Part shown: piece by piece, positions 1 to 64,000 of the stretch
How the letters are laid out: the number at the start of each line of letters is the position of its first letter
Position numbering within the stretch: position 1 is the first letter of the stretch
Assembly: GCA_046734335.1 (NCBI GenBank)
Contig: JBKPRA010000122.1
Coordinates: 3,901 to 67,900, forward strand
DNA from: Actinomycetota bacterium
GTDB lineage: Bacteria > Actinomycetota > Thermoleophilia > Gaiellales > Gaiellaceae
Reading direction: 5' to 3'
Length of the DNA stretch: 64,000 nt
Position numbers and translations under genes: made by a program
Notes under the pieces: model-generated
Database searches by the model: none
Seen by the model: the letters and a program-made list of their open reading frames with translations, nothing else
What the model was told of the DNA's origin: nothing

Positions 1-390
1 CGGCTTTCGTCGGCACTCGAGTACGTCGGCTTCGCGACGGGCGATGCCAAGAGCGACTTCATCGAGAGTTGCGATCTCGGCGTTCTGCCGTCGGTCTGGC
101 GCGAACCCGGGGGGCCCACATGGAGCATGTCGGACTGGCTCAGCGCAGGGCGGCCGGTCCTGGTGGCCCCGGCCGGCGGGCTGGCGGAGGTGGCGGGAGT
201 CACCCCCGGCTCGATCGCGGTCGAACCGACAGTGACGGGGATTCTTCGATCGGTGGACGAGCTGCGCGTACAGGACCGGTGGATGTCAGCCGTGCGGGAC
301 GCTCGGGGCCTCGATCCAGGCGCCGTTTTCGACGCGTGGGTCGATGCCCATCTCGAGGCCTACTCGGAGGTGGACGAGGCTCGCGACTGA
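1..390 (+). CDS. glycosyltransferase (GT-B, family 1/4 type), C-terminal fragment; 5' end outside window
   Basis: Frame 1 is open from nt 1 to the stop at 388-390. The translation ...DFIESCDLGVLPSVWREPGGPTWSMSDWLSAGRPVLVAPAGGLAEV... resembles the C-terminal nucleotide-sugar binding region of GT1/GT4 enzymes. Confidence 0.6.
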   Translation, partial: RLSSALEYVGFATGDAKSDFIESCDLGVLPSVWREPGGPTWSMSDWLSAGRPVLVAPAGGLAEVAGVTPGSIAVEPTVTGILRSVDELRVQDRWMSAVRDARGLDPGAVFDAWVDAHLEAYSEVDEARD

Positions 391-1172
391 GGCGTCACCA
401 GCGAGGCTCGTCTCTCCAGGCGCTCGATCTGCATCCGCCGCGAGTGCTCGAAGAGGCCGTTGTGGAGCGGAGGGATTGGTTCGGCGACTTCGAAGTAGAG
501 CAGCTTGATCCGCTCGAGCAGCTCCGGCCGGATCGCGCGCACGATCGCCTCTTCGACCCCCTCGGCGTCGACCTTCAGGATGTCGATGTCGGCTGTCTCG
601 GCGAGGACCTCTTCCAGGACGGCGTTCACGTCACGGCAGCGAACCTGGATGGTCTCGGCACCGATGCCGGTGCCGATGCCGCCGTAGCGTCCGGTCTCCT
701 CGATCCCGAAATCGACGATCCCGTCACGATCGGCGACCGCGCACTCCTGGAGTGAGTAGCGATCCTCGAAGCCGGCAAGGTTTCGCCTCAATCGTGCGAC
801 GTTGCGCGCATCGGGCTCGAACAGGTGCACCTGCACCTCGCGGTTCCGGGTCAGGAAGTACAGCGCGCTTACTCCGATGTTCGAGCCGATGTCGACGACG
901 GTGCCGACATCGGACGGCGCCGCGTAGTCTCCCCTGCAGAACACCTCCGTGACGGTCTGCAGATCGTCGGCATGGTCGAGGACGAGCTCCTGAATCCCGA
1001 GCGGCGTTCGCACCCGGCAGGTATACGGGTACGTGCCGGAGCCGAAGACGTACCGGGTCATGACCTTGGCCGGGCCTGGATAGACGTTCACCGAGTTCCA
1101 AAGCGCGACGTAGTGAGCTCCCGTGAGAGGCGCCATCGCAACCCGGCGCAGGCTGCGCTTCCTTTCGAGCAC
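360..1172 (-). CDS. FkbM-family SAM-dependent methyltransferase
   Basis: 270-aa ORF with VVDIGSNIGVSALYF (SAM-binding loop) and ILKVDAEGVEEAIV, both typical of FkbM-type methyltransferases. It is the last gene of the minus-strand sugar operon. Confidence 0.7.
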   Translation of the reverse strand: MLERKRSLRRVAMAPLTGAHYVALWNSVNVYPGPAKVMTRYVFGSGTYPYTCRVRTPLGIQELVLDHADDLQTVTEVFCRGDYAAPSDVGTVVDIGSNIGVSALYFLTRNREVQVHLFEPDARNVARLRRNLAGFEDRYSLQECAVADRDGIVDFGIEETGRYGGIGTGIGAETIQVRCRDVNAVLEEVLAETADIDILKVDAEGVEEAIVRAIRPELLERIKLLYFEVAEPIPPLHNGLFEHSRRMQIERLERRASLVTPQSRASSTSE

Positions 1173-1213
1173 ACGGCAACGATAGCGGCGCGTCGGAGGG
1201 TAGCCGGGCCGGC

Positions 1214-2134
1214 CTAGTCGAGCGAAAGGCGGGCGAGATTGTCGCGATACCAGCCGACGGTCCGCTCGAGCCCTTCGTCCAGGCTCACCCGTGGCTGCCA
1301 GCCGATGGCGGCCGCTGCCGCCTCCACGTCGGCCGTTCGCACCTGCTCGAGGGGCCTGTCCTCGACCGCTCCGAACACTGGCGCGATGGTCGGATCGACG
1401 AGCTCGACGAGACGCTCCACCAGCGAGCGGATCGAGCAGGACGTTCCCGACCCGACGTCGACCGACGCGCCCACAACGTCACTGCACGCTCCGGCGGCGA
1501 CGAAGGCGGCCGCGACGTCGTCGATGTACACCCAGTCGACCTCGCGTTGCCCGCTCGTCAGCTGCGGGGCTACGCCACGGAGCAGCGAGAGAGTCACGTA
1601 GGGGACGAGCTTCCGCAGATCCTTCTGTCCGGGGCCGAAGGTCATGAACAATCGCAGCACGATCACCGGAAGCTCGAGCATCGCCGCGAACAGCTCGCCG
1701 TACGACCGCGCCGCGAGCTTGGAGGCGGCGTACGGCGACGACGGAGGCTCGCCATGTTCCGGCTCCTCCATCGAGCCTGTGAGCACCACGCGCGCGCGAC
1801 CGTGCTCGGCGACGGCGGTCAGAAGATTCACGGTGCTCACGAGGTTCGCCTGGAAGGTGGAGCTCACCAGGTCGAGGTTGCGCGCTGCTCGGGTGTCGCC
1901 GGCAAGGTGGAACACGACGTCGGGCCTGGTGTTCTCGACGAGACGCCGGACTGCGTCCGGTTCGACCAGGTCGCTCTCGTGCCATCGGACCGGTCCGGCC
2001 CCACTCTGCGGGCGTCGAGACACCGCGTGGAGCTCGACTCTCTCGCCCTGCAGGCGCTCCAGTAGCCGTGCGCCGATGAAGCCGCTTGCCCCGGTCACCA
2101 GGACCCGGCTGTCTGCCAGGGTCGGAACGCTCAC
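1214..2134 (-). CDS. NAD-dependent epimerase/dehydratase (extended SDR)
   Basis: VLVTGASGFIGARLLERL Rossmann motif and YAASK catalytic Y-x3-K. The GTG start overlaps the upstream stop (GTGA). Confidence 0.8.
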   Translation of the reverse strand: MSVPTLADSRVLVTGASGFIGARLLERLQGERVELHAVSRRPQSGAGPVRWHESDLVEPDAVRRLVENTRPDVVFHLAGDTRAARNLDLVSSTFQANLVSTVNLLTAVAEHGRARVVLTGSMEEPEHGEPPSSPYAASKLAARSYGELFAAMLELPVIVLRLFMTFGPGQKDLRKLVPYVTLSLLRGVAPQLTSGQREVDWVYIDDVAAAFVAAGACSDVVGASVDVGSGTSCSIRSLVERLVELVDPTIAPVFGAVEDRPLEQVRTADVEAAAAAIGWQPRVSLDEGLERTVGWYRDNLARLSLD

Positions 2135-3426
2135 CGTTCTCCTGCTTCGGAGAACAGCTCGAGCTGCTCGTTCCAGAGTTCGTCCATCAACCGGCCCGAC
2201 GGACGCTCGACGTCGTCGAACGCGATCGGCTCGTCGATCTCCACCTCACGCGCCAGCCGGCAGCCCTCGGCGAGGCCCATCGGTAGCAGCTTCGCCGACC
2301 TGGCCACGTCCGCGTTCTCGATCGTTCCGTAGGAGTCGAAGCCGCCGATACCGTCGAGGAACGTGCCCTCCGGCAGCTTGCGTTTGGCAATCGTCACGAC
2401 CTCGCAGCGGGGCCGGCCGAGCGGAGTCACGGCGGCATCGTGGAAGAGGACGGCACGGGCGACGGTCAACGGGACGTCGAAGTTGGGGAGATGCCAGGGC
2501 TGATAAAAGGTGTAGAGCGGTCCGTCTCCGAGCTTGAAGTAGCTCAAGTAGCCCTGCCGGCCGGGGTCGTCGCCGTAGGCGACCACGAACGCTCCGGAGC
2601 CGGGCTGGGCGCCGAGGAGGAAGTCGACGATCCCGCCGCGAAGGAGCTCTTCCGCGTCGAAGAGGCCGGCTGCCTCGTTGACGTGCTCGCAATGGTGCCC
2701 GGTCATGCCGCGGCGGGCGACTCCGAAGCCGAGTGCGTTGGCGGTGATCGTCGCCTCGAGTGACAGCTTCGTCCCGTCCGCGAACGATGTGACCATCCGC
2801 TCCTTCTGACCGACCGAGGCTGCGAACGCGCGTTGGGTCTCGGGCGTCCGATAGGGATCGAGGAGGCCCTTGAGGTTGCCGACGAGCACGGGCTCGAGCC
2901 CGATCGCGCGTGTGTACCGGCTGAGGTTCACGATCAGGCCCGGCTCGTCGCCGTCGGTGTAAGAGACGACGACGCCGGCGCGGTCGGCCCGCGCCTTGAG
3001 CAGGGGACCGAGCGTACCGTCGAGCTCCGCGTTCACGAGGACGACGTGTTTCCCGGACTCGATCGAGGCGAGTGCGAACCGGGCGCCGGCCTCGACGTCG
3101 CCTGTCGCCTCGATCACGGCCTCGACGCCCGCGGCACGGGCGAGCAGGCCGGCGTCGGACGTGACCGCCGGGCGGCCGGCGGCCGTTGCGTCCGCCAGCT
3201 CGCCGTCGGTCGAGACGAGCCGTGCGTCGGGCCTGCCGGCGGCGGCGAACGCCGCGTCCGCCTGCCCCGGGTCCCGAGACGCGATCGCGACGAGCTCCAC
3301 CCCGGGCACGGCCCGCACGATCTGCAACGCGATACCCCGGCCCATGTAGCCGGCCCCCGACAGTGCGACTCTGATCGGGTTGCCTTCGCGCGCTCGGCGC
3401 TCGAGCGCCGTGTCGACCAGGATCAC
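2131..3426 (-). CDS. NAD(P)-binding oxidoreductase with C-terminal SAF-like domain (homoserine-dehydrogenase-like, COG4091 type)
   Basis: N-terminus NPIRVALSGAGYMGRG and a long conserved body. I moved the start to GTG 3426, which forms a GTGA overlap with the stop of the upstream gene. The extra 53 aa in the table ORF are Arg-rich and overlap the neighbour. Confidence 0.65.
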   Translation of the reverse strand: MILVDTALERRAREGNPIRVALSGAGYMGRGIALQIVRAVPGVELVAIASRDPGQADAAFAAAGRPDARLVSTDGELADATAAGRPAVTSDAGLLARAAGVEAVIEATGDVEAGARFALASIESGKHVVLVNAELDGTLGPLLKARADRAGVVVSYTDGDEPGLIVNLSRYTRAIGLEPVLVGNLKGLLDPYRTPETQRAFAASVGQKERMVTSFADGTKLSLEATITANALGFGVARRGMTGHHCEHVNEAAGLFDAEELLRGGIVDFLLGAQPGSGAFVVAYGDDPGRQGYLSYFKLGDGPLYTFYQPWHLPNFDVPLTVARAVLFHDAAVTPLGRPRCEVVTIAKRKLPEGTFLDGIGGFDSYGTIENADVARSAKLLPMGLAEGCRLAREVEIDEPIAFDDVERPSGRLMDELWNEQLELFSEAGER

Positions 3427-4781
3427 GGCACCTGGCGAAGCCCTGCAACGGCGGCCGTGGCGGAGCGCCCGATCCCGTCGTAGCGGGCCACCCTTTCGGG
3501 ATCGACGACGCGCCGCCCGTCCACGAGAAGCGGCTGGGGATCCAGCCGGGCGAGCGCGCTCGGCAACTCTCCGTACTGGTGCCACCGCGTGACGAGGACG
3601 ACCGCGTCTGCCCCTTCGAGCGCGGACTCGAGCTCGGTGACGAGGTGGACGTCCGTGTCGACGAGCGGCTCCGGGAGCGAACGGACGACCGGGTCGTGCG
3701 CGCGCACGGAGGCGCCTGCCGCGAGCAGCCGCTCGATGATCGGCACCGCCGGCGACTCTCGGACGTCGTCGGTGTCCGGCTTGAAGGCGAGCCCGAGAAC
3801 CGTGATCCGCGCATCGACGAGCGATGGGATGTGGCGCCGGAGGATCGCGATCATCTCGTCAGGACGCCCGGCGTTGACCTCGAGCACCGCGTCCAGCACC
3901 GGCATCGACACGTCCTGCTCGGCGCCGTGGGCGACCAGCGCGCGGACATCCTTCGGGAGGCAGCTGCCCCCGAAGCCGCAGCCGGCCTCGAGAAAGGAGG
4001 TGATCGGTGCCTGCTTCCCGCCCACGGTGAGGTAGGCGGAGGTGTGCAGTCCGTGCATGACCTCGACCACGTCGACGTCGCCGACGGCGCTGCAGAGGTC
4101 GGCGAACTCGTTCGAGAACGAGATCATCGTCGCCAGGAGCGCGTTAGAGGCGTACTTGATCGTCTCGGCGGCGGTCACCGTGGTCTGGACCCGCGGCACG
4201 TCCGGGAAGCCCTCGTACAGCTGTTGGAGCACCGTCGCCGTCCGCTCGTCGTCGGCGCCGAACACCAGTCGGTCGGGGTACATGAAGTCCTGGACCGCAC
4301 GCCCCTCGGTGAGGAACTCCGGATTCGTGGCCACGCCGAAGGCGACCCCCGCCTTTGCGCCGGCCGCCTCCTCGAGGATCGGCGTCACGACATCGCGAGT
4401 GGTGCCCGGCACGACGGTGCTTTTCATGACGATCACCGGGTAATCGTCGCGGCCGCGGATTGCCTCTCCCACCGAGCGGGCCGCTGCGCGTACGGCGCCG
4501 AGGTCGATGTGCGTCCCGTCGAACGGCGTGCCGACGGCGATCATCGTCACGTCGGAGCCCTCGACTGCCGCCGCCAGGTCGCTTGTCGCGTCGAGGCGCT
4601 CACCGACGTTGCGTTTGAGCAATTCTTCGAGCCCCTCCTCGAAGATCGGCGTCTGCCCGGCAGTCACCATGCGCACCCGTTCCTCGTCGAGGTCGATGCC
4701 AGTCACGAGCTGCCCCTTCTCCGCCAAGCAGGCCCCGGTGACGAGGCCGACGTAGCCGAGGCCGACGATCGCGACCCGCAT
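3423..4781 (-). CDS. nucleotide-sugar 6-dehydrogenase (UDP-glucose/GDP-mannose dehydrogenase family)
   Basis: MRVAIVGLGYVGLVTGACLAEKG NAD-binding fold and the GFGGSCLPKD catalytic Cys motif; 452 aa. Confidence 0.85.
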   Translation of the reverse strand: MRVAIVGLGYVGLVTGACLAEKGQLVTGIDLDEERVRMVTAGQTPIFEEGLEELLKRNVGERLDATSDLAAAVEGSDVTMIAVGTPFDGTHIDLGAVRAAARSVGEAIRGRDDYPVIVMKSTVVPGTTRDVVTPILEEAAGAKAGVAFGVATNPEFLTEGRAVQDFMYPDRLVFGADDERTATVLQQLYEGFPDVPRVQTTVTAAETIKYASNALLATMISFSNEFADLCSAVGDVDVVEVMHGLHTSAYLTVGGKQAPITSFLEAGCGFGGSCLPKDVRALVAHGAEQDVSMPVLDAVLEVNAGRPDEMIAILRRHIPSLVDARITVLGLAFKPDTDDVRESPAVPIIERLLAAGASVRAHDPVVRSLPEPLVDTDVHLVTELESALEGADAVVLVTRWHQYGELPSALARLDPQPLLVDGRRVVDPERVARYDGIGRSATAAVAGLRQVP

Positions 4782-5896
4782 CAGGCTTCCGCCGACTCGC
4801 GGTTCTCCGCGTACCAGAGGAGCGATCGTCTGAGACCGTCATCCAGCCCGACCCGCGGTGCGTAACCGAGGTGCTCCCGGGCCTTCTCGATCACGGGACA
4901 GCGTCTCGCCGGATTGTCGACGAGGTACTCGCGCTCTTCGCTCGTGCGGCGGACGACAGCGCCGGAGTAGGCGAAGTGAGCGCGCCCGAGCTCGGCGAGC
5001 CGCTCGGCCAGCTCTGCCATTGAGACCTCGGGCTCCTCCACGCCCACGTTGTACGCCTCGCCGTCGTGTCCTCGCACGAGCACCTTGTAGTACCCGGTGA
5101 TGGCATCGGAGACGTAGCAGAAGGTGCGGGTCGCCGATCCGTCGGAGAGCAGAACGATGTCGCGGTCGTCGAGGATGTCCCGGGCGAAGTCGGGGATCAC
5201 GCGGCGGTCGGTGATTTTCAGGCCGGGGCCGTAGTTGTTGAAGGGCCTGGCCACGCGGACGGGCAGTCCGTGCTCGCGGGCGAAGTTGACGCACAGGGTC
5301 TCGCCGTAGCGCTTGGACTCGTCGTAACAGGCGCGCGGCCCAGTGCACGAGACGTTGCCGCGGTACGTCTCGGGCGTTGGGATGTTCTCCGAAGTGGGGT
5401 CCCCGTAGATCTCGCTGCTCGAGAAGAACAGGAAACCCTCGACCGGCCGGCCGCGCTCGCGCTGTGCCAGCGACCAGTCGAGCAGGGAGCGCAGACCATT
5501 CACGTTGGCGTCCATCGTCTCGATCGGATGCCTGCGGTAATACGTCGGCGAGGCGATCCCGGCCGCGTGCACGACGTACTCGAAATCGTCGATGTCGTCC
5601 GGCAGCGCGGTGCGGATGTCGTGGGTGACCAGGGTCAGGTGCTCGTTCCCGGCCAGTCGTTCGAGCCAGGCAGGGACGCCGCGGACGTAGTTGTCGTAAA
5701 CCGTGACGCGGATCGGCTCCCGCGCCCCGTCCTCGTTCGCCCGCAGGACGGCCTGCACGAAGTAGTAGCCGAGGAACCCGGCCCCTCCGGTCACGAGCAG
5801 CCGCTTTCCTGCCAAGTGCCCCAGCTCGTCGGACAGGTCGCCGACGATGACGCCGAGATCTTCCGCGACGATCTCGGAGGCGGACACCACCGTCAT
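4781..5896 (-). CDS. extended SDR, UDP-glucuronate decarboxylase / ArnA-C-terminal-like
   Basis: LLVTGGAGFLGYY, SSSEIYG and YDESK motifs. The start is set at ATG 5896 (ATGA overlap with the PIG-L stop). The upstream 86 aa of the table ORF are Arg/Pro-rich shadow sequence. Confidence 0.75.
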   Translation of the reverse strand: MTVVSASEIVAEDLGVIVGDLSDELGHLAGKRLLVTGGAGFLGYYFVQAVLRANEDGAREPIRVTVYDNYVRGVPAWLERLAGNEHLTLVTHDIRTALPDDIDDFEYVVHAAGIASPTYYRRHPIETMDANVNGLRSLLDWSLAQRERGRPVEGFLFFSSSEIYGDPTSENIPTPETYRGNVSCTGPRACYDESKRYGETLCVNFAREHGLPVRVARPFNNYGPGLKITDRRVIPDFARDILDDRDIVLLSDGSATRTFCYVSDAITGYYKVLVRGHDGEAYNVGVEEPEVSMAELAERLAELGRAHFAYSGAVVRRTSEEREYLVDNPARRCPVIEKAREHLGYAPRVGLDDGLRRSLLWYAENRESAEA

Positions 5897-6543
5897 GCGA
5901 GCACGAGCTTCCGGCAGTGGAATGCCTCGGCGTATCCGCTCGGCGCCTTGCATTCGACCCCACGCAGGCGCATGAGCGCCAGGAAGGTCTCCTTCGTGAA
6001 CCAGTGTTTGTCCCGCTGGCTTGCGAACGTTTCCCAGATTGCTTCGACCTTCCGGTGGACCTGCGGCGTCTCGAGGCGGACGTAGACATTCGGACGGCCG
6101 AGGTCGCCGTCCCACTTGGGGATCTCGTACTCGAGGACCAGGCGGTCCCGCCATGTGTTGTAGGTCAAATCCGCGAGCACGCGGTGATCCTGATGCAGGT
6201 CTCGACTGTAGTGGGTGAAGATCACGTCCGGCTGGATCGAGGCTCCGAGCTCGTCGAAGTACTCCTTTATCTCTGCGCCGATGTAGGGGAAGAACCGCTG
6301 CCGGAACTCACGGACGACGACATTCGACTCGGCTGCGCGACCGAGGATCGCCGTCGCTCCGGCGCGGGCCTCGGACGCTCGCTTTTCGTCCGAGGTGAAG
6401 ACGATCCAGTCCACTCGAACGTCGTCGCGCGCCTCGAGCAGCTTGAGCACCGTCCCGCCGCAGCCGATCTCGATGTCGTCGCAGTGCGCTCCCAGGCAGA
6501 GGATGCGCCGCGGCGCGTTGGTCTCCGAGAGCAGCTCGAGCAT
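5893..6543 (-). CDS. PIG-L / LmbE-family deacetylase
   Basis: ILCLGAHCDDIEIGCGGTVLKL (an AHPDDE-like metal-binding motif) and a later HQDH motif; 216 aa. Confidence 0.8.
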   Translation of the reverse strand: MLELLSETNAPRRILCLGAHCDDIEIGCGGTVLKLLEARDDVRVDWIVFTSDEKRASEARAGATAILGRAAESNVVVREFRQRFFPYIGAEIKEYFDELGASIQPDVIFTHYSRDLHQDHRVLADLTYNTWRDRLVLEYEIPKWDGDLGRPNVYVRLETPQVHRKVEAIWETFASQRDKHWFTKETFLALMRLRGVECKAPSGYAEAFHCRKLVLA

Positions 6544-6564
6544 CGGACGGGAGCCGACGGCTCC

Positions 6565-7389
6565 TCAGTAGGACTTGGTCGTCGCGGGCGAGGCGGCGCT
6601 CTCGCCGCCACCGTCGAGCTCCCACAGCTTCCACGGCCCATTCCCGGACTCGACCATCTGCTCGAGCTGCTGCTGGTCCTTCAGCGTGTCCATCGGGGCC
6701 CAGAATCCATCGTACTTGTTGGCGTACAGCAGCCTGGCCTCACTCAACCGCGCGAACGGCTCGTCGACGAGATCCTCGCCAGCTTCGATGTAGTCGAAGA
6801 TCTCTGGCTGGAAGACGAAGTAGCCGCCGTTGATCCGGAGATCGGAGTGCATCGTATCGACGACGCTGTCAACGAAGTCGCCCTTGTCTGTCTGGACGAG
6901 ATGGAACGAGTAGCCCGGCTTGACGCACAGAAAACTGGCAACTGCGCCGCTTGCCCGGTGGTTGTCGATCAGCGTCGGCAACGGGGCATCGGTCAGCACG
7001 TCGCCGTAGTTGCCGAGGAAGGCCTCCTCTCCCTCCAGGTGCTGCTGGACCGCCTTCAGGCGCTGCCCGATCGAGGTGTGGAGGCCGGTGTCGACGAACG
7101 TGATCTCCCAGTCGTGGATGTCGTGTCGGAGAAGCTCGATCTGACGACCGCCGTCTCTGAGCACGAAGTCGTTGGTCAGCGCCTCGTTGTATGTCAGGAA
7201 GAACTCCTTGATCACCTCGCCCTTGTACCCGAGGCAGACCACGAATCGATTGTGGCCGAAGTGGGCGAAGTACTTCATCACGTGCCAGAGGATCGGGCGG
7301 CCGCCGATCGGCACCATCGGCTTCGGGACGCTCTCCGACGCTTCCCGCATGCGGAGGCCCTGTCCTCCGCAGAAGAGCACCACCTTCAT
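6565..7389 (-). CDS. rfbF: glucose-1-phosphate cytidylyltransferase
   Basis: MKVVLFCGGQGLRMREASESVPKPMVPIGGRPILWHVMKYFAHFGHNRFVVCLGYKGEVIKEFF is the classic RfbF N-terminus. The start is at ATG 7389, residue 130 of the table ORF. Confidence 0.85.
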   Translation of the reverse strand: MKVVLFCGGQGLRMREASESVPKPMVPIGGRPILWHVMKYFAHFGHNRFVVCLGYKGEVIKEFFLTYNEALTNDFVLRDGGRQIELLRHDIHDWEITFVDTGLHTSIGQRLKAVQQHLEGEEAFLGNYGDVLTDAPLPTLIDNHRASGAVASFLCVKPGYSFHLVQTDKGDFVDSVVDTMHSDLRINGGYFVFQPEIFDYIEAGEDLVDEPFARLSEARLLYANKYDGFWAPMDTLKDQQQLEQMVESGNGPWKLWELDGGGESAASPATTKSY

Positions 7390-7402
7390 CGCGCGACCCC
7401 GG

Positions 7403-8701
7403 TCACGGGATGACGGCCAATTCGGGCACTGCGACGACGAAGCTGGCGCCCCAGCCGCGGGCATACGACAGCTGTTCGACGATCTCGTCCTTGAGATTCC
7501 ACGGCAGGATCCAGATGATGTCGGGTTTCGTCTCGGCCAAGCGCTCCGGCGGGAAGATCGGGATGTGCGTGCCGGGAGTGAACCGTCCGTGCTTGTACGG
7601 GTTGCGGTCGACCGTGTAGTCGACGAAGTCGGTGCGAATGCCGCAGTAGTTGAGCAGCGTGTTCGCCTTCCCCGGAGCTCCGTAGCCGACGATCGACTTC
7701 CCACTGCGCTTCGCCGTGACGAGGAAGTCGAGCAGCTGCCGTTTCGTCTCCTCGATCCGGTCCCTGAACGCGTCATAGGGCGCGATCGAGCCCAGTCCCG
7801 CTTCGTCCTCGCGCCGACGGAACGCCTCGACCGCCTCCGAGGGAGGCGTGCCTCGGTCGCCGTGCTCGAGGTACAGCCGGAGCGATCCGCCGTGCGTCGA
7901 GATCTCGTCGAGGTCGACCACCGTCAGTCCCTGGGCGGCGAAGACGCGTTCGGCGGTGAGCAACGAGAAGTAGGTGAAGTGCTCGTGGTAGATCGTGTCG
8001 AACAGATTCGCCTCGAGGAGCCGCATCAAGTGGGGGAACTCGACCGTCACCGTGCCGCTCGGCGAGAGCAGGGTCCTGATCCCGGCCACGAAGTCGTTCA
8101 GGTGCGGAGCCTGCGAGAGGACGTTGTTGCCGATGATCAGATCGGCTCTCCGGTCCTCGCGCAGGAGCTCTTCGGCCGCCTCCTCGCCGAAAAAGGTTAC
8201 GCGGGTGGGCACGCCGCGCTCGACAGCTGCGGCTGCGACGTTCTGCGCGGGCTCGACACCGAGCACCGGGATGCCGCGTGCGACGAAGTGCTGCAGGAGA
8301 TAACCGTCGTTGCTCGCGACCTCGACGACGAAACTCTCCTTGCCGAGCCCGAGGCGCCTGACGACGTCGTCGACGTAGTCCGCGGCGTGCTGGACGAATG
8401 AGTCCGAGTACGACGAGAAGTATGCGTACTCGGTGAAGATCTCCTCGGGAGCCACGTACTCGGGCAGCTGAACGAGCAGGCACGAGTCACAGATCCGGAC
8501 GTTGAGCGGATAGAATGGCTCCATTCGATCAAGCTCGTCCGCGGCGAGGAAGCTCTCGCACAGAGGCGACATGCCCAGGTCGACGACTGTACGGCGGAGG
8601 CCGGCGCCGCAGAATCGGCACGGCGGCGCACCAGCACCGTGCACCCCGACCACCGGATCAGAGCCCGTCCTAGGATGGATCGTTGACTCCAGGTTCCCCA
8701 T
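7403..8701 (-). CDS. NDP-hexose C-methyltransferase (TylCIII-like: Zn-ribbon + class I methyltransferase + C-methyltransferase C-terminal domain)
   Basis: CRFCGAGLRRTVVDLGMSPLCESF Zn-ribbon, VVEVASNDGYLL SAM motif and a long C-terminal domain. ATG 8701 is preceded by GGAGAAG. Confidence 0.8.
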   Translation of the reverse strand: MGNLESTIHPRTGSDPVVGVHGAGAPPCRFCGAGLRRTVVDLGMSPLCESFLAADELDRMEPFYPLNVRICDSCLLVQLPEYVAPEEIFTEYAYFSSYSDSFVQHAADYVDDVVRRLGLGKESFVVEVASNDGYLLQHFVARGIPVLGVEPAQNVAAAAVERGVPTRVTFFGEEAAEELLREDRRADLIIGNNVLSQAPHLNDFVAGIRTLLSPSGTVTVEFPHLMRLLEANLFDTIYHEHFTYFSLLTAERVFAAQGLTVVDLDEISTHGGSLRLYLEHGDRGTPPSEAVEAFRRREDEAGLGSIAPYDAFRDRIEETKRQLLDFLVTAKRSGKSIVGYGAPGKANTLLNYCGIRTDFVDYTVDRNPYKHGRFTPGTHIPIFPPERLAETKPDIIWILPWNLKDEIVEQLSYARGWGASFVVAVPELAVIP

Positions 8702-8834
8702 TGCTTCTCCTTGTAGCGCAAACGCCGCCGAGCCGCGAGTGGGTCGCCGTGGTGGTTGACATTCGCGCCCGAACTCGGATGATGGGATGAGAGCGTCGCG
8801 ACAGGAGCCAGGGGCCGAGTCGCAGGGGGGTGGC

Positions 8835-9779
8835 GTGGACACACGCGGACCAGGTACCACGCTGACCGGAACGAATGCCTTGACGGCCGTGGTCGTGAAC
8901 TGGGAGACGCCCGACTACACGATCCGGGCCGTGCGTGCGATCGTCGACGACGGCGTTGCACCACACGAGGTCGTGATCGTCGACAACGGGTCGAAGGACG
9001 GTAGTTACGAGCAGATCAAGGACGCGCTGCCGGCGTGCACCATGCTACGCCTCGAGGAAAACATCGGCTACGCCCGCGCCGCGAACAAGGGTGCGCAGGC
9101 ACGCAAGGCAGACAGCTACCTCTTGATCAACAACGACGCATTCGTGCACCGTTCGGGGTCGATCCAGGCGCTGAGACGCTCACTGGAGGATCCGACGGTC
9201 GGGATCGTGTCTGCCCGGGTGCTCACGCAGGACCTGACGCCACAGCCCATCGTGGCCGCGTTCCAGACCCCTGGCGTCGCCCTTGTGCGTGCCTCCGGAC
9301 TCAGCCGCTGGATACCGAACCGCTGGCAGCCCGACTGGGGGACCTACTGGGATCAGAACTCATCCCGTGAGATCCAGGCCGCCGTGACGGTCGCCATTCT
9401 CGTGCGCGGCACGACATGGGAACAGCTCGGGGGGTTCGACGAGCAGATCTACTTCTACGGCGAGGACATCGATCTCTGCTTCCGGACGCGTCAACTGGGC
9501 TGGAGGGTGTGGTTCACGCCCGAAGCCGAGTTCGTGCACGTCGGCGGCGGTTCGACCGCAACACGGTGGTCGGATCTCAGCCGCTGCGAGCAGATCGGCC
9601 GGTCCGAGGCGAGGATGATGCGCCGGAACCTGAGCCCGCTCTCGGCGTACACGGCCCTGACGATCATCTCGCTCGGGCTGGCAGGGCGGTACGCCGTCTT
9701 CCGCTTGTGGGGGCGACGGAACGCGGCCGACGCGATGCGGGCGACGCTTCGCGGCTTCGTCGTCGGCACCCTCTCGTAG
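8835..9779 (+). CDS. glycosyltransferase family 2
   Basis: AVVVNWETPDYTIRAVRAIV..VVIVDNGSKDGS and NNDAFV motifs. It is a paralogue of 16273..17286. The start is uncertain: the table gives ATG 8787, but I prefer GTG 8835, which has AGGGGGG 5 nt upstream, a TTGACA-N16/17-GATGAT promoter-like site at 8756-8784, and an N-terminal length matching the paralogue. Confidence 0.7.
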   Translation: MDTRGPGTTLTGTNALTAVVVNWETPDYTIRAVRAIVDDGVAPHEVVIVDNGSKDGSYEQIKDALPACTMLRLEENIGYARAANKGAQARKADSYLLINNDAFVHRSGSIQALRRSLEDPTVGIVSARVLTQDLTPQPIVAAFQTPGVALVRASGLSRWIPNRWQPDWGTYWDQNSSREIQAAVTVAILVRGTTWEQLGGFDEQIYFYGEDIDLCFRTRQLGWRVWFTPEAEFVHVGGGSTATRWSDLSRCEQIGRSEARMMRRNLSPLSAYTALTIISLGLAGRYAVFRLWGRRNAADAMRATLRGFVVGTLS

Positions 9780-9878
9780 CGCGTCACGGCATAAACCGCA
9801 GCTGCGTGGGGAAGACATCCGACTTGCAATGCGTCCGGTAATGGGATACATGATTGGGGACAGGGGAGGAGTTTCCAG

Positions 9879-12800
9879 TTGATGAAGGGCCTCGCGCGGG
9901 CGGGCGCAGCGCTCATCGCGCTCGTTCTCGTTCTGGGCGTCCATACAGCCGGCGCGCTCGCGGGACTTCCGTCCGGCTTCTCGGACACGGTGGTCGGCTT
10001 CACCGGCCTCACGAACCCGACCGCGCTGCGCTTCTCGCCCGACGGGCGGATCTTCATCGGCCAGAAGAACGGCGTCGTCAAGGAGTTCGACAGCCTCTCC
10101 GATCCGACCCCGACGACCGTCGTCGATCTCTCCAGTGAGGTCTATAACGCCTGGGATCGCGGACTGCTGGGGCTTGCGCTCGATCCGAGCTTCCCCTCGA
10201 ACCCGTACATGTACGTGCTCGAGTCGTACGACGCGCTCCCCGGCGGCACCGCTCCGCGCTGGAACGACGCCTGCCCCGATCCGCCGGGTGCGAACACCGA
10301 CGGCTGCACCGTCAGCGCGCGCCTGCTCAGGCTTACGCTGCTGGGCAACACAGTCACCCAGACCAAGGTCCTGATCAAGGACGAGTGGTGCCAGCAGTAC
10401 TCGAGCCATTCGATCGGTGATCTCCGCTTCGGCTCTGACGGATCGCTCTACGTCTCCGGCGGGGACGGCGCGAGCTACACCTTCGCCGACTACGGCCAGG
10501 GGGGCGGCGGCGCCGGGAGCCCGACCCCGAAGAACGTCTGCGGCGACCCCCCGGGCGGCGTCGGCGGCAGCATGACGCCGCCCACGGCCGAGGGCGGAGC
10601 GCTGCGGTCGCAGAGCCTGCGCCGGCCCGCCGGACAGCCGGCCTCGCTCGACGGCACCGTCATCCGTGTCGACCCCGCGACCGGTGACGCCATGCCCAAC
10701 AACCCAAACGCAGGAAGCAGCGATCCCGATGCGCGCCGCATCGTCGCGTACGGGCTGCGCAATCCGTTCCGCTTCACGATTCGGCCGGGCACCAACGAGC
10801 TCTGGATCACCGAGGTCGGCTGGAACGACTGGGAAGAGATCAACCGCTCACCGTCCCCGACGAGCTCCATCTTGAATTTCGGCTGGCCATGCTACGAGGG
10901 GAACTCTCCGCAGCCCGGATACCAGAGCGCGGGCCTCAGCCTCTGCACATCGCTGTACAGCGCGGGGACCGCGACTCCGCCCTATTTCACGTACAACCAC
11001 GGAGCCCATATCGCCTCGGGTGACAGCTGTCCCACCGGGAGCTCCTCCGCCACCGGTCTTGCCTTCTACACCGGTGGGAGCAACTATCCGGCCTCCTACA
11101 ACAACGGCCTCTTCTTCGCCGACTACGCGCGGAACTGCATCTCCTTCATGCCGGTCGGAAGCAATGGGCTCCCCGACCCGACGAAGGCCCAGCCGTTCGA
11201 GTCCGCCGCATCGACGCCGGTCGACCTCGAGATCGGTCCCAACGGCGACCTGTTCTACGTCGACATCGTCGGCAGCACGATCAGGGAGATCAAGTACGCC
11301 GGGTCCAACAACCATCCTCCTGTCGCGGTGGCAACGGCGACACCGACGAGCGGCGCTGCTCCGCTGACGGTGAACTTCGACGGCTCGGGATCGTCGGATC
11401 CGGATGCCGGGGACACGATCTCGTACTCGTGGGACCTGAACGGGGACGGCACGTTCGGGGACTCGACGGTGGCGAAGCCGTCGTTCACGTACTCGACGCC
11501 CGGGACCTACAACGCAGTGCTGAAGGTGACCGACAACCATTCGGCGTCGACCCTCAGCTCGCCCGTGTCGATCACCGTGACGGGGTCGGGCGGGACGTCG
11601 ACGTTCGGGGTGACGACGCCCGGCACGCTGATCGACACGGCAGGGGCAAACAACAAGGCGGTCTCGCGGTTCACGGCCCCGGAAGCCGGAGCCGTCGTGA
11701 AGCTGACGAGCTACCTCTCCGGGCTCGGTGCGGCCGCGGGGACCCAGTCGATTCGAGGAGTGCTGTACGCGGACGCCGGCGGGGAGCCGGGTGCTCTGCT
11801 CGGGGTCTCGAACGAGGTGATCGTGACGGCCGGGAGACCCTGGGGCTGGGTCGACTTCACCTTCCCCACGCCGGTGACCATCCAGGCGGGCACGATCTGG
11901 ATGGGCTTCCTGGCGGGCGACAGCAGCGACCTGATTCAGCGCCGCCACTCCTCGGTCGCGAACGACGTGAGGTACAACGCGAACCCCGGCGGCTACGCGG
12001 CCGGGCCGTCGAATCCCTTCGGCAGCGCTATCTCGGGGCTCGACTTCCACTTCTCGATCAACGCTACGTACATACCGGCGGGCGGAGGCTCGAACCGTTC
12101 GCCCGTCGCGGTCGCGACGGCGACGCCGACGAGCGGCGCTGCCCCGCTGACGGTGAACTTCGACGGCTCGGGATCGTCGGATCCGGATGCAGGGGACACG
12201 ATCTCGTACTCGTGGGACCTGAACGGGGACGGCACGTTCGGGGACTCGACAGTGGCGAAGCCGTCGTTCACGTACACGGCGGTCGGGACGTACAACGCGG
12301 TGCTGCGGGTGACCGACAACCATGGAGCGTCGACGCTGAGCGCGCCGATCACGATCACGGTGTCCAGTTCGGGCACGACGGCGACGTTCGGGGTGACGAC
12401 GCCGGGGGCGCTGGTCGACACGGCTGGCGCGAACAACAAGGCGGTCTCGAAGTTCAGCGCCCCCGAGGCGGGGACCGTGACCAAGGTCAGCGGGTACCTC
12501 TCGGGGCTGGGAGCCGCGACCGGATCTCAGGTGGTCCGAGCAGTTCTGTATGCGGACTCGGGTGGAGAGCCGGGTGCCCTGCTCGGGGTGTCCAACGAGG
12601 TGACGGTCAACGCGGGCCAGGCCTGGGGCTGGGTCGACTTCCCGTTCGCGTCGGCGGTGCCGATCCAGGCAGGCACGATCTGGATGGGCTACCTCGGCGG
12701 CGACACCAGTGACGTCATCCAGCGGCGTCATTCGTCCGTGACGAACGACCTGCGGTACAACGCCAACGCCGGCGGATACGCGGCCGGGCCGTCGAATCCG

Positions 12801-14195
12801 TTCGGCACCGCGATCCCCGGGCTCGACTACCACTTCTCGATGAACGCCACGTATATCCCGTCGGGCGTCGACCAGCCGCCCGTGCCGACGATCTCCGCAC
12901 CGTCGTCATCGCTGACCTGGAAGGTCGGTGACCCCATCAACTTCTCCGGCAGCGCCACCGATCCGGAGGACGGGACCCTTCCCGCCTCCGCGCTGACCTG
13001 GAACATGCTGCTCCACCACTGCCCGACCGGGCAGACCTGTCATATTCACTTCCTCCAGACCTACTCGGGCGTGTCGGGCGGAAGTTTCTTCGCCCCGGAT
13101 CACGACTACCCGTCGTACCTCGAGCTCCAGCTGAGCGCGACCGACTCGGACGGCGTGACGACGACCACGTCGGTGACGCTCCAGCCGCAGACCGTCGACG
13201 TCTCGGTCGCGTCGAACCCGGTCGGGCTGCAGATCGCCTTCGGCCCGACGACCCAGGCAACGCCTTACACGTCGACGGTGATCAAGGGCTCGGTGCACTC
13301 CCTCAGCGCGCCGGTGACACAGACGCTCGGCGGGACCACGTACACCTTCGCCTCATGGTCAGACGGCGGTGCCGCGACCCACAACATCACTGCATCTGCG
13401 CCGGGGACCTTCACGGCGACGTACACGACGGGTGGAACGAGCAACACGCCTCCGGTGGCCTCGGCTTCGGGGACGCCGACCAGTGGAGTCGCTCCGCTGA
13501 CGGTGAACTTTGACGGCTCGGGATCGTCGGATCCGGATGCCGGGGACACGATCTCGTACTCGTGGGACCTGAACGGGGACGGCACGTTCGGAGAGTCGAC
13601 GGTGGCGAAGCCGTCGTTCACGTACTCGACGCCCGGGACCTACAAGGCAGTGCTGAAGGTGACCGACAGCCACGGCGCGTCGACGAACAGCACGCCGATC
13701 ACCATCGCGGTCAATGCGCCAACGGTCTTCGGCACGACGACACCCGGGACACAGACCTACTCCTTCCCGTTGAACCGCAAGCAGGTGTCGAAGTTCTCTG
13801 CGCCGACCGCAGGGAACGTCGTCAAGGTGTCGGGGTACATATCGGGCCTCGGTTTGAAGGGCGGCAACGAGAACATCAGAGCCGTGATCTACGCCGACTC
13901 GGGCGGCAACCCGGGAGCCCTGCTCGGCACCTCGAGCCAGCTCCAGATCTCGGCAGGACGGCCCTGGGGCTGGGTCGACTTCACCTTCCCGGCGGCGGTG
14001 CCGATCCCGGCCGGCCCGATCTGGCTCGGGTTCATCACCGGCGGCAGCAAGAGCAACCTGTTGCAGCTGCGCTACAACGTGCTCACCGGTGATCTTCGAT
14101 TCAACAACGACGACTACTCAAACGGTGCGTCGAATCCATTCGGATCCCCAACCGTCGGGGATTCGCACTTCTCCATCTACGCGACGTACGGCTAG
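9879..14195 (+). CDS. secreted multidomain protein: PQQ-dependent soluble sugar dehydrogenase-like beta-propeller + 3 PKD domains, each followed by an unassigned ~170-aa module, plus a central Ig-like region
   Basis: Signal peptide MMKGLARAGAALIALVLVLGVHTAGALA. SGDH-like motifs are PDGRIFIGQKNG, GLLGLALDP, HSIGDLRFGSDGSLYVSGGDG and YGLRNPFRF. The PKD signature PLTVNFDGSGSSDPDAGDTISYSWDLNGDG occurs three times. SD GGGGAGGA lies upstream; the start is TTG 9879 or ATG 9882. Confidence 0.85.
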   Translation: MMKGLARAGAALIALVLVLGVHTAGALAGLPSGFSDTVVGFTGLTNPTALRFSPDGRIFIGQKNGVVKEFDSLSDPTPTTVVDLSSEVYNAWDRGLLGLALDPSFPSNPYMYVLESYDALPGGTAPRWNDACPDPPGANTDGCTVSARLLRLTLLGNTVTQTKVLIKDEWCQQYSSHSIGDLRFGSDGSLYVSGGDGASYTFADYGQGGGGAGSPTPKNVCGDPPGGVGGSMTPPTAEGGALRSQSLRRPAGQPASLDGTVIRVDPATGDAMPNNPNAGSSDPDARRIVAYGLRNPFRFTIRPGTNELWITEVGWNDWEEINRSPSPTSSILNFGWPCYEGNSPQPGYQSAGLSLCTSLYSAGTATPPYFTYNHGAHIASGDSCPTGSSSATGLAFYTGGSNYPASYNNGLFFADYARNCISFMPVGSNGLPDPTKAQPFESAASTPVDLEIGPNGDLFYVDIVGSTIREIKYAGSNNHPPVAVATATPTSGAAPLTVNFDGSGSSDPDAGDTISYSWDLNGDGTFGDSTVAKPSFTYSTPGTYNAVLKVTDNHSASTLSSPVSITVTGSGGTSTFGVTTPGTLIDTAGANNKAVSRFTAPEAGAVVKLTSYLSGLGAAAGTQSIRGVLYADAGGEPGALLGVSNEVIVTAGRPWGWVDFTFPTPVTIQAGTIWMGFLAGDSSDLIQRRHSSVANDVRYNANPGGYAAGPSNPFGSAISGLDFHFSINATYIPAGGGSNRSPVAVATATPTSGAAPLTVNFDGSGSSDPDAGDTISYSWDLNGDGTFGDSTVAKPSFTYTAVGTYNAVLRVTDNHGASTLSAPITITVSSSGTTATFGVTTPGALVDTAGANNKAVSKFSAPEAGTVTKVSGYLSGLGAATGSQVVRAVLYADSGGEPGALLGVSNEVTVNAGQAWGWVDFPFASAVPIQAGTIWMGYLGGDTSDVIQRRHSSVTNDLRYNANAGGYAAGPSNPFGTAIPGLDYHFSMNATYIPSGVDQPPVPTISAPSSSLTWKVGDPINFSGSATDPEDGTLPASALTWNMLLHHCPTGQTCHIHFLQTYSGVSGGSFFAPDHDYPSYLELQLSATDSDGVTTTTSVTLQPQTVDVSVASNPVGLQIAFGPTTQATPYTSTVIKGSVHSLSAPVTQTLGGTTYTFASWSDGGAATHNITASAPGTFTATYTTGGTSNTPPVASASGTPTSGVAPLTVNFDGSGSSDPDAGDTISYSWDLNGDGTFGESTVAKPSFTYSTPGTYKAVLKVTDSHGASTNSTPITIAVNAPTVFGTTTPGTQTYSFPLNRKQVSKFSAPTAGNVVKVSGYISGLGLKGGNENIRAVIYADSGGNPGALLGTSSQLQISAGRPWGWVDFTFPAAVPIPAGPIWLGFITGGSKSNLLQLRYNVLTGDLRFNNDDYSNGASNPFGSPTVGDSHFSIYATYG
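11343..11492 (+). repeat. intragenic 150-bp repeat, copy 1 (PKD domain core)
   Basis: Nearly identical by eye to 12126-12275 (a few substitutions) and close to 13476-13625. Confidence 0.85.
12126..12275 (+). repeat. intragenic 150-bp repeat, copy 2
   Basis: See copy 1. The offset of 783 nt equals one PKD + unknown-module unit (261 aa). Confidence 0.85.
13476..13625 (+). repeat. intragenic 150-bp repeat, copy 3
   Basis: It shares ...gctccgctgacggtgaactt.gacggctcgggatcgtcggatccggatgccggggacacgatctcgtactcgtgggacctgaacggggacggcacgttcgg... with copies 1 and 2. Confidence 0.8.
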
Positions 14196-14230
14196 CCGCG
14201 GCGAGGGCCCAAGCCACGGCCCGCAGCGGG

Positions 14231-15118
14231 TCAGCCGACGAAGAAGCGCTCGGTGAAGGGCAGGCTGCTCTCGAAGTAGTGCGCGCTGGCCCGGACGGTT
14301 ACGGCATCGCCGCTTTTCAGCGGCCGGTTCAGCCGGAACGTGAAGGTGTAGGGAATTCCCGCCTGGAAGACGCCCTGCGTTGCCACCAGCTGCACCGGAT
14401 TGCCCACACGCAGCGTCCCCGTGCCCGCCGCGCTCGTCACCTGGGGTGCGGTCACTCCGGTGGGAAAGCGGAGCTCGATCGCGCTCACCTGGCCCAGCCC
14501 GCTGATCCCGACCGTCGCACGCAGGCCCGTGCTGCCGACCTTCGAGAGCTGCAGGGTTATGAACTTCATGCCCAGCAGACCCATGTCGGCCAAGGGGACG
14601 TTGCGGTCGAGGGCCAGCAGCTGGGTGTCCCTGGCGATCTGATCGAGGGGCAACAGGGGAGGGTCGCCGCCGAGAACCGATGCTGTGCCTTTCGTGAGCA
14701 GCGCGAACGACGGCACGCGATTCGCATAGAGGGCATTCCGGACGATCTGCGGTGCGGCTGTAGCCGTGGTCCCGGCCGGTAGCTTCACCCCGACGAACTT
14801 GGTCGGCCCGGCAGGCGGCGGAGCCGAGGTGTCGGTGCGGGGCCAGACGATCGCGACGGTCGCGTCAAATCGTGACGGGCCGGTTCGATTGACCATCGCG
14901 ACGGCGAAGGCATCCGCCGGTAGCGCGCGCGCATCTGCGAGAGCCAGCTTGGGAGAGGCCCTGCCCGACGACTTCAGCGTCAAGCGGGCGACCGTCACGT
15001 TGCCCGCGCTGGGAACCGGAACCTGTGGTTGCGCCTCCGGTCGTGCGCCGGCCGTCGACGGAAAGAGGAGCAGGAGCGCCAGCGCCGAGGCCACACCGGG
15101 TGAGGTTCGGCCAAGCAC
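14231..15118 (-). CDS. hypothetical secreted protein (no family recognised)
   Basis: GTG 15118 gives VLGRTSPGVASALALLLLFPSTAGARP, a signal-peptide-like N-terminus. A TAGCGT box lies 7 nt upstream. The longer table ORF would overlap the upstream GT4 gene. Confidence 0.5.
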   Translation of the reverse strand: MLGRTSPGVASALALLLLFPSTAGARPEAQPQVPVPSAGNVTVARLTLKSSGRASPKLALADARALPADAFAVAMVNRTGPSRFDATVAIVWPRTDTSAPPPAGPTKFVGVKLPAGTTATAAPQIVRNALYANRVPSFALLTKGTASVLGGDPPLLPLDQIARDTQLLALDRNVPLADMGLLGMKFITLQLSKVGSTGLRATVGISGLGQVSAIELRFPTGVTAPQVTSAAGTGTLRVGNPVQLVATQGVFQAGIPYTFTFRLNRPLKSGDAVTVRASAHYFESSLPFTERFFVG

Positions 15119-15161
15119 GCGATTGACGCTAGCGCAGGCATCCCACCGCGGCAAGGAGGGA

Positions 15162-16247
15162 TCAGCGGACGCCGGTCTCGACCAGCTCGTCGACCGCCTG
15201 CGCAATCTCGGTTCGAAAGCGCTCGTCAGAGAATCGCTCGGCCCGCCGTCTGATTTCGGCGTGATCGAGCTCTTCCGAGGCGGCGCGACGTACCGCAGCG
15301 CGGACGAGCTCCACGGTCGGGCAGTCGACGAGCCAACCGGTGACGCCATCTGCGACGATGTCGCGTGCACCGCCCCGATCGAGCCCGATCACCGGGGTCC
15401 CACACGCCTGTGCCTCCGCCATCGCGATGCCGAAGTCCTCGTCGACCGGGAAGACGAGCGCACGGGCCGAACGGTAGAGATCAAGCAGGGTCGCCTGGTC
15501 GACCGCCCCAACGAAGCTCACGTTCCGAGTCGCGCGGGCCCGCAGCCGGTCGCCGAGCTGTCCTTCGCCTACGACGACGAGCCGCTCGCTGAGGCCGGCG
15601 AAGGCGTCGACGACGAGGTCCGGACGCTTGTAGCCGGTAAGTCGGCCGACGTAGAGAAAGGTGTCCGTGCGCTCGCCGCCCGGGGTGAAGACGTCCGTCC
15701 TGACGGGCGGGAAGATGACCGTGGCCCGGCGACCATAGAAGCGCTGGATGCGGTCTGCGACGGCCGTCGAGTTGGCCACGAAGGCGTCGACCCGAGCCGC
15801 CGTCGCGCGATCCCATCCGCGGAACCACGCCATGAGTAACCGCGCCGGCGGCCGCGTCGCGGGCGGGAAGCGCTGCTGTTCAGACTCGAAGTCCCACGCG
15901 TAGCGCATCGGCGTATGGCAGTAGCAGAGATGCGGGATGCCTGCCGCCACCCGGACCGCCTTCGCACAGGCGTGGCTGCTCGAGATGACCGCGTCGACAC
16001 CTTCGACCGGACTGCGCAGCGCCCAGGAGAGCGGCATCGCCGGAAGGAGCCACTCGTGGTGGCGCGTGGCCGTCGGCACGTGCTGGAGGAAGGACGGCTG
16101 CGCGCGCCTGAGGGTCGAGGGCAACCTCTCGCGCTCGACGAGCGTCGTCAAGAGCTGAGAGTCGGGGTACACCTCCAGGATCTGTTCGACGACCCGCTCC
16201 GAGCCCGCATACCCGACGAGCCAGTCGTGTGCCACCGTCAAGCGCAT
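15162..16247 (-). CDS. glycosyltransferase family 4 (GT-B)
   Basis: MRLTVAHDWLVGYAGSERV N-terminus and the C-terminal EDFGIAMAEAQACGTPVIGLDRGGARDIV motif. I prefer ATG 16247 (TAGCCT box 6 nt upstream) over the table's GTG 16253. Confidence 0.8.
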   Translation of the reverse strand: MRLTVAHDWLVGYAGSERVVEQILEVYPDSQLLTTLVERERLPSTLRRAQPSFLQHVPTATRHHEWLLPAMPLSWALRSPVEGVDAVISSSHACAKAVRVAAGIPHLCYCHTPMRYAWDFESEQQRFPPATRPPARLLMAWFRGWDRATAARVDAFVANSTAVADRIQRFYGRRATVIFPPVRTDVFTPGGERTDTFLYVGRLTGYKRPDLVVDAFAGLSERLVVVGEGQLGDRLRARATRNVSFVGAVDQATLLDLYRSARALVFPVDEDFGIAMAEAQACGTPVIGLDRGGARDIVADGVTGWLVDCPTVELVRAAVRRAASEELDHAEIRRRAERFSDERFRTEIAQAVDELVETGVR

Positions 16248-16272
16248 CGACACAGGCTAGTAGCATGGACGG

Positions 16273-17286
16273 GTGAGGCGATCGGACCGGAAACGGCCGG
16301 CTTCATACTCGGCAGGCGAGTTGACCGTGGTTGTAGTCGACTGGAATCTCCCTGACTACACCATCAGCTGTGTGCGGTCGTTGCTCGCGGACGGCGTTCC
16401 GGCGGAGAGGATCGTCGTCGTCGAGAATGGACCGACCGACCAGAACTGGACGAGGGTGTCGAAGGAGCTCTCCTCCTGCGTCCTCGTGCGGGTCGAGGCC
16501 AACGTCGGCTACGCCGCGGCGAACAACATCGGCGCGCGCGTCCTTGCGGGGAGCGCCTACCTGCTGGTGAACAACGACGCCTTCGTCCACGGGAAGGGCT
16601 CGGTCGAGCGGATGCTCACGGCGCTCGATCGAGCGGACGTCTGTGTCGTTGTGCCGCGGTTGTTGAACGCCGACCTGACGCTGCAGCAAAGTGTCGTGCC
16701 TTTCACGACGCCGCTGGTCGCGCTCGTTCGTGCTAGTGGCTTGAGCCGCTTCGTCCCCAACCGCTGGCAGCCTCACGTCAGCACGCGCTGGGACCACAAC
16801 TCCTCGCGTGAGGTCGAGGCCGCGATCGGCGCGGTCATGCTCGTCGACGGCGAGACCTGGAACGCGCTCGGCGGCCTGCATGAGACGGCATTCATGTACG
16901 CGGAGGACCTCGACTTCTGCTGGCGCGTCCACCGGGCGGGCTGGAGGTCGTGGTTCGTGGCCGATGCGGAGTTCGTGCATCTCGGCGGAGCCTCGTCCGC
17001 TCGCCGTTGGACGACCCAGGAGCGTTCGATGCGAGTCGCACGGGCGGAGGCGGCGATGATCTGGCGTCACGAGGCGAAGCCGCGCGCGGCGCTCACGTTG
17101 GCGTTCATGCGGGTCGGGCTCCTGGCACGGGTGACCTACTTCGGCCTGGTCGGGAGGAACGAAGATGCGGCGGCCTGCCGTGGATCGCTCGTGGGCCTGA
17201 AGATCCCCAGTGCCGAGTCGTCAACCGGGCCGGAGGCGGCCTTCGAGGTGCAGTTCCCCGCCCTGGACGCCCAGCCGGAGGCGTAA
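16273..17286 (+). CDS. glycosyltransferase family 2 (paralogue of 8835..9779)
   Basis: VVVVDWNLPDYTISCVRSLL..IVVVENGPTD, NNDAFVHG and EDLDFCWR motifs. A TAGCAT box lies 6 nt upstream of the GTG start. Confidence 0.8.
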   Translation: MRRSDRKRPASYSAGELTVVVVDWNLPDYTISCVRSLLADGVPAERIVVVENGPTDQNWTRVSKELSSCVLVRVEANVGYAAANNIGARVLAGSAYLLVNNDAFVHGKGSVERMLTALDRADVCVVVPRLLNADLTLQQSVVPFTTPLVALVRASGLSRFVPNRWQPHVSTRWDHNSSREVEAAIGAVMLVDGETWNALGGLHETAFMYAEDLDFCWRVHRAGWRSWFVADAEFVHLGGASSARRWTTQERSMRVARAEAAMIWRHEAKPRAALTLAFMRVGLLARVTYFGLVGRNEDAAACRGSLVGLKIPSAESSTGPEAAFEVQFPALDAQPEA

Positions 17287-17290
17287 CGCG

Positions 17291-18385
17291 CTAGTCGCCG
17301 GTCACGAGGAACGACCGGATCGCGTCCCAGGCGGGGCGAGCCGATCCGTCCGGACGCACGAGGTTGTACGCGTCGCCGAGTGAGGGCGCCGTCCACGTGT
17401 AAACGAAGCTGCGCGCGACGAGCGATTGCCAGTCGGTGGTGAGCCTCACGAGCGCTTCTCGTACGTACTGCGCCTGGAGCTCTTCACTGACCGCGTCGGC
17501 GGGCGCCGGCGCGGTCTGCCAGCCGAACTCGGTCACCCAGATCGGCTTGTCGGCCAAGGCCTGATGCGCCAGGTCGCGGGTCAGGAGCAGCCGGTCGAAC
17601 CTGGCCCTCGGCGTCGCCGTGCTGTTCGTGGGGCTCAGCTCGTGGCAGTACAGATGAACGCTCCAGGCGTCGACGAGGTCCGAACGCCACAGCTCGGGGT
17701 CGGCCTGCAGCGCGGACACGAACCAGTCCTTGCCCACTCCGGCCGACTCCTCGGGCACGTCGCCCGAAGCCAGAAGCCGCATGCCGGGGCGCGTGGCCTT
17801 GACCGCGGTCGCCGCCGACCTGACGAGCCGAGCGTAGGCGGCGGGATCGGGCGCGGGTCCCCAGAACGAGGCTAGCCAGGGCTCGTTCCAGAGCTCGATC
17901 GCCGTGATCGGAGTCGGGACGAGCCGGGGATGCGATCGCCAGAACACGCCGTTCCGTCCGTAACGGTTGGCAACCGTGTTGACGAACCGTGCGTAGTCGA
18001 CCGCATTCCTCGGCGGGTACTTCCCTCCACCGGAATGGCCGCTCGCCCATGACGGTGCGTAGGTGACGACGGCCAGGACCCGTATACCGAGCCTGGCCGC
18101 GTTCGTCATCAACGCGTCAGTGCGGCCCCATGAGAAGGATCCGCGTGCCGGCTCTATCGAAGTCCAATTGAAGCCCTCTCGGACCCAGTCGATCCCGATG
18201 TACCGCGCACGTCGAAGGTAGGCGTACCCCTGCGTCTGGGGAAGCCAGACCGTGCTGGTCGAGATGCCGACCCGGTCGCCGATCGTCTGCTCGGTCGGCG
18301 GGATGTCCGTCCCGGCCGTAGCAGCACCTACGGCCAGGATCAGTGCCGAAGCCAGCGCCGCGGGTATCAGCAAGCGCAAGGCCAC
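17291..18385 (-). CDS. secreted glycoside hydrolase, clan GH-A TIM barrel (GH5/GH39-like)
   Basis: Signal peptide VALRLLIPAALASALILAVGAATA, GIDWVREGFNW, and AIELWNEPW (the N-E-P acid/base motif). Confidence 0.65.
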   Translation of the reverse strand: MALRLLIPAALASALILAVGAATAGTDIPPTEQTIGDRVGISTSTVWLPQTQGYAYLRRARYIGIDWVREGFNWTSIEPARGSFSWGRTDALMTNAARLGIRVLAVVTYAPSWASGHSGGGKYPPRNAVDYARFVNTVANRYGRNGVFWRSHPRLVPTPITAIELWNEPWLASFWGPAPDPAAYARLVRSAATAVKATRPGMRLLASGDVPEESAGVGKDWFVSALQADPELWRSDLVDAWSVHLYCHELSPTNSTATPRARFDRLLLTRDLAHQALADKPIWVTEFGWQTAPAPADAVSEELQAQYVREALVRLTTDWQSLVARSFVYTWTAPSLGDAYNLVRPDGSARPAWDAIRSFLVTGD

Positions 18386-18647
18386 CGAGCGAACAATGCT
18401 ACAGCCCGTCGAGCGTGCGGGCTCCGTCCGGTGCGTCGTGTCTGCTTCGTCCGGCGGAAACGAATCTAGCGGTGTGGACCAATCGCAGCTTTAATGAAGA
18501 CACGGCCGCACAGGCCGGGGCTTGAAAGACCCTCGGTTTCGAGTTATATGAGGGATGGGGAGAGAAGGTGAGAGGCGTAAACAGACCCTATGCGGCGTCA
18601 GGTCTCGTGCCATTCTGCACGAGTTCTGACGAGACTGGCGTGAGCCC

Positions 18648-20147
18648 GTGTCCGTGAAGTCCGACACCAACGTCGGCCCTGCGATCCACCAGCTTGGAGC
18701 GCCTGCTGCTGCGTACGAGTCCGCGGTTCGAGGCGAGCGCTTCTGGTCGGCTGCGCGGCTGACCGTCGATCTGGGCCTGCTCGCCCTGGCCGCTGTGATC
18801 GCGGCCTTCTCCTGGCCGGAATCCGGCGTTGGCGCCCGCGTGCTCTGGCCCGCGCTCTTCGCCCTGATCGTCCTGGGCATGTCGCATGCACGGGGCACCT
18901 ACCGGCGACGCGTGAAGCTCGACACCCTCGAGGACTTGCGCTCGACGGGATGGGTGGTCGCGGTTGCTGCCGGTGTGGTGGTCATGCTGGAGGTGCTCGT
19001 TGTAGACGACTTCCAGTCCACCGCAACCCACACCGTCCGGCTCGGTCTGATCGCGGCGCTGCTCGTGGCCGGCGGACGGGTCGCGCTCAACTTCTGGCAG
19101 CTGCAGACCAGGCGCCAGGGCAAGGCGCTCGTGCCCACCCTCATCGTCGGCGCGGGACAGGTCGGCCGCACGACTGCCAAGCGCTTGCTCAAGCATCCGG
19201 AGCTCGGCCTCCGGCCCGTCGGGTTCCTCGACAAGGAGCCGCTGGACGCGGGCAACAGCACACGGCGGCTGCCCGTCCTCGGAGCTAGCTGGGACCTGGA
19301 GAGCGTCGTCTACGAGTACGGGATCGGGCAGGTGATCATCACGTTCTCGACGGCGCCGAGCGACGTCCTTCTGCGGCTCGTCAACCGCTGTGAGGAGCTT
19401 GGAATTGCGGTCGCCCTCGTCCCTCGGCTTTTCGAGAAGATGACGCACCGACTCACGATCGAGCATCTCGGCGGCCTACCGCTGATCACCTCGCGACCGA
19501 GTGATCCGAGGGGCTGGCAGTTCGCCGTCAAGTACAGCGTCGATCGTCTTGTCGCCCTGGTGGCCGTCGTGCTGCTGCTGCCCGTCCTGGCGGCCTGCGC
19601 ACTCGCGGTGTGGCTGAGCATGGGATCGCCCATCCTCTTCCGCCAGCGGCGGGTCGGTCTCGACGGCCATGAGTTCGACATGCTCAAGTTCCGGTCGATG
19701 CGGGGCTCGCCGAGCCAGAGTGGCGAGGCCGATGCCACGTGGTTCGCCCAGCAGCTCGAGAGCGAGTCGGACGAGCAGCCCGCGGAGGCCGAAGACGACC
19801 CGCGCGTGACGATGGTCGGCCGGGTGCTCCGGAGGACGTGGCTCGACGAGCTGCCCCAGCTGTTCAACGTGCTCAAGGGCGACATGTCACTGGTCGGGCC
19901 TCGCCCCGAACGAGTGTCGTACGTGCGTCTGTTCGAGACGCAGATCTACCGCTACGGCGACCGGCACCGGGTCAAGGCGGGAATCACCGGCTGGGCGCAG
20001 GTCCACGGCCTCCGTGGCGAGACGTCCCTCGCGGACCGCGTCGAGTGGGACAACTACTACATCGAGAACTTCTCTCTGTGGCTCGACCTGAAGATCGTCG
20101 GTTGGACGGTCCGGTCGATGTTCAGCCGGTCCGCGCAGCCGAGCTAG
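18648..20147 (+). CDS. polyprenyl-phosphate glycosyl-1-phosphate transferase (WbaP/EpsB-type priming sugar transferase)
   Basis: N-terminal TM helices, a central Rossmann-like region, and the C-terminal bacterial sugar transferase domain (PILFRQRRVGLDGHEFDMLKFRSM...LPQLFNVLKGDMSLVGPRP). The exact start is uncertain. Confidence 0.85.
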   Translation: MSVKSDTNVGPAIHQLGAPAAAYESAVRGERFWSAARLTVDLGLLALAAVIAAFSWPESGVGARVLWPALFALIVLGMSHARGTYRRRVKLDTLEDLRSTGWVVAVAAGVVVMLEVLVVDDFQSTATHTVRLGLIAALLVAGGRVALNFWQLQTRRQGKALVPTLIVGAGQVGRTTAKRLLKHPELGLRPVGFLDKEPLDAGNSTRRLPVLGASWDLESVVYEYGIGQVIITFSTAPSDVLLRLVNRCEELGIAVALVPRLFEKMTHRLTIEHLGGLPLITSRPSDPRGWQFAVKYSVDRLVALVAVVLLLPVLAACALAVWLSMGSPILFRQRRVGLDGHEFDMLKFRSMRGSPSQSGEADATWFAQQLESESDEQPAEAEDDPRVTMVGRVLRRTWLDELPQLFNVLKGDMSLVGPRPERVSYVRLFETQIYRYGDRHRVKAGITGWAQVHGLRGETSLADRVEWDNYYIENFSLWLDLKIVGWTVRSMFSRSAQPS

Positions 20148-20171
20148 CCCGACGCTGCGGTTCTATTTCTG

Positions 20172-21167
20172 CTAGACGGGTGCGGCTAGCTCGGCGCGCT
20201 CGAAGGCGATCACGTCGACGAGGATCTCGTCGAGCGATCGGCTTGGTGACCAACCGATCGCCCCGGTCACCTTCTCGATCGACGGGATCCGGTGGAGCGT
20301 GTCCTCGATCCCCAACCCGTAGACCCGGTCGTAGGGGACGACGACGAGCTCCGAGGACGAGCCGGTCTCCTCGAGCACGCGCCCGGCCAGGCCGCGGATC
20401 GAGATTCGGTTCGGCGAGCCGACGTTGTAGATCTGCCCGTCGACAGCGGGCTCGTCCACGAGCCCGGTCAGGGCAGAGACGGTGTCGAGGACGTGGCAGA
20501 ACGTGCGCGTCTGGGTCCCGTCGCCGTGGATCTCCAGCGGTGCGCCCGCGAGCGCGGCTTGGACGAACTTGGGGATTACCATCCCGTACTGGCCGCTCTG
20601 CCTCGGGCCGACCGTGTTGAAGAGCCGGACGATCACGCAGTCGAGGTCGCGCTCCTGGTGGTACGCCAGCGCCAGATACTCGTCCATCGCCTTCGAGTCG
20701 GCGTACAGCCAGCGCTTCTGGGTGGTCGGGCCATAGACGCGCCGGTCGTCCTCCCGGAAAGGCTCCTCGGTGCGCGGGTCGCCGTAGACCTCCGAGGTCG
20801 AGGCGACGAGCACCCGCTTGCCGAACCGCGAGCAGTGGTCGAGCACGACCTCGGTGCCCTCGAGGTTCGTGACGATGGTGTGCACCGGCTGCTCAACGAT
20901 CAGGCGCACGCCGACTGCCGCCGCCAGGTGGTAGACGACGTCGCACTTGTTCACGAGCTCGTTCACGACCGCCGGCTTCAGGACCGAGTCGACGACCAGG
21001 TGGAACTCGCCGCGGGGCATCAGGTGCTCGATGTTGCGCATCGAGCCGGTAGAGAGGTCGTCGAGCGCGTAGACCTCCCAACCGTCCTCGAGCAGCCGTT
21101 CGCAGAGATGCGACCCGATGAAGCCCGCGCCGCCCGTGACGAGTGCCCGACCCTTCACGGGAAGCAA
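20172..21167 (-). CDS. NAD-dependent epimerase/dehydratase (UXS/4-epimerase-like extended SDR)
   Basis: ALVTGGAGFIGSHLCERL, STSEVYG and YADSK motifs. The table start TTG 21167 sits inside a TAGGCT box; an alternative start is GTG 21158, 8 nt downstream of that box. Confidence 0.8.
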   Translation of the reverse strand: MLPVKGRALVTGGAGFIGSHLCERLLEDGWEVYALDDLSTGSMRNIEHLMPRGEFHLVVDSVLKPAVVNELVNKCDVVYHLAAAVGVRLIVEQPVHTIVTNLEGTEVVLDHCSRFGKRVLVASTSEVYGDPRTEEPFREDDRRVYGPTTQKRWLYADSKAMDEYLALAYHQERDLDCVIVRLFNTVGPRQSGQYGMVIPKFVQAALAGAPLEIHGDGTQTRTFCHVLDTVSALTGLVDEPAVDGQIYNVGSPNRISIRGLAGRVLEETGSSSELVVVPYDRVYGLGIEDTLHRIPSIEKVTGAIGWSPSRSLDEILVDVIAFERAELAAPV

Positions 21168-21319
21168 GCCTAGCGGAGGGACCGAACGGCCCCTGCGAAT
21201 ACGGCGGAGGCTCCTCGGAGGGCCCCCGCCGCGTTGAACGACCTTTCCCGATTCGGCCCTCGTTACACACCCACGTGCGGCGACCAGGTCGCCGTCCCGG
21301 CCACCGAGCCGGTTGGCAC

Positions 21320-21348
21320 TTGACGCCGTCCGGATTGGCTAGTAATTT
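21320..21348 (+). promoter_or_regulatory. sigma-70-like promoter upstream of sbp (TTGACG-N17-TAATTT)
   Basis: TTGACG lies at 21320-21325 and TAATTT at 21343-21348, in the relatively AT-rich spacer upstream of the sulfate transporter operon. Confidence 0.4.
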
Positions 21349-21389
21349 CCATCAAGTCCGTAGAGAAAGTCGATAGATAAGGGGTGTCA

Positions 21390-22388
21390 ATGAGACGAAT
21401 TGTCCTTGCTTCTTGTGTAGTCCTCGCCGCTCTGACGGCGACCGCAATCGCCGGGGCGTCCGGCAAGGACGGGAGCCTGTCGGTGGTCGCGTACTCGACG
21501 CCGAAGACGGTGTACGGGAAGATCATCCAGGCGTGGCAGCAGACTGCTGACGGCAAGGGCGTCTCGTTCACCCAGTCCTACGCCGCCTCCACCGACCAGG
21601 CTCGTGCGGTCGCGGCCGGCCTGAAAGCCGATCTCGTCTTCCTCTCGACCGGCGACGACGTGAACATCCTCGTCGACGCCGGCCTGATCGACAAGAACTG
21701 GGACAAGCAGGCCTACAAGGGCATCGAGGCTGACACGGTCGTCGTGTTCGCCGTCCGCAACGGCAACCCCAAGCACATCAGGGGTTGGGCCGATCTGGTC
21801 AAGCCGGGCGTCCAGGTGGTGACACCGAACCCGTTCAGCTCCGGGTCGGCGAAGTGGAACATTCTCGCTGCCTACGGCGCACAGCGGCGACTCGGCAAGA
21901 GCGATGCGCAGGCCCAGGCATACGTGAAGAAGCTCTTCCAGCACGTCGTCTCGCAGGACACCTCCGGCCGGAACGCGACCAACACGTTCCTGTCCGGGAA
22001 GGGCGACGTCCTGCTCACCTACGAGAGCGAGGCGCTCACCTCGCGGGCCGCCGGGACGGACATCCAGTACGTGATCCCGCGCCAGACGATGCTGATCGAG
22101 CTGCCGATCGCGGTGCTCAAGTCGAGCGGCAACAGGGACCTGGCGAACAAGTTCATCCGCTTCACCAAGGGTCCGGTCGCTCAGGACCTCTTCGGCCAGT
22201 ACGGGTGGCGACCCGTCAACCGGACGGTCGCGAAGAAGTACACGGAGAAATACCCGTCGCGGCCCGGCATCTTCAAGATCGACGACAAGATCTTCGGCGG
22301 CTGGCGCACGGTCGACAAGAAGTGGTTCAGCCAGAACGGGATCATGGTCAAGATCGAGCGCGGAGTCGGAGGTCCGACCTCTGGCTAG
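21390..22388 (+). CDS. sbp: sulfate/thiosulfate ABC transporter substrate-binding protein
   Basis: Signal peptide MRRIVLASCVVLAALTATAIAGA and Sbp/CysP-like sequence throughout. ATG 21390 is preceded by AAGGGG at a 5-nt spacing; the table gives GTG 21384. Confidence 0.85.
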   Translation: MRRIVLASCVVLAALTATAIAGASGKDGSLSVVAYSTPKTVYGKIIQAWQQTADGKGVSFTQSYAASTDQARAVAAGLKADLVFLSTGDDVNILVDAGLIDKNWDKQAYKGIEADTVVVFAVRNGNPKHIRGWADLVKPGVQVVTPNPFSSGSAKWNILAAYGAQRRLGKSDAQAQAYVKKLFQHVVSQDTSGRNATNTFLSGKGDVLLTYESEALTSRAAGTDIQYVIPRQTMLIELPIAVLKSSGNRDLANKFIRFTKGPVAQDLFGQYGWRPVNRTVAKKYTEKYPSRPGIFKIDDKIFGGWRTVDKKWFSQNGIMVKIERGVGGPTSG

Positions 22389-23223
22389 CGTCGCTCCCAC
22401 AGCGGCGGCCGCGTCACGCGGCTCGAGCTGGGCGAGGGAGAGGGCGGGTACCGCCCTCTCCCTCGGCTTCGTCACGGGCTATCTGACGCTGATCGTCGTG
22501 CTGCCGCTCGCGGCTGTGGTCGCGGCCTCGGGCGAGGACGGCTGGTCGGGTTTCTGGTCTGCCGTGTCGAACCCGGAGGCCGTGGCCGCCCTGAAGCTCA
22601 GCGTGGTCGTCGCGATCCTCGCGGCGCTCGTCAATGCCGTCTTCGGGACGATCACCGCCTGGGTCCTGGTGCGCGATCGCTTCCCCGGCCGCTCGATCGT
22701 GAACAGCGTGATCGACCTGCCGTTCGCGCTGCCGACGATCGTGGCCGGGCTCGTCCTGCTCGCGCTGTACAGCCCGAACTCGCCGATCGGCGTCCACCTG
22801 GCCTTCACGCGGTGGGCGATCTTCATGGCGCTCCTGTTCGTGACCCTGCCGTTCGTCGTCCGCACGGTGCAGCCGGTGCTGCTCGAGCTCGACACCGAGA
22901 TGGAGGAGGCCGCGCGCTCCCTCGGCGCCTCCGAGGTCACCGTCTTCCGCCGGATCGTGCTGCCGAACATCATGCCGGGGATCCTGTCGGGAATCGCGCT
23001 CGCGTTCGCCAGGGCGGTCGGTGAGATCGGCTCGGTCGTCCTCATCTCGGGGAACAACCCGTTCCACACCGAGGTCGCCTCCGTCTTCGTCCTCAACCAG
23101 GTCCATTCGGGCCAACGGGCCGCCGCCGCATCGGTCGCCGTCGTCCTGCTCGTGATCTCATTCGCGATCCTGCTGCTCGTCGGCGGGATCCGCCGGCTCG
23201 CGACGAGGCACGAGTATGCGTAG
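22381..23223 (+). CDS. cysT: sulfate ABC transporter permease CysT (start probably non-canonical CTG)
   Basis: ABC permease sequence. The conserved first TM segment (ALSLGFVTGYLTLIVVLPLAAV) lies upstream of the first ATG/GTG/TTG at 22498. The frame is open upstream and contains CTG 22381, with GGAGG 8 nt upstream. Confidence 0.75.
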   Translation: MASVAPTAAAASRGSSWARERAGTALSLGFVTGYLTLIVVLPLAAVVAASGEDGWSGFWSAVSNPEAVAALKLSVVVAILAALVNAVFGTITAWVLVRDRFPGRSIVNSVIDLPFALPTIVAGLVLLALYSPNSPIGVHLAFTRWAIFMALLFVTLPFVVRTVQPVLLELDTEMEEAARSLGASEVTVFRRIVLPNIMPGILSGIALAFARAVGEIGSVVLISGNNPFHTEVASVFVLNQVHSGQRAAAASVAVVLLVISFAILLLVGGIRRLATRHEYA

Positions 23224-23992
23224 GCTCGGGCTCCGCGGGATCGCGCTCGGCTACCTGGCGGTCGTGTTGCTCGGCCCGCTGGCGATGATCTTCTGGAAGA
23301 CGTTCGAGCACGGCTTCGGGCCGTTCTGGGACTCGGTCACCACCCCGGAGACGCTGACCGCGTTCAAGAACACGCTTCTGATCACGGCCATCGCGGTGCC
23401 TCTCAACACCGTGTTCGGGATCGTGTGCGCCCTGGCGATCGTCCGCCGGCGGTTCCCCGGCAAGGGTCTTGTCAACGCCTTCATCGATCTGCCGCTCGCG
23501 GTGTCGCCGGTTGTCGTCGGCGTCTCGCTCTTCCTGCTCTACGGCCGCGGCGGGTGGTTCTACGACCTGTTCGCGGACAACGGGATCGAGATCCTGTTCG
23601 CCCTGCCGGCGATGGTGATCGCGACGATGTTCGTCTCGCTGCCGTTCGTCGCCCGCGAAGTCGTGCCGACGCTCCGGGAGATCGGCGAGGAGCAGGAGCA
23701 GGCCGCACACACCCTCGGCGCGTCGGGTTGGCAGACCTTCTGGCGGATCACTCTTCCCTCGATCCGCTGGGCCGTGATCTACGGCGTCGTGCTTACCACC
23801 GCGCGCTGCCTCGGGGAGTACGGCGCAGTCGCCGTCGTCCACGGGTACAAGATGACGGCCACACTGCAGGTGCAGGACTACTACGAGAACTTCAACCAGT
23901 CGGGGGCGTACGGCGTGTCGCTGATGCTGGCGGTGATGGCGGTGATCGTCCTGGTCACCATGGTTCTGATCAAGCCGAGAGAGGGTCACTGA
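23216..23992 (+). CDS. cysW: sulfate ABC transporter permease CysW
   Basis: 258-aa ABC permease. It overlaps cysT by 8 nt and overlaps the cysA start. Confidence 0.85.
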
Positions 23993-24948
23993 TGTCGATC
24001 TCGATCCAGAACGTCTCCAAGCGGTTCGGCGACTTCGTTGCGCTCGACGACGTGTCGCTCGAGGTGCCGACCGGCTCGCTGGTCGCGCTGCTCGGACCGA
24101 GCGGCAGCGGCAAGTCGACCCTGCTGCGGATCGTCGCCGGGCTGGAGCGGGCCGACGGCGGCGCGGTCCACATCGCCGACGAGGACGTCACAGGCACCTC
24201 GCCGCAGGAACGCGGTATCGGCTTCGTCTTCCAGCACTACGCGGCGTTCAAGCACATGACGGTCTTCGAGAACGTCGCCTTCGGCCTGAGGATCCGCCGT
24301 CGGCGGAAGGCCGAGATCCACGCCCGGGTCCACGAGCTGCTCGAGCTCGTCCAGCTGGAGGGGATGGCCAAGCGCTATCCGTCGCAGCTGTCCGGCGGTC
24401 AGCGCCAGCGGATGGGCCTGGCTCGTGCGCTGGCGGTCGAGCCGAAAGTGCTGCTGCTCGACGAGCCGTTCGGGGCGCTCGACGCGCGCGTCCGCAAGGA
24501 GCTACGGGTCTGGCTCCGGCGGCTGCACGACGAGACGCACACGACCACCGTGATCGTCACCCACGACCAGGAGGAGGCGATGGAGGTGGCCGAGACGGTC
24601 GCAGTGATGAATCACGGCCGGATCGAGCAGGTCGCCGGCCCGGTGGATCTGTACGAGCGGCCTGCGAATCAGTTCGTGATGGAGTTCGTCGGGGCGGTCA
24701 ACCGGCTCGGCGATGCGTTCGTGCGCCCGCACGACCTCGAGGTGAGTCTCGAGCCCAACGGGTCGACCAAGGAGGCGATGATCGTTCGTCTCGTCAACCT
24801 CGGCTTCGATGTGCGCCTCGAGCTCGTCCGCGACGACGGCGAGCAGCTGGCCGCGCAGCTCACGCGCGACCAGGCAGAGGCACTGGAGCTCGAGCCCGGG
24901 CAGATCGTCTACGTCAGGCCGACACGCCAGACGACGTTCGCACCCTGA
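23992..24948 (+). CDS. cysA: sulfate ABC transporter ATP-binding protein
   Basis: [15 protein letters not shown].., Walker [10 protein letters not shown], signature LSGGQRQR and Walker B LLLDEP. The ATG overlaps the cysW stop by 1 nt (TGATG). Confidence 0.9.
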
Positions 24949-24954
24949 CGGGTC

Positions 24955-24986
24955 CCTGGGCCGTTCCTACGGGTGGGGTGCCCAGG
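24955..24986. terminator. hairpin between convergent cysA and the Rrf2 gene (possible bidirectional terminator)
   Basis: CCTGGGC (24955-24961) pairs with GCCCAGG (24980-24986) around an 18-nt loop. There is no U-tract. Confidence 0.25.
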
Positions 24987-25428
24987 CCTCCGGGTCGGAG
25001 ACGAGCTCGCGGACGACCTCCGGCAGCTCGCCCGACGCCACGTCCGCGAGCGTGACCGCCTCGAGGACCGAACGCAGGCTCGCCCGCACCGCGATCCAGA
25101 CGTCCTTGAGCGGCTCTGCAGCGCCCTGATAGGTGATCGCATCCGGTCGCACGCCACGCACGTTCGCGAGCGGGCCCTCGACGGCGCGGATGATCTCGGC
25201 GAGCGTGATCTCGTCCGCGGGCCGGGCGAGCCAGTAACCGCCCTCTGCACCGCGCTGGCTGCGGACGAGCCCTGCATGACGGAGGTCGCCGAGGATGTTC
25301 TCCAGGAACTTGAGCGGCACCTCCTGCGCCTGGGCGACCCGCTCGCCCTTGACGTGACCCTCGCCCTCGGCCGCCGCGAGCTGGATGCAGGCCCGCAGCG
25401 CGTAGTCGGCCTTGGCTGAGACACGCAT
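24967..25428 (-). CDS. Rrf2-family transcriptional regulator (CymR/IscR-like, no Cys cluster seen)
   Basis: MRVSAKADYALRACIQLAAAE..VPLKFLENILGDLRHAGLVRSQRGAEGGYWLARP. The start is at ATG 25428, residue 60 of the table ORF. A CAGAAT box lies 6 nt upstream. Confidence 0.8.
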   Translation of the reverse strand: MRVSAKADYALRACIQLAAAEGEGHVKGERVAQAQEVPLKFLENILGDLRHAGLVRSQRGAEGGYWLARPADEITLAEIIRAVEGPLANVRGVRPDAITYQGAAEPLKDVWIAVRASLRSVLEAVTLADVASGELPEVVRELVSDPEAWAPHP

Positions 25429-25459
25429 GGCCTGATTCTGACCGAACGGTCTTCGTCCA

Positions 25460-25479
25460 ATTGACCCAAGCGCGTCAAT
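25460..25479. promoter_or_regulatory. inverted repeat ATTGAC-N8-GTCAAT in the Rrf2/clpC divergent intergenic region (candidate operator)
   Basis: Perfect 6-bp arms read directly from the sequence, located between the Rrf2 start (25428) and the TACAAT box (25511-25516) upstream of clpC. Confidence 0.3.
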
Positions 25480-25528
25480 CGGCCGCACCGGGCGAGTCAC
25501 ACCCCTTGGGTACAATGCCGTTCCACCA

Positions 25529-28057
25529 GTGTTCGAACGGTTCACAGAGAGAGCTCGCCAGGTCGTCGTCCTCGCCCAGGACGAGGCCCGTGCGCTCAAG
25601 CACAACTACATCGGGACCGAGCACATCCTGCTCGGACTCCTCCGCGAGGAGGAAGGCCTCGCCGCGCGCGTGCTCGAGTCGCTGGACATCACGGTCGAGG
25701 AGGTGCGCGCACAGGTGGCCAGGATCGTGGGCCAGGGCGATGAGGTCACGACCGGCCAGATCCCCTTCACCCCGCGTGCAAAGAAGGTGCTGGAGCTGGC
25801 TCTGCGCGAGGCGCTGAGCCTCGGCCACAACTACATCGGCACGGAGCACATCCTGCTCGGCCTCGTTCGCGAGAACGAAGGGGTCGCGGCGCGCATCCTG
25901 CTCGACTTCGACGCCGACGCCGAGAAGATCCGGAACGAGATCATCCGGATGCTGTCCGGCCCGGGCCGCCGCCAGGGCGGCTCTCCCGGCGGCGCAGCCG
26001 AGAAGTCGAAGAGCTCGAAGCTGCTCGACCAGTTCGGCCGCAACTTCACCAAGCAGGCAGCCGAGGGCAAGCTCGACCCTGTCGTCGGCCGCCAGATCGA
26101 GATCGAGCGGATCATGCAGATCCTCTCACGCCGCCAGAAAAACAACCCGGTGCTGATCGGCGAGCCCGGCGTCGGCAAGACCGCGATCGTCGAGGGCCTC
26201 GCCCAGCGCATTGGCTCCAACCAGGTGCCGGAGCTGCTCAAGGGCAAGCAGATCTACAGCCTCGACCTGGCCGCGCTCGTCGCCGGCTCGAAGTACCGCG
26301 GCGAGTTCGAGGAACGGCTGAAGAAGGTCATGAAGGAGATCCAGCAGCGGGGCGACATCATCCTGTTCATCGACGAGCTGCACAATCTCGTCGGCGCCGG
26401 CGCGGCCGAAGGTGCGATCGACGCAGCCTCGATCCTGAAGCCGGCCCTCGCCCGCGGCGAGCTGCAGACGATCGGCGCAACCACGCTGGACGAGTACCGC
26501 AAGTACCTCGAGCGCGACGCCGCGCTGGAGCGTCGTTTCCAGCAGGTGCGCGTCGAGGAGCCGTCCGTCGACGACACCGTCCAGATCCTGCGCGGCCTGC
26601 GCGACCGGTACGAGGCGCACCACCGCTGCAAGATCACGGACGAGGCGCTGCACGCCGCCGCCGCGCTCGCAGACCGCTACATCCAGGACCGGCACCTGCC
26701 CGACAAGGCGATCGACCTCGTGGACGAGGCCGCATCCCGCATGCGGATCAAGACGATGACCGCGCCGCCGCGCTACCGCGAGCTCGAGGAGGAGATCGAG
26801 AAGGTCCGCAAGGACAAGGAAGACGCGATCGAGAACCAGGAGTTCGAGAAGGCGGCGTCGCTTCGTGACAAGGAGCGGAAGCTGTCCCAGAAGAAGCGCG
26901 AGCTCGAGGAGTCCTGGCGCGACGAGGAGAACGAGCAGCAGCCGGAGATCGGGGAGGAAGAGATCGCGGACATCGTCTCGATGTGGACGGGCATCCCGGT
27001 CTTCAAGCTGACCGAGGCCGAGACGCAGAAGCTGATCCGGATGGAGGACGAGCTGCACAAGCGCGTGATCGGCCAGCACGAGGCGATCGTCGCCGTCTCC
27101 AAGTCGATCCGTCGCGCCCGGGCCGGAATCAAGGACCCGAAGCGCCCGACGGGCTCGTTCATCTTCCTCGGCCCGTCCGGCGTGGGGAAGACCGAGCTCG
27201 CCCGCACGCTCGCCGAGTTTCTGTTCGGCGACGAGGACGCGCTGATTCAGGTCGACATGTCCGAGTACATGGAGAAGCACTCGGTCTCGCGGCTCGTCGG
27301 CTCCCCGCCCGGCTACATCGGCTACGACGAGGGCGGCCAGCTGACCGAGGCCGTCCGGCGCAAGCCGTACTCGGTGGTGCTCCTCGACGAGATCGAGAAG
27401 GCCCACCCGGACGTCTTCAACATCCTGCTCCAGATCCTCGAGGACGGGAAACTGACCGACGCCCAGGGGCGGAAGGTCGACTTCCGCAACACGATCGTGA
27501 TCATGACCTCGAACATCGGCGCGGCCTCGATCTCGAAGAACCAGTCGCTGGGCTTCTCGATCGGCGACGAGAGCGGGCTCTCGTACGACGACATGAAAGA
27601 CCGCGTCATGGGCGAGCTCAAGAAGGTCTTCCGGCCCGAGCTGCTGAACCGGATCGACGAGGTGATCGTCTTCCACAAGCTGTCGAAGGAAGAGATCAAG
27701 ACGATCGTCGACCTCCTGCTCAAGCGGCTCCGCGAGCAGATGGCCCTCCACGAGGCCTCGATCGAGCTCACCGACGACGCCAAGGAGATGCTCGTCGAGA
27801 AGGGCTACGACCCGGCGATGGGCGCCCGGCCGCTGCGCCGCGCGATCCAGCGCCACATCGAGGATCCCCTGGCCGACTTCGTCCTCGGCGCGGAGCTCAC
27901 GCCCGGCTCGACGATCATGGTCGACCGCAAGGGCGACGACGAGGTCGACATCACGATCATCCCGGGCGAGGCGAGGGAGCCGGTTGCGGTTCCCGCCGGG
28001 GAGGGATCCGAGCCCGAAGGCCCGGGCGACGAACCGGCCGAGAGCTCGGACGATTAG
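25529..28057 (+). CDS. clpC: ATP-dependent Clp protease ATP-binding subunit ClpC
   Basis: [38 protein letters not shown] (double Clp-N repeat), two AAA+ modules with Walker A GEPGVGKT and GPSGVGKT, and a UVR-like linker; 842 aa. Confidence 0.95.
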
Positions 28058-28110
28058 CTCCTTCCGCTGACGCGGTAGTGACGCCGTTTCGGCCTGCGGG
28101 TAACCGCTCC

Positions 28111-28134
28111 TCGACATCGACATCGACATCGACC
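28111..28134. repeat. tandem hexamer (TCGACA)x3 + TCGACC
   Basis: Read directly: tcgacatcgacatcgacatcgacc, within the 305-nt clpC-radA spacer. Confidence 0.9.
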
Positions 28135-28350
28135 ACGAGCGGGAGCGGGAATGGCTGAGTTGACCGTCCTGGAGAGCAAGCTCAACGGCCAGGCGGGTGG
28201 GGCCGGGCACTGGTCGATCGTCGCGGTGCTCGCCCAGCGCGCCGGAACGGGCCGAAATAGACGGAGCCGTTTCTCAAGGGTCAGACTCCCTGGGGTCTGA
28301 CGCTTCGGGCTCGTCGCAGAATCGTCACGAAGACCGTCGGGACCCACGCC

Positions 28351-28356
28351 TAGACT
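28351..28356 (+). promoter_or_regulatory. -10-like box TAGACT, 6 nt upstream of the radA GTG (leaderless start predicted)
   Basis: tagactggcctcGTGgcc. The same TAGACTGG..TCGTGGCC string occurs at 63551-63568. Confidence 0.45.
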
Positions 28357-28362
28357 GGCCTC

Positions 28363-29721
28363 GTGGCCAAGGCTGCGGCGTCCGTCTTCTCCTGCCCCGA
28401 GTGCGGGTACTCGTCGGGTCGCTGGCTCGGTCGCTGCCCGGGCTGCGGCGAGTTCGGGACGCTCGTCGAAGAATCGAAGTTCACGGCGGGCGGGGCTCTG
28501 GTCGCGGCCGCCACGCCGCTCCTGCGGTTGGTGGAAGTCGAGGCCGAGGAAGCCCACCGCATCCCAACCGGCGTGCCCGAGCTCGACCGCGTGCTCGGCG
28601 GCGGGCTCGTGCCGGCGTCGCTGGTCCTCGTCGGCGGCGAGCCCGGGGTCGGCAAGTCGACCCTGCTCCTGATGGCGCTGCGCGCGATCACGGACTCCGG
28701 GCGCCGGGCACTCCTCGTTACCGGCGAGGAGTCCAAGGCACAGGTGAAGCTCCGGGCCGACCGCCTGGGCGGCGCCGGCGCGATCGAGATCCTCGCCGAG
28801 ACGGAGCTCGAGACGGTCTGCGCCACGCTCGAGCGCGAACGTCCCGACGTCTGCGTGGTCGACTCGGTTCAGACGCTCTATGCGGGCGAGCTGGCCTCCG
28901 CACCAGGCTCCGTCGCACAGGTCCGAGAAGCCGCCGGACGCCTGCTGCGGGTGGCGAAGAAAAGCAACGTGGCCGTCTTCCTCGTCGGCCATGTGACCAA
29001 GGACGGAGCCGTGGCCGGGCCTCGCGTGCTCGAGCATCTCGTCGACTGCGTCCTCCAGTTCGAAGGTGATCGCTACCGCGAGCACCGTGTACTGCGTGCG
29101 GCGAAGAACCGCTTCGGCTCCACGAACGAGATCGGCGTCTTTGAGATGACCGGTAACGGCCTCGTCGGCGTCCCCGACCCGTCCGAGCTCTTCGGGCGCA
29201 CCGAGGCGGGCGAGGTCGGCGCTGCGGTCGCCTGCGCTCTCGAGGGCTCGCGGCCGATCCTGCTCGAGATCCAGGCTCTGGTCTCGCCGACCGACCTGGC
29301 GATGCCGCGCAGGGTGGCAACGGGTGTCGATCCAAAGCGCCTGGCGATGATCGTCGCCGTGCTCGGCAGGCATGCTCGGGTCGCACTGGGCAGCGCGGAC
29401 GTCTTCGTCAACGTGGCGGGCGGGGTTCGAATCGACGAGCCGGGTGCCGATCTGGCGATCTCGCTCGCGATCGCCTCGGCAGCGAGAGGCGTGCCGGTGA
29501 AGGACGGCCTGGCGGCGTTCGGGGAGGTCGGGCTCACCGGTCGCCTCCGACCTGCCACACAGGCCGAGCGCCGCCTCGAGGAGTGCGCCAAGCTCGGTCT
29601 CTCGACAGCGTTGGCTCCCCAGGGGACGCCCCGGCCCAGTGGGATCGGGCTCGTCGAGGCCGGAACCGCCGCCCAGGCGCTGGCGGTTGGGCTCGCGGAA
29701 GCTCCGGCCGGTCGCGACTAG
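28363..29721 (+). CDS. radA: DNA repair protein RadA/Sms
   Basis: N-terminal Zn-ribbon FSCPECGYSSGRWLGRCPGCGEFGT, Walker A GGEPGVGKST, KNRFG motif and a Lon-like C-terminal domain. Confidence 0.95.
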   Translation: MAKAAASVFSCPECGYSSGRWLGRCPGCGEFGTLVEESKFTAGGALVAAATPLLRLVEVEAEEAHRIPTGVPELDRVLGGGLVPASLVLVGGEPGVGKSTLLLMALRAITDSGRRALLVTGEESKAQVKLRADRLGGAGAIEILAETELETVCATLERERPDVCVVDSVQTLYAGELASAPGSVAQVREAAGRLLRVAKKSNVAVFLVGHVTKDGAVAGPRVLEHLVDCVLQFEGDRYREHRVLRAAKNRFGSTNEIGVFEMTGNGLVGVPDPSELFGRTEAGEVGAAVACALEGSRPILLEIQALVSPTDLAMPRRVATGVDPKRLAMIVAVLGRHARVALGSADVFVNVAGGVRIDEPGADLAISLAIASAARGVPVKDGLAAFGEVGLTGRLRPATQAERRLEECAKLGLSTALAPQGTPRPSGIGLVEAGTAAQALAVGLAEAPAGRD

Positions 29722-29772
29722 ACGCCTCTGAGCAGGGATTTTTGTGAAGAGGGCGTTAAAAGCCCTGGAAAC

Positions 29773-29802
29773 TTGGCGTTTTCAAGCCGTTTTCGCTACA
29801 CT
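29773..29802 (+). promoter_or_regulatory. candidate promoter of carD (TTGGCG-N18-TACACT)
   Basis: Hexamers at 29773-29778 and 29797-29802, about 70 nt upstream of the SD-preceded TTG start. Confidence 0.3.
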
Positions 29803-29875
29803 GCTTGGAGTTCGCCGGCGGAGGTCAGACCCGCCGGCGTCTTGGCGACTACGGAGCTTCGAAAGGGGAGTCAGC

Positions 29876-30406
29876 TTGTTCAAGGTCGGCGACAAGGTGG
29901 TGTATCCACACCACGGAGCAGGCACTGTCGTGAAGAAGGAGCAGCGCGAGGTGCTCGGCCAGAAACGCGATTACCTCACCATCAAGATCCTCCACAACGA
30001 CATGACCGTGAACGTGCCTTGCGAGAACGCGGAGAAGGTCGGACTGCGCCGCGTGATCGACGAGCAGATGGTCGAGAAGGTCATGAAGGCGCTTCAGGGC
30101 TCCGGCACGACGATGCCGAAGAACTGGAACCGTCGGTTCAAGCACAACCGCGACAAGATGAAGACGGGTGACATCTTCGAGTTGGCCGAGGTCGTTCGGA
30201 ATCTGTCGCTCCGGGACCACGAGAAGGGCCTGTCGACCGGCGAGAAGCAGATGTTCGTGAAGGCGAAGAAGATCCTTGCGAGCGAGCTCATGTACGCCAA
30301 GGCGATGGACGAGGACGAGGCCGGCGTCTGGCTGGACGACGTGCTCTCCACCGTCTCGAACGGCAAGAAGAAGACCGCCAAGGCAACCGCGGCAGCGAGC
30401 GCCTAG
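29876..30406 (+). CDS. carD: CarD-family RNA polymerase-binding transcriptional regulator
   Basis: LFKVGDKVVYPHHGAGTVVKKEQREVLGQKRDYLTIKI.. is the canonical CarD N-terminus. TTG 29876 is preceded by GAAAGGGGAG. The upstream part of the table ORF is not CarD-like. Confidence 0.9.
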   Translation: MFKVGDKVVYPHHGAGTVVKKEQREVLGQKRDYLTIKILHNDMTVNVPCENAEKVGLRRVIDEQMVEKVMKALQGSGTTMPKNWNRRFKHNRDKMKTGDIFELAEVVRNLSLRDHEKGLSTGEKQMFVKAKKILASELMYAKAMDEDEAGVWLDDVLSTVSNGKKKTAKATAAASA

Positions 30407-30427
30407 CGCCCGCGGCGCGGACCGTCG

Positions 30428-31108
30428 TTGTCCGTTTGGGCCGTGCTCCCCGCCGCCGGCCGCGGCGAGCGGCTCCACGCGGACCGACCCAAGGCGTTCG
30501 CCCCGCTTCGCAACCGTCCGCTCCTGGCGGAGAGCCTCGAACGACTCGAGGCATCCACATGGGTCGACTCGATCGTGGTCGTCGCTCCCCCTGAGTGGGA
30601 GGAGCCGGTGATCCTGCTCGCCGAAGAGCTCGGGTGCGGAAAGGTCGTCGCCTCGGTGGCCGGCGGGGAGTCACGCGCAGCCTCGGTCAGGATCGGCGTG
30701 GGAGAAGTGCCCGACGACGCAGCAGTGATCCTCGTCCACGACGCCGCCCGCCCGCTCGTCTCCGACGCCGTCGTCGAGCGCATGCTCGGAGCGCTGAACG
30801 ACGGTTGGGACGGCGCGGTCCCGGGGCTGGCCCTTTCCGACACGGTGAAGCGGGTGCGCGAGGAGGCGGTCGTCGAGACGCTTCCGCGCGACGAGCTTCG
30901 TGCCGTCCAGACGCCGCAGGCATTCGTCGCATCGGTTCTCCGTGCCGCCGTCGCGAACGGCGACGAGGCGACCGACTGCTCGGCGCTCGTCGAAGGACAG
31001 GGCGGCCGGGTGACGGTCGTCGAGGGCGACCCACGGTTGCTGAAGATCACGACCGCGAACGACCTCGCCCTGGTCGAGTTCTGGCTCGGCGGCTCCGAAC
31101 CGGCGTGA
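30428..31108 (+). CDS. ispD: 2-C-methyl-D-erythritol 4-phosphate cytidylyltransferase
   Basis: WAVLPAAGRGERL...KAFAPL...VLVHDAARPLV motifs; 226 aa. Confidence 0.9.
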   Translation: MSVWAVLPAAGRGERLHADRPKAFAPLRNRPLLAESLERLEASTWVDSIVVVAPPEWEEPVILLAEELGCGKVVASVAGGESRAASVRIGVGEVPDDAAVILVHDAARPLVSDAVVERMLGALNDGWDGAVPGLALSDTVKRVREEAVVETLPRDELRAVQTPQAFVASVLRAAVANGDEATDCSALVEGQGGRVTVVEGDPRLLKITTANDLALVEFWLGGSEPA

Positions 31109-31878
31109 TCCTCGACTACCACATGCACCTGCGCGACCCGGACGAGCGGGTCGTGCACTCGCTCGAGGCGGTCGAGCGGTTCGTGACGGCGGCGGCGGAG
31201 CGCGGGGTGGACGAGATCGGCTTCAGCGAGCATGTCTACTACTTCCGCCAGACCCGTCGGGTGTGGGCGCTCGACTACCAGACCGAGCGCTGCGTCTACG
31301 ACCTGGACGCCTACGTCGAGGTGGTGCTCGAGGCGAAACGGCAGGGCATGCCGGTCAAGCTCGCGCTCGAGGTCGACTACGTCGGGGAGCAGCAGGACGA
31401 GCTCGCGGCGCTTCTGGCGCCCTATCCCTGGGACTACCTCCTCGGCTCGGTGCACTGGATCGACGGACTGGCCGTCGACCAGCAACCTGGACTGTGGGCG
31501 CGCGCGCCGGTCGACGAGGTCTGGCGCCGCTACTTCGCCGCCGTTGTCGAGCTCGCCTCCTCAGGACATGTCGACGTGCTCGCGCATCCCGACCTGGCCA
31601 AGATCTTTCGAATGCGACCCGACCACATCGAGTATCCGGCTCTGGACGGCGTTGCGCTCGAGATCTCGACCGCCGGTCTGCGCAAGCCCGTCGGAGAGCT
31701 GTATCCCGCGGCGGCGATGCTCGAAGCCGGTCCGCCGATCACGCTTGCGTCGGACGCGCATGTGCCCGCCGACGTCGGCCGCGACTTCGACCGCGCCGTC
31801 GTCCATGCCCGTGCGGCAGGCTACGAGACCGTGAGCGTCTTCGAAGGGCGCAAGGCACGCCAGGAGCCGCTCGGATGA
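31105..31878 (+). CDS. PHP-domain phosphatase (histidinol-phosphatase HisJ/HisK family)
   Basis: VILDYHMHLRDPD..., EIGFSEHVYY, GSVHWIDG, DVLAHPDL and LASDAH metal-ligand motifs. GTG 31105 overlaps the ispD stop (GTGA). Confidence 0.75.
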   Translation: MILDYHMHLRDPDERVVHSLEAVERFVTAAAERGVDEIGFSEHVYYFRQTRRVWALDYQTERCVYDLDAYVEVVLEAKRQGMPVKLALEVDYVGEQQDELAALLAPYPWDYLLGSVHWIDGLAVDQQPGLWARAPVDEVWRRYFAAVVELASSGHVDVLAHPDLAKIFRMRPDHIEYPALDGVALEISTAGLRKPVGELYPAAAMLEAGPPITLASDAHVPADVGRDFDRAVVHARAAGYETVSVFEGRKARQEPLG

Positions 31879-31880
31879 CC

Positions 31881-31896
31881 GCCGACGGCTGTCGGC
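31881..31896 (+). terminator. short perfect hairpin GCCGAC-ggct-GTCGGC just after the PHP phosphatase stop
   Basis: 6-bp stem with a 4-nt loop, read directly. There is no U-tract, so its function is uncertain. Confidence 0.2.
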
Positions 31897-32023
31897 CGAT
31901 CGGGGCCAAATCGACACGGTTCGGGCGCAGACGTGCGCGCAGTCGGCGGGTAGGATCGGCCGCGGGAGGCGGGTGGACATCCCACAACCCCTCCCCGGGT
32001 GGGGCTATGGAAGGAGGGGGGCG

Positions 32024-32515
32024 ATGACGGGCGAGGAGCAGCTCCGCATCGGCCTCGGCGTCGACGCGCACGCGCTCGAGGACGGTGTCCCGCTCGTGCT
32101 CGGCGGCGTGAGGGTGGAAAGCGCGCGCGGGCTGGCCGGGCACTCGGACGGCGACGTGATCACCCATGCCCTGATCGACGCCCTCCTCGGCGCTGCCGAC
32201 ATGGGCGACATCGGCTCGCTGTTTCCCTCCGACGGAAGCACGCCTCCAGGTGTGTCCTCGCTCGTCCTGCTAGAGGACGTCGCCGGACGGCTGAAAGGCG
32301 CCGGCTGGCAACTGGTCAACGCCGACTGCGTCTTCATCGGTCAGGAGCCTCGGCTGGCGCCGATCCGCGACCAGATGAAGTCGGCGCTCGCCGCTGCGCT
32401 CGGCGCTCGGCAGGATCAGATCGCGGTGCGGGCGACCACGACGGACGGGCTCGGTTTCACCGGCCGCGGCGACGGGCTCGCGGCCCAGGCCGTCGCGTTG
32501 ATTCGTCGGGTCTAG
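32024..32515 (+). CDS. ispF: 2-C-methyl-D-erythritol 2,4-cyclodiphosphate synthase
   Basis: LRIGLGVDAHALEDGVPLVLGGVRVESARGLAGHSDGDVITHALIDALLGA is canonical IspF sequence. ATG 32024 is preceded by GGAAGGAGGGGGG. Confidence 0.9.
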   Translation: MTGEEQLRIGLGVDAHALEDGVPLVLGGVRVESARGLAGHSDGDVITHALIDALLGAADMGDIGSLFPSDGSTPPGVSSLVLLEDVAGRLKGAGWQLVNADCVFIGQEPRLAPIRDQMKSALAAALGARQDQIAVRATTTDGLGFTGRGDGLAAQAVALIRRV

Positions 32516-32951
32516 AAAGCAGCGCCCGCATCGCGTCCTCCAGCCGGTCGAGGGCCAGATCGAGTTCTCTCGGTGAGTAGTCGAGCCGCTCGTGCACGCG
32601 CGCGACCGACCCCTGTAGGGCTGGGAAGGCGCTCACTGCGTGCCGGTCGCCGGTCTTCGTCACCTCGAGCAGCGATGACCGGCCGTCGTCGGGGTTCGGC
32701 CGGCGCCGGACCAGTCGGCGTCCCTCCAGCCGGCGCAGGTACGACGACAGCGTCGTCGGCGGCATGCCGAGGAGGGCGGCGAGCCGTGAAGGGGTGATCG
32801 GCTGGAACGCCCTGATCGCGCTGAGGACGGCGAAGTCGTTCGGCTGCACCTTCAATCCCGCCATCGCACGTCCGAGAAGATCGTCGGCCAGCTGGCCGAG
32901 TATGAAGAGGCGAAAGAGGACGTTGCGGCCGCGGGATTGAGTTGCGCTCAT
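32457..32951 (-). CDS. MarR-family transcriptional regulator
   Basis: Winged-helix region FAVLSAIRAFQPITPSRLAALLGMPPTTLSSYLRRLEGRRLVRRRPNPDDGRS. Its 3' end overlaps the ispF 3' end by 59 nt. Confidence 0.8.
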   Translation of the reverse strand: MSATQSRGRNVLFRLFILGQLADDLLGRAMAGLKVQPNDFAVLSAIRAFQPITPSRLAALLGMPPTTLSSYLRRLEGRRLVRRRPNPDDGRSSLLEVTKTGDRHAVSAFPALQGSVARVHERLDYSPRELDLALDRLEDAMRALLSRPDESTRRPGPRARRRGR

Positions 32952-32956
32952 AAAGT

Positions 32957-32986
32957 GCGATATCGCAGTATATTGCTGCGATATCG
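32957..32986. promoter_or_regulatory. two copies of the palindrome GCGATATCGC (second copy 9/10), centres 21 bp apart: candidate MarR operator
   Basis: tGCGATATCGCagtatattgctGCGATATCGt, lying between the MarR start (32951) and the divergent beta-propeller gene (33005). Confidence 0.55.
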
Positions 32987-33004
32987 TACTAGTGGGAGGT
33001 GCAC

Positions 33005-33928
33005 ATGGTGAGACATCTGGTCTGGTTGAGCATTCTGATCGCTGCGGTGGCCGGTGTTGCGACGGCCTCGACGGAGCTGAGGCCGGCGCGGGTCGCGGCC
33101 AGGATCACGACCGGCAAGGCGCCTTGCTCCGAGAACGGCGGTCTGGGCTACCTCTGGGTCAGCAACTTCACCGACGCAACGGTTGTCCGCGTCGATCCTG
33201 CGACGAACCGCGTCACCGCGCGCATCAAGGTCGGCGCCCAGCCTTGCGGCGTCGTCGTCGGCGCCGATGCCCTCTGGATCGACGGATACGGCACCGGCAA
33301 TGTCGAGCGGGTCGATCCACAGTCGAAGCAGGTCGTGGCCCGGATCCCGATCGGCCCCAGCCTGTGGGATGTCGAATTCGGCGCCGACGCGGTCTGGGCG
33401 ACGAGCGAGTTCAACGGCACTGTCAGCCGCATCGACCCGGTCACGAACGCAATCGTCGCCACCGTCAAGGTCGGTACCGCGCCGCGCCAGGTTCGCTACG
33501 GCGCGGGCGCGATCTGGGTCGGAAACCACACCGGCAAGAGCATCTATCGCGTCGACCCCGCGACGAACCGCGCGAAGGCCGTGCCGGTCGGGCTGCTCTC
33601 CCCCGACTCGATCGCTGTCAGCGACTCCGCGATCTGGGTGACCTCGAGCGGAAATCGCTTCGTGGTCAGGCTCGACCCGAGGACGATGCGTGTGGTCGCT
33701 CGGGTGAAGGTCGGGCTCGGCCCAAGCAATGCCGCTATCGCCGGCGACGGCAGCGTGTTCGTCCCGAACAACGCCGACGGCACCGTCAGCCGGATCGACC
33801 CGGTCCATAACAAGGTGGTCGCCACCTACAGGGTCGGCCCCAAGCCGTTCCCGGCGGCGGCTGCCTTCGGCGACGTCTGGGTGCCGCTGTCGGGTGGGAG
33901 GCAGGTGGTGCGTTTCCGCGTCGGCTGA
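33005..33928 (+). CDS. secreted beta-propeller protein with YVTN/YncE-type ~40-aa repeats
   Basis: Signal peptide MVRHLVWLSILIAAVAGVATA. The unit V.R(V/I)DPATN.V.A.I.VG..P is repeated about seven times. GGGAGG lies upstream of ATG 33005. Confidence 0.65.
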   Translation: MVRHLVWLSILIAAVAGVATASTELRPARVAARITTGKAPCSENGGLGYLWVSNFTDATVVRVDPATNRVTARIKVGAQPCGVVVGADALWIDGYGTGNVERVDPQSKQVVARIPIGPSLWDVEFGADAVWATSEFNGTVSRIDPVTNAIVATVKVGTAPRQVRYGAGAIWVGNHTGKSIYRVDPATNRAKAVPVGLLSPDSIAVSDSAIWVTSSGNRFVVRLDPRTMRVVARVKVGLGPSNAAIAGDGSVFVPNNADGTVSRIDPVHNKVVATYRVGPKPFPAAAAFGDVWVPLSGGRQVVRFRVG

Positions 33929-33945
33929 TCCGGCATCATCGACGC

Positions 33946-34749
33946 GTGGCCGTGCTCCGTCCGTCGACCGAGCTTTCCCACGGCGAGCTGGCAGAGCTGT
34001 TCACCGCGGCGTACGAGGGCTATTTCGTCCCGTTCAGGGTCGACGAAGCGACGCTCGGATTCATGGTCGACGTCTTCGATCTCGATCTTGAGCTGTCGCT
34101 CGTCGCGGTGGAGGACGGCACGCCGGTCGGTCTCGCCAACCTGGGCCGGCGAGGCGCGTGCACCTGGCTCGGTGGCGTCGGCGTCGTCCCGAGCCGTCGA
34201 GGCGAGGGAATCGGCGAGCTGCTCACGCGTAACGTGCTCGAGCAAGCCGGAACGGTGGGGGCGACCGAGATGAGGCTCGAGGTGATCGTCGAGAACGGCC
34301 CGGCGATCTCGCTCTACGAGAAGCTCGGATTCGTCCGGATCCGTGAGCTCGAGGTCCTGTCCCTCGCCGCCGCGGAGCGGGACGGCGAAGACGCCGAGGC
34401 GGCGACTCTCGACGCTGCCCGGGCCCTCATCCGGGCAGGCCGGGACGGGGAAGAGCCGTGGCAACGCGCCGACGCCACGACCGACCGGCTCCTCCAGCGG
34501 CGCCCGGCACCCGAGGCGATGGTCGCCGGCGAGGCCGCGGCCGTCTATCGCGTCATCGGCGACAACGTCGGCCTCGTCCAGGCGGCGGGCGACGAGCGCG
34601 GGCTCGCTGCGATCCTTGCGTCGCTGCGCGCGAAGGGAAAGGTGACCGCTGTGAACTATCCCGCCGGAGGCGCAGTCGCAGAGGCGCTCCGGGCGGTCGG
34701 AGCGGAGGTGTCGCTGCGCCAGTACGAGATGGTCAGGAGCCTGGACTAA
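33946..34749 (+). CDS. GNAT-family N-acetyltransferase
   Basis: VGVVPSRRGEGIGELLTRNVLEQA (acetyl-CoA binding R-x-x-G-x-G/A motif) within a 267-aa ORF. Confidence 0.7.
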   Translation: MAVLRPSTELSHGELAELFTAAYEGYFVPFRVDEATLGFMVDVFDLDLELSLVAVEDGTPVGLANLGRRGACTWLGGVGVVPSRRGEGIGELLTRNVLEQAGTVGATEMRLEVIVENGPAISLYEKLGFVRIRELEVLSLAAAERDGEDAEAATLDAARALIRAGRDGEEPWQRADATTDRLLQRRPAPEAMVAGEAAAVYRVIGDNVGLVQAAGDERGLAAILASLRAKGKVTAVNYPAGGAVAEALRAVGAEVSLRQYEMVRSLD

Positions 34750-35342
34750 TCCGACTCGAGCGCGTACCCGCGCGAGAGCATCGCCTCGCCGCGATCCAGG
34801 CAGGATTCCCAGGTGGGGACGTCCCAGCCGAGCGAGTCGGCCAGGCGGACGATCATGTTGAACAGCGCGGCCACGTGGATCGCGTCGGCCATCGCCTCGT
34901 CGGAGATGCCCGCTGCGCGCACGCGGTCAGCATCATCTGGAGTGACCTCCTCCGGGCGGAGCGTCAGCTTCTCCAGAAAGCCGAGCATCGCGCGGAGCCC
35001 CTCTTCGATCGGCGCAGTCCGCCAATCCGTCTCGACCGCTTTCCAGACCTCGTCACCGAGAGCGTACGACGCGACCGCGCCGTGCGAGCGCGTTCAGAAC
35101 GGGCACTGGTTGAGCGACGAGACGAACCCCGCGAACAGCTCGCGCTCGCCGGGCGACCACTCCGACGGTCCGCGCATCGCCGCATCCAGCGCCGTCGAAA
35201 ACGGACGGCCGAACAGCTCCGGCCTGTAGTAGAGCGTCTTCAGAACGCCGGAGGCCGTGGGTAGGCCGCGGGCCTGCGCGATCTCCGCGAGGATCGCAGC
35301 CTCAGCCGGTGCGTGCCCCGAATCGACGACCTCGAGTCTCAG
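34746..35342 (-). CDS. AhpD-like / carboxymuconolactone decarboxylase (CMD) family protein with in-frame TGA (35094-35096) at the second Cys of the CxxC motif: candidate selenoprotein (alternatively a pseudogene)
   Basis: Table ORFs 35094..35897(-) and 34746..34988(-) share one frame. Read-through gives ..FVSSLNQCPF[TGA]TRSHGAVASYALGDEVW..., a CPxC-xxx-H pattern. The start is tentatively CTG 35342 (GGAGAGG 2 nt upstream, CTGA overlap with the upstream stop). Read-through length is 198 aa. Confidence 0.55.
35063..35086 (-). promoter_or_regulatory. candidate bacterial SECIS hairpin (GGUC tetraloop 21-24 nt from the U of UGA)
   Basis: mRNA 5'-CGCACGGCGC[GGUC]GCGUCGUACG-3'. The upper stem has 7 consecutive pairs (one G-U), then a C/A mismatch, then 2 more pairs. 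This was hand-folded only. Confidence 0.4.
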
Positions 35343-35596
35343 CGCCTCTCCAAACCCAACGACATCAGGCCTGCCTCCAGTCGGTCGAGGCCGGCAGCTA
35401 CCGCCGTCGACACCGTCTGCTCGAAGATCTCGTCCTCCGAGTGGCCCGCCTCCTTCAGCGCTTCGACGTCGCGGTCGGTGACCGCGTAGGCGCGCGTGCG
35501 CACCTTGGCGAGATACGCCTCGAAGTCGGGCGGTGCGGCGCGGTCGGGGTGCGCCGCGTCGCTCAGCGCCGCTATCAGATCGTCGTAGCGGGTCAC
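35339..35596 (-). CDS. small CMD-domain-like protein (85 aa)
   Basis: VTRYDDLIAALSD...AVTDRDVEALKEAGHSEDEIFEQTVSTAVAAGLDRL resembles the C-terminal helices of CMD/AhpD-like proteins. GTG 35596 overlaps the mutY-like stop (GTGA). Confidence 0.45.
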   Translation of the reverse strand: MTRYDDLIAALSDAAHPDRAAPPDFEAYLAKVRTRAYAVTDRDVEALKEAGHSEDEIFEQTVSTAVAAGLDRLEAGLMSLGLERR

Positions 35597-36306
35597 GAGG
35601 GAAGCGTAGCCTGGCCGTGATCGACGACGACCAGGCCGTCCGCGACGAGGGACTCGAGCGCCTCGGGGTCGAGCTCGACCGCCCGCGGCTCGGCGGCGAC
35701 GAGGCGGAGCACCTGCGCGCGTCGCTGGCGGAACGAGCCTTCGAAGGGGCCCTGCTTCCGCTCCGGCTCGTATCGGCGGCCGACAGACGGACAGGCGTCG
35801 GCGAGGGGGCAGCCGCCGCACCGTGGAACGCGAGCCAGACAGACCGTCGCGCCGAGGTCGAAGAGCGCCTGCGCCGCCCCGGGGCCGAACTGACCACCCG
35901 TCCGGGAGAGCACCCGGGCGACGTTGACGTCGACCGGCAGGAGCGGCCTGCCGAAGGCGAAGTTCCCGATCGCCGCGGCCGTGTACGGTCCGACGCCGGG
36001 AAGCTCGGTCAGGTCGTCGGGCCACCCGTGCTCGGCAACCAGCCGCGCGGCGCGGTGAAGCGCTACTGCCCGACGGTTGTAGCCGAGCCCCTGCCAGGCG
36101 CGGATCGCGTCCGCCGGCGAAGCGACGGCCAGCGACTCGACCGTGGGCCAGCGCTCCAGCCAATCGAGAAAGCGAGGCACGACCCGCGCGACCTGGGTCT
36201 GCTGGAGCATGATCTCGGAGACCAGGATCGCGTACGGATCACGGGTCCCGCGCCACGGCAGCTTTCGGCCGTGCTCGGCGAACCAGGCGAGCAGGAGCTC
36301 CTCCAT
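35593..36306 (-). CDS. mutY: A/G-specific adenine DNA glycosylase (MutY-like, short form without NUDIX-like C-domain)
   Basis: LPWRGTRDPYAILVSEIMLQQTQV, HhH-GPD LPGVGPYTAAAI, and the Fe-S cluster loop CLARVPRCGGCPLADAC. The start is ATG 36306. Confidence 0.8.
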   Translation of the reverse strand: MEELLLAWFAEHGRKLPWRGTRDPYAILVSEIMLQQTQVARVVPRFLDWLERWPTVESLAVASPADAIRAWQGLGYNRRAVALHRAARLVAEHGWPDDLTELPGVGPYTAAAIGNFAFGRPLLPVDVNVARVLSRTGGQFGPGAAQALFDLGATVCLARVPRCGGCPLADACPSVGRRYEPERKQGPFEGSFRQRRAQVLRLVAAEPRAVELDPEALESLVADGLVVVDHGQATLPS

Positions 36307-36316
36307 GGCGCTGAAG

Positions 36317-37066
36317 CTAGGCGTGGCGCTCGATGAAGTCGAGCGTCCGCTTCCAGGCGTCGTCCGACGCTGCCTGGTACTGGTCCTGTTTGCGGTCGAA
36401 GAAGGAGTGGGGCGCACCTTCGTAGGTGACAATCTCGTGCTCGATCCCGGCAGCGGTCAGCGCGTCGTCGAAGGCGGCGTTCTGCTCGGCTGTGATGTTC
36501 TCGTCGGCACCCGCCTGGAGCGCGAGGATCGGCCCCTTCAGCTCCGTGGCTCGATCGAGCGGGCCCAGCCAGTCGCCTCGGGCGGTCAGACTGCCGTAGA
36601 ACCCGACGGCACCCGCGAGGTCATGGTCGCCGGCGGTGGACAGCCACGAGTTACGACCGCCGAAGCAGAAGCCGACCGTGCAGACGGAGCGGGCGCCGTG
36701 GTCGCGGAGCCAGACGACGGCGACGGCGAGGTCGAGCTGGATCGTTTCGGGATCGGTGAGGCTGACGTGATCCGCGTACTGAAAGTCGTCATCGCGTTTC
36801 GCGACGCCGGCAGTGCGGCCGAAGTAGTCGAACGCGATCGCGACCATGCCGCGCTCGGCGAAGCGGAGCGCGAGCTCCTCGTAGAAGCGGTACAGGCCGC
36901 GCACGTCGGGCAGGATGACGACGCCGTTGTTCGAGGGCGTATCGGGCGTTGCCGCGAATGCCGCGAAGCGATTCCCGTCGGCCGCCTCCAGGACGAGATT
37001 CTCGTAGGAGACCGCCGCGCCGGAGATCGCGACCACCGGCGGCGAGGAGTCGAGGTCGAAGCACAC
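36317..37066 (-). CDS. dienelactone hydrolase family protein
   Basis: VVILPDVRGLYRFYEELALRFAERG and GFCFGG (nucleophile elbow) motifs; 249 aa. A TAGGCT box lies 10 nt upstream of the GTG start. Confidence 0.8.
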   Translation of the reverse strand: MCFDLDSSPPVVAISGAAVSYENLVLEAADGNRFAAFAATPDTPSNNGVVILPDVRGLYRFYEELALRFAERGMVAIAFDYFGRTAGVAKRDDDFQYADHVSLTDPETIQLDLAVAVVWLRDHGARSVCTVGFCFGGRNSWLSTAGDHDLAGAVGFYGSLTARGDWLGPLDRATELKGPILALQAGADENITAEQNAAFDDALTAAGIEHEIVTYEGAPHSFFDRKQDQYQAASDDAWKRTLDFIERHA

Positions 37067-37148
37067 GGCCGTCGGCAGCCTAGCCGTTGTCCACCTGGTT
37101 ACCGGAACGGTTCCCTTTGGACTCGGGCGGTGGGGCTACCTTTGAAGC

Positions 37149-37295
37149 ATGAATGCGCAGTACCTGATGCTGATCGAGCAGCTCGTCCGCGAGGGCCGCC
37201 CCGAGGACGAGATCGAGGCGATCGTGGGCCGGACCGTCGACGAGGACATCGACGTTCTCGAGGACCAGCTCGACGACCTGTCCGCCGCGGCCTAG
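37149..37295 (+). CDS. small acidic hypothetical protein (48 aa)
   Basis: MNAQYLMLIEQLVREGRPEDEIEAIVGRTVDEDIDVLEDQLDDLSAAA. Nearly every codon ends in G/C (coding-like for this genome). A TACCTT box lies exactly 6 nt upstream of the ATG. The ORF is below the length cut-off of the ORF track. Confidence 0.4.
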   Translation: MNAQYLMLIEQLVREGRPEDEIEAIVGRTVDEDIDVLEDQLDDLSAAA

Positions 37296-37900
37296 CGCTC
37301 GCGGCGGTCGAGCGCGTCCCAGAGGCGCGCGACCTCGTCCTCGAGCCTGTCGACCCGGCCCTCTAGGGCGGCGTGCTCGCTACGCGGTTGCTGGACGGGT
37401 TCGGACGTCGGTTCCGGCTGCCCTTGGCCGAGCAGCTGCGCGAACCGTTCGCCCCGCTCGCCGGGTCGGTTGGGACTGTGTGCAGCGAGCTCGCGCTCGA
37501 TCAGGTGGTCCAGCGTCGTCTCGGCCTCGTCCTGTCCGAAGCGGTGTAGCCGGTCCGTTCGCTGCCGGAGCTCTGCCGCGGTCTGCGGCCCACGCAGCAT
37601 CAGCACGGCGAGAAGCGAGAGCTCGGCGTCGTCGAGCGACAGCGCCTGGTCGAGCAGGTGCCGGTACTTCACGGCGCGGCTGCCCGCGCCGCTCGCCAGC
37701 CGCACCCAGCCGCGCCGGGACAGTGCCTCGAGCGCGGCCCGGATCGTCGACTCGTCGTAGTCGACGACGGGGTCGCGGCTCGTCGACTGGTTGCAAGCAA
37801 GCCGCAGCGTGTTCAGCGACAGGGGATACTGGTCGGGAGTCGTCCGCTGCTTCTCGATCAGGCAGCCGAGGACGCGGATCTCTGCTGCGGTCGCATCCAC
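37292..37900 (-). CDS. YceH-like protein (DUF480/UPF0502)
   Basis: ATAAEIRVLGCLIEKQRTTPDQYPLSLNTLRLACNQSTSRDPV matches the YceH N-terminus. The start is moved to GTG 37900 (TACGCT box 6 nt upstream); the table start is 37927. Confidence 0.75.
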   Translation of the reverse strand: MDATAAEIRVLGCLIEKQRTTPDQYPLSLNTLRLACNQSTSRDPVVDYDESTIRAALEALSRRGWVRLASGAGSRAVKYRHLLDQALSLDDAELSLLAVLMLRGPQTAAELRQRTDRLHRFGQDEAETTLDHLIERELAAHSPNRPGERGERFAQLLGQGQPEPTSEPVQQPRSEHAALEGRVDRLEDEVARLWDALDRRER

Positions 37901-37921
37901 ACCGAGAGCGTAAAGCCACAC

Positions 37922-37938
37922 CCCCACCCAGGGTGGGG
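37922..37938. repeat. perfect GC-rich palindrome CCCCACCC-A-GGGTGGGG
   Basis: Read directly. Imperfect relatives occur at 31988-32004 and 63512-63530. Confidence 0.8.
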
Positions 37939-38079
37939 ATCCGTCCCGCCGCCCTCGGAGACGACGATACCGGTTGCCATGTCACGCGGCTGAAACGGGA
38001 CCGCGCCGATCCTGGAACTCTTCGCTCGATCATCTGTGGCCGTTGGTGCTAAGCATCCCGCCGGGACGGGCGGGGGCGT

Positions 38080-38085
38080 TAGGCT
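38080..38085 (+). promoter_or_regulatory. -10-like box TAGGCT, 7 nt upstream of the quinone oxidoreductase GTG
   Basis: ttaggctcgcagacGTGcgc. Confidence 0.4.
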
Positions 38086-38092
38086 CGCAGAC

Positions 38093-39037
38093 GTGCGCGC
38101 GATCGTCGTCACGCGGAGCGGCGGGCCGGAGGTGCTCGAACTCCAGGATCTCGGCGCGCCCGAACCGGGCCCGGGCGAGCTGCTCGTCGACGTCGCGGTC
38201 GCGGGCGTCAACTTCCGCGACATCTACGAGCGGCGCGGCGGCTACGGAGCGGCGACGCCGCTGGTCGCCGGCATCGAGGGCATGGGTCGCGTGGCAGCGC
38301 TCGGTGAAGGCGTCACGGAAGCGGCTGTCGGCGACCGGGTCGCCTGGAACAACGCACAGGGGAGCTACGCGGAGCAGGTCGTGCTCCCTGCCGCCCGAGC
38401 GGTGCCGGTTCCGGACGGGATCGGCGACAAGCTCGCCTGCGCTGCCCTCCTCCAGGGGATGACGGCGCACTACCTGACGCACTCGACGTACCCGGTGCAG
38501 TCGGCCGACGAGGTGCTCGTGCATGCCGCCGCCGGCGGGGCGGGTCGCCTCGTCCTCCAGATGGCCAAGCTGTGTGGGGGGCGGGTGACCGCCACCACCT
38601 CGGGCGGTGAGAAGGCCGAGCTCGCACGCAGCGCCGGAGCCGACGAGGTGATCGGCTACGACGACGTGCCCGAGGGCCGGTTCGCCGTCGTCTACGACGG
38701 GGTCGGCAAGGCCACCTTCGACCGCTCGCTCGCCGCCCTGCGGCCGCGCGGGATGCTCGTCCTCTTCGGCGCTGCCAGCGGCCCGGTGCCGCCGTTCGAG
38801 ATCATGCGCCTGAACTCGGGCTCGACGTTCCTGACCCGGCCGACGCTCGTCCACTACGTCGCAAGTCGCGAAGAGCTGCTCAAACGTGCCGGCGACGTGT
38901 ATTCCTGGATCGACGACGGGTCACTGGACGTCCGCATCGGCGCGATCCAACCGCTCGAGGAGGCGCGTCGTGCCCAGGAGGACCTCGAGTCGCGCCGGAC
39001 GACCGGCAAGCTTCTGCTCAGCGTCGACTCGAACTGA
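38093..39037 (+). CDS. NADPH:quinone oxidoreductase (medium-chain dehydrogenase/reductase family)
   Basis: VRAIVVTRSGGPEVLELQDLGAPEPGPGELLVDVAVAGVNFRD and VLVHAAAGGAGRLVLQMAK motifs. The start is GTG 38093. Confidence 0.85.
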   Translation: MRAIVVTRSGGPEVLELQDLGAPEPGPGELLVDVAVAGVNFRDIYERRGGYGAATPLVAGIEGMGRVAALGEGVTEAAVGDRVAWNNAQGSYAEQVVLPAARAVPVPDGIGDKLACAALLQGMTAHYLTHSTYPVQSADEVLVHAAAGGAGRLVLQMAKLCGGRVTATTSGGEKAELARSAGADEVIGYDDVPEGRFAVVYDGVGKATFDRSLAALRPRGMLVLFGAASGPVPPFEIMRLNSGSTFLTRPTLVHYVASREELLKRAGDVYSWIDDGSLDVRIGAIQPLEEARRAQEDLESRRTTGKLLLSVDSN

Positions 39038-39128
39038 CGGCCCCGGATCCGCTGTTCGGACTGAGGCACCGTCTGTCCTGACAACGTAAGCTTTCCCTCG
39101 AGTCCGAAGGGACGGAGGTTGGTGGTCA

Positions 39129-40412
39129 GTGGCCGCGAGCAGTTCTTGGCTTCGGAAATGGGCGTCACAAGATCGGGGACGCCGACCGGCGGTTGTGCTC
39201 GGCATGTCGGTGACCGGCCTCAGCTACCTGCGCAGCCTTCATCGACGCGGCGTCCCGACCCTGCTGCTCGCTCAGCATGACCCGATCGGGTCGCCCAGCC
39301 GCTTCGAGTGCACCCTCGACCTGCCCGATGTCGTGGAGGAGCCGGACGTCTGGCTGGAGACGCTCGTTGCCGCCGCTGAGCGGTCGGCGCGACGCCCGGT
39401 CCTGCTGGTCGCCTTCGACCAGGCGCTGCTGTTTGCCGGACGGAACGCCGAAAAGCTCAGCCGGTTGTACGACTTCCTGATCCCATCCCTCTCAACGGCA
39501 ACCGACCTCGTCGACAAGCACCGCCAATACCAACTCGCCAAGTCAGCCGGCATCCCCATACCTCGTACTGTCTACCCGCAGAGCGGCGACGAGGCAGTGA
39601 CCCTCGCCGACGAGATCGGCTACCCGTGCCTGCTCAAGCCGCACCAGAGCTACTTCGGCGGCATACGGCTGCGCGCGAAGGTGGCTGTGGCCGACGGGCC
39701 GGCGGAGCTGCGAACTCTTTTCGACCGGCTCGCCGCCGACGGCGTCGAGTGCCTCGTCCAGGAGATCGTTCCCGGAGGCGACGACACGCTCTACGGTTAC
39801 TTGAGCTTCTGGGGCGCCGACGGAAACGAGCTGGCCTGGATCACCAAGCAGAAGTTCCGCCAGAACCCGGCGCGCTTCGGCGAGGGCAGCTACCAGCGCA
39901 CCGTCGAGGCGCCGCAGGTGGCAGAGCTCTCGCGTCAGTTCCTGCGGGCGGTCGGGTACGTCGGTGTCGGTAGCGTCGAGTTCAAGTACGACGCGCGTGA
40001 CGACTCGTATCGCTTGATGGAGGTCAATCCACGCGCTGTCCTGGGTAACCAGCTGGCGATCGCGGCCGGCGTCGACCTTCCGTACCTGAGCTACGCCTAT
40101 CTCGCCGACGGCGCGCTTCCGGCGTGGGAGCAACGCTGGGATGTTCATTGGATCCACGAGCTGAACGACCTGAAGACGCTGCTGCGGGAGCGGCATCCGG
40201 CCGCCGCGATCCACGAGTGGGCGCGCTCGTTGCGCCGCGCGGACACCTACGCATACGGCGCCTGGGACGATCCTGCGCCCCTGCTCGGCGCATTCGCCTC
40301 GACCGCGATCGGGAAGGCCGCCCGCGCGGTCGGCATCCAGTTTCCACGGGGCTACAGCTCGCCGCGACCTCCGGCAGGCATCGGGGTCCCCGCGGCTCGT
40401 GTCGTCGACTGA
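39129..40412 (+). CDS. ATP-grasp domain protein (COG3919-type carboxylate-amine ligase-like)
   Basis: Pre-ATP-grasp N-domain, YPCLLKP, ECLVQEIVPGGDD and YRLMEVNPR motifs; 427 aa. The start is uncertain. Confidence 0.7.
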   Translation: MAASSSWLRKWASQDRGRRPAVVLGMSVTGLSYLRSLHRRGVPTLLLAQHDPIGSPSRFECTLDLPDVVEEPDVWLETLVAAAERSARRPVLLVAFDQALLFAGRNAEKLSRLYDFLIPSLSTATDLVDKHRQYQLAKSAGIPIPRTVYPQSGDEAVTLADEIGYPCLLKPHQSYFGGIRLRAKVAVADGPAELRTLFDRLAADGVECLVQEIVPGGDDTLYGYLSFWGADGNELAWITKQKFRQNPARFGEGSYQRTVEAPQVAELSRQFLRAVGYVGVGSVEFKYDARDDSYRLMEVNPRAVLGNQLAIAAGVDLPYLSYAYLADGALPAWEQRWDVHWIHELNDLKTLLRERHPAAAIHEWARSLRRADTYAYGAWDDPAPLLGAFASTAIGKAARAVGIQFPRGYSSPRPPAGIGVPAARVVD

Positions 40413-40460
40413 AAACAAATCCGTCGACGAACCGCCGGGCCAGCACCGATACTCAGTTGG

Positions 40461-41591
40461 ATGACGGCGCCGACGTCGAGCGAGATCCAGGCTGGCCTGT
40501 CCGAACACCCCGAGGACGAGCTCGTCGAGGCGGAGCTCGAGGGGGCTCGGCGCAAGAAGAAGACAGGCAAGGGGCGGATCGTGGCAATCGTCCTCTCAGT
40601 CGCCGTGATCGCGGGTGTGTTCGCTTTTGCCCTGCCGAGGATCGCCAACTACGGCGACGTCTGGGACGTCGTCAAGGGCATGTCATGGGAGTGGATCAGC
40701 GCACTCGTACTGGCGGTTCTCCTGAACACGGCCACGTATGGGCCGCCGTGGGTGGCTGCATTGCCGGGACTCCGGTACCTGCACGCGACCCGGGTGACGC
40801 TGGCCTCGACGGCGATGACGATGGTGGCTCCCGGCGGTGCAGCAGTGGGAATGGCGACCTCATTCGCGATGCTCAAAGCGTGGGGCTTTCGTGGACGGCC
40901 GGTCGGCCTGGCCGTCGTGGTCACCGGCGTCTGGAACCAGCTCGTCATCCTCGGCATCCCGATCTTCGCGTTCCTCGGAGTCGTCGCCGAGGGGGGAAGC
41001 AACCACACGTTGGAGCTCGTTGCGTTGATCGCGCTGGCAGTCTTCGTCGCGATCGTCGTCGGCTTCGCAATCGGTCTTTCGAGCGAGCGCCTCGCGCGCA
41101 AAGCCGGTGACAGGGCGGCCCGCACGATGACCTGGCTGAAGCGCCTGATCGGGAAGGCTCCGGTCAAATGGAGAGGTGAGTCGTTCGTCCGGTTTCGCGA
41201 GGAGACGATCGAGCTGATTCGCCACCGCTGGGCGTTTCTGACGTTTGCAACCCTGGCGGGGCACCTGACGGTCTTCCTCGTGCTTCTCTTTTCGTTACGC
41301 GCCGTCGGCACGCCGAACACGGAGGTGACATTCGTCGAGGCCTTCGCAGCATGGGCGATCGCGCGTGTGCTCGGCTCGATCCCGATCACGCCGGGCGGCG
41401 TCGGCTTCGTCGAGCTCGGCCTGACGGGCGTGCTGGTCGCGTTCGGAGCCAGCAACGACGAGGCGGTCGCGGCCACGCTGATCTATCGCTTCCTCACCGT
41501 TGTTCCGACGCTGCTCTTCGGACTGGTGGCCGCGGCGACGTGGAAGATGGGGCACCGTCCCCGGGAGGGTGTCGCAGGGTCGACCGCGTGA
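40461..41591 (+). CDS. integral membrane protein, lysylphosphatidylglycerol-synthase TM region / flippase-like (UPF0104)
   Basis: About 8 predicted TM segments, and the C-terminal motif [24 protein letters not shown] typical of the family. Confidence 0.75.
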
Positions 41592-42435
41592 CGCCCGTCG
41601 GCGGAATCGAGGCCGGCGGGACGAAGTGGCTGTGCGCGATCGGGACAGGCCCCGACGACCTGGCGGCGACCGAGACGATCCCGACCACCAAACCGGAAGA
41701 GACGATCGGGCGCGCGATCGCGTTCTTCGAGCGCGAGGGGCCTGTTCGGGCGGTCGGGATCGGCTGCTTCGGCCCTATCGACCTGCGGCCCGGGTCGCCG
41801 ACCTGGGGCTCGATCACGACCACGCCCAAGCCCGGCTGGGCGCACACCGAGGTGGCCGGCGTCGTCGGCGGCAGGCTCGGCGTTCCGGTCGCCTTCGACA
41901 CGGAAGTCAACGCCGCCGCACTGGGCGAGCACCGCTGGCGCGCAGCCCTCGGGCTCGACACGTTCTGCTACATCACGGTCGGCATCGGCGGCGGCGCGAT
42001 CGCGGGCGGGCGGATCGTGCAAGGGCTGCTCCACCCGGAGGTCGGGCACATGCGAATTCCGCACGACCTCGACGGCGATCCGTTCCCCGGCTCGTGCCCG
42101 TATCACGGCGACTGCTGGGAGGGCTCGCGGTCGGGCTGGCGATCGAGGCGAGGTGGGGGCGGTCGCCGCGAGAGCTCGTCGCCGAGCGGGCCGTCTGGCG
42201 AGTCGAGGCGTGGTACGTCGCCTTGGGGCTCGTCAAGGTCGTCGCAGTGCTCTCACCGGAGCGGATCGTGCTCGGCGGCGGCGTGATGGAGGTACAGGGT
42301 CTGCTGGCCCTCGTCCGCGCCGAGGTCGCGGAGCTGCTCGCCGGTTACGTGGCGACCGAGATCGCTCCGCCGGCGCTCGGCCCACTGTCGGGCGTTCTTG
42401 GCGCGATCGCGCTGGCTCTCAGTGCTCGACCGTGA
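41588..42435 (+). pseudogene. ROK-family sugar kinase (fructokinase/Mak-like) interrupted by a 1-nt frameshift near 42122-42126
   Basis: The N-terminal part ([11 protein letters not shown]...[10 protein letters not shown]) is in the frame of GTG 41588. The continuation ([12 protein letters not shown]...[11 protein letters not shown]) is in the +1 frame that ends at 42435. One missing base in gagggc(c)tcgcg would restore the protein. Confidence 0.6.
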
Positions 42436-44059
42436 CCAGCGTGCCGATCGGCGTGTACGGCCACACCCTCGCTGCAGCCTCGAGCGGGAGCTCGACGCAG
42501 CCCAGGCTCTGCGGCGTTCCGAATGACGCGCGGTTGAAGGCGTGGATTCCCTCGCCTCCATTGAAGTAGCTGATCCAGCGGATGCCCGGATCGTGGTAGT
42601 GCGAGCCGTCCGGGTTCGTGCCGCTCATCGTGCCGACGGGGATGTGCTCGAAGACCGGGAAGGTGCCGAGCTGGGTGGGTGCGGCGGGAACGCCGGTGTT
42701 CCCGGGCGAGGTGAGGATCAGGTCCCCGTCGTGCCAGAGATTGAGCGACTGGGGCACGGACGAGTGGACGTAGACGTAGCTGTACCCGCCGTCCCGCGGC
42801 TTGCCCGCGATCACGTCGGCGATCAGCGCCCGCCAGACGTCGCGGCCGGCGAACCCGTCGACGGTCAGGCCGTGCTCGTTCTGGAACGCCATGATCGCCC
42901 CGCGGACGATCACGTTGTACGTGCCCGGCTGCCAGAGGCGGGCAAGCTCGGGCGGTACGTTCGGGTAGCGCCAGGCGAAGCGGCCCTGCGGCGGTTCGGC
43001 GGCGGCGGCGAGCTGGGCGGCCATCGTCCGCGGAGCGTCGGACACATCCGCGCGCCACTGCAGCGGCAGGTAGCGAAGGAGCGCCAGCAGTTCCTCCAGG
43101 CGAAGCTCCGATGCTTGCGACGTCGTCCAGCTCAGTGTTCTCGTCGGGTGTCGTGAGCCGCCGACGGCGACGGCGATCGGGAGCTTCAGTTTCACGTGCG
43201 AGTCGAGGCCGAAGCCGTAGCCCCGGGGCCGAAACTCGAGCGTGTGCGCGTCGGTCCGCCGCCAGCGGCCGGGCGTGGGGGGATCGAGCGCCGGAAGCCG
43301 ACGTCCGAGCGTCTTCGCGACCGGGTCCGAGAAGCGCAGGCGGAGGGGAACGGTCGCGGCCAGCTCCTTCCCGGGGGCGGTGGACGGCAGGACCATCGCC
43401 GTCCGTCCGGGCGGAAACCAGGTGACCGCGGTCGGCGCCGGCAGGCGTTCCCAGTCGAGGGCGACCGCGCGGAGGCCCACCGTGCCCGCGTCGCCGAGTC
43501 GGCCGAGGGTGACCGTGCGGGCCGGCCGCGCCAGGTGGATCGTCCGTCGTGGGTGGACGCCGGTCACCTGGACCTCGCGGACGGCGCGGTCGAAGCCGAC
43601 CCGGATCGGGGCGCCGCGCTCGACGCGCAGCCAGCGCGAGGCCAATCGCGCGGTCGGAGCCGTCAGCTCGAGGCGAGCCGTCTGCGTGCGGCCGGCGACC
43701 CAGCTGACCCAACCCGGCCGGCGGAAGGTCGCCTCGGCCACGAGTTGCGTTCCCGCCGGGATTGGACGCGCCGGCCGGAGCGTGCCGCCCGGATGCAACG
43801 TGACGGGGATCTTCGTGCCGGCTGTGTCATGGAGTGTGAGCGCGACGAGGTCTCCCGAGAACCGTGGCTGCTGGACCTCAGGGAGGCCGTTCGCGTCGAC
43901 GCGCAGGCCGCCGCTCGGCCAGGCGAAGAAGGCGAAGGCGAGCGCGCCCAGGCAGAGGACTCCGACCCCGGCCAGCGCCCATGGCCATACGCGCCGCCTC
44001 TGCTGGTTCTTGGCGACGAGTAGCGAGGAGGTGACTCTGGACTGCACGGCTTTCGACAC
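42419..44059 (-). CDS. L,D-transpeptidase family protein (N-terminal TM anchor, Ig-like region, PG-binding domain, YkuD domain)
   Basis: The C-terminal ...HIPVGTMSGTNPDGSHYHDPGIRWISYFNGGEGIHAFNRASFGTPQSLGCVELP carries the catalytic H...SxGC motif. FQNEHGLTVDGFAGRDVW is PG_binding_1-like. The start is GTG 44059 or 44047. Confidence 0.75.
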   Translation of the reverse strand: MSKAVQSRVTSSLLVAKNQQRRRVWPWALAGVGVLCLGALAFAFFAWPSGGLRVDANGLPEVQQPRFSGDLVALTLHDTAGTKIPVTLHPGGTLRPARPIPAGTQLVAEATFRRPGWVSWVAGRTQTARLELTAPTARLASRWLRVERGAPIRVGFDRAVREVQVTGVHPRRTIHLARPARTVTLGRLGDAGTVGLRAVALDWERLPAPTAVTWFPPGRTAMVLPSTAPGKELAATVPLRLRFSDPVAKTLGRRLPALDPPTPGRWRRTDAHTLEFRPRGYGFGLDSHVKLKLPIAVAVGGSRHPTRTLSWTTSQASELRLEELLALLRYLPLQWRADVSDAPRTMAAQLAAAAEPPQGRFAWRYPNVPPELARLWQPGTYNVIVRGAIMAFQNEHGLTVDGFAGRDVWRALIADVIAGKPRDGGYSYVYVHSSVPQSLNLWHDGDLILTSPGNTGVPAAPTQLGTFPVFEHIPVGTMSGTNPDGSHYHDPGIRWISYFNGGEGIHAFNRASFGTPQSLGCVELPLEAAARVWPYTPIGTLVTVEH

Positions 44060-44111
44060 GGTAGCGACTCGTCGGCCGACGTCCAGTCCCGCCGTCGCGC
44101 AAGATGGCCGG

Positions 44112-45101
44112 GTGAAACGCGTTCGCTTCGCACCGAGCCCGACCGGGACGCTGCACGTCGGGAACGCCTTGTCGGCGGTCGCCACCCGCGACTTCGGGGA
44201 CTGGTTCCTGCTGCGAATCGACGACACCGACGCCACCCGGAACGTTCCGGGCGGCGAGGAGGCGATTCTCCGCGATCTCGAGTGGCTCGGTGTCGAGTGG
44301 GACGAGGGGCCGGTGCGGCAGTCGGAGCGGGGCGAGCGATATCGCGAGGCTGCAGAGCAGCTTGGAGTGACGCGGTTCGACGGGATCACGCTCGTACGCG
44401 AGGACGGCTCCGCGACCTACCAGCTCGCGTCCGTCGTCGACGACGTCGACTTCGGGATCACCCACGTGATCCGCGGCAACGATCATCGCCCGAACGAGGC
44501 GATCCATCGGAGGCTGCACGAGGCGCTGGGGGCCCGGCCGCCGGAGTACCTCCACCACGGGCTGATCCTCGGCGACGACGGGAAGAAGCTTTCGAAGCGG
44601 GCTGAGGGCGCGACGGTCGCCTCCCTGCGGGACGAGGGCATTCCGGCCGAGGCCGTGCGCGCGTACCTGGAGGAGCTCGGTCTACCGCGGCACGACGTGC
44701 GTCTCGACCTGCCGCGCATCCGCAGGCTGGCGATCCAGGCGATCGAGGCGCTGCCGGAGGAGGAGCTGGCGCGGCGAGTCGGCGCGGAGCTGGGGTACGT
44801 GCCGGTGATGCGCGGCGCGCGCGACCTGGTCGAGGCGCTTGCCTATGCGGAGCAGGTCGCGGAGCCGCTGCCGTACGCGGCGACCGACGTCGAAACGCTG
44901 GCCCGCTTCCGCGAGCTCGCGGCGTTGCCTCCACGCGACCTCGTCCGCGAGCTCCGCGCGGCGGGCGGCAACCTGAAGGAGCTGCGGCTGGCGCTTACCG
45001 GGCGTCCCACCGGTCCCGAGCTCTCCGCGATACTGGCTGCACTGCCGAAGGAGGAAGCACTGCGCCGTGTCGATCAGGCTCTACAGCACGCTCAGCCGTA
45101 G
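44112..45101 (+). CDS. gltX: glutamyl-tRNA synthetase-like protein, unusually short (329 aa)
   Basis: RFAPSPTGTLHVGNA (HIGH), RIDDTDATR, GSATYQLASVVDDVDFGITHVIRG, KLSKR (KMSKS), and the C-terminal LRLALTGRPTGPELSAILAALPKEEALRRV. The region between YREAAEQL and VTRFDG is much shorter than in canonical GluRS. Confidence 0.65.
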   Translation: MKRVRFAPSPTGTLHVGNALSAVATRDFGDWFLLRIDDTDATRNVPGGEEAILRDLEWLGVEWDEGPVRQSERGERYREAAEQLGVTRFDGITLVREDGSATYQLASVVDDVDFGITHVIRGNDHRPNEAIHRRLHEALGARPPEYLHHGLILGDDGKKLSKRAEGATVASLRDEGIPAEAVRAYLEELGLPRHDVRLDLPRIRRLAIQAIEALPEEELARRVGAELGYVPVMRGARDLVEALAYAEQVAEPLPYAATDVETLARFRELAALPPRDLVRELRAAGGNLKELRLALTGRPTGPELSAILAALPKEEALRRVDQALQHAQP

Positions 45102-46347
45102 GCTCGAGGAGCTCCCGGAGCCGCCGGGGCCGATCCGTATGTACGTCTGCGGCTCGACTGTCTACCAGCGCATCCACGTCGGCAACTCGCGGCCGTTCGT
45201 GCTCGCGATGTGGCTGCGCCGCTGGCTGCGGACGCGCGGCTACGACGTCACGCTCGTCCACAACATCACCGACGTGGACGACAAGGTTTACGAGGAGGCG
45301 GCGAAGCTCGGCAAGGGCAGTCGCGAACTGGCCGAAGAGGCTACCCGGTGGTTCCTCCAGGACACCGACGACCTCGGGCTCGGCCGGCCGGACGTCGAGC
45401 CGCGCGCGAGCGAGACGATCCCCGAGATTCACGCATTCATCCGGGCGCTGATCGACGACGGGCTCGCGTACGAGTCGCAAGGCGACGTTTACTTCCGCGT
45501 CGCGCGGTACCCGGACTACGGGCAGCTTTCCGGTGCGCAGCCGGACGACATGGTCGCGCAGGAGCCCAATCCGCTGAAGGAGGATCCGCGCGACTTCGCG
45601 CTCTGGAAGTCGCAGAAGCCGCACGAGGACGCAGCCTGGGACTCACCGTGGGGGCCGGGGCGTCCCGGCTGGCACATCGAGTGCTCTGCCATGGCCGAGA
45701 AGCACCTCGGGCCGGAGTTCGAGATCCACGGCGGCGGGCTCGACCTGCGCTTCCCGCACCACGAGAACGAGCTCGCTCAGTCGCGGTCGCGCGGCTATCC
45801 GTTCGCGCGCGTCTGGCTGCACAATGGGATGCTCGAGCTCGGCGACGAGAAGATGTCGAAGTCGCTCGGGAACGTGATCACGCTGCGGAACGTGCTCGAC
45901 ACGTGGGGCCGCGAGGTTCTGCTGCTCTACCACCTCAGCGGACACTGGCGAAAGCCGGTCGACTTCACCGACGCTGCACTCGAGAGCGCCCGGACGCAGC
46001 TCGCCGGGTTCCGGGAGACGCTGGTCATGCCGGCGCAAACCGTCGGCGACTGGAACGCTCTCGAGGAGGCACTCGCCGACGATTTCAACACGCCCGCGGT
46101 GCTTGCCCTGCTGCACGCCTGGGCCGCGGGCGGCGCGCGCGACGAGCTCGCCCGTGGTCTCGACCTCTTCGGTATCGGCACGACGTTCGATGTACCGCCC
46201 GAGCTCGAGCAGCTCCGTGCGCGGCGGGAGGACGCGCGCTCCGTGAAGGACTGGGCGAGCGCCGACGCGGCGCGAGCCGAGATCGAGGCGGCTGGCTGGG
46301 CCGTGACCGACCATCCGGGCGGTACGGCGATCTGGCCGCGGCCGTGA
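45067..46347 (+). CDS. cysS: cysteinyl-tRNA synthetase
   Basis: IRLYSTLSRRLEELPEPPGPIRMYVCGSTVYQRIHVGN (HIGH), WHIECSAM and KMSKSLGN. The GTG start overlaps the gltX-like gene by 35 nt. Confidence 0.9.
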   Translation: MSIRLYSTLSRRLEELPEPPGPIRMYVCGSTVYQRIHVGNSRPFVLAMWLRRWLRTRGYDVTLVHNITDVDDKVYEEAAKLGKGSRELAEEATRWFLQDTDDLGLGRPDVEPRASETIPEIHAFIRALIDDGLAYESQGDVYFRVARYPDYGQLSGAQPDDMVAQEPNPLKEDPRDFALWKSQKPHEDAAWDSPWGPGRPGWHIECSAMAEKHLGPEFEIHGGGLDLRFPHHENELAQSRSRGYPFARVWLHNGMLELGDEKMSKSLGNVITLRNVLDTWGREVLLLYHLSGHWRKPVDFTDAALESARTQLAGFRETLVMPAQTVGDWNALEEALADDFNTPAVLALLHAWAAGGARDELARGLDLFGIGTTFDVPPELEQLRARREDARSVKDWASADAARAEIEAAGWAVTDHPGGTAIWPRP

Positions 46348-47051
46348 CGACGGAGCTCGTCTACGGGCGGCGTGCCGTTCGGGAGGCGCTACACGGGCGG
46401 CGGGAGGTGGTCGAGCTGCTGGCCACCGAGCGCGCCGCGCGAGACGGATGGGGGCGCAAGCCCAAGGTCGTTCCCGAGAGAACGCTGACCGAGCTTGCGG
46501 GCACACGCGACCACCAGGGCGTGGTTGCACGCGTCGAGCCCTTTCGATATGCGGACGCGTACGAGCTAGCCGTCGGCGAGCCGCTGCTCGTCGCGCTCGA
46601 CCAGGTGACCGATCCGCGGAATCTGGGCGCGGTGATCCGCTCCGCAGAGGGTGCGGGTGCGACCGGCGTGATCCTGCCGGCGCACAACTCCGCACGGGTG
46701 ACGCCTGCGGTCGCACGCTCGTCTGCAGGTGCGGTCGAGCACCTGCCGGTGGCGGTCGTGCCGAACCTGGCCCGCTACCTGAACGAGGTGAAGGGGTCGC
46801 GGCTCTGGGTCTACGCCGCCGATGCCGGCGGACAGCCCATGGCCGACACCGACCTGTCGGGGGGACTGTTCCTGGTCTTCGGAGCCGAGGGGAAGGGGAT
46901 CCGGCCGCTCGTCCGGCGAGCCTGCGACGCCAGCGTGTCGATTCCGCTGTCCGGGCGGGTCGAGTCGCTGAACGTCTCGGTCGCCGCCGCGGTGCTGCTC
47001 TACGAGGCGCAGAGGCAGCGCAGTGCCGTGGGCTCGAGGGAGGCACAATGA
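46344..47051 (+). CDS. rlmB: 23S rRNA (guanosine-2'-O)-methyltransferase RlmB (SpoU/TrmH family)
   Basis: LVYGRRAVREAL..., LDQVTDPRNLGAVIRSAEGAGATGVIL and GAEGKGIRPLV...IPLSGRVESLNVSVAAAVLLYE. GTG 46344 overlaps the cysS stop (GTGA). Confidence 0.85.
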   Translation: MTTELVYGRRAVREALHGRREVVELLATERAARDGWGRKPKVVPERTLTELAGTRDHQGVVARVEPFRYADAYELAVGEPLLVALDQVTDPRNLGAVIRSAEGAGATGVILPAHNSARVTPAVARSSAGAVEHLPVAVVPNLARYLNEVKGSRLWVYAADAGGQPMADTDLSGGLFLVFGAEGKGIRPLVRRACDASVSIPLSGRVESLNVSVAAAVLLYEAQRQRSAVGSREAQ

Positions 47052-47090
47052 AGCAGAGGCGCCGACCCGGGCGGCGCCGGAGCAACAACG

Positions 47091-47528
47091 TTGCCTGACA
47101 CCACGCTCTATCTCTTCGACGGCTACAACCTGCTTCACGCGGGCGGATACGGCGACGTCCGCGAACTCGTGGACAGACTCGCGAGCTTCGTCGCCCAGGC
47201 CGGCGCGCGGGGCATCGTCGTCTTCGACGGGCACGGCCAGGATCTCGAGCGCGGTCCGCTGTCGGTGCGGTACGCGCCGCATGCGGACACGATGCTGGAA
47301 CGGCTTGCGGCCGAGCATCGCGGGCAGGAGCAGGTCTGTCTCGTCTCGTCCGACCTCGCCGTCCGCGGCACATCGGGAGTGGAGGTGCGCAAGCTCTCCT
47401 CGAAGACCTTCGTGCGCGACCTCGGCTCGACCGAGCACTCCGAAAGGGCGCAGCTGCGCCTCGGTGAGCGCCTCGACGAGGAAACGCGGGCGAAGCTTGA
47501 AAAGCTGCGCAGAGGGCAAGAGACTTAG
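47091..47528 (+). CDS. yacP: NYN-domain ribonuclease YacP/Rae1-like
   Basis: LYLFDGYNLLHA..., IVVFDG, VSSD and the C-terminal ..KLEKLRRG match B. subtilis YacP, as does the position between rlmB and sigH. TTG start. Confidence 0.7.
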   Translation: MPDTTLYLFDGYNLLHAGGYGDVRELVDRLASFVAQAGARGIVVFDGHGQDLERGPLSVRYAPHADTMLERLAAEHRGQEQVCLVSSDLAVRGTSGVEVRKLSSKTFVRDLGSTEHSERAQLRLGERLDEETRAKLEKLRRGQET

Positions 47529-47552
47529 CGAGCGGAAAAAATGCAAAACCTC

Positions 47553-47581
47553 TTGTAACTTCTGCGAGAGGGTGCTATGTT
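47553..47581 (+). promoter_or_regulatory. candidate promoter of the sigH-like gene (TTGTAA-N17-TATGTT)
   Basis: Hexamers at 47553-47558 and 47576-47581 in the AT-richer spacer. This implies a leader of about 65 nt containing an imperfect hairpin cctcaacc/ggtgagg and the SD GGAG. Confidence 0.35.
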
Positions 47582-47649
47582 CCGCCTCAACCTGAGGGTG
47601 AGGCTTACGTCGTCACACCCGATTCTGCCCCAGATCCCAGGAGACTCCA

Positions 47650-48315
47650 ATGCCCGCACGCGCCGCAACCGCAGTCCGGACACAGCAGAAGTCTCAACGT
47701 GAGCTAGAGGATTTGCAGTTGGTCATGCGCGTCCACAACGGCGACGAGCGCGCCCGCGAGACGCTGATCCAGCGATACACCGGCTTCGTGCGAATGAAGG
47801 CCAGCTCGTACTTCATCGCCGGCGGCGAGCCGGAGGACCTGGTGCAGGAGGGGCTGATCGGCCTATGCAAGGCGATGCGCGATTTTCGCGCCGACAAGGA
47901 GACGTCGTTTCGCTCGTTCGCCGAACTGTGCGTGACCCGGCAGATCATCACCGCGATCAAGACGGCCACGCGCTACAAGCACGCGCCGCTGAACACCTAC
48001 GTGTCGTTCTCGCAGACGCCGGCCGGGCAGGACCCCGACTCCGACGTGACCCTCGGCGACGCGCTTCCAGGCTCCCACGTGAACGACCCCTCGGTGGCGG
48101 TGATCTCGACCGACGAGCTGAAGTCGCTCGTCTTCTGTCTCGGCACCGGTCTCTCGCCGCTCGAGGCCGATGCTCTTCGGATGTACCTCGAGGGCTCGTC
48201 CTACGAGGACATGGCGGATCTGCTGGGCTGCGACACGAAGGCGATCGACAACGCCCTCCAGCGCGTCAAGCGGAAGATCCTGCAGCACCAACGCGCACGC
48301 GAAGTCCTGCAGTAA
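47650..48315 (+). CDS. sigma-70 family sigma factor closely resembling Bacillus SigH (Spo0H)
   Basis: DLVQEGLIGLCKAMRDFRADKETSFRSFAELCVTRQIITAIKTATRYKHAPLN and KAIDNALQRVKRKI closely match my recollection of B. subtilis SigH regions 2 and 4. Confidence 0.8.
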   Translation: MPARAATAVRTQQKSQRELEDLQLVMRVHNGDERARETLIQRYTGFVRMKASSYFIAGGEPEDLVQEGLIGLCKAMRDFRADKETSFRSFAELCVTRQIITAIKTATRYKHAPLNTYVSFSQTPAGQDPDSDVTLGDALPGSHVNDPSVAVISTDELKSLVFCLGTGLSPLEADALRMYLEGSSYEDMADLLGCDTKAIDNALQRVKRKILQHQRAREVLQ

Positions 48316-48338
48316 CGCGCGTACCATTGAGGCTGAGC

Positions 48339-48411
48339 GCCGGAGTAGCTCAGTTGGTAGAGCAGCTGATTTGTAATCAGCAGGCCGTGGGTTCGAGTCC
48401 CTCCTCCGGCT
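48339..48411 (+). tRNA. tRNA-Thr (anticodon UGU)
   Basis: Hand-folded cloverleaf: acceptor GCCGGAG/CTCCGGC, D arm GCTC-agttggta-GAGC, anticodon arm GCTGA-ttTGTaa-TCAGC, and T arm GTGGG-ttcgagt-CCCTC with one U-U mismatch. No CCA is encoded. Confidence 0.8.
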
Positions 48412-49376
48412 TAGGCTGAAGCGAGCGCCTGCTCGAGGTCGGCCCAGAGCTCGTCGGCGTCTTCGAGGCCGACCGACAGGCGCAGGAGCCCGACGGGCAC
48501 ACGGTCCCCTTCCCAGCGGTGCCGTGACTCCATCGTCGACTCGACGCCGCCGAGCGAGGTCGCGTTCTTGATCGAGTGCAGCGCGCGTTCGACCGGCAGC
48601 GGGTCGCCGGGAACGTCGAACGAGAGGAGTCCGCCGAAGCCGGGGTAGCGGACGTTCTCGACCGCAGAATGACCACGCAGGCGCTCGGCGAGCACGGTTG
48701 CGGTACCGGTTTGTCGTTCGACCCTCACACGCAGGGTCTTGAGCCCGCGCGTGACCAGCGCCGCGACGTCCGCGGCGCAGGCGGGGCCGGTGCGTTGTCG
48801 GAATTGCCAGAGCCGCCGGTGGTCGGCGGCGTCGCGCGAGATGATCGCGCCTGCGAGCGCGTCCGAGTGGCCGGCGAGGTACTTCGTAGCCGAGTGAAGG
48901 ACGAAGTCGGCACCGTGGTCGAGCGGGCGCAGAAAGACGGGCGTCGCGGCGGTCGAGTCGACGACGACCCGCGCCGGATGCGCTGTGGCGGCCTCGAGGT
49001 CGGGCATCGTCAGGAATGGGTTCGACGGCGCCTCCAGCCAGATCAGGTCGATCCCGTCGGGCGGCGGCCGGGTCTGATCGAACTCGATCGTGTTCAGGCC
49101 CCACCGGCCGAGCTCCTCTCGCATCATCACCCCGGTGCCGAAGTAACAGCCCTCCGCGAGCGCGACGGTCCTTCCGGGCTCGAGCAGGGCCAGTAGCAGA
49201 GCCAAGGTCGCCGCGGAGCCGGAGGAGAACAGCAGCGCCTGACCGTCCGGCGCACCTTCGAGCGCGGCCAGCGTCCGCTCGGTCTCGGCCCCGGTCGGGT
49301 GCGCATAGCGTGAGTAGAGGAACTCGCCGGGCTCGCCGTCCGCGTAGGGCCAGATAGTGGAGCGGTCGACGCTCAT
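48411..49376 (-). CDS. Cys/Met-metabolism PLP-dependent enzyme (cystathionine gamma-synthase/beta-lyase family, short)
   Basis: The SATKYLAGHSD PLP-lysine motif and family-like sequence throughout; 321 aa. ATGA overlap with the upstream MFS gene. Confidence 0.75.
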   Translation of the reverse strand: MSVDRSTIWPYADGEPGEFLYSRYAHPTGAETERTLAALEGAPDGQALLFSSGSAATLALLLALLEPGRTVALAEGCYFGTGVMMREELGRWGLNTIEFDQTRPPPDGIDLIWLEAPSNPFLTMPDLEAATAHPARVVVDSTAATPVFLRPLDHGADFVLHSATKYLAGHSDALAGAIISRDAADHRRLWQFRQRTGPACAADVAALVTRGLKTLRVRVERQTGTATVLAERLRGHSAVENVRYPGFGGLLSFDVPGDPLPVERALHSIKNATSLGGVESTMESRHRWEGDRVPVGLLRLSVGLEDADELWADLEQALASA

Positions 49377-50617
49377 CCGGCGAGACTACCGGCGGGCTCC
49401 GGCCGCAGGTCCTCCAGTTTCCCCATCCGCGCCAATTCGGGGAAGACCCTGATCGACGCCAATGCGATCCCGATCGTGGCGACGCCGCCGGCGACGACCG
49501 TCGCCACCGTGCCGATCAGCGCGGCGACCGCTCCCGACTCGAACGCGCCGAGCTCATTGGAGGCGGAGATGAACACCATCTCGACTGCGCCAACTCGCCC
49601 CCGCAGTTCATTCGGCGTGACGAGTGCGACCGTCGTCGAGCGGATGTTGACGCTGATCATGTCGACGAAGCCGGCGACCGCCAGCGCGACGAGTGTGATC
49701 GGCAGCAGCTTCGAAAGGCCCCAGACGATGTTGGCAGCGCCGAAGAGCACTACCACTGCGATCAGGGTCGGGCCGGCGGCGCGGCGGAGGGGGCGCCGCG
49801 CGAGGATGAGCGCTGCGCCGAGTGCGCCGATTGCGGGCGCGGCCCGGAGCACACCGAGGCCAACCGGTCCGACATGAAGAATCTCCTGCGCGTAGATCGG
49901 CAACAGCGCCACCCCGCCGCCGACCAGCACCGCGAACAGGTCGAGGGTGATCGCCCCGAGTAGCATCCTCGTTCGCCAGACGAAGCGGATCCCGCCGACC
50001 AGGCCGGCGAGCCCGACCGAAGCGTCGCTTCGGTGGGTCTGCACGTGGAGCCCCGCCATCGAGATTCCGGCGATCGCGAAGAGCAGTGCGGCCGCCGCGT
50101 AGACCGCCTCGGGCTGCCAGGCGAAGAGGAGCCCGCCGACCGCAGGCCCCGCGATCACGGCGATCTGCCCGGCGATGGAGCGGAGCGCGACCGCTCCGGG
50201 CACCAGGTCGGGTGGAACCACCTCGGGCGTGAGCGCCTGGTACGCGGGCCAGCCGAGCGCGCTCGCAGCGCCGGTCAGCGCCGCCAGCACGAAGTACGGC
50301 CAGACCACCTGCGCGTCCGCGATGGTGACCGCCAGCAGTGCGCCGGCCACGGCGACCATGACTGCCAGGGCCAGGGCGGCGACGAGCCGGCGCGGCAGCC
50401 GGTCGGCCAGATGGCCCGCCGGCAGAGCGAGGACCAGCAACGGCACGAACTCGGCGAGGCCGATCAGGCCGAGGTCGAGTGGATTCTTGCGGATCGAGAA
50501 GACCTGCCAGCCGACCGCGACCGCGACCATGTTCTCGGCGAAGCGCATGGAGAAGATCGCCGACCAGAGGAACCGGAAGTCGCGCTCCTGGAGCGCCGGT
50601 GGCAGTCGCTGCCGCAT
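49373..50617 (-). CDS. MFS transporter
   Basis: 414 aa with about 12 hydrophobic segments. The N-terminus [21 protein letters not shown] is typical of enterobactin-exporter-like MFS proteins. A TAGGTT box lies 6 nt upstream of the ATG. Confidence 0.8.
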
Positions 50618-50643
50618 CGGGCGAACCTAGCAGCGGTCGCCGT

Positions 50644-50649
50644 TAGGCT
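50644..50649 (+). promoter_or_regulatory. -10-like box TAGGCT, 7 nt upstream of the carboxyltransferase GTG
   Basis: gttaggctcttgcccGTGgac. The divergent MFS gene has TAGGTT (50624-50629, minus strand) 6 nt from its ATG. Confidence 0.4.
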
Positions 50650-50656
50650 CTTGCCC

Positions 50657-52219
50657 GTGGACGAGACCACCGCCAAGAAGATCGCGCGCATGCAGGCACT
50701 GCGCGACGACGCGCTCCACCAGGGCAGTCCCAAGGCGGTCGCGAGCCGGCGCGGGAGCGGTCGGCTGCTCGCCCGCGAGCGCCTGATCAACCTGCTCGAC
50801 CCGGGTTCCTTCGTGGAACTCGACCGCTACGTCCGCCATCGCGAGGTCGAGTTCGGGATGCGCGAGAAGCGGCCGTGGGGGGACGCGGTCGTGACCGGCT
50901 ACGGCACGATCTTCGATCGCAAGGTCTTCGTCTTCTCGCAGGACTTCACGATCTTCGGCGGGTCGCTGAGCGAGGTCTTCGCCGAGAAGATCTGCAAGGT
51001 CATGGACCTGGCCGTCAAGCTCGGCTGCCCGGTGATCGGGATCAACGACTCGGGCGGCGCGCGGATACAGGAGGGTGTCGTGTCGCTGGCCGGGTACGCG
51101 GAGATCTTCTGGCGGAACGTGCAGGCATCGGGGGTGGTACCACAGCTCTCGCTGGTGATGGGGCCGTGCGCGGGGGGCGCCGTCTACTCGCCCGCGATCA
51201 CCGACTTCGTGTTCATGGTCGAGGGCTCGTCGTACATGTTCATCACCGGGCCCGATGTGGTGAAGACCGTCACCGGCGAGGAGGTGACGTTCGAGGATCT
51301 CGGGGGCGCGGCCGCACACGCGACCAAGTCGGGGGTCGCGTCCTTCACGTCACCCGACGAAGAGGCCTGCCTCGAGGACGCGCGCTACCTGCTCTCGTTT
51401 CTCCCGCAGAACAACCTGGAGCAGCCGCCGTTCGCGGAGCCATCGGATCCCGTCGGACGCGAGGCGCCGGAGCTCGACGCTTTGATTCCGGACGAGCCGA
51501 CGAAGCCGTACGACATGAAGGAGGTGATCCGTCACGTGGTCGACGGCGGCGACTTCCTCGAGGTGCACGAGCGCTGGGCGGAGAACATCGTCTGCGGGTT
51601 CGCCCGTCTCGGCGGGCACCCCGTTGGCGTGGTCGGGAACCAGCCGCGGTCGCTCGCGGGCGTGCTGGACATCGACGCGTCGGTGAAGGCCGGGCGCTTC
51701 GTGCGCACGTGTGACGCGTTCAACGTCCCGCTCGTCACCTTCGTCGACGTGCCCGGGTTCCTGCCGGGGACGGCGCAGGAGTGGGGCGGGATCATCCGGC
51801 ATGGGGCGAAGCTGCTGTACGCGTACGCGGAGGCGACGGTGCCGAAGTTGACTGTGATCACGCGGAAGGCGTACGGCGGCGCATACGACGTGATGTCCTC
51901 CAAGCACATTCGGGCCGACTTCAACTTCGCCTGGCCGACGGCCGAGGTGGCCGTGATGGGGCCCGAGGGGGCGGTCAACATCGTCTTCCGGAAGGAGCTG
52001 GAGGGTGACGGCGACCCCGAGGTGGCTGCGCGCCGGGCGGAGCTGATCGACGACTACAAGGCGCGGTTCGCGAATCCGTACACCGCCGCCGAGCGCGGCT
52101 ACGTCGACGACGTGATCGAGCCGCGGCGGACGCGGCCTGTCTTGATCGACGCGCTGGAGACGACGCTGACGAAGCGCGAGCGCCGCCCGCCGCGCAAGCA
52201 CGGAAACATCCCCCTCTGA
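50657..52219 (+). CDS. pccB: acyl-CoA carboxylase carboxyltransferase (beta) subunit, propionyl-CoA carboxylase-like
   Basis: [55 protein letters not shown] and [13 protein letters not shown] motifs. The start is GTG 50657 (or TTG 50651). Confidence 0.9.
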
Positions 52220-52250
52220 CGGGGCGGTCCGCGAAGGGGACTGTCCCGGA

Positions 52251-53264
52251 CTAGAGCCCTGCCTCGGCGATCGGGCGCCGGGCCCACGCGAAGCGGCTCG
52301 AGTACCAGTCCGACGTCAGCGGTGAGAGCGCAACTCCCTGGTCGGAGGACTGGATGAACCAGCCGCTGCCGAGGTAGATGCCCATGTGGTTGATCTGGGC
52401 AGGCTTCGACCTCGGGCCGGCTGCCCCGAAGAACAGCAGGTCGCCAGGCTGGACTTTCGCCAGTGGGATCCGCCTGGCCGGCGGCACCTCGCCCGCCATC
52501 GCGTACGTCGTCCGGCCGCGCAGGACACCCGGCAGAGTCACAGCGCCGACGTAGGACTGCAGTTTGTAAACGCGCCAGACAAAGCCCGAGCAGTCGAAGC
52601 CGGCCGGGACCTCCGTGCCCGTGCCGAAGGGGTCCTGCGGCGACTCGCTCGTCCCACCCCAGACGTAGGGGTAGCCCACGAACGAGACGGCGGTCTGGAG
52701 CACCGAGCGCTGGAGCCCGGCGAGCGGGGCCGGCCTGAAGGTCGCGGCCAGGGACGTGACGGCGTCGAGATCGCCGGTGTGGAGGACGAGGATCCGCGCG
52801 GCGGAGTAGGCGGCTTCTGCCCTCGTCGCCACGCTGTCGGGCCCGAGCTCGAGGAAGTCCTGGGCGGCGGGATGATTGACGCGCAGCCCGAGCAGCCGCG
52901 CAACCGTCTCGGTCCCGAACGCACGTGTCGGTACCAGGCCGGCCGCCCGGATCGACGCGGTGAACTGGCGCGCGACGGGTAGGAGCCCCAGCCCGCCGAC
53001 GAGCTGGGCGTCGAGCTGGGCGATCGTGACCGGCACCGTCGGGTTGGCGACCGGAGCCTGCTGCTTCCCGGTCAACCCGCCGACGAGGTCGCCGAGCTCG
53101 CCGGCGGTCAGGGCGTCGTCCGGCCGGAAGGCGGCTGCCTTCCCTCCCATCAGCCCGCGCGCGGTGACGACCTTGATCTGCGGCTGCGCCCACGAGGTCG
53201 CCGCCGACGCCGGGGCGGCGAGGACGAGCCCGAGGACGGCACAGGCGAGGGCGCGGCGGATCAT
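52251..53264 (-). CDS. secreted NlpC/P60 (C40) cell-wall peptidase
   Basis: Signal peptide MIRRALACAVLGLVLAAPASA. The C-terminal YVWGGTSE..GFDCSGFVWRVY...HMGIYLG matches the catalytic Cys/His pattern. Confidence 0.8.
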   Translation of the reverse strand: MIRRALACAVLGLVLAAPASAATSWAQPQIKVVTARGLMGGKAAAFRPDDALTAGELGDLVGGLTGKQQAPVANPTVPVTIAQLDAQLVGGLGLLPVARQFTASIRAAGLVPTRAFGTETVARLLGLRVNHPAAQDFLELGPDSVATRAEAAYSAARILVLHTGDLDAVTSLAATFRPAPLAGLQRSVLQTAVSFVGYPYVWGGTSESPQDPFGTGTEVPAGFDCSGFVWRVYKLQSYVGAVTLPGVLRGRTTYAMAGEVPPARRIPLAKVQPGDLLFFGAAGPRSKPAQINHMGIYLGSGWFIQSSDQGVALSPLTSDWYSSRFAWARRPIAEAGL

Positions 53265-53313
53265 CCCTCTGTGTTTCGTCCGTCGGCCGATGCTCCTTTA
53301 GGCTGAACCGGCC

Positions 53314-53520
53314 GTGCCCGTCGAGATCACCCCGAAGCCGACCCCGGAGGAACGCGAGGTGCTGCTGCGTGCGCTCGCCGCCCGAAACGGCGGAAACGAG
53401 TGCGCGAGCCCCTGGTGGAAGGCGGGAATCCGCGAGGCGGTCGAGGCCGATTCCGACGAGAACGAGCCCGCTCAGGCGAGCGCGCGCCCGCGCAGCAGCG
53501 CGGGCGCGCCGCGAGCGTAG
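53314..53520 (+). CDS. small protein resembling the acyl-CoA carboxylase epsilon subunit (AccE/PccE)
   Basis: VPVEITPKPTPEEREVLLRALAA... resembles the ..V(V)RGNPTPEELAAL..(V)L.. N-terminal motif of actinobacterial epsilon subunits, as I recall it. GC3 is very high. A TAGGCT box lies 9 nt upstream of the GTG. The 3' 49 nt overlap pgsA antisense. Confidence 0.4.
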   Translation: MPVEITPKPTPEEREVLLRALAARNGGNECASPWWKAGIREAVEADSDENEPAQASARPRSSAGAPRA

Positions 53521-54017
53521 TCGAGCCCGGAGATCCAGGTCAGCACCACGGCGACCAGCAGGCCCCACCAGGCGACCGACGTGCTCCAGGCGCCGGCGAC
53601 GGCAAAGCCGCCCAGCGCAGCCGCGACCGCCTGCGACCACGTCTTCAGCTTGCCCAGGTCGCGCGCCTGCAGGACGACGCCGCGCTCGAGGGCGGCGAGC
53701 CGCAGCCCGGAGACGAGCAGCTCCCGCGCCACGATCGCCGCCACCATCCAGCCTGGGAACGCGCCCTCGCCGACGAGGACGATCATGGTCGCCAGCACGA
53801 GCACCTTGTCGGCAACGGGATCGAGCAGCGAGCCGAGCGGCGTCGTTCGCCCCTGCCGCCGCGCCAGCCAGCCGTCGATCTGGTCGGTGGCCATCGCGGC
53901 GATGAACAGCGCCGTCGCCCAGTAGGCATGCCCCGGGAAGTCCCAGATCAAGAGGAGGACGACGAACGGCGTCGCCACGATGCGCGCGAGCGTCAGCTGG
54001 TCGGCCAGGCCGATCAT
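53472..54017 (-). CDS. pgsA: CDP-diacylglycerol--glycerol-3-phosphate 3-phosphatidyltransferase
   Basis: The CDP-alcohol phosphatidyltransferase motif DQIDGWLARRQGRTTPLGSLLDPVADK and 4-5 TM segments. A TATTCT box lies 7 nt upstream of the ATG. Confidence 0.85.
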   Translation of the reverse strand: MIGLADQLTLARIVATPFVVLLLIWDFPGHAYWATALFIAAMATDQIDGWLARRQGRTTPLGSLLDPVADKVLVLATMIVLVGEGAFPGWMVAAIVARELLVSGLRLAALERGVVLQARDLGKLKTWSQAVAAALGGFAVAGAWSTSVAWWGLLVAVVLTWISGLDYARGAPALLRGRALA

Positions 54018-54040
54018 TCCGTGGAGAATACGTCGCGCTC

Positions 54041-55822
54041 ATGGGTGCCTTCTCGAAAGTCCTCGTTGCCAACAGGGGGGAAATCGCCATCCGCGTCTTC
54101 CGGACGCTGCGCGAGCTGGAGATCGCCTCGGTGGCCGTCTACTCCCAGGCCGATCGCGCCGCCCTCCACGTTCGTGTGGCGGACGAGGCTTGGCTGCTCG
54201 GCGCCGGCCCTCCGGCCGAGAGCTACCTGAACCAGGAGAAGATCGTCGAGACGGCGCTGAAGGCCGGAGCCGAGGCCATCCACCCCGGCTACGGGTTCCT
54301 CGCCGAGAATGCCGTCTTCGCCCGCGCCGTCGAGGCCGCCGGCCTCACTTGGATCGGCCCGCCGCCGGACGCGATCGAGGCGATGGGGTCGAAGACGGAG
54401 GCGCGTGAGCGGATGAAGGCTGCCGGCGTCCCGATCATCCCGGGAACGACCGAGCCGGTCGCAACTGCGGCCGAGGTCGTCCGGCTCGGCAACGAGCTCG
54501 GCTGGCCGCTCGCGATCAAGGCCTCCGCGGGCGGCGGGGGAAAGGGCTTTCGCGTCGTCCGTGAGGGCGACGACGTCGAGCGCGCTCTCGAGACCGCACG
54601 GCGGGAAGGGGACGCCTACTTCTCGAATCCGGCCGTCTACATCGAGCGCTACCTCGAGGATCCCCGGCATGTCGAAGTGCAGCTCCTGGCCGACGCGCAC
54701 GGCAACGTCATCCACCTGGGCGAGCGCGATTGCACGATTCAGCGCCGCCACCAGAAGCTCGTCGAGGAAACGCCGTCCCCGGGGGTCGACGCCGAGCTCC
54801 GCGCCCGGATCGGCGCGATCGCCGTGGAGGCCGCACGGGCCGTCGGGTACCGCTCAGCCGGCACCGTCGAGGGTTTGCTCGATCGGGACGGTGCCTACTA
54901 CTTCATGGAGATGAACACGCGCATCCAGGTCGAGCACACCGTCACGGAACTGGTCACCGGCCTCGACCTCGTCCGGGAGCAGGTACTGATCGCGGCGGGA
55001 GAGCCGCTATGGCTGCGCCAGAGGGACGTCCGCCTGACCGGGCACGCCTTCGAGTGCCGGATCAACGCGGAGGATCCGTCCGCCGGCTTCCGGCCGACGC
55101 CTGGGCGGATCGCGGGCTACCGGGAGCCGAGCGGGCCGGGAGTACGTGTCGACTCGGGCGTGGAGGACGGATCGGAGGTTTCGCCGCTCTACGACCCGAT
55201 GATCTCCAAGCTGGTCGTGCACGGCCTCGACCGGGAGCACGCACGGCGGCGGATGCTGCGGGCGCTCGACGAGTACCGCATCGGCGGCGTGACCACGCTG
55301 CTCGGCTTCCACCGCGCGCTGTTTCGCCATCCGTGCTTCGTGGACGCCGGCACCTGCCACGGCGTAGTCGAGTCGGAGCTGTTGGCCCAGCAGGCGGAGC
55401 GGTTGTCGCAGAAGACAACAGTAGAGACGACTCCGGACGGCAGGCTCAGCGAGCGTGTCACCGCGGTCGAGCTCGACGGCCGCCGCTTCGACGTCAAGGT
55501 ACTCGTGCCGGAGCCGCCCTGGGCCGCACTCGCCGAGCGGCGGCGGGAACGCGTCGCCGCGGGAGCGGGTGGCACCGGCGGGCGCGATGCGATCGTCAGC
55601 CCGATGCAGGGCACGGTGCTGTCGGTCGAAGTCAGCGAGGGCGACGCGGTGGTCGCCGGTCAGGTGATCTGTGTCGTCGAGGCGATGAAGATGGAGAACG
55701 AAGTCCACGCCTTCCGGGACGGAATCGTCTCCGAGCTGTCGGTGCAAGCGGGAGAGCCGGTCGGGACTGGCCAGGTGATCTGTGTGGTCGCGCCCGAGCA
55801 GGAGCCCGATGCCGGAGCGTGA
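54041..55822 (+). CDS. acyl-CoA carboxylase alpha subunit (biotin carboxylase + biotinyl carrier domain)
   Basis: KVLVANRGEIAIRVFRT, the ATP-grasp core, and the C-terminal biotinylation motif VVEAMKMENEV; 593 aa. Confidence 0.9.
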   Translation: MGAFSKVLVANRGEIAIRVFRTLRELEIASVAVYSQADRAALHVRVADEAWLLGAGPPAESYLNQEKIVETALKAGAEAIHPGYGFLAENAVFARAVEAAGLTWIGPPPDAIEAMGSKTEARERMKAAGVPIIPGTTEPVATAAEVVRLGNELGWPLAIKASAGGGGKGFRVVREGDDVERALETARREGDAYFSNPAVYIERYLEDPRHVEVQLLADAHGNVIHLGERDCTIQRRHQKLVEETPSPGVDAELRARIGAIAVEAARAVGYRSAGTVEGLLDRDGAYYFMEMNTRIQVEHTVTELVTGLDLVREQVLIAAGEPLWLRQRDVRLTGHAFECRINAEDPSAGFRPTPGRIAGYREPSGPGVRVDSGVEDGSEVSPLYDPMISKLVVHGLDREHARRRMLRALDEYRIGGVTTLLGFHRALFRHPCFVDAGTCHGVVESELLAQQAERLSQKTTVETTPDGRLSERVTAVELDGRRFDVKVLVPEPPWAALAERRRERVAAGAGGTGGRDAIVSPMQGTVLSVEVSEGDAVVAGQVICVVEAMKMENEVHAFRDGIVSELSVQAGEPVGTGQVICVVAPEQEPDAGA

Positions 55823-56687
55823 CGCGCCGTTCTGCGCCGAGGTCGCGCTTGAGAACGGGGAGTCGCTGTCCGCAACGGCGAGCCGCGTCGACCACTGGAT
55901 CCTGATCGAGTACCGCGGTCTCTGGGGGCACGACGCCCTTGCGGCGAGCGGCCTCTCTGCGGAGGTGAAGGCGCGCCTTTCCGAGCAGCGCGACGCGCGG
56001 CGGAACACGAAGCTGCTCTTCCTGCGCCGCCCGCACCGACGCGACCACCCGAGTCTCGCGGTGTTCTGGGGCAGTTCGACGTCGTCCGGGACCGCGCTCT
56101 ACCACGCCGAGATCGAGGCGTACGACGAGTTGCTCGGGCTCGACCTCACGGCCCGCGGGCACGAGCCGGCCGACCATCCTCTGCTGATCGTCTGCACCCA
56201 CGGCAAGCACGATCGGTGCTGCGCCCGCTACGGCCGGCCGCTGTACAAGGCATTCGAGGAGCAGGCCGAGGACGGCTGGGTCTGGCAGTCGTCGCACGTC
56301 GGCGGCGACCGCTTCGCAGGCAACGTCGTCGTCCTGCCCGAGGGGCTGTACTTCGGCCGGGTCGAGCCGAGCGGCGCCTGGTCGCTGCTCGACGAATACC
56401 TCGCCGGCCGCATCGACCTCGACCGCTATCGGGGACGCTCGGCCAACACCTTTTCGGAGCAGGCCGCGGAGATCACGATTCGGCGGATGACCGGACTGAA
56501 GGGCCTGGACGACCTCGAGCTGGTCGAGCATGACGGCGCGCACGTGCGCTTTCGCGCCGGCTCACGGATGTTCGACGTCGGCGTCGTCTACGAGCCGGGC
56601 GAGCTGACCTACCTGACGTGCAGCGCCGAGACGCTCAGGCGTCCCCGGCACTACGCCGTAGAAATCCTTCGCGAATCAGCCGCCTGA
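55809..56687 (+). CDS. sucrase/ferredoxin-like (Suc_Fer-like, thioredoxin-fold) family protein
   Basis: LLIVCTHGKHDRCCARYGRPLY and SSHVGGDRFAGNVVVLPEGLYFGRV. ATG 55809 overlaps the end of the alpha-subunit gene by 14 nt. Confidence 0.7.
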   Translation: MPERDAPFCAEVALENGESLSATASRVDHWILIEYRGLWGHDALAASGLSAEVKARLSEQRDARRNTKLLFLRRPHRRDHPSLAVFWGSSTSSGTALYHAEIEAYDELLGLDLTARGHEPADHPLLIVCTHGKHDRCCARYGRPLYKAFEEQAEDGWVWQSSHVGGDRFAGNVVVLPEGLYFGRVEPSGAWSLLDEYLAGRIDLDRYRGRSANTFSEQAAEITIRRMTGLKGLDDLELVEHDGAHVRFRAGSRMFDVGVVYEPGELTYLTCSAETLRRPRHYAVEILRESAA

Positions 56688-57795
56688 CGAGCACGAGCCT
56701 GCCCTCGTCGTCGAGGTCGCCCGGAAGCTCGGCCGCCGTGAAGGGCCACTCCGACTCGACGACTGCCTCGAGTGCCTCGCGCGCGTGGTCGGGGAGATCG
56801 AGGTGCTTCCCCTCGAACGACAGTGTCGTCCCCTCGAGGTCCGCGATCACCGTCGGCCGGCGCTCGAGCGGCGATTCGATAGTGACCGAATCGAGCTCAC
56901 GCACCTCCCGGAGGTGACCGTCGAGGATCGCACGGCGGCTCCCCACGAACTTCGCCCGCGCCCGCCGGCGGACGTCTTCCGGGTCGAGCCGCGTGGCCAG
57001 CCGCTCGGCCAGGTCGACCGGCGGCTCCCCGTCGGCCGGCACGGAGCGGCGGAACTCGACGTCGTCCTCGCACTCCTCCAGGGCCGCCCGAAACGCGTCG
57101 ATCCAGGTGTGGGCGTTGACGCCGACGGTGATGTGCAGGGAATCGGTGTACGAGGTGAGCGCATCGTGCAGCCATCCGCGGGGGAGGTAAAGCGTGTCCC
57201 CGGCCCGAAGCGTCAGGTCGAGCACGGTCGGGCCCGGCTCGCCCAGCGACGATGACCAGCGCTGCGCCTTCAGCGGCAGCTCGAGCAGTGGCTCGTACAC
57301 ACGCCAGTGCTTCTCACCGGCGACCTGAAGGACGAAGACGTCGTGGGTGTCGTGGTGGACGGCGAAGCCCTGGGAGCGCCGGGGGGTGTAGTACGAGTTC
57401 GCCTGGACGCCGCTGCCGAGCTCTGCCTCGAGCGCCCGGCAGAACCGGGCAAGGGGCGGCCATGTGTGGTGGAGCGCCTGAAGGACGATCGTCGAGCCGT
57501 CCCCGAACGCCTCCGCGACGCGGTCGGGGTCGACGACCCCGGTGAACGGCTTCGGGCGCCAGGAGATCTCCCGTGCGTACTGACCCTCGGAGGTCGCCCC
57601 GCCCTCCTTGACCATCCGTAGGCCCGGCGTCCGCAGCCCTCCGGAGGAGACCAGCCGCTCGACGTCTGCGACCGACAGCAGGTCGTCGAAACGACCCTCC
57701 TCGGCGCGCGGCACGGCGAGCGGCCGCTGCTCCCAGTACTCGGCGATGAACTCCGCTGCGTCGACCGGCTCGAGGCAGCGGGCGAGCGCCTCGCT
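56635..57795 (-). CDS. JmjC/cupin_4 family 2-oxoglutarate-type oxygenase (RoxA/YcfD-like); translation start unresolved
   Basis: AVHHDTHDVFVLQVAGEKHWRVYEP (HxD metal motif) followed later by LHITVGV. The conserved N-terminal motif AEFIAEYWEQRPLAV lies upstream of the first canonical start (GTG 57714), in a frame open to at least 57795 with no ATG/GTG/TTG. Confidence 0.7.
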   Translation of the reverse strand, partial: SEALARCLEPVDAAEFIAEYWEQRPLAVPRAEEGRFDDLLSVADVERLVSSGGLRTPGLRMVKEGGATSEGQYAREISWRPKPFTGVVDPDRVAEAFGDGSTIVLQALHHTWPPLARFCRALEAELGSGVQANSYYTPRRSQGFAVHHDTHDVFVLQVAGEKHWRVYEPLLELPLKAQRWSSSLGEPGPTVLDLTLRAGDTLYLPRGWLHDALTSYTDSLHITVGVNAHTWIDAFRAALEECEDDVEFRRSVPADGEPPVDLAERLATRLDPEDVRRRARAKFVGSRRAILDGHLREVRELDSVTIESPLERRPTVIADLEGTTLSFEGKHLDLPDHAREALEAVVESEWPFTAAELPGDLDDEGRLVLVRRLIREGFLRRSAGDA

Positions 57796-57994
57796 AGGCC
57801 GCGTCTTCTGCGTCGGCGTCGGAATCGGTGCCGTCCATGTCGGAGCCGCCGCCGGCGTCGCCGTCCGTGCCGTCGGTGCCGTCGCCGTCGGTGCCGTCGG
57901 CGTCGCCGTCCGTCCCGTCCGCGTCGGTCTCCGCCTCCATCCGCGTGAATCCGCCGGTCTCGATCTCGGCGTCGGTGAGCGTCTGCTCGGTCAT
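57794..57994 (-). CDS. Asp-rich acidic repeat ORF (66 aa: 17 Asp + 6 Glu, no Lys/Cys)
   Basis: MTEQTLTDAEIETGGFTRMEAETDADGTDGDADGTDGDGTDGTDGDAGGGSDMDGTDSDADAEDAA. A strong SD AAGGAGG lies 6 nt upstream of ATG 57994. GC3 is high. The stop abuts the JmjC reading frame (+1). Confidence 0.55.
   Translation of the reverse strand: MTEQTLTDAEIETGGFTRMEAETDADGTDGDADGTDGDGTDGTDGDAGGGSDMDGTDSDADAEDAA
57857..57925 (-). repeat. imperfect (GAC-GGC-ACN/GAC-GGC-GAC)n trinucleotide-unit tract encoding DADGTDGDADGTDGDGTDGTDGD
   Basis: Read directly on the plus strand as reiterated gccgtc/ggtgccgtc units. Confidence 0.8.
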
Positions 57995-58034
57995 GCCGTG
58001 CCTCCTTTGGCTGCTCGGGTGCGGGGAGTATTCC

Positions 58035-58808
58035 CTAGAGCGTGCGCTCGTAAGCGCGGAAGCACCAGGTCGCCCAGAGAGCGGTTGCGGCGGAGAGCAC
58101 GAGCAGGAAGAGGAGGTAGAGGCCGACCGTTCCCCACGACGTTCCTGGCAGCACCACCTCGCGTGCGGCGCGGACCCCCCAGTCCATCGGGTTGCCGTGG
58201 GCGGCGACCTGCATCCAGTGCGGCATCTGCCCCCGGGCGAGCAGCGTGGTGGAGACGAAAAGCAGCGGCAGGCCGATGAAGTTGGCCAGCGCGATCATCG
58301 TCGCTTCGCGCCGGGTGAGCAGTGCAATGCCCTGGGAGATGCCCGCGAATGCGCTGTTCACGAGGATCGCCGCGAGGATCACGATCACCCAGCCGGCCGC
58401 GCCGGTATGAACACGGACGCCGAGCGCGAGCGCGACCACGAGGATGATCACCGCCTGGATCGCGGCAGTCAGCGCCGAACGGACGATCTGCGAGAGAACG
58501 AGTGCAAAGCGGCTCGCCGGCGTGGCCAGGATGCGCTCCACGAACTTGTGGTCGAGATCGAAGATCATCCCCATGCCGCTCCACGTCGCCCCGAAGAACG
58601 AGTTCATGACGACGATCGCCGGCGCGAGGAAGGTCACGTATGACGTCGTGCCGAATCCGCCGAGGTGCGTCACGTTTTTGAAGAGCTGTCCGTAGAGGAC
58701 GAGCCAGACCATCGGCTGGACGAGCAGCAGCACGATCCAGATCGGCTCGCGCATGAGATTGCGCGCCTGGCGGACGACCATGTACCAGGTGTGGCGGAGG
58801 ACGTTCAC
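58035..58808 (-). CDS. ABC-2 type transporter permease (DrrB-like)
   Basis: 257 aa with 6 TM segments and an ABC-2 family-like sequence. It overlaps the ATPase gene by 4 nt. Confidence 0.85.
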   Translation of the reverse strand: MNVLRHTWYMVVRQARNLMREPIWIVLLLVQPMVWLVLYGQLFKNVTHLGGFGTTSYVTFLAPAIVVMNSFFGATWSGMGMIFDLDHKFVERILATPASRFALVLSQIVRSALTAAIQAVIILVVALALGVRVHTGAAGWVIVILAAILVNSAFAGISQGIALLTRREATMIALANFIGLPLLFVSTTLLARGQMPHWMQVAAHGNPMDWGVRAAREVVLPGTSWGTVGLYLLFLLVLSAATALWATWCFRAYERTL

Positions 58809-59761
58809 GCCTCGCCTCTGTCCTCGGCGGCGAACTCACGGCCCGTGTAGTGGAGGTAGACGTCGTCGAGGGACGGCCGCGAGACGCCGACCGATTCGAC
58901 GCCGATTCCTTCCTGCTCCAGCGCGGAAAGGATCCCGGGGAGTGCGCGGTTGCCGTTCTCGACGCGAGACACGAGCGTGCGACCCTCGCCGCCGCTCTCG
59001 GGCCTGGCGCCGAGCCGCTCGAGTACACGGCGCGCGTCGTCCATGCGGCCGTCCACCAGCTCGAGGTGCACGGCGTCGCCCTGGAGCGTCGTCTTCAGCT
59101 CGCGGGGCGTGCCCTCGACGACGATCTGGCCGCGGCTGACGATCGCGAGCCGGTCTGCCAGCTCGTCGGCTTCCTCCAGGTAGTGGGTGGTGAGCAGGAT
59201 CGTGAGCCCTTCCTGGCGGGCGAGCCGTCCGACCTCGTCCCACATGCCGGCGCGGGCCTCCGGGTCGAGACCGGTAGTCGGCTCGTCGAGGAAGAGCACC
59301 TTCGGGCGATGGACGAGGCCGAGGGCGATGTCGAGCCGCCGTCGCATGCCGCCGGAGTACGTCTTGACCACGCGGTCGGCGGCGTCGGCGATGCCGACGA
59401 ACTCGAGGAGGCCGGAGACGCGGTCGCGCAGTGCCCGTCCGCCCATGCCCTGCACCCGACCTTGCAGCATCAGGTTCTCGCGGCCGGTCCCGTTCTGGTC
59501 GATCCCCGAGTCCTGCGGCACGTAGCCGATCTCCCGCCGGACGGCGCCCGCCTGCCGGCGCACGTCGTAACCGGCGACCTCGGCGCGACCGGCATCCATC
59601 CGGCTCAAGGTGGCGAGGATGCGGACGGTGGTCGACTTGCCCGCACCGTTCGGTCCGAGCAGCCCGAAGACCTCGCCCTCCCGCACGGAGAAGGAGACGC
59701 CGGCGAGCGCCTGCACGCCTTTGTACCGCTTCTCGAGCCCGTCGACGACGATCGCTTCCAT
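58805..59761 (-). CDS. ABC transporter ATP-binding protein (DrrA-like)
   Basis: Walker A GPNGAGKST, signature YSGGMRRRL and Walker B VLFLDEPTTGLD. A TACGCT box lies 6 nt upstream of the ATG. Confidence 0.9.
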   Translation of the reverse strand: MEAIVVDGLEKRYKGVQALAGVSFSVREGEVFGLLGPNGAGKSTTVRILATLSRMDAGRAEVAGYDVRRQAGAVRREIGYVPQDSGIDQNGTGRENLMLQGRVQGMGGRALRDRVSGLLEFVGIADAADRVVKTYSGGMRRRLDIALGLVHRPKVLFLDEPTTGLDPEARAGMWDEVGRLARQEGLTILLTTHYLEEADELADRLAIVSRGQIVVEGTPRELKTTLQGDAVHLELVDGRMDDARRVLERLGARPESGGEGRTLVSRVENGNRALPGILSALEQEGIGVESVGVSRPSLDDVYLHYTGREFAAEDRGEA

Positions 59762-59767
59762 GCTCCG

Positions 59768-59781
59768 AGCGTAGCTAGGGT
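59768..59781. promoter_or_regulatory. back-to-back divergent -10-like boxes: TACGCT (minus strand, 59768-59773) and TAGGGT (plus strand, 59776-59781)
   Basis: Each box lies exactly 6 nt from its start codon (ATG 59761 on the minus strand, GTG 59788 on the plus strand) within a 26-bp intergenic region. Confidence 0.4.
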
Positions 59782-59787
59782 GATCCG

Positions 59788-60705
59788 GTGCGGACCGGGT
59801 TCAAAGGGACCTTCTCGATCGTCGCCGCGGACGTCGAGGCGGGCGAGGTCGGGTGCGCCGTCCAGTCCCGCTACTTCGCGGTCGGCTCCGTCGTGCCGTG
59901 GGCGAAGGCAGGGATCGGCGCAGTGGCCACGCAGGCGGCCGGGGTCGCCGCCTACGGGCCGAAGGTGCTGGCGCTGCTGGAGGAAGGAATCGAGCCTGCG
60001 GCCGCGCTCGAACGGGCGCTGGCCGACGACGGCGCGCGTGAGTCGCGGCAGCTCGGCGTCGTCACCGCCGACGGGCTGGCGGCCGCGCACACCGGAACCG
60101 ACTGCCTGCGATGGGCGGGGCATCGGGTCGGAGACGGCTACGCCGTCCAGGGGAACATCCTCGCCGGCGAGCCTGTCGTCGCCGAGATGGAGCGGGCGTT
60201 CCTGGAGACGGGCGGCAGCTCGCTGGCCGAGCGGCTGGTCACGTGCCTCGAGGCCGCGCAGGCGGCGGGCGGCGACCGGCGCGGGCAGCAGTCGTCGGCG
60301 ATCGTGGTCGAGCGTTCCGGTGCAGCCGCCGAGTCACGCGAGGGCATCGACCGCATCTGCGAGCTCCGCGTCGACGACAATCCCGAGCCGATCGCCGAGC
60401 TGCGACGGCTGCTCGGCACACATCTGGTCTGGGATTCGCTTCGCCGCGCCAGCCTCTTCCACGAGCCCGGCAAGTACGCGCAGGGAGTCGAAGCGCTCCG
60501 GCAGGCTCTCGGCCGTCTCGGCGAGGATCCGGTGCTGCTCTACGACCTGGCGTGCTTCGAGTCGCTCGCCGGCGACACCGAGGAGGCGCTCGCGCACCTC
60601 GTGCGCTCGCTCGAGCTCGACCCGCAACTCGCGCCTGGCGCCGCCGCCGACTCGGACTTCGAGGTTCTTCGGCAGGACCCGCGGTTCCAGGCGGCCGTCA
60701 GCTAG
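59788..60705 (+). CDS. DUF1028-family protein with C-terminal TPR-like tail
   Basis: GTFSIVAADVEAGEVGCAVQSRYFAVGSVVPWAKAGIGAVATQA is the typical DUF1028 (Ntn-hydrolase-like) N-terminus. The C-terminal LLYDLACFESLAGDTEEALAHLVRSLELDP is TPR-like. Confidence 0.7.
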   Translation: MRTGFKGTFSIVAADVEAGEVGCAVQSRYFAVGSVVPWAKAGIGAVATQAAGVAAYGPKVLALLEEGIEPAAALERALADDGARESRQLGVVTADGLAAAHTGTDCLRWAGHRVGDGYAVQGNILAGEPVVAEMERAFLETGGSSLAERLVTCLEAAQAAGGDRRGQQSSAIVVERSGAAAESREGIDRICELRVDDNPEPIAELRRLLGTHLVWDSLRRASLFHEPGKYAQGVEALRQALGRLGEDPVLLYDLACFESLAGDTEEALAHLVRSLELDPQLAPGAAADSDFEVLRQDPRFQAAVS

Positions 60706-60718
60706 GCTCGCCTGCGGC

Positions 60719-61861
60719 TTGGACCTCTACGAGTACCAGGGCAAAGAGCTTTTCCGCCGCGCGGGAATCCCCGTCTCCGACGGCCGGCTCGCCGAGACCG
60801 CTGCCGAGGCCCGGGCGGCCGCCGAGGAGCTCGGTGGCGCGGTGGTCGTGAAGGCGCAGGTGCTCACCGGCGGGCGCGGGAAGGCAGGCGGGATCAAGCT
60901 CGCCGAGTCGCCGGAGGAGGTGGAGGCACGCGCCGAGGAGATTCTCGGCCTCGACATCCGCGGTCACGTCGTTCGCAGGCTCTGGATCGAGAAGGCCTCA
61001 GACATCGCGAAGGAGTACTACCTCTCCGTCACCTTCGACCGCGGCGCGAAGAAGCCGCTGCTCATGTTCACGACGCAGGGCGGCGTGGACATCGAGGAGG
61101 TCGCTGCGTCGTCGCCGAACGCCCTGGTGAAGCTGCACGTCGATCCGTTCGAGGGCTTTCAACCTTGGCATGCGCGCGCGCTGGTGTACGGCGCCGGGGT
61201 CGACGAGCCGGACGAGCAGAAGCAGATCGCCGCGATCACCGGCCGCCTCTACTCGGCGTTCGTCGAGCAGGACGCGATGCTGTGCGAGATCAATCCGCTG
61301 ATCGTCACGCCTACCGGCGAAGTGAAGGCGCTCGATTCGAAGTTCACGGTCGACGACAACGCGCTGTTCCGGCACCCGGACGTGGCCGAGATGCGCGACC
61401 CGGAGGCCTATCCGCCCGAGGAGCGCGCGGCGCGTGAGAAGGGCGTCACCTACGTGAAGCTCGACGGCGAGGTAGGCATTCTCGGGAACGGTGCTGGGCT
61501 CGTCATGTCAACGCTCGACGTGATCGTGCTGGTCGGCGGAAGCCCCGCAAATTTTTGCGACCTCGGCGGCGGTGGTGACGCGCAGGGGGTCGTCGACGCG
61601 CTCGAGATCATCACCGGTGACGCGCAGGTGAAGGCGATCCTGTTCAACATCTTCGGCGGGATCACGCGCTGCGACGAGGTCGCGCGGGGGATCCTGCAGG
61701 CGCTCGGTCAGATGGAGATCCCGCACCCGATCGTCGTCCGGCTCGACGGGACGAACGCCGCGGAGGGGCGGAAGCTGCTCGAGGAGGCGGCGCCGCCGAA
61801 CCTGTACGTCGAGCCGACGATGCTGGAGGCGGCGCAGCGCGCAGTGGAGCTTGCGGGATGA
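60719..61861 (+). CDS. sucC: succinyl-CoA synthetase beta subunit
   Basis: LDLYEYQGKELFRRAGIPV, VVKAQVLTGGRGKAGGIK and NIFGGITRCDEVA. The start is TTG 60719. Confidence 0.9.
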   Translation: MDLYEYQGKELFRRAGIPVSDGRLAETAAEARAAAEELGGAVVVKAQVLTGGRGKAGGIKLAESPEEVEARAEEILGLDIRGHVVRRLWIEKASDIAKEYYLSVTFDRGAKKPLLMFTTQGGVDIEEVAASSPNALVKLHVDPFEGFQPWHARALVYGAGVDEPDEQKQIAAITGRLYSAFVEQDAMLCEINPLIVTPTGEVKALDSKFTVDDNALFRHPDVAEMRDPEAYPPEERAAREKGVTYVKLDGEVGILGNGAGLVMSTLDVIVLVGGSPANFCDLGGGGDAQGVVDALEIITGDAQVKAILFNIFGGITRCDEVARGILQALGQMEIPHPIVVRLDGTNAAEGRKLLEEAAPPNLYVEPTMLEAAQRAVELAG

Positions 61862-62493
61862 CGGACGTGTGGTCGGAGAGGGCGCAGGCCTACCGCGAGA
61901 GTGAGGCCCACCGTGACGGCCGCGACCTCGACCTGATCGTCGAGTGGGCAGCGGGCGCGCAGACGGCGCTCGACGTCGCCACTGGCGGCGGCCACGTTGC
62001 GCGCCGGCTGCGCGAGGCCGGCCTGAAGGTGGTCACGACGGACGCCGCCCCAGGAATGGAGCCGGATGTGATCTGCAGGAGCGAGGAGCTCCCGTTCGCG
62101 GACGGCAGCTTCGATGTGGTCGTCTGCCGTGTGGCCGCGCACCACTTCGACGAGCCCGCGCTCGCCGTGCGGGAGATGTCCCGTGTCAGCGGTGGGCTTG
62201 TCCTGATCTCCGACAACCTCCACGGCGGCGAGCAGCTCGAGGAGGCAGAGAAGCTGCGCGACCCGACGCACGTGCGCAACTACACCGAGCAGGAGTGGCG
62301 TGCGTACCTCGAGGACACCGGTGCTCGGGTCGAGGTCGTCGAGGCGATACGGCACCCGATCGAGCTGGAGCCGTGGCTCACGCGCGCCGGTTGCTCGGCC
62401 GAGGACGCCGCGCGCGTCCGCGAGCTCGTCGCCGGCCGGGTCGAGGGAACCAAGGTCGTGCTCGACCGGATCGTGATCAAGGCGGTGAAGTAG
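61858..62493 (+). CDS. class I SAM-dependent methyltransferase (Methyltransf_11-like)
   Basis: ALDVATGGGHVARRL (SAM motif I) and FDVVVCRVAAHHF. ATGA overlap with the sucC stop, and a 1-nt overlap with the sucD start. Confidence 0.75.
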   Translation: MTDVWSERAQAYRESEAHRDGRDLDLIVEWAAGAQTALDVATGGGHVARRLREAGLKVVTTDAAPGMEPDVICRSEELPFADGSFDVVVCRVAAHHFDEPALAVREMSRVSGGLVLISDNLHGGEQLEEAEKLRDPTHVRNYTEQEWRAYLEDTGARVEVVEAIRHPIELEPWLTRAGCSAEDAARVRELVAGRVEGTKVVLDRIVIKAVK

Positions 62494-63368
62494 TGGCGAT
62501 CGTCGTCGACCGCGACACGAAGCTGGTCGTCCAGGGCCTGACCGGGCGCGAGGGCACCTTCCACGGGCTACGCAATCGTGCGTACGGCACGCAGCTGGTG
62601 GCCGGGGTGACGCCGGGCAAGGGCGGACAAGACGTGGAGGGCGTGCCCGTCTTCGACACCGTCGCAGAGGCCGTGGCGGAGACCGGCGCGAACACCACGA
62701 TGATCTTCGTCCCTGCGCGCTTCGCGACCGACGCCGTCTACGAGGCGGTCGACGCAGGGATCGCCACGGTGATCTGCATCGCCGAGGGTCTGGCCGCGCA
62801 CGACATGCTGCGGGTCTACAACTACATCCGTCCGCGCGGCGTCACCATGCTCGGCCCCAACTGCCCGGGCGCGCTGTCGCCGGGCAAGGCCAACGTCGGG
62901 ATCATCCCGGCGGAGATCTTCACCCCCGGCTCCGTCGGGCTCGTCTCCCGGTCGGGCACGTTGACGTACCAGATCGGCCACGAACTGACGGGGCTCGGGC
63001 TGGGCAACTCGACAATCGTCGGGATCGGCGGCGACCCCATCGTCGGCTCCTCGTTCATCGACGTGCTTGCGAAGTTCGAGGCGGATCCAGAGACCGAGAT
63101 GGTCGTCATGGTCGGCGAGATCGGAGGCGACGAAGAGGAGAAGGCGGCGCAGTTCATCGCCGCCGAGATGTCGAAGCCCGTGGTGGCGTACATCGCCGGC
63201 TTCAGCGCGCCGCCCGGCAAGACGATGGGCCATGCCGGCGCGATCATCACAGGCTCCTCCGGTACCGCGCAGGCGAAGAAGGAAGCGCTGGAGGCGAACG
63301 GCGTCCGGGTCGGCACTTCGCCGACCGAAGCGGCGCAGACGGCCGCCGAGGTGCTCCGCGGGGCCTAG
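62493..63368 (+). CDS. sucD: succinyl-CoA synthetase alpha subunit
   Basis: KLVVQGLTGREGTFH, SRSGTLTYQ and GHAGAIITG (active-site His). The start is GTG 62493. Confidence 0.9.
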   Translation: MAIVVDRDTKLVVQGLTGREGTFHGLRNRAYGTQLVAGVTPGKGGQDVEGVPVFDTVAEAVAETGANTTMIFVPARFATDAVYEAVDAGIATVICIAEGLAAHDMLRVYNYIRPRGVTMLGPNCPGALSPGKANVGIIPAEIFTPGSVGLVSRSGTLTYQIGHELTGLGLGNSTIVGIGGDPIVGSSFIDVLAKFEADPETEMVVMVGEIGGDEEEKAAQFIAAEMSKPVVAYIAGFSAPPGKTMGHAGAIITGSSGTAQAKKEALEANGVRVGTSPTEAAQTAAEVLRGA

Positions 63369-63550
63369 TCCGCAGGCTGTCGCTGGGTGGGGCCTGCAGG
63401 ACGAAGCGATCGGCCGCGCCAATCGGCGCCGTCGCCAACGAATCGGCGCAGAATCGACACAGGCGCGCGAGCCCTGCTCCGGTAGCGTCGCCCGCAGGGG
63501 AAAGGGGCCAGCCCCCACCCTGGGCGGGGGTCTGGAGTATCGCGCCCGAT

Positions 63551-63556
63551 TAGACT
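63551..63556 (+). promoter_or_regulatory. -10-like box TAGACT, 6 nt upstream of the aminotransferase GTG
   Basis: tagactggagtcGTGgcc, matching the radA upstream string at 16 of 18 positions. Confidence 0.45.
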
Positions 63557-63562
63557 GGAGTC

Positions 63563-64000
63563 GTGGCCGTGATCTCCTTCGCGCGCGGCGTGCCTGCGCC
63601 GGACTGCCTGCCCGTGGAGCAGGTCGCCGAGTGTGCCCGCGCCGTCGTCGAGCGTGACGGCAAGACGATCCTCAACTACGGCCCTGTCGGCGGCTACGAG
63701 CCGCTTCGGGAATGGGTCGCGGCGCGGCACGGCGTCCAGCCGACGCAGGTGTTGATCACGAACGGGTCGCTCCAGGGGCTGTCCCTGATCGCGGATCTGC
63801 TGGTCGAGCCCGGAGGCCGCGTCTTGGTCGAGGGGCCCACCTACGACCGGGCGCTGCACATCACGACCCGGCACCACGGCGAGCCCGTCGTCGTCCCGAC
63901 CGACGACGAGGGCCTCGATCCCGACGCGCTCGAGCTGCCGGCCGCGTTCCTGTACGCGATTCCGACGTTCCAGAATCCGAGCGGCCGGACACTCTCCCTG
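63563..64000 (+). CDS. PLP-dependent aminotransferase, class I/II (2-aminoadipate/aromatic aminotransferase-like), N-terminal fragment; 3' end outside window
   Basis: The open frame runs to the window end: VAVISFARGVPAPDCLP...LNYGPVGGYEPLREWVAARHGV..VLITNGSLQGLSLIADLL...AIPTFQNPSGRTLS. Confidence 0.7.
   Translation, partial: MAVISFARGVPAPDCLPVEQVAECARAVVERDGKTILNYGPVGGYEPLREWVAARHGVQPTQVLITNGSLQGLSLIADLLVEPGGRVLVEGPTYDRALHITTRHHGEPVVVPTDDEGLDPDALELPAAFLYAIPTFQNPSGRTLSL

Follow-up and report, generated by a model that had tools for sequence, protein, structure and literature searches.

The window, the whole 64-kb stretch of DNA analysed here, very probably encodes a selenoprotein: positions 35342..34746 of the minus strand read as one intact gene for an AhpD-like, CMD-fold oxidoreductase in which the in-frame UGA at 35096..35094 specifies selenocysteine (Sec). 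The coding sequence (34746..35342, minus strand; TIGR01926 family) has 198 codons with a single in-frame UGA and ends at a TAG stop (34748..34746). A Sec-containing AhpD-like peroxidase-related enzyme had been suggested in the initial annotation of this DNA, and comparative sequence evidence now supports that suggestion: a TGA common to 77 of 77 distinct orthologues, homologues carrying Cys in its place, a hairpin behind it, selection on both halves of the gene, and Sec machinery elsewhere in the lineage.

Reading frame and predicted product

Two open reading frames had been proposed to share one frame across a TGA at the second Cys position of a CxxCxxxH motif, and the coordinates confirm this. 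The TGA at 35096..35094 (minus strand) lies in frame between stretches of 82 and 115 codons, in frame with both ORF 34746..34988 and the final 82 codons of ORF 35094..35897. Only those 82 codons of the longer ORF belong to the AhpD-like gene, the remainder being open frame across upstream genes. The read-through protein includes ...SSLNQCPF[TGA]TRSHGAVASYALGDEVWKAV....

Searched against curated families, the 198-aa read-through product scored 98.2 bits with NCBIfam TIGR01926 (peroxidase-related enzyme; cut-off 81.8) over positions 3-172 of 178, so that the match crosses the TGA. It also matched Pfam CMD (24.2 bits, cut-off 23), and ahpD_dom at 26.3 bits, slightly under its cut-off of 27.8. A family profile compared with the PDB recovered 6k40, 2oyo, 3c1l, 2pfx, and 2prr, the best being 6k40 (E = 3e-31), with the CxxCxxxH motif aligned. 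Assignment as a PcaC-type carboxymuconolactone decarboxylase was rejected: the best curated family is TIGR01926, not the PcaC model, and the neighbouring genes are non-pca.

Database records divide the gene in several ways. On contigs identical to the window, annotation pipelines called the final 80 residues and left 350 nt empty; in one relative (L001) the gene is annotated as two, of 81 aa and 118 aa, and the entries of many others are ∼118-aa fragments beginning directly after the TGA. Other relatives have full-length entries with 'W' at the UGA column, and the one such W that we checked corresponds to TGA. Two apparent fusions of a small upstream ORF with the AhpD-like protein (P0007 and P0018) proved to be artefacts, the W at their junction being the small ORF's TGA stop read under another genetic code.

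UGA codon and active-site residues

Orthologues were collected from ∼80 Gaiellales species-representative genomes (64-86% protein identity), giving 81 loci with 77 distinct sequences; the gene is near-universal and vertically conserved in the order. TGA occupies codon 83 in 81/81 of these loci, and thus in all 77 distinct orthologues. The continuation past it is conserved in all 77 as well, which answers the question of whether homologues end at this codon: none does so by design.

The residues expected around a redox-active site are fixed. Glu68 (codon 35139..35141, minus strand) stands in an invariant G-E-R-E-L, 12 residues ahead of Cys80 (35103..35105, minus strand), the first residue of the CxxU motif, which is invariant in alignment A1 and the 77 orthologues. 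The UGA read as Sec83 (35094..35096, minus strand) takes the second position of C80-P-F-U83-T-R-S-H87, and His87, the His of CxxUxxxH, is encoded by CAC (35082..35084, minus strand) in 77/77 sequences, a codon that also falls within the candidate SECIS stem. E68, C80, U83, and H87 are all invariant alignment columns.

More distant homologues carry Cys at the UGA column, with motifs such as CPFC, CSFC, CRFC, and, in Mycobacterium, CQFCATTHE, as do the AhpD-type structures solved in the PDB; these Cys homologues are single chains. Whether homologues align Cys there was a check proposed in the initial annotation, and it comes out in favour. Arg occurs there in one relative (L209, codon AGA) and in two database proteins (P0003 and P0012). 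A lineage-wide reassignment of TGA is ruled out because the codon terminates neighbouring genes: it serves as an ordinary stop for the L001 orthologue and, in both the window and relatives, for the small upstream ORF.

A conserved hairpin downstream of the UGA

A candidate SECIS element lies within the coding sequence. Its upper stem-loop (35066..35083, minus strand) spans +14 to +31 counted from the U of UGA and consists of a 7-bp stem (ACGGCGC / GCGUCGU) around a GGUC loop (35076..35073), with G at +22 and U at +23. The loop consensus among relatives is R-G-U-Y (G/A-G-U-C/U). The upper hairpin is invariant across 74 distinct 60-nt stretches, synonymous sites +15, +18, +27, and +30 included, and there is hardly any variation over +13..+31. 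The codons for His (CAC), Gly (GGC), Ala (GCG), and Ser (TCG) have an entropy of 0 bits (77/77), against mostly ∼1.0-1.7 bits at conserved four- and sixfold degenerate columns elsewhere in the gene, where the lowest value is 0.11 and none is 0.

Loop positions +21 and +24 covary, being G..C in 48 sequences, A..U in 26, and mixed in none, and the switch between the two states maps to ∼8 changes on a gene tree that excludes the hairpin. This loop-closing pair is the sole covariation; since the upper stem never varies, it offers no compensatory changes. The 21-nt core has a folding energy of -10.6 kcal/mol (z = -2.9). The 41-nt region in the window folds no better than shuffles (z = +0.49) in this GC-rich sequence, and we therefore relied on conservation instead. 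RNAalifold recovered the invariant upper stem and nothing else. A possible lower stem pairs +5..+9 with +36..+40, plus C11-G34 (35057..35092, minus strand); it is weak in the window, and across relatives each of its pairs is formed in ∼50-100% of cells, and double changes are absent. The hairpin variant of L055, a contig of a Gaiellaceae metagenome-assembled genome, prefers a different fold.

In Cys forms of the gene, the hairpin codons are free to vary and are altered in 3/5. The hairpin sequence is nonetheless identical in two Cys forms (L086 and L087) and in the Arg (AGA) form L209, and is thus not strictly tied to UGA; a recent replacement of Sec in these three would explain why it has been retained. 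We also scanned the window for a second selenoprotein, looking for UGA followed by a hairpin with an NGUN loop. The lone other GGUC hit (49518, minus strand) falls within an MFS transporter gene but not in its reading frame, and is attributable to chance.

Selenocysteine machinery in Gaiellaceae

No selA, selB, selC, or selD was found within the 64-kb window, nor selA, selD, or selB in the 20-kb flanks of 80 relatives (1.4 Mb, searched by regex and phmmer). For phmmer, SelA and SelD of E. coli served as queries; they picked up homologues in tRNA-Sec loci, and thus work as queries. The link between machinery and gene comes from contig L055, where the small ORF and the UGA-containing orthologue are immediately preceded by a tRNA-Sec gene (Rfam RF01852, 61.4 bits, cut-off 47). 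This tRNA-Sec is the only tie within a single genome between Sec machinery and an orthologue.

Soil contigs with an L055-type tRNA-Sec also encode SelA (TIGR00474, 529 bits) and SelB (TIGR00475, 364-369 bits). Their SelB is 78-81% identical to NCBI proteins named Gaiellaceae, one of which shares its contig with a tRNA-Sec. Gaiellaceae-type contigs thus hold selA, selB, and selC; no selD was found in the Gaiellales-type contigs.

These observations bear on the most durable alternative, in which the UGA is read without Sec by a near-cognate tRNA-Trp, tRNA-Cys, or tRNA-Arg at a leaky UGA-A, with the hairpin acting only to pause ribosomes or stimulate read-through. The lack of sel genes in the window, the fact that some relatives keep the hairpin beside TGC/TGT and AGA, and the Arg found at this column would all fit such decoding. 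The column is, however, that of the catalytic Cys of CxxC, and Sec is the sole UGA-encoded residue that keeps this chemistry. The loop, moreover, retains the G-U recognised by E. coli SelB, at a distance from the UGA matching to within one nucleotide, while a tRNA-Sec adjoins the L055 orthologue and Gaiellaceae have SelA and SelB. AhpD-like CxxU proteins of TIGR01926 are, in addition, an accepted selenoprotein family (PMC1088965, PMC13188914). We regard Sec-free read-through as very improbable.

Selection on both halves and the start of the gene

If the TGA were a real stop, an N-terminal protein of ∼82 aa would have to assemble non-covalently with a C-terminal protein translated from its own start. 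Gene callers do annotate relatives in this way, as in L001, and an ATG directly follows the TGA in a few of them (e.g. L001, L036, L039, L055, L064, and L080), but most have ACG, GCG, or another non-start codon there. In the window, 36 codons separate the TGA from the next ATG, and these are conserved as protein. Such a split would leave Cys80 alone at an extreme C-terminus with His87 on a separate chain, in contrast to the single-chain Cys homologues, and would give no reason for the frozen synonymous sites in a hairpin with a G-U loop. We consider it even less credible than read-through without Sec.

The codon changes on either side of the TGA point instead to one continuous selenoprotein gene. 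Relative to the closest relative (L006), 16 synonymous and 5 non-synonymous changes precede the TGA, and 23 synonymous and 20 non-synonymous changes follow it. The window copy has no frameshifts and no additional stops, and the concern that it might be decaying is not borne out.

An ATG or GTG start had been expected, and here the expectation fails: the window copy has no ATG, GTG, or TTG at the gene start, and the aligned position is occupied by CTG (35340..35342, minus strand), which overlaps the stop of the preceding small ORF as CTGA. Relatives have ATG (39 loci) or GTG (25 loci) at the aligned codon, and CTG recurs in L007. A Shine-Dalgarno-like GGAGAGG run lies just 5' of the CTG. The first in-frame ATG is preceded by 55 codons, and purifying selection acts in that stretch (16 synonymous and 5 non-synonymous differences from L006). 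From these features, the CTG at 35342..35340 is probably the start codon in use.

The window copy might instead be a pseudogene that has lost its start codon and whose active-site Cys codon has mutated to a stop. This reading would accord with the in-frame stop, with CTG in place of the relatives' ATG or GTG, and with the 350 nt that pipelines leave unannotated on identical contigs, but is scarcely credible: a TGA common to all 77 orthologues is no defect peculiar to this one, change on either side of it is mostly synonymous without frameshift or extra stop, the CTG start occurs in a second lineage and has a strong SD-like sequence ahead of it here, and the identical sequence in 45 blocks of the contig index (23 of those contigs were read) indicates that the organism carries the gene stably.

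Gene neighbourhood and the small partner ORF

The AhpD-like gene follows a small 85-aa ORF that starts at GTG (35339..35596, minus strand), to which it appears translationally coupled. A homologue of this ORF is present in nearly all of 76 relatives, its stop overlapping or abutting the start of the selenoprotein gene, with an ATGA-type offset in 63. The small ORF is 41% identical to a 154-aa partner ORF in Cys-form operons. It has weak similarity to the C-terminal part of TIGR01926 and resembles the C-terminal helices of the selenoprotein's own fold.

Upstream of it lie a HhH-GPD base-excision glycosylase gene (35593..36306, minus strand; Pfam HhH-GPD, 1e-14) and a gene of the dienelactone hydrolase family (36317..37066, minus strand; PF01738 DLH on identical metagenome contigs). 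The immediate neighbours are thus the hydrolase, the glycosylase, the small ORF, and a GNAT gene; no ahpC was noticed among them. The initial annotation had described a redox and damage operon chained by 4-nt overlaps. The overlaps hold between the glycosylase stop and the small ORF start (GTGA) and between the small ORF and the AhpD-like gene; the hydrolase, with its stop at 36317..36319, is separated by a 10-nt gap from the glycosylase start at 36306. The operon likewise stands for the nearest sub-clade but dissolves beyond it: the glycosylase is adjacent in 13/76 relatives, every one from the window's sub-clade, and the hydrolase in just 4/76, leaving the small ORF as the only near-universal partner.

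Proposed mechanism

As we picture it, ribosomes would translate the selenoprotein after the small partner ORF, whose stop overlaps its start, and initiation at CUG would probably proceed by termination-reinitiation helped by the upstream GGAGAGG. The hairpin at +14..+31 would serve as a bacterial SECIS with G22 and U23 exposed in the loop, binding SelB-GTP-Sec-tRNA(Sec) and allowing its delivery to a ribosome paused at the UGA. The predicted active site would comprise Glu68 ... Cys80-Pro-Phe-Sec83-Thr-Arg-Ser-His87, with Sec83 in place of AhpD's nucleophilic second Cys. The enzyme may then cycle between a selenol/thiol and a Cys80-Sec83 selenenyl-sulfide, reducing a peroxidatic or disulfide substrate.

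A bolder proposal is that the enzyme has two subunits, the second being the small ORF product, and forms a core, vertically inherited Gaiellales trait with reinitiation tolerant of CUG and with an ancestral Sec that has been replaced repeatedly. We put this forward tentatively and think it rather unlikely as a whole. If it were true, the Cys forms that keep the SECIS hairpin would be evidence of that ancestral Sec and its repeated replacement within the branch, and Gaiellales, which are abundant and largely aerobic in soil, would be a major selenium user there, unrecognised until now.

Significance

Decoding the UGA as Sec would mean that, across an order of soil bacteria, protein databases lack or misstate the half of a conserved redox enzyme that contains its active site, and that the 'W'-containing database proteins arise from a wrong genetic code. 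Recognition of the gene would also show that Gaiellales use Sec. The orthologues form a natural alignment, sampled in depth, of a candidate bacterial SECIS within coding sequence, with frozen synonymous sites, a covarying loop-closing pair, and an invariant G-U. Knowledge of the family itself is unchanged, AhpD-like CxxU selenoproteins having been recognised since 2005 (PMC1088965), and the window gene is another member.

Comparison with known systems

The SECIS loop of E. coli fdhF likewise reads GGUC, and its hairpin resembles the one in the window in lying inside the coding sequence just 3' of the UGA, in its similar span, and in its apical G-U. In the E. coli element, the upper stem-loop covers nt 15-31 and loop nucleotides G23 and U24 are essential (PMC8659212), whereas the G and U of the window loop fall at +22 and +23, one nucleotide nearer the UGA. 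The window hairpin further differs in lacking the bulged U17 of the fdhF element: its 7-bp stem is unbroken and includes a wobble at G17-U28, and its lower stem is weak.

The catalytic residues of M. tuberculosis AhpD are arranged as Glu118-Cys130-x-x-Cys133-x-x-x-His137. The window protein shares its CMD fold and E...CxxCxxxH layout, with Sec83 aligned with AhpD's nucleophilic second Cys, and the spacing of 12 from Glu68 to Cys80 equals that from Glu118 to Cys130, so that we take Glu68 to be the equivalent of Glu118. Classical AhpD acts together with an AhpC peroxiredoxin encoded next to it and receives its electrons from the lipoamide system. Unlike the M. tuberculosis enzyme, the window protein has Sec in place of Cys, and ahpC is not seen alongside its gene. 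It also departs from classical AhpD in its branch, the 'peroxidase-related' TIGR01926, with 6k40, 2oyo, 3c1l, 2pfx, and 2prr as its closest PDB matches.

Among selenoproteins, a C-x-x-U-T motif on a CMD-type domain is shared with NF041238 (AhpD_rel_CFYUT, 'hypothetical protein 1' from the Sargasso Sea), as C-P-F-U-T here vs C-F-Y-U-T there. Membership of NF041238 was rejected at 49.4 bits against a cut-off of 175, the match covering only the C-terminal 110 residues and model positions 223-335 of 357.

The closest likeness is to the AhpD-like selenoprotein family, listed as CXXU and COG2128 in a 2005 study of the Sargasso Sea metagenome (PMC1088965) and entered in a 2026 review as TIGR01926, CxxU, with one Sec (PMC13188914). 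The window protein agrees with it in its above-cut-off match to TIGR01926, its CxxU motif with a single Sec, and the pairing of Sec with widespread Cys homologues. AhpD-like selenoproteins have been described before from marine metagenomes, Firmicutes, and other lineages; the present gene comes from soil Gaiellales (Actinomycetota, Thermoleophilia), and we found no mention of selenoproteins in this lineage in the literature searched. Unlike the described members, it is always accompanied by a small partner ORF coupled to it, and the copy of the present organism probably starts at CTG.

Reading frame and family assignment

The gene lies at 34746..35342 on the minus strand of the window, where the sequence ...AAC CAG TGC CCG TTC TGA ACG CGC TCG CAC GGC... 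carries an in-frame TGA at 35096..35094. The frame is open upstream to the stop of the preceding gene and downstream to a TAG at 34748..34746 (−), and read-through gives a product of 198 residues. This product scores 98.2 bits against TIGR01926 (NCBIfam, peroxidase-related enzyme; cut-off 81.8) over positions 3–172 of the 178 in the model, so the match spans the TGA, and it also exceeds the cut-off of Pfam CMD; membership in the NF041238 CFYUT family is ruled out (49.4 against a cut-off of 175). The initial annotation had proposed a candidate selenoprotein with the motif C-P-F-[TGA]-T-R-S-H; re-reading the sequence returned the same coordinates and motif, and its interpretation proved right, given the conserved TGA, the Cys homologues, the SECIS element, and selenocysteine (Sec) machinery in the lineage. 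Judged by sequence, this is an ordinary predicted selenoprotein gene that adds a new lineage to a known family; its SECIS is well supported, its probable CTG start is unusual, and its coupled partner ORF is conserved. In contigs identical to the window, annotation pipelines call the final 80 residues alone and leave the first 350 nt blank. A GNAT acetyltransferase gene (33946..34749 (+)) converges on the selenoprotein gene (stop 34746..34748 (−)), with a 4-nt overlap at the stop codons that leaves no intergenic space for a terminator.

Conservation of the TGA

Protein searches returned three types of match: full-length homologues with Cys at the TGA column (CPFC, CSFC, CRFC, and CQFCATTHE in Mycobacterium), entries of full length that come from short metagenome contigs and show “W” in that column, and dozens of ∼118-aa entries starting directly after it. 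For one “W” entry, P0001, the source DNA shows the codon to be TGA, and we infer that these entries arise when a gene caller picks a TGA-sense code on short contigs. Two further entries, P0007 and P0018, join the small upstream ORF to the AhpD-like protein, with W in the Sec column as well as at the junction, and are most likely artefacts of TGA translated as Trp on short contigs rather than real fusions. Two entries from contigs of ∼1.2–1.4 kb look like assembly chimeras: P0016 (123 aa) appears circularly permuted, its C-terminal part preceding an N-terminal part that ends in ...CPF, and P0022 combines an acyltransferase N-terminus with the final ∼95 residues of a protein 87% identical to that of the window.

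A scan of GTDB with one genome per species yielded 80 loci (64–86% protein identity to the window), to which five metagenome loci were added. All GTDB records naming a rank below phylum belong to Gaiellales, Gaiellaceae, or Thermoleophilia, the remainder being labelled just Actinomycetes, Actinomycetota, or Actinobacteria. Across the GTDB and metagenome loci, the codon is TGA in every motif-bearing locus (81/81, 77 distinct coding sequences), and TGC or TGT occurs in none. A genuine stop here is very unlikely, because most species have no start codon after the TGA. A lesion specific to the window copy, as in a pseudogene, is ruled out by comparison with the closest relative (L006): codon changes number 16 synonymous and 5 non-synonymous upstream of the TGA, and 23 and 20 downstream, indicating that both halves are translated and under selection. 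A 90-nt ARAGORN call, “tRNA-Arg (ccg)”, antisense to the N-terminal half of the orthologous gene in another relative (L001, 9819..9908 (−)), is almost certainly a spurious hit within GC-rich coding sequence.

SECIS element

With the U of UGA numbered +1, positions +14..+31 of the window read ACGGCGC-[GGUC]-GCGUCGU, a 7-bp stem with one G-U pair. Positions +13..+31 are nearly invariant among 74 distinct 60-nt stretches, in all of which G +22 and U +23 are retained. Codon entropy is zero at His CAC, Gly GGC, Ala GCG, and Ser TCG (77/77 sequences), compared with mostly ∼1.0–1.7 bits at other conserved four- and six-fold degenerate columns of the same gene, where the lowest value is 0.11 and none is zero. 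On either side of the loop G-U lies a synonymous third codon position, one of Ala and one of Val. The two switch together (G..C in 48, A..U in 26, mixed in none), which requires about eight changes on a neighbour-joining tree from which the hairpin was left out, a rough count given the short gene. The stem itself is invariant and so offers zero compensatory pairs. RNAalifold recovers the upper stem alone; the 41-nt fold of the GC-rich window sequence is no better than shuffles (z = +0.49), and the 21-nt core is better (−10.6 kcal/mol, z = −2.9). A similar arrangement falls within an MFS transporter gene (49373..50617): at 49518 (−), a TGA has open frames on both sides and, at +20, a 7-bp stem closed by a GGUC loop. 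This TGA is not in the coding frame (…GCA CTG ATC GGC…), and we regard the arrangement as a chance look-alike rather than a second selenoprotein.

The DNA of five Cys forms (L086, L087, L088, L210, and L211) served as a control. Hairpin codons are altered in three of them, L088 (at all four synonymous sites), L210, and L211; the exact 18-nt hairpin CACGGCGCGGTCGCGTCG is kept after TGC/TGT in L086 (3001..3591) and L087 (1029..1619), both reading CRFC...HGAVAS. The hairpin is thus kept in 77/77 Sec forms versus 2/5 Cys forms (hypergeometric ∼1e-4, indicative only, as the sequences are related). In the metagenome locus L209 (∼1156..1752, protein P0003) the hairpin is intact and the Sec column holds AGA (Arg), one base away from TGA, which may reflect true inactivation or a sequencing error; P0012 likewise has R at this column. 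L086, L087, and L209 look like recent Sec replacements, and the hairpin of the first two may be a “fossil” SECIS left by a recent change from Sec to Cys.

Probable start codon and partner ORF

The probable start codon is a CTG at 35340..35342 (−), which forms a CTGA stop/start overlap with an 85-aa ORF (35339..35596 (−)) and is preceded by GGAGAGG. The aligned codon in relatives is ATG at 39 loci, GTG at 25, and TTG at one; CTG is found in the window, in identical metagenome contigs, and in L007 (10001..10003). Its presence in two separate gene-tree branches suggests that a near-cognate start is acceptable when translation reinitiates downstream of the small ORF. This ORF is present in nearly all of 76 relatives, its stop overlapping or abutting the selenoprotein start; it is homologous to a 154–164-aa ORF preceding the Cys forms and shows weak similarity to the C-terminal helices of TIGR01926. 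The conserved unit consists of this ORF and the selenoprotein gene. The “redox/damage operon” described in the initial annotation holds in the nearest sub-clade only, since the upstream HhH-GPD glycosylase gene is shared by 13/76 relatives and the dienelactone hydrolase gene by 4/76.

Selenocysteine machinery in the lineage

An Rfam scan of the window matched a single tRNA-Thr and nothing else, and selA, selB, and selD were absent from the 64 kb and from the 20-kb flanks of relatives. A tRNA-Sec gene is present in L055 (Gaiellaceae MAG SMAG_U4883, contig DASYAO010000151.1) at 2056..2146 (+), with anticodon TCA by ARAGORN and 61.4 bits against Rfam RF01852 (cut-off 47); immediately after it, in the same orientation, come the small ORF and then the UGA orthologue. 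Among relatives with long flanks, the closest one (L064) lacks tRNA-Sec within 10 kb, which means that selC is not fixed in position. The anticodon arm of the L055 tRNA-Sec, searched against metagenome contigs, matched at 120 loci; these are mostly on high-GC soil contigs with the same tRNA acceptor stem, and in many selA and selB adjoin selC. One such locus, L092, encodes SelA (TIGR00474, 529 bits) and SelB (TIGR00475, 369 bits), both exceeding the cut-offs; its SelB is 78–81% identical to NCBI proteins named [quoted passage not shown], one of which (P0224) shares its Gaiellaceae MAG contig with a tRNA-Sec. No selD was found in any Gaiellales-type contig. With tRNA-Sec, SelA, and SelB on Gaiellaceae-type contigs, we conclude that the lineage decodes Sec. 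In L108 (contig Ga0307278_10000057, 2180..2458 (−)), two anticodon-arm matches 224 nt apart adjoin selB, and the second, with a diverged 3′ end, may be a partial selC duplicate.

Predicted active site

Against solved AhpD-type structures, the family profile matches 6k40 best (E = 3e-31), followed by 2oyo, 3c1l, 2pfx, and 2prr, and their N-x-C-x-x-C-x-x-S-H-G-A motif aligns to C80/U83/H87. E66, R67, and E68 are invariant, and E68 lies 12 residues upstream of C80, a spacing that we take to equal that of Glu118 and Cys130 in M. tuberculosis AhpD. Residue 83 would most likely supply a selenol nucleophile, resolved by Cys80 to a selenenyl-sulfide, in a predicted reductase for a peroxidatic protein or for a small disulfide or hydroperoxide.

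Comparison with known selenoproteins

Among the papers searched, none mentions a selenoprotein from Gaiella or Thermoleophilia. A 2005 study of the Sargasso Sea reported AhpD-like CXXU proteins (COG2128) as a family of selenoproteins (PMC1088965), a 2006 study counted them in bacterial genomes (PMC1794560), and a 2026 review lists them as TIGR01926, CxxU, with one Sec (PMC13188914). In the E. coli element, the upper stem-loop comprises nt 15–31, and the loop G23 and U24 and the bulged U17 are essential (review, PMC8659212). In the window, this loop dinucleotide sits one nucleotide nearer the UGA, and the bulge is absent. In sequence, motif, and SECIS alike, the window protein agrees with the AhpD-like selenoprotein family.
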